The translations under genes and the position numbers were made by a program. A stretch of 12,109 nucleotides of DNA, taken from Candidatus Hodarchaeota archaeon. Its GTDB lineage: Archaea; Asgardarchaeota; Lokiarchaeia; Sigyniarchaeales; SOKP01. Of this stretch, positions 1-12,109 are shown one piece after another (position 1 is the stretch's first letter; the number at the start of each line of letters is the position of its first letter). Below the pieces are notes generated by a model, which worked only from the letters and a program-made list of their open reading frames with translations, had not been told where the DNA came from and ran no database searches. The DNA lies in contig JBHLJY010000039.1 of assembly GCA_048887225.1 (NCBI GenBank), positions 1 to 12,109 on the forward strand, given 5' to 3'.

Positions 1-1
1 A

Positions 2-457
2 CCCGAAATAACAGAACCAGAACCACCCGAAATAAGAGAACCAGAACTACCCGAAATAAGAGAACCAGAACCACCCGAAATAAGAGAACCAGAACTACCC
101 GAAATAAGAGAACCAGAACCACCCGAAATAACAGAACCAGAACCACATGAAATAAGAGAACCAGAACCACATGAAATAACAGAATCTGAACTACCCGAAA
201 TAAGAGAACCAGAACCACATGAAATAACAGAACCTGAACTACCCGAAATAAGAGAACCAGAACTACCCGAAATAACAGAACCAGAACCACCCGAAATAAG
301 AGAACCAGAACCACCTGAAATAAGAGAACCAGAACCACATGAAATAACAGAACCAGAACCACATGAAATAACAGAACCAGAACCACCCGAAATAACAGAA
401 CCAGAACCACCCGAAATAACAGAACCAGAACCACATGAAATAACAGAACCAGAACCT
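2..457 (+). repeat. Coding tandem repeat: 19 contiguous 24-bp units, consensus CCC GAA ATA ACA/AGA GAA CCA GAA CCA
   Basis: Read unit by unit: exact 24-nt period (2-25 through 434-457) with no indels and no spacers. Variants are confined to codon 1 (CCC/CCT/CAT), codon 4 (ACA/AGA), codon 6 (CCA/CCT/TCT) and codon 8 (CCA/CTA/CCT). It probably continues upstream of the window. Confidence 0.98.
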
Positions 458-631
458 TCACCTCCCGAAGCACCAACCACATTGGAACAAATTAATGCTA
501 TTGAAACATCGGAATCACTTCAAACTCCTGATGAGGAAGGGAAACAAAAAATTCGTGAAATAGAAAAAGCTCTTAAAAAAGCTCGTAAAATAGAAAAAGC
601 TCTTAAAAAAGAAAAGAAAAGAGCGAAATAA
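2..631 (+). CDS. 5'-truncated protein, C-terminal part: Pro/Glu-rich 8-aa tandem repeats followed by a Lys/Arg-rich helical tail; function unknown
   Basis: Frame +2 is open from the window edge to TAA at 629-631: (PEITEPEP-like)x19, then SPPEAPTTLEQINAIETSESLQTPDEEGKQKIREIEKALKKARKIEKALKKEKKRAK*. Frames +1 and +3 contain stops within the repeat. It is absent from the ORF track, presumably because its start lies upstream of the window. Confidence 0.85.
   Translation, partial: PEITEPEPPEIREPELPEIREPEPPEIREPELPEIREPEPPEITEPEPHEIREPEPHEITESELPEIREPEPHEITEPELPEIREPELPEITEPEPPEIREPEPPEIREPEPHEITEPEPHEITEPEPPEITEPEPPEITEPEPHEITEPEPSPPEAPTTLEQINAIETSESLQTPDEEGKQKIREIEKALKKARKIEKALKKEKKRAK
554..613 (+). 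repeat. 30-bp tandem duplication encoding REIEKALKKA / RKIEKALKKE
   Basis: 554-583 cgtgaaatagaaaaagctcttaaaaaagct versus 584-613 cgtaaaatagaaaaagctcttaaaaaagaa: 27 of 30 positions identical. Confidence 0.93.
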
Positions 632-781
632 CTAAAAAAAAAGAGCTTTTATTGAAGAATAGCTAAAAATTTTATCTATTTAAAAAAAAGCCGTCATTTT
701 TGTTTAGAAAAGTTTAATTTATATCCGAGTCTAATTTTCATTTTACCTAAATTTACATCTAATCCTATATTTCTTTAATTT

Positions 782-1414
782 ATGAAAAAACACAATATTA
801 AAACTTTAGTCTTTGATTTAGGCGGTGTTTATTTTACTCGTGGGTCGAACCTTGCGATTGAAAAAATTATTGATTTATATGATATTGAAAAACATCATCT
901 ACTCAGGGAGTTTTTTAGAGATGGATATAAGAAGGAAGGGCATTTAATACGACTAGGCATGATCTCAATGAATGAGTTCGAAGAAAAATTAATATCGGCT
1001 TTTAATATAAAAGAAGATAATATCCACCATATTAGGCATTTATGGTTCGGCTCGTATGTTCCTCATTACAAAATGGAAGCGCTTATTGACAAGTTAGGTG
1101 AAAAATTTCGATTAGTTATTTTTAGTGGTAATGTTAGAGAACGAGTTGAATTTTTAGATAATCGATATCATTTTCTCGAAAAATTTGATGACTATGTATT
1201 TAGTTTCGATTATCAAAAAAATAAAGGTCAAATTGGATTTTACAAAGAACTTTTAAAACATCTTAATTGTGAACCGTCAGAAGCAATTCTTATTGATGAT
1301 GAGAGAAAAACTATAAGATTTGCAAAAGGGATTGGACTTAATATAATTTTATATTATTATACGGAACAATTAATAGATGAGTTAAAAAAGTACGATATAG
1401 ATGTAAATTTATAA
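782..1414 (+). CDS. HAD-superfamily hydrolase, subfamily IA (YihX/glucose-1-phosphatase-like phosphatase)
   Basis: Motif I LVFDLGGV, motif II IFSGN, motif III Lys (SFDYQKNKG), motif IV ILIDD, and a helical cap between motifs I and II; 210 aa. Confidence 0.88.
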   Translation: MKKHNIKTLVFDLGGVYFTRGSNLAIEKIIDLYDIEKHHLLREFFRDGYKKEGHLIRLGMISMNEFEEKLISAFNIKEDNIHHIRHLWFGSYVPHYKMEALIDKLGEKFRLVIFSGNVRERVEFLDNRYHFLEKFDDYVFSFDYQKNKGQIGFYKELLKHLNCEPSEAILIDDERKTIRFAKGIGLNIILYYYTEQLIDELKKYDIDVNL

Positions 1415-1445
1415 AATCGATATTTATTTAATTAAAAAAAACCCA

Positions 1446-4250
1446 TTGTCAATTAAAATGAAAGCAAATAATATAATAATTGTTCAAGAGACTCATTGGG
1501 ATCGTGAATGGTATCTTACTTTTCAAGAGTTTAGGGCAAGGCTAGTTCTAATGATGGATAAATTATTAAATATTTTAAAAACTGACCCAAATTATAAAAA
1601 TTTTACGTTGGACGGGCAAGTCATTCCATTAGAAGATTATTTAGAAGTGAAACCAGAAAGGGAAGATGAAATTAAAAAATATATAAAAGAAAAACGAATT
1701 TCAATAGGTCCAATGTATGTTTTACCAGATGAGTTTCTAATAAGTGGCGAATCATTGATAAGAAATTTTATGGTTGGACATCAGATTGCTAGGAAATTTG
1801 GAAATATAATGAAAGCGGGTTATATTCCCGATACGTTTGGCCATATCGCTCAATTGCCTCAAATTTTAAGTGGTTTTGAGATCCCTTCATTTCTTTTTGC
1901 AAGAGGTTTTGGTAACGAATTTGAGGAAAAGAATTTAAATATGGAATTTATTTGGAATGCTCCTGGAAATGCCGCATCAATTTTAAGTATACATTTAATT
2001 GCGGGATATGGTTCCGTAGCAGAATTAAATATGAAAATAAGAGGTGGTCAATTCAAAATGGCTCTTAAAAAGATTAATAGAGTTGTTTCGAAATTAGAGG
2101 ATTATACGGCAACGCCATATTTATTACTTAATAGTGGGTCTGACCATCATGATGCACGTCCGGAAATCCCTAGCATTGTTAAGCAATGGAATGAACTTTT
2201 TCCTGAAAAATACATGGAACAAAATGATTTTGAATATTACATTAATAAAGTATTGGAAACTGAACAAAAATTAAACTCGTTTCAAGGAGAGCTTAGGGGA
2301 GGAAAATATAATAATTTACTATCAGGAGTTTTTTCTGCTAGAATGTGGATAAAGCAGAGAAATACAGGTATAGAACATTTATATGAAAAATATACTGAAC
2401 CATTATCTACCATTACATGGGTTCTTGATAAATATTATCAGTTCAATTATCCCGTAGAATACATTCGCAATGGCATCAAATGGCTATTAAAAAACCATCC
2501 ACATGATTCAATTTGTGGGTGTAGTATTGATCAAGTTCACGATGAGATGAAAACTAGGTTTGATTGGGCAGAACAAATTGGAAACGAGGTGTTTAAAAAC
2601 TCCTTTATCTATTTAAACGACTTAATTAAATTTAAAATAAAAAATAAAGATCAAATCGAGTTAATTATCTATAATCCTCTTCCATGGAAACGTGAAGATA
2701 TTGTTAAATTTGACATTGTTGCTCTAGGAGAATTAGGTACCAGAATTTATCCGAATAATTTAATAATTCTAGAGAATAGTGGAAAAGAAGTTGAATACCA
2801 ATATTTCTCTCTAAAAGGAATACCAAATTTTACTCGTGAACAAGATACTCACTATCAATTAACCTTTTTAGCTAAAGTCCCTGCTTGTGGGTATAAGGCT
2901 TATTATATAATTCCGCAAGAAAATAGTAAAATATATAAATCTGATTCAGAGAATTTCAAATTAATTGGTAATTCTATAGAAAACGGATTTTATCGAATTG
3001 AAATTAGCAGAAACGGGAAAATTGACGTATATAATAAAATAACTGGAATTAATTATGAGAATATATGTCAATTTGAGGATGTTGGTGATTGGGGTGATGA
3101 ATATGACTATTCAGGGCCAAATAAAGATCAAATTGATTTAAAGTTCCAAACAAAAGACGCGAAAATTACTGAAATTTCTCATTTCTTAAACGGCCCTACG
3201 CACAAAACAATTAAAATTAATATGATCCTAAAATTACCCGTTTCTTTATCAAAAAATCGAAAGAGAAGAGAAGATGTTCAAGTTGATAACGATATTGTAA
3301 TTTACATATCGTTATATGAGGGAATAGATCGAATAGATTTTAAGATTGAATTAACGAATAAAAGCAGAGATCATCGGATTCGAGTGTTATTTCCGTCAAA
3401 TATTAAATCTAATAAAGTTTATGCAGATGGACATTTCTATATTGTTCCAAGAAATGTAGAGTTACCGAATAGTGAAGGATGGATGCAAGAAGCTTTACCT
3501 ACAAATCATCAGAAAGATTTTGTGAGTGTTAGTGATGAAAAAACTTGCTTTGCTGTACTAAATAAGGGTTTACCTGAATATGAAACAATAAGGGAAAATG
3601 ATGGGACTATATCTCTTGCAATAACCTTATTACGATGCGTTGAATGGCTTTCACGTATGAAATTTGCCACGAGAAGGAGTATTGCAGGACCAGACATAAA
3701 AACACCTGATGCACAATGTCTTGGAAAACATGAATTTGAATTATCACTTATCATTAAAGAAAAAGACTTAAACCTTCTAAATTCAGAGATCCATCTAAAA
3801 GGAAAAGAATTTAATAATCCTTTAAGACCGACATTTCTTTCGATTATAAAAGAAACACCATTACGATTCTCTGACATTTTTATTTTAAATGCTGAAGTCT
3901 TTAGATACTTCCAACGACCCTATGTTAAAACCGTTGAATCTTATTTACCAACTGAATTGAGCTTTTTGGAAATTGATAATAAAAAGATTCAGTTAAGTGC
4001 TTTGAAAAAATCAGAAGTAGATAATTCTTTAATTGTAAGATGTTATAATTTAGCGTCTACTACTGAGAAAACAATTTTGAAATTCTTCGAAAGAATTTCA
4101 CTTAAAGACGTAAAACTCGTTAATTTATTAGAAGAAAACCCTATAAACAAAATTAAAGCAGACTTAGAATTACTAGATGAGAATAAAATAGAATTAAGCT
4201 TAGAACCACATGTAATCGCTACAATTAAAATTAGTTTTGAAGTAAAATAG
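1446..4250 (+). CDS. Glycoside hydrolase family 38 alpha-mannosidase (MngB/mannosylglycerate hydrolase-like)
   Basis: THWDREWY (metal-binding His/Asp), FTLDGQ, GPMYVLPDEFLISGES, YIPDTFGH (nucleophile Asp), SGSDH, HPHDSICGCSID, EDVGDWGDEYDYS, ITLLRCVEWLSR and TPDAQCLG. No signal peptide. The start is TTG 1446 or the in-frame ATG at 1458. Confidence 0.95.
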   Translation: MSIKMKANNIIIVQETHWDREWYLTFQEFRARLVLMMDKLLNILKTDPNYKNFTLDGQVIPLEDYLEVKPEREDEIKKYIKEKRISIGPMYVLPDEFLISGESLIRNFMVGHQIARKFGNIMKAGYIPDTFGHIAQLPQILSGFEIPSFLFARGFGNEFEEKNLNMEFIWNAPGNAASILSIHLIAGYGSVAELNMKIRGGQFKMALKKINRVVSKLEDYTATPYLLLNSGSDHHDARPEIPSIVKQWNELFPEKYMEQNDFEYYINKVLETEQKLNSFQGELRGGKYNNLLSGVFSARMWIKQRNTGIEHLYEKYTEPLSTITWVLDKYYQFNYPVEYIRNGIKWLLKNHPHDSICGCSIDQVHDEMKTRFDWAEQIGNEVFKNSFIYLNDLIKFKIKNKDQIELIIYNPLPWKREDIVKFDIVALGELGTRIYPNNLIILENSGKEVEYQYFSLKGIPNFTREQDTHYQLTFLAKVPACGYKAYYIIPQENSKIYKSDSENFKLIGNSIENGFYRIEISRNGKIDVYNKITGINYENICQFEDVGDWGDEYDYSGPNKDQIDLKFQTKDAKITEISHFLNGPTHKTIKINMILKLPVSLSKNRKRREDVQVDNDIVIYISLYEGIDRIDFKIELTNKSRDHRIRVLFPSNIKSNKVYADGHFYIVPRNVELPNSEGWMQEALPTNHQKDFVSVSDEKTCFAVLNKGLPEYETIRENDGTISLAITLLRCVEWLSRMKFATRRSIAGPDIKTPDAQCLGKHEFELSLIIKEKDLNLLNSEIHLKGKEFNNPLRPTFLSIIKETPLRFSDIFILNAEVFRYFQRPYVKTVESYLPTELSFLEIDNKKIQLSALKKSEVDNSLIVRCYNLASTTEKTILKFFERISLKDVKLVNLLEENPINKIKADLELLDENKIELSLEPHVIATIKISFEVK

Positions 4251-4376
4251 ACTTTAGTTCAAGTTGAAACTTAAATTGTTTATAAATCTTAGATTAAATA
4301 ATAATACTTATTTAGGATAACAATTAAAGTTATTATTAATTTCAAATTTTATCAAAACAATCTTAAGTGATTTAAA

Positions 4377-5789
4377 TTGAATAGCGAAAATCGTGAGTCT
4401 GAAACAGAATATTCAACAAAAAAGGCGTTATTGTATTCATTTGCGGGACTGAGTGATGTATTAATATTCCAGTTTTTTACATTTCTAATTTTTACTTTTT
4501 ATTTTGCTGTAGTTGGATTGCATGTATTTTATATTACAATTGGATTTATTATTTGGAGTGTATGGAACTCAATAAACGACCCAATGTTAGGTGCATTATC
4601 AGATCGTACGAGCTCTAAATGGGGTAGGCGTAAACCTTATATTATAGCTGGCATATATCCTTTATGCATTGTGGTAATATTACTTTGGACACCACCAATA
4701 GGAAGTTCTCAATTAATTATTTTTGCCTATTTTCTAATAATTATTATTATATGGGAGCTTTTTTACACAATGTACGCTTTAAACCAAACTGCGATATTTC
4801 CGGAAATGTTTCGAGATTTAGAGGAACGATCCAAGGCAAATACGTTTGTGCAATTTTTTCAGATTATTTCACTTATGATAGCTTTTATCCTACCAAGTTT
4901 TTTTATTCCAGCCTACGATGATCCCAGATACTCCACAAATTATATATTTGCCGGGATTACGATAGCAATAATCAGCGCAATTTGTGCAACGATTTTTATT
5001 AAGTTCGGTTTAAAAGAAAGGATTGAATTTTCAAAAGACCCTGAAACAGCACCAAAGTTCTTTATGTCCTTAAAATATAGTCTTAAAAATAAGGCGTTTC
5101 TAACTTTTGTAGGCGCTAATTTTGCCCTATGGTATACGTTTGCTATGTTACCAACAATTGTGCCCCTTTATGGTCACTTTGTTTTAGGGATTGAAGACTC
5201 GTTGGTGTTATCTTTATTTTTAGCTACTACCTTTATTTCTGCCGCAATTTTTGTATTTATATGGCGAAGCGTTGTTCCAAGAATCGGAGCTAAACAAGCA
5301 TTTCTTTGGGCATTAATTATATATATAATAACTTTGGTTCCGTTTATGTTCATTACAGAATTCATTCCAGTATTCTTTGTATTCATGGCATTTTTTATAG
5401 TGGGTATTGGGATTGCAGGAGCTTTAGTTGTTCGGGATGTTGCAATTGGAGCAATTATAGACGAAGATGAGCTTAGAACAGGAATTCGTAGAGAAGGAGG
5501 TTTTTACGGCATCAATGGCTTTATTATAAAACTTTCGAATGTCGCAGTCTTCGTTTCTATTGCGTTAGTCTTTACTGGAACTGGCTGGGCTATATTTGAC
5601 CCTGTAGGAACAACTGAAGAAACTATATTTGGCTTAAGGAGTTTAATGTTCATATTTCCAGCAAGTGTTTTAGGAATTGGAATAATATTCATTTTGCTAT
5701 TTCCGATTACAAAAGAAAAATATGAAAAAATAACTCAAGACGCAAAGAAATTACACAAAAAGAAGAAAGAAATAGTTGTTGGCATTTAA
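4377..5789 (+). CDS. MFS transporter, glycoside-pentoside-hexuronide (GPH/MelB-like, MFS_2) family
   Basis: About 12 hydrophobic segments; signature WNSINDPMLGALSDRTSSKWGRRKPYI; loop IIDEDELRTGIRREGGFYG followed by FIIK; TTG start. Confidence 0.92.
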   Translation: MNSENRESETEYSTKKALLYSFAGLSDVLIFQFFTFLIFTFYFAVVGLHVFYITIGFIIWSVWNSINDPMLGALSDRTSSKWGRRKPYIIAGIYPLCIVVILLWTPPIGSSQLIIFAYFLIIIIIWELFYTMYALNQTAIFPEMFRDLEERSKANTFVQFFQIISLMIAFILPSFFIPAYDDPRYSTNYIFAGITIAIISAICATIFIKFGLKERIEFSKDPETAPKFFMSLKYSLKNKAFLTFVGANFALWYTFAMLPTIVPLYGHFVLGIEDSLVLSLFLATTFISAAIFVFIWRSVVPRIGAKQAFLWALIIYIITLVPFMFITEFIPVFFVFMAFFIVGIGIAGALVVRDVAIGAIIDEDELRTGIRREGGFYGINGFIIKLSNVAVFVSIALVFTGTGWAIFDPVGTTEETIFGLRSLMFIFPASVLGIGIIFILLFPITKEKYEKITQDAKKLHKKKKEIVVGI

Positions 5790-5802
5790 AATATAATTTC
5801 TA

Positions 5803-5819
5803 TCTATTTATTTTTTTTT
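5803..5819 (+). terminator. Possible archaeal oligo(T) terminator for the HAD-GH38-MFS transcript, overlapping the last codons of the convergent argF
   Basis: The T-rich tract ctatttattttttttt begins 14 nt after the MFS stop. Oligo-T tracts are known archaeal intrinsic terminators, but this one is also simply the reverse complement of the argF Lys/Asn codons. Confidence 0.35.
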
Positions 5820-6718
5820 AACAATTTAAGCATCAGCGCCTTTTGGAAATGGATTCTATTTTTTGCTTGGTGAAACACAATCGAATTCTCTGAGTCCAAT
5901 ATTTCATTTGTTATTTCAAATCCTCGATGAGCAGGTAAACAATGCATTATTAACGGGCTTTTTGAAGCGGAACTTAGTAATTCACTATTTACTTGGAATT
6001 TAGGCAAAAATATTTTTAATCTTTTCTCAGTCTCCTTTTCTTGCCCCATAGATACGAATGTATCTGTATATACAACGTCAGCTTCCTTTATAGCTTCTTT
6101 TGGATTGGTATAAATTTTGAAAAATTGAGAATTTTTTTCTTTTTTAACCCAATCTATTATCTCTTGATGAGGTCTATATCTCTCTGGAGTAGCGACTAGA
6201 ATAGGAATTTTTAACTTTACACATCCAATAATTAAAGAATTACACACATTATTACCATCTCCCACCCATGAAACTTGAATATTTTCAAAATTTCCAAATT
6301 TTTCGCGTAGTGTCATTAAATCTGATAAAATTTGACATGGATGGTACATATCGGATAAGCCATTTATAACGGGAACATTCGAAGCATCCCTCATAACTTC
6401 AAGAATCTCATGCTCGTTCACTCGAGCCATAATTAAATCAACATAGCAACTAATACTTTTTATCTCATCCTTTAATGCCCCTAAATGGAGATTTGTTGTT
6501 CGCCAGTCTATATAAATAGCGTTACCTCCCAATTGATACATACCATTTTCAAATGAGATTCTTGTCCTTGTTGATGTTTTCTGGAACAATAAAGCTATAC
6601 TTTTTCCATTTAGCGCGGAAGAATATTCATTTGGATTTTTTTTCACATCTTCCGCTAGATCTAATAATTCTAAGATCTCTTTATCAGTTAAGTCTTTAAT
6701 TGTTAATAAGTCGTTCAT
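5804..6718 (-). CDS. argF: Ornithine carbamoyltransferase
   Basis: Carbamoyl-phosphate motif FQKTSTRTRISFE, NGLSDMYHPCQILSD, GDGNNV, the ornithine-binding DTFVSMG loop, and MHCLPAHRG; 304 aa. Confidence 0.96.
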   Translation of the reverse strand: MNDLLTIKDLTDKEILELLDLAEDVKKNPNEYSSALNGKSIALLFQKTSTRTRISFENGMYQLGGNAIYIDWRTTNLHLGALKDEIKSISCYVDLIMARVNEHEILEVMRDASNVPVINGLSDMYHPCQILSDLMTLREKFGNFENIQVSWVGDGNNVCNSLIIGCVKLKIPILVATPERYRPHQEIIDWVKKEKNSQFFKIYTNPKEAIKEADVVYTDTFVSMGQEKETEKRLKIFLPKFQVNSELLSSASKSPLIMHCLPAHRGFEITNEILDSENSIVFHQAKNRIHFQKALMLKLLKKNK

Positions 6719-6792
6719 AGAGAGGTATAATTTATTTGTTTTTTAGATATTTTTTTAAATATAATAAAATTAAGTTCTAAAGTTATTAAAAA

Positions 6793-6909
6793 TTAATTCG
6801 GAGCCCCATCTGATATAATTTCTTTTTTCATCTCCCCTTTCTTATCTTTTTTTTGATCATACCAATATTTTTTCTTTCTTAGTATTCTACTTTCGCTTTT
6901 TTCTGCCAA
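6793..6909 (-). CDS. Possible 38-aa basic peptide (TTG start), or a frameshifted C-terminal extension of the 66-aa membrane protein
   Basis: The minus-strand frame is open from 6912 to the TAA at 6795-6793 and reads MAEKSESRILRKKKYWYDQKKDKKGEMKKEIISDGAPN* from TTG 6909. It overlaps the end of ORF 6879-7079 by 31 nt. Confidence 0.3.
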   Translation of the reverse strand: MAEKSESRILRKKKYWYDQKKDKKGEMKKEIISDGAPN

Positions 6910-7079
6910 TTTTTAACTATAACCATCATAATTACTAGCGAAATTACGTATATTATTAGGAATAGTGTCCACAAGATTAATTCTTCGTTATTGTTTTCTA
7001 TAGACGCTCTAATTATTCTATAAATGAAATATATACATAAAAGCCATAGTAATTGCATTCTTTGCTGTAGTTTATTCAT
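6879..7079 (-). CDS. Small hypothetical membrane protein with two predicted TM helices
   Basis: Two hydrophobic stretches (LLWLLCIYFIYRII; LILWTLFLIIYVISLVIMMVIV), basic termini, an acidic loop (ENNNEE), ATG start and an upstream AAGGT. Confidence 0.65.
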   Translation of the reverse strand: MNKLQQRMQLLWLLCIYFIYRIIRASIENNNEELILWTLFLIIYVISLVIMMVIVKNWQKKAKVEY

Positions 7080-7179
7080 TGTTATTACCTTTTTTCACGA
7101 AATTTCTTCTAATAAATATTATTATAATATTAGAAATTAAAATTATAGTATAACATAATAAAAAATAGATAGTCTCGAA

Positions 7180-7380
7180 ATGTCAAGAGAACCTCCTAAT
7201 TGTTTCATCTGTGGCAGTAACTATGTAGATTCAGTCGATCGTCTTCATTATTGCATATGTGATGTAACAATTTGCGATAAATGCATAAATTCAGTTAAAA
7301 AGAGCGAGCTTGCATGGATTTGCCCAAAATGTAAAACAGAAAACGATACAGAAAAAAGTAGATTATTTCATATGAAATAA
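7180..7380 (+). CDS. Stand-alone C4C4 cross-brace zinc finger, RING-like (Not4/CNOT4-type spacing); candidate minimal E3 ligase module
   Basis: Cys at 8, 11, 25, 27, 32, 35, 48 and 51 gives C-x2-C-x13-C-x-C-x4-C-x2-C-x12-C-x2-C. RING-type CxIC and CPxCK ends. Confidence 0.8.
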   Translation: MSREPPNCFICGSNYVDSVDRLHYCICDVTICDKCINSVKKSELAWICPKCKTENDTEKSRLFHMK

Positions 7381-7472
7381 CACATTTAAAATTAATTCTT
7401 TCTATTTCTTATATAAGCTAACTTATAAAGTAATAAAATCCTTAATTTAAATGAAAAAGACTTAGGCTTATC

Positions 7473-7979
7473 ATGACAGCAAAAGTTATTTCAAAAGTTT
7501 TGGAAATAAATAATTGTAATAAAGATCTCTTACTGAAATCTATTTACAAATCAAAAATTTGGGAGGAAATTAGTCCAGTTTCAAAGATGGAAGCAAAATT
7601 TGTAGCTCCAAACGTAATGTACACTTATATAATCGATGAAATTAAGCTCACCATTGGAGATTTTTTAAAAGTTCCAATTGAAATGGAAGGTGAATTGGTA
7701 TTAATCGATAAAGGGGAACAAGAAGGTAAAGGACGATTGATTGAATTTAATATTCGAAAAAACAAGGATATTACTAAATTAGAGGGAAATATTCGGATTA
7801 GAGCTCTTTCGAATAATAAAACGAAAGTAGGAGTCTTTATTCATAATTTTTCGTTAAGTAACAATTTTTTTAGTTTGTTTGGAAGTGCTGCTGAACTGAT
7901 TTTACGGACAAAGATAACAGGAATTTTAAGAAATTTAGAGAAATGTTGTAAAACGAAAGATTTAAAGTGTTTTATATAG
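7473..7979 (+). CDS. Hypothetical protein, probable SRPBCC/START (Bet v1/CoxG-like helix-grip) fold
   Basis: 168 aa. N-terminal strand, then short helices ending in WEEISP (CoxG-like 'W...P'), several amphipathic strands (IEMEGELVLI, RLIEFNIR, KLEGNIRIR, TKVGVFI) and a long C-terminal amphipathic helix (AAELILRTKITGILRNLEKCC). The fold call is pattern-based. Confidence 0.55.
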   Translation: MTAKVISKVLEINNCNKDLLLKSIYKSKIWEEISPVSKMEAKFVAPNVMYTYIIDEIKLTIGDFLKVPIEMEGELVLIDKGEQEGKGRLIEFNIRKNKDITKLEGNIRIRALSNNKTKVGVFIHNFSLSNNFFSLFGSAAELILRTKITGILRNLEKCCKTKDLKCFI

Positions 7980-8079
7980 TTAACAAATTATTCTATTTTT
8001 TACCAAGAAATATATTAGGATATAAAAAACTTACAACACTTGAAAAACATACAAATAATTGATATACATTCCATTAATC

Positions 8080-8084
8080 GAGGT
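8080..8084 (+). promoter_or_regulatory. Shine-Dalgarno-like GAGGT upstream of the longin-like gene
   Basis: gaggt ends 6 nt before ATG 8091 in an otherwise AT-rich spacer. Confidence 0.4.
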
Positions 8085-8090
8085 TAAAAA

Positions 8091-8939
8091 ATGAATATAT
8101 GGATAGTAGATTCGGATTCAGGAGTGACATTACTCTACAAACCGTATATTGATTTAGCCGTTGATGAGGATCTTGTCTCGGGATTGCTGACAGCATTAAA
8201 TCAACTAACTATGGTGGAATTCAGGGGGCAAGGGATCGAATCAATTGATATGGGAGGGCTACGCTGGGTGTATGTTTTGGAGAAAGAAGTACATTTATTA
8301 TTTATAGCAGCAGCAAATAAAGACGAAAAAGCAGAGATGCTTAGAGCCCGGTTAAACGTTATAAAACAATCATTTTTTCAAGAATATGTAAAAGATAAGG
8401 ATTATTGGGAGAAGACTTGGACTGGAGATATCGACATGTTTAAGCCATTTAAAAATACAATAGATGAATATTATCAAAATTGGCTTGCGGCTGAAAGTGT
8501 GACTACTCTAGCTGAGTTTTTCGATATTCTTGGTGTGTTCCAACAAATTTTTTTTGATATTCTTTCTGTCATCCAACATCAGCTAGCTGAGCTTCCAAAA
8601 AAGAGTATTTTAACTAAAATGGAAAAATTATTTGAAACTTATAGAAATAGTGATTATATAAAAAACAATCCTGAGTTAGAAAAAATTACTTTTTCTCGTG
8701 ATTCAGGGATTAATATAATTACCATTAATCCTAATAAATGTGATACGATGGTTGTAGAAAAACAAGTTATAAATTTAATGAGAAGGTTAGTAAATATGAT
8801 TAAAGACGAAATAGGACATGAAGACAGCCTTAAGTATTTTGTACAAGAGGGGGTGTTTGATTATATTTTAAACAATATATCACTTTTAAATCAACTTAAT
8901 TTAGATAGATTCTTATTAAAACTTTTTCTACAAGAATAA
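8091..8939 (+). CDS. Longin-like domain protein (N-terminal about 130 aa) with an uncharacterised, mostly helical C-terminal domain
   Basis: NIWIVDSDSGVTLLYKPY (beta hairpin with the typical SG turn), DEDLVSGLLTALNQL (helix), IESIDMGGLRWVYV and LLFIAAA (three strands), then two helices (MLRARLNVIKQSFFQEY; FKPFKNTIDEY). This is the bb-a-bbb-aa longin topology common in Asgard archaea. Confidence 0.75.
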   Translation: MNIWIVDSDSGVTLLYKPYIDLAVDEDLVSGLLTALNQLTMVEFRGQGIESIDMGGLRWVYVLEKEVHLLFIAAANKDEKAEMLRARLNVIKQSFFQEYVKDKDYWEKTWTGDIDMFKPFKNTIDEYYQNWLAAESVTTLAEFFDILGVFQQIFFDILSVIQHQLAELPKKSILTKMEKLFETYRNSDYIKNNPELEKITFSRDSGINIITINPNKCDTMVVEKQVINLMRRLVNMIKDEIGHEDSLKYFVQEGVFDYILNNISLLNQLNLDRFLLKLFLQE

Positions 8940-9096
8940 TTATTACATATTAGCTGATAAAACGTTTTAAACTTATAGATTAACCCAATTCATCAAAACT
9001 ATTTCTTTATTAATCCATTTGGCGCTAATATTATCTTATTTTAATTTTGATTAGATTTATTAAAAGATATTTATTTATATAATTAATTAAAGTCTA

Positions 9097-10410
9097 ATGA
9101 AAACTTTAAAAATGTTGAATCCTCCCCTTCTGTTATTTATTTTTATAATTTTTATTTTAATTATCGTAAGCTACTCGTTAAAAGACCTAGATTTCGTCGC
9201 AATTTCGCTATTTTTGATGTTCATTTGTGCGGCGGTTACAGGAATCATTAGAAGGATTGGAATAGAAGTTTTTATTATGTTTGTTGAGTGGCAGGCGATA
9301 ATTATCATATTAAGCATGAGTATAATAACAAAAATCGCTCAAGATTCTAATATTCTTGAGTATGTTGCTGTTAAGCTCTTTAAAATTTCTAAAGGGAATC
9401 AAAGAACTTTTTTTTGGCTTCTATGTATAATAGCAACTCTTTTGGCGGCTATCATCAGCGACGTTGTAGTTGTTCTTATATTAGCTCCTATTGTAATTCG
9501 ACTATGTAATTTTCTAAAAATAAGAGCTGGGACTTATTTAATGGGTATGACAATTTGTATAAATATCGGTTCTATAATCACACCATTCTCATCAGGAGAG
9601 AATATTATTATCTCTACTGCTTTTGGATTGGATACCCTTTTTTTTATTATAAACTATTGGGCTTTCTCTTTTGGATTATTATTCTTAACTATATTTTTAA
9701 TAGACAGATTTATTTTAAGTAAGGAGCCAAAAATAGAAGATATGCAAAGAAAATTTGTTTTGGAATTAATTAATACAGATGTTATGGTCAAAAACAAGAA
9801 AATGTTTTATATTAATTCAATAGCAATAATTATTACTATTGTTTTATTTGCTGTGCTACCTTTACTTTATTTAACCGCAGCGGTGTCTGCATTAATACTC
9901 GTTCTTATAAATAAAAAATTCACTAAAAAAGAAATGAGCGGGCTTTTAAAAGATATAGAATGGGAAATTATTTTCTTTTTTATTGCTTTATATATTGTTA
10001 TTGGATGCTTAATTGAAGCGGGATTTAGAGATTTAATTAGAATGTTTCCATTCGAAAAGCTCGATACTTTTTTACTGTGTTTGATTATTCTTCTAGCCGT
10101 AAGTTTGTTATCTGGAATTGTAGCAAACACGCCAACGGCTTTAATTTTTATACCAATCGTAGATACATTAATATTATTAGGTTTTCCACCCATTCCGCTT
10201 TTATTTGCGTTAATTATTGGTGTCAATCTTGGAGGTAATTTTTTACCTCAAGGGGCGGCATGTGATATGATGACGTTAAAAATTGCACAGGATTCAGGAG
10301 TCGAAAACTTTTCATTTAAGCGATTATTAAAAACAGGAGGATCTTTTGCATTAATTCATCTTGCCATTGCAATTTTATATCTATATATACTAGTTCTAAT
10401 ATTTAGCTAA
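9097..10410 (+). CDS. Ion transporter (IT) superfamily permease, ArsB/NhaD/SLC13/P-protein-like
   Basis: 437 aa, highly hydrophobic, with an internal two-fold repeat: VEWQAIIIILSM / IEWEIIFFFIALY and NIGSIITPFSSGENIII / NLGGNFLPQGAACDMM. Confidence 0.85.
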   Translation: MKTLKMLNPPLLLFIFIIFILIIVSYSLKDLDFVAISLFLMFICAAVTGIIRRIGIEVFIMFVEWQAIIIILSMSIITKIAQDSNILEYVAVKLFKISKGNQRTFFWLLCIIATLLAAIISDVVVVLILAPIVIRLCNFLKIRAGTYLMGMTICINIGSIITPFSSGENIIISTAFGLDTLFFIINYWAFSFGLLFLTIFLIDRFILSKEPKIEDMQRKFVLELINTDVMVKNKKMFYINSIAIIITIVLFAVLPLLYLTAAVSALILVLINKKFTKKEMSGLLKDIEWEIIFFFIALYIVIGCLIEAGFRDLIRMFPFEKLDTFLLCLIILLAVSLLSGIVANTPTALIFIPIVDTLILLGFPPIPLLFALIIGVNLGGNFLPQGAACDMMTLKIAQDSGVENFSFKRLLKTGGSFALIHLAIAILYLYILVLIFS

Positions 10411-10507
10411 TGGTAATCTAAAACCAATAGATTAAAAAGTTATAAGTTTAAAAATTTTTAATTATAATTTATCATTTCAATATATAAAAAAATTGGAAAG
10501 AGTTTAA

Positions 10508-11863
10508 ATGTATAAACATAGTGTTTCAATCTTAGGAACTGGTTTTATTGGGTTATGTTCTGCGGCATGCTTTGCTCAGAAGGATATTAAAGTTTTAGCC
10601 TCGACTCACAATGAAAAGAAAGCTAGTATAATAAATGATTTCAAGTCTCCTTTTTTTGAAGAGGGCTTAGCCGAGATGCTAACTGAAATAAAGGAACAAA
10701 AGCCGGAACTTCTGAAATGTTTAACTGATCCTATAAAAGCCGTTTTAGAAACAGATATTTCAATGATTACACAAGGAACACCAATGCGACCTGATAAATC
10801 AATCAATTTAGGTTTTATCGAAAGTACTGCGAAAGAAATAGGTGAAGCCTTAAAAAAAAGTGATAAATATCGCTTAATTGTTGTAAGATCCACAGTAGTT
10901 CCGGGAACTACAAGGAATTTAGTAGGTAAAACTATCACTGAAGTTTCAGGAAAGGAACCCGGTAAAGATTTTGGATTGTGTATGCAACCTGAATTCCTTG
11001 CCGAAGGAAGAAGTTTAGAGGATACACTTTATCCAGACAGAATAATTATTGGTTCAATAGACGAGAAAAGTGGAGCAATGCTTCAAGAATTTTATGAATA
11101 TTTCTACGGAGATCATTTAAAAAACTGTCCAATCAAACGAATGAATTTGGAAAGTGCTGAATTAGTTAAATATGGAAATAATTGTCTATTAGCAACGAAA
11201 ATATCATACGCTAATGAATTTGCAAATTTTGCGGAATTAGTTCCCAATGTTGATGTTGTTCAGGTTATGGAAGGCGTAGGCTTAGATTATAGAATCAACC
11301 ATAGATTTCTTGGTGCGGGCGTAGGTTTTGGAGGTGCGTGTTTTCATAAAGATGTAAATGCTATTACTAAATGGTCAAGATCTATGGGATATACATCTAA
11401 ACTATTAGAAGCCGTTCTAGAAAGAAATGATCTTAGAGCAATTCGCATTGTTGATATTGCAGAAGGATTAATGGGTAAATTAGCGGGTAAAAAAATAACT
11501 TTACTTGGTCTTTCCTTTAAACCGGGTACTGATGATATGAGGGAAGCTCCAAGCATTAGAGTTGTTAATGAATTATTAAAAAGGAAGGTCACCGACATCG
11601 TGGGATATGATCCTAAAGCTAAAGAATCCGCAGAAGAAGCCTTTGGAGATAAAATAAAATATGCGGAGTCCATTGAAGAAGCATTAAAGCATTCCGAATG
11701 TGCTCTTTTAATAACCGATTGGGATGAATTTAAGAAGCTAACTCCCGAAGATTTTAAAAAAAACATGAAGACTCCAAATCTCATTGATGGAAGGAGAATT
11801 TATAACTACGATGAATTTAATAAAGCTTTAAATTTCAGAGCAATAGGGCGGGTAAACTTATAA
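10508..11863 (+). CDS. ugd: UDP-glucose/GDP-mannose dehydrogenase family nucleotide-sugar 6-dehydrogenase
   Basis: Rossmann GTGFIG, GTP, RSTVVPGTT, PEFLAEG, SAELVKY...KISYANE, catalytic GFGGACFHKD (Cys278), GLSFKPGTDDMREAPS and LIDGR. Confidence 0.92.
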   Translation: MYKHSVSILGTGFIGLCSAACFAQKDIKVLASTHNEKKASIINDFKSPFFEEGLAEMLTEIKEQKPELLKCLTDPIKAVLETDISMITQGTPMRPDKSINLGFIESTAKEIGEALKKSDKYRLIVVRSTVVPGTTRNLVGKTITEVSGKEPGKDFGLCMQPEFLAEGRSLEDTLYPDRIIIGSIDEKSGAMLQEFYEYFYGDHLKNCPIKRMNLESAELVKYGNNCLLATKISYANEFANFAELVPNVDVVQVMEGVGLDYRINHRFLGAGVGFGGACFHKDVNAITKWSRSMGYTSKLLEAVLERNDLRAIRIVDIAEGLMGKLAGKKITLLGLSFKPGTDDMREAPSIRVVNELLKRKVTDIVGYDPKAKESAEEAFGDKIKYAESIEEALKHSECALLITDWDEFKKLTPEDFKKNMKTPNLIDGRRIYNYDEFNKALNFRAIGRVNL

Positions 11864-11890
11864 AAATAACTATTTAATATTGATCCGTGA

Positions 11891-11904
11891 TTTTCTTTTT
11901 CTTT
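11891..11904 (+). terminator. Possible oligo(T) terminator between convergent ugd and gdh
   Basis: ttttctttttcttt lies in the 42-nt gap between the two stop codons. Confidence 0.35.
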
Positions 11905-11905
11905 A

Positions 11906-12109
11906 TTATGGATAATGACCTCTTAATTTGATTGCATCAGCAACACCAGTAACAGCAATAATATATGCTGCAAGTCTGAGTGAAACTTTTCTTTGTTGAG
12001 AGAGTTGATATACTTCTTCAAAGGTTTTTAAGAGAACTCTTTTAAGTTCTTTATTGATTCTCTCTAAATCCCAGAAATAAGCGTTTATATCTTGAACATA
12101 TTCAAAATA
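11906..12109 (-). CDS. gdhA: Glu/Leu/Phe/Val dehydrogenase (glutamate dehydrogenase), C-terminal 67 aa; the 5' part is outside the window
   Basis: My translation: YFEYVQDINAYFWDLERINKELKRVLLKTFEEVYQLSQQRKVSLRLAAYIIAVTGVADAIKLRGHYP*. This matches the GDH C-terminus pattern YFEWVQ...YxW..EEVN..L...M...F..V........SLR.AAY..AV..VA.A...RG. Not in the ORF track. Confidence 0.9.
   Translation of the reverse strand, partial: YFEYVQDINAYFWDLERINKELKRVLLKTFEEVYQLSQQRKVSLRLAAYIIAVTGVADAIKLRGHYP

Follow-up and report, generated by a model that had tools for sequence, protein, structure and literature searches.

The Locus and Its Genes

The window, that is, the whole stretch of 12,109 nt that was analysed, lies on contig C39 of a Candidatus Hodarchaeota genome of 3.27 Mb, which is 98% complete. 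The gene under study is a 66-codon ORF with an ATG start, present as a single copy in the host genome, and its product is referred to below as the finger. The features of the locus are the following:

6879..7079, reverse strand: small membrane protein of 66 aa with two helices, one of strong and one of moderate hydrophobicity, divergent neighbor of the finger gene; no Pfam family
7180..7380, forward strand: stand-alone C4C4 cross-brace (RING-type) zinc finger of 66 aa; based on conservation and the fold model
7201..7332, forward strand: zinc-binding core, Cys8 to Cys51, eight ligands; based on ligand conservation, with two interleaved sites inferred from the fold
7357..7371, forward strand: C-terminal S/T-x-L-F/I-R/K tail; S/T in 65, L in 65, F/I in 65 and R/K in 64 of 67 members
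7473..7979, forward strand: downstream SRPBCC/START (Bet v1-like helix-grip) protein; model pLDDT 91, Foldseek E about 1e-6, many Bet v1/SRPBCC structures
8091..8939, forward strand: downstream protein with an N-terminal longin-like domain; Fuz_longin_1 at E 0.02 and 0.01, below the cut-off

Re-reading of the DNA recovered the ORF as the sequence-only reading had placed it, with eight cysteines at residues 8, 11, 25, 27, 32, 35, 48, and 51 and the C4C4 spacing C-x2-C-x13-C-x-C-x4-C-x2-C-x12-C-x2-C. Residues Ile10, Ile31, Val39, Pro49, and Lys52 and the stretches RLHYC and WICPKC were likewise found where that reading had put them. The NCBIfam search of the finger returned nothing useful, and a scan with a sigma-70 promoter model, which is ill suited to archaea, gave matches at chance level. 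At the other end of the window, an open frame (2-631, forward strand) encodes an array of 8-residue Pro/Glu-rich repeats and runs off the contig start.

Distribution and Conservation of the Finger Family

The profile search showed a single intact copy of the finger ORF in about 125 (123-125) of the 154 genomes of the host's order (Promethearchaeia/Lokiarchaeia), with representatives in all four of its families, and at E 1e-5 in none of the remaining ~245 genomes of the phylum sample. One family of the order has a patchy distribution (3 of 14 genomes), and in three single-contig genomes of this family the finger was not found when all candidates were scored. The conservation of the ligands, the intact short frame in about 125 genomes and the one copy in the host confirm that the ORF is a real gene and not a chance reading frame. 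Homologues are about 61-80 aa long and the search found no longer fused forms, which is weak evidence according to the tool's own note; the stand-alone build proposed earlier is in agreement with both. In the ESM Atlas the family corresponds to an unnamed archaeal cluster of 194 members, and no paper joining Asgard, C4C4, and RING was found in the literature searched. The finger apparently represents an undescribed, order-restricted family of stand-alone C4C4 RING-type microproteins.

All 67 aligned homologues share seven of the cysteines, and 65 of them retain the fourth. The best-conserved residues besides the ligands are Tyr24 (67 of 67), Asp28 (64), Trp46 (65), and the S-x-L-F-R tail, in which Ser/Thr60, Leu62, and Phe/Ile63 are each kept in 65 members and Arg/Lys64 in 64; the host's own finger has His at residue 64, in place of the Arg/Lys of most members. 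Pro49 is also kept, in 66 members. On the other hand, the loops differ in length, with x11-14 between ligands 2 and 3, x1 or x2 between ligands 3 and 4, and x12-16 between ligands 6 and 7. The C-x-C-x4-C-x2-C core is found in the host finger and in about 60 of the 67 members, while six have C-x2-C/D. An ancestral C-x2-C spacing, from which C-x-C would have derived, was considered but found no support, as the poorly resolved tree requires three changes; the origin tree comprises 62 columns and settles neither the origin of the family nor the order of the spacings.

Some sequences deserve separate mention. In one member (L062:4001-4207, genome G037) a Phe replaces the fourth cysteine; the adjoining conserved Asp might act as ligand, or the Phe might be a sequencing error. 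A distant paralogue-like protein of 84 aa with eight cysteines (L085:1968-2222, genome G054) shows weak RING and SLX1_C matches. The sequence of a record with a Thorarchaeota title (L004 / L033) is identical to that of a genome assigned to the host's family, and the title is probably a mislabel.

Fold and Structural Relatives

The AlphaFold2 model of the finger (pLDDT 93, pTM 0.79) consists of a hairpin (residues 22-32), a four-residue helix (36-39), two strands (45-47 and 54-56) and a bridge at 61. Nearly all the best Foldseek rows are RING domains, none of which reaches E 0.001. In the exhaustive structural search the RING of Slx1 ranks first (Z 6.1, rmsd 2.6, 60 aligned residues, model residues 2-65), and a second structural search likewise places it first. 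It is followed by Nse1, the atypical PHD of VIN3, and the CTLH and FANCL RINGs with Z 4.7-5.0 (VIN3 up to 5.3). All these Z scores are below 8, a range in which a match may reflect a common arrangement only. The fold class of the finger, as given by the model, is secure; its subfamily is not. FYVE, RIM/Slp, and p44 structures are absent from the best 50 structural rows, an absence which does not exclude them.

A cross-brace rather than two sequential zinc ribbons had been anticipated, and the predicted structure agrees with this, since it aligns over its full length with interleaved RING-type domains; sequential ribbons are disfavored for the same reason. The eight cysteines would accordingly hold two zinc ions in interleaved sites, as judged from the model. 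The archaeal protein HVO_2753 has four Cys pairs yet binds one zinc (PMC11241148). Archaea are already known to possess RING-type proteins and a functional E1-E2-RING cascade, and the fold alone is unsurprising.

The likeness to Slx1 (atypical C4HC3 RING, PDB 4zdt), which includes a possible role in partner binding (PMC4726241), has its differences. The Slx1 RING carries His at ligand 5, is attached to a nuclease and is 18% identical to the finger. The RINGs of TFIIH p44/Ssl1 and TMEM129 resemble the finger in being all-Cys cross-brace domains (PMC5737387, PMC4024746), but they belong to larger eukaryotic proteins, and both are absent from its top sequence or structure matches.

Relationship to Not4/CNOT4

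The interpretation made from the letters alone stands as regards a RING-type fold, a stand-alone build and a host with ubiquitin, but the special link to Not4/CNOT4 on which it centered does not. The Pfam family zf-RING_4 is indeed the best match of the host finger, but its 20.5 bits lie under the curated cut-off of 27, and FYVE_2 follows with 18.1 bits. Across the members zf-RING_4 is the top match in 59 of 67, while about a dozen zinc-finger families respond. Against solved structures the family profile matches RBBP6, TRIM32, Slp4, PHDs, RIM2, RNF4, and Not4, all within E 0.001-0.007. The structural comparison that had been proposed as a check gave CNOT4 only Z 3.5 at rank 46, with Slx1 as the best match. 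The spacing is variable within the family, and the single residue by which the last loop departs from human Not4 carries little weight, because yeast Not4 has x13 there.

The two proteins are alike in their eight cysteines, the C-x-C-x4-C-x2-C core (in most members) and the cross-brace (Not4/CNOT4: PF14570; PDB 1e4u, 1ur6, 5aie), and Not4 Leu35, Ile56, Cys60, Glu69, and Pro75 have equivalents in the finger (PMC4431670). Unlike Not4, the finger has a short helix followed by a hairpin, lacks the GYQ motif after ligand 4 and possesses the conserved Tyr, Trp, and tail as extras; the equivalents of Not4 Ile37, Glu38, Leu70, and Arg78 are unconserved in the family. Two accounts give RRM, C3H1, and a Not1-binding region as the domain set of Not4 (PMC5970261; PMC4431670), and the 66-aa finger has none of the three. 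A search of the host genome for Not1, the scaffold of CCR4-NOT, run without a positive control, gave no match.

That the finger is an orthologue or the direct ancestor of the Not4/CNOT4 RING is the least credible of the readings considered, although besides the Pfam ranking yeast Not4 is the second phmmer match (E 0.02) and the C-x-C-x4-C spacing is identical in most members. Apart from the weak scores and the missing motif and domains, the restriction of the family to one order, its lack of detection in the other Asgard groups sampled and the shifts of spacing inside it speak against such an ancestry. The resemblance is generic and the finger is not a Not4 orthologue, given that the match is sub-threshold, that many finger types score alike, that other all-Cys RINGs exist and that RRM and C3H1 are missing. 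A spacing like that of Not4 can come about without descent from Not4 and should not, by itself, count as a eukaryotic signature.

The Predicted E2-Facing Surface

The Not4-Ubc4 interface (PMC4431670) was mapped onto the finger through the alignment with the Not4 sequence, and each position was counted over the 67 members. One set of positions is largely kept: Leu35 corresponds to Ile10 (aliphatic in 51), Ile56 to Ile31 (hydrophobic in all 67), Cys60 to Cys35 (kept), Glu69 to Glu43 (acidic in 52), and Pro75 to Pro49; Val39 is aliphatic in 61. Three of these residues, Ile31, Cys35, and Pro49, are structural as well. The other set varies: Ile37 corresponds to Gly12 (G/K/N/E across the family), Glu38 to Ser13 (K in 42), Leu70 to Leu44 (mostly K/T/N/S across the family), and Arg78 to Lys52 (K/R in 42; G in 8, N in 7, Q in 5, and E in 2).

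Hence the hallmarks of E2 contact that had been proposed hold in part. Ile10, Ile31, Val39, and Pro49 are largely kept, but the equivalents of Not4 Ile37 and Leu70 are polar and the helix is short, and the basic linchpin assigned to Lys52 does not extend to the whole family. In detail, the central helix of the model comprises four residues and is followed by a hairpin, whereas the Not4 helix is long and carries the E2 site. A Trp located four residues after ligand 6 in several C4HC3 RINGs of the host is absent from the finger. Co-folding of the finger with the host's second E2 and two zinc ions scored 0.02 against a mark of 0.32, a result which is uninformative either way.

The Ubiquitin System of the Host

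The presence of ubiquitin, E1, and E2 in the host, on which a ubiquitin-related role depends, was confirmed. A cluster on contig C2 encodes JAB, an E2, E1, ubiquitin, and a RING protein of 691 aa; a second E2 and a second ubiquitin are also encoded, and the longer C4HC3/RING-type proteins are nine in all. On contig C2 the two E2 genes occupy 178063-178590 and 237464-237973. E2 was detected in 152 of the 154 genomes of the order and, being near universal, does not discriminate between the possible roles of the finger. No gene for E1, E2, JAB, or ubiquitin was found in 61 finger loci covering 314 kb.

The Asgard C4HC3 RINGs (Prok-RING_1-like) share with the finger the x4 spacing between ligands 4 and 5, and members with C-x2-C match their spacing exactly. 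The family profile aligns with those of the host at probability 87-91 over 50-55 columns. They differ from the finger in having His at ligand 5, in their longer helix and in forming part of proteins of 176-691 aa. The p44/Ssl1-like vWA-RING proteins of relatives count among their variants.

The two host E2s (L006:1429-1938 and L007:1468-1995) differ at the RING-binding surface, and both patterns are conserved: one has a basic first helix and no Phe in loop 4, the other a canonical YPF loop and an acidic first helix. An orthologue of the second E2 in genome G005 (L147:1282-1785) has Gly replacing the catalytic Cys, and in genome G039 (L117/L118; C123:16742-17295) the E2 of the operon is split in two, perhaps through a frameshift or an assembly error.

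Gene Neighborhood

In the host's family the gene order is the divergent membrane protein, the finger, the SRPBCC protein, the longin-like protein and often a transporter. The finger and membrane genes occur together in 115 genomes, less than 400 bp apart in 108 of them and less than 1.5 kb apart in 113. One genus of another family has them as a tandem pair with only a few bases in between, so that the adjacency is kept after re-orientation. In the host's family it may be plain synteny, as the genomes are related and the other neighbors are kept equally well. An obligate pair of finger and membrane protein was rejected, since either can be present alone: the membrane gene in eleven genomes of the family that includes the tandem-pair genus (three of them single-contig assemblies), and the finger, with no membrane gene detected, in five incomplete genomes (63-88%) that belong to two further families.

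The neighbors differ in other lineages, where RadA, an Arf-type GTPase and a vWA-RING protein are found, or a longin-like protein, a Urm1/ThiS-like protein and a Rab-like GTPase. For instance, in genome G001 the region downstream of the finger (L049:4325-6530) encodes an Arf-type GTPase extended at length on its N-terminal side and a vWA (Ssl1-like) protein that contains two C4HC3 RINGs, in a layout like that of TFIIH p44. At L065/L066 (3378-8590) the finger is the last of a three-gene run opened by a longin-like protein; genes for a long coiled-coil protein, a deacetylase, a Rab-like GTPase and a Urm1/ThiS-like protein are located close to this run. In genome G010, which has no finger, a different eight-cysteine protein of ~130 aa (L076:1518-1973) directly follows the membrane gene on the same strand. 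Most relatives in the host's family (e.g., L001:2434-2715) have a conserved coiled-coil gene (92-120 aa) upstream of the membrane gene; no such gene was detected in the host. The longin-like protein of the window also has a full-length paralogue in the host (C30:8589-9434, reverse strand), and 13 host proteins match the profile of the window protein; proximity to a longin gene is weak evidence because such genes are abundant in this genome.

Adaptor or Ubiquitin Ligase

The reading tentatively preferred, which falls somewhat short of an even chance, is that this two-zinc cross-brace RING-type microprotein is a small protein-binding adaptor and not an ordinary RING ligase. The eight cysteines would bind two zinc ions and hold a compact domain. 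On it Tyr24, Asp28, and Trp46, with the S-x-L-F-R tail folded back on the central sheet, would form a surface under selection, binding a second copy of the finger or a partner, as the RINGs of Slx1 and p44 do. The likeliest partners, guessed from gene order, would be the neighboring small membrane protein and the longin products, which would bring the finger to a membrane. In RNF4/IAP-type RING dimers an aromatic tail primes ubiquitin. By analogy with other RINGs, the conserved Tyr, Asp, Trp, and tail appear to be positioned on or near a sheet face away from the E2 site, and this surface could be a partner site of the Slx1 and p44 kind or a dimer surface serving a ligase of the RNF4 type. The Slx1 RING is required for Slx4 binding, with ligase activity not shown (PMC4726241), and the C4C4 RING of p44 serves subunit binding (PMC5737387). 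An adaptor is favored because Slx1 is the best match, the E2-facing positions are only partly kept, no ubiquitin genes lie nearby and a membrane gene is adjacent. Adaptor and ligase cannot be told apart by the fold, since all Z scores are below 8 and true E3 RINGs (FANCL, TRIMs, CTLH, and Nse1) come close behind Slx1. The core E2-facing residues (Ile10, Ile31, Val39, Pro49, and the acidic residue 43), being largely kept, would argue against an adaptor.

These same residues are an argument for a minimal RING E3 without a substrate domain of its own, a possible reading to which roughly one chance in three would be given. E2~ubiquitin would dock on the Ile10/Ile31/Val39/Pro49 face; possibly the protein would form a homodimer with the conserved aromatic tail priming ubiquitin and would be recruited to the membrane through the neighboring small membrane protein. 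Many E3 RINGs are among the top structural matches, and ubiquitin, E1, JAB, and two E2s are all encoded by the host. Moreover, the basic first loop of the finger could suit the second E2, the first helix of which is acidic. The C4C4 RINGs of CNOT4 and TMEM129 are E3s (PMC4431670, PMC4024746), and a stand-alone small archaeal RING, the srfp of Caldiarchaeum subterraneum, is a proven E3 which likewise has no separate substrate domain (PMC5654768). However, srfp is a RING-H2 protein within a ubiquitin operon, with functional Trp58 and Arg69 tested by mutation (PMC5654768), whereas the finger is all-Cys, lacks the Trp and lies outside a ubiquitin operon, its gene never adjoining ubiquitin genes. 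The variable linchpin position (G/N/Q/E in 22 of 67), the short central helix without Trp and the two polar positions in place of Not4 hydrophobic contacts also stand against a ligase, as do the nine longer C4HC3/RING-type proteins that the host already has, one of them within the ubiquitin cluster. A role in trans like that of Rbx1/Apc11, suggested earlier for such an E3, is unsupported: a search of the genome run without a positive control gave no cullin match, and Rbx1/Apc11 are RING-H2 proteins with an N-terminal cullin-binding strand, whereas the all-Cys finger of the host has only 7 residues ahead of its first cysteine, a stretch that varies in the family. On balance an adaptor appears likelier than a ubiquitin ligase, either activity being predicted only.

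A split membrane-anchored RING ligase, in which the finger and the small membrane protein would form an archaeal counterpart of the MARCH/TMEM129 type and use the host E2s on membrane proteins, is improbable. TMEM129 itself is a membrane-anchored E3 (PMC4024746). If the finger is a true ligase, and above all if it is tied to the membrane protein, it would bear on the origin of membrane-linked ubiquitin ligases.

Other Zinc-Finger Affinities

An origin outside the RING domains was weighed as well. An offshoot of the pan-archaeal HVO_2753/aS21-type zinc finger (PF07754), which would act on RNA or the ribosome and be unrelated to ubiquitin, is unlikely, yet several comparisons point toward it. 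Both are stand-alone archaeal proteins of the same size (55-65 aa in HVO_2753/aS21) with four Cys pairs and a similar first knuckle. Sequence matches to ribosome-bound HVO_2753-like proteins (E 0.014-0.07) come close to the RING matches, and the HVO_2753-like ribosomal protein 9fhl_a aligns with the model at Z 4.2 (rmsd 2.1, 49 aligned, 26% identity). For divergent members, the alignments to aS21 and to Asgard C4HC3 RINGs have an equal probability of 92, and in the 62-column tree the family groups with aS21 and separately from the C4HC3 RINGs (90/88, long branches). That tree is poorly resolved, however, and the whole-family profile covers 13 columns of aS21, against the 50-55 of C4HC3 RINGs. 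PF07754 is not listed among the Pfam matches of the host finger, the spacing between ligands 4 and 5 is x7 in aS21 and x4 in the finger, and the other conserved motifs differ. Furthermore, a true aS21 gene is already present in the host and in 45 of 46 sampled Asgard genomes, and the genes around the finger are not translation genes.

A FYVE- or PHD-like reader of a phosphoinositide, a small GTPase or a modified peptide is less probable still. The FYVE domain is defined by the motifs WxxD, R(R/K)HHCR, and RVC, and the PHD is a C4HC3 finger with His at ligand 5. RLHYC and WICPKC had been taken as possible echoes of these two domains, an impression that is not supported, because the defining motifs are missing: the three FYVE motifs are absent, Arg21 is found in 16 and His23 in 38 of the 67 members, and ligand 5 is the invariant Cys32. 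With E values of 0.1 or less, FYVE_2 responds in 43 of the 67 members, in addition to its score in the host finger; FYVE itself scores 13.4 bits against a cut-off of 27.8. The fingers of Slp4, RIM2, and melanophilin are among the sequence matches, the atypical VIN3 PHD reaches Z 5.0-5.3, and longin or small-GTPase genes lie close by in several lineages, the longin genes being of little weight as noted above. Trp46, two residues ahead of ligand 7, is another PHD-like feature; a Trp at this place also occurs in SP-RING and RanBP2 fingers and is not diagnostic, nor is W-x-C-P-x-C, which is common to several finger types. In the model a strand and not a helix follows the last cysteine, against the FYVE and PHD arrangement.

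Two further candidates were rejected. A RanBP2/NZF ubiquitin-binding finger is represented only by half a motif (W-x-C-x2-C-x3-N), with no TF motif. The B-box has a similar Y-C-x1-2-C-D-x3-C-x2-C stretch, but the last ligand pair of the finger is a CxxC located twelve residues on.

The host encodes a second small stand-alone cross-brace protein of 72 aa (C7:109945-110163, reverse strand; L150), with C-x2-H followed by three CxxC pairs, an x4 spacing and weak Pfam matches to C1_4 (TFIIH p44) and IBR. In the ESM Atlas, several unnamed clusters of Thermodesulfobacteriota, with proteins of 69-78 aa, resemble the finger (features 0.91-0.92, TM 0.63-0.67).
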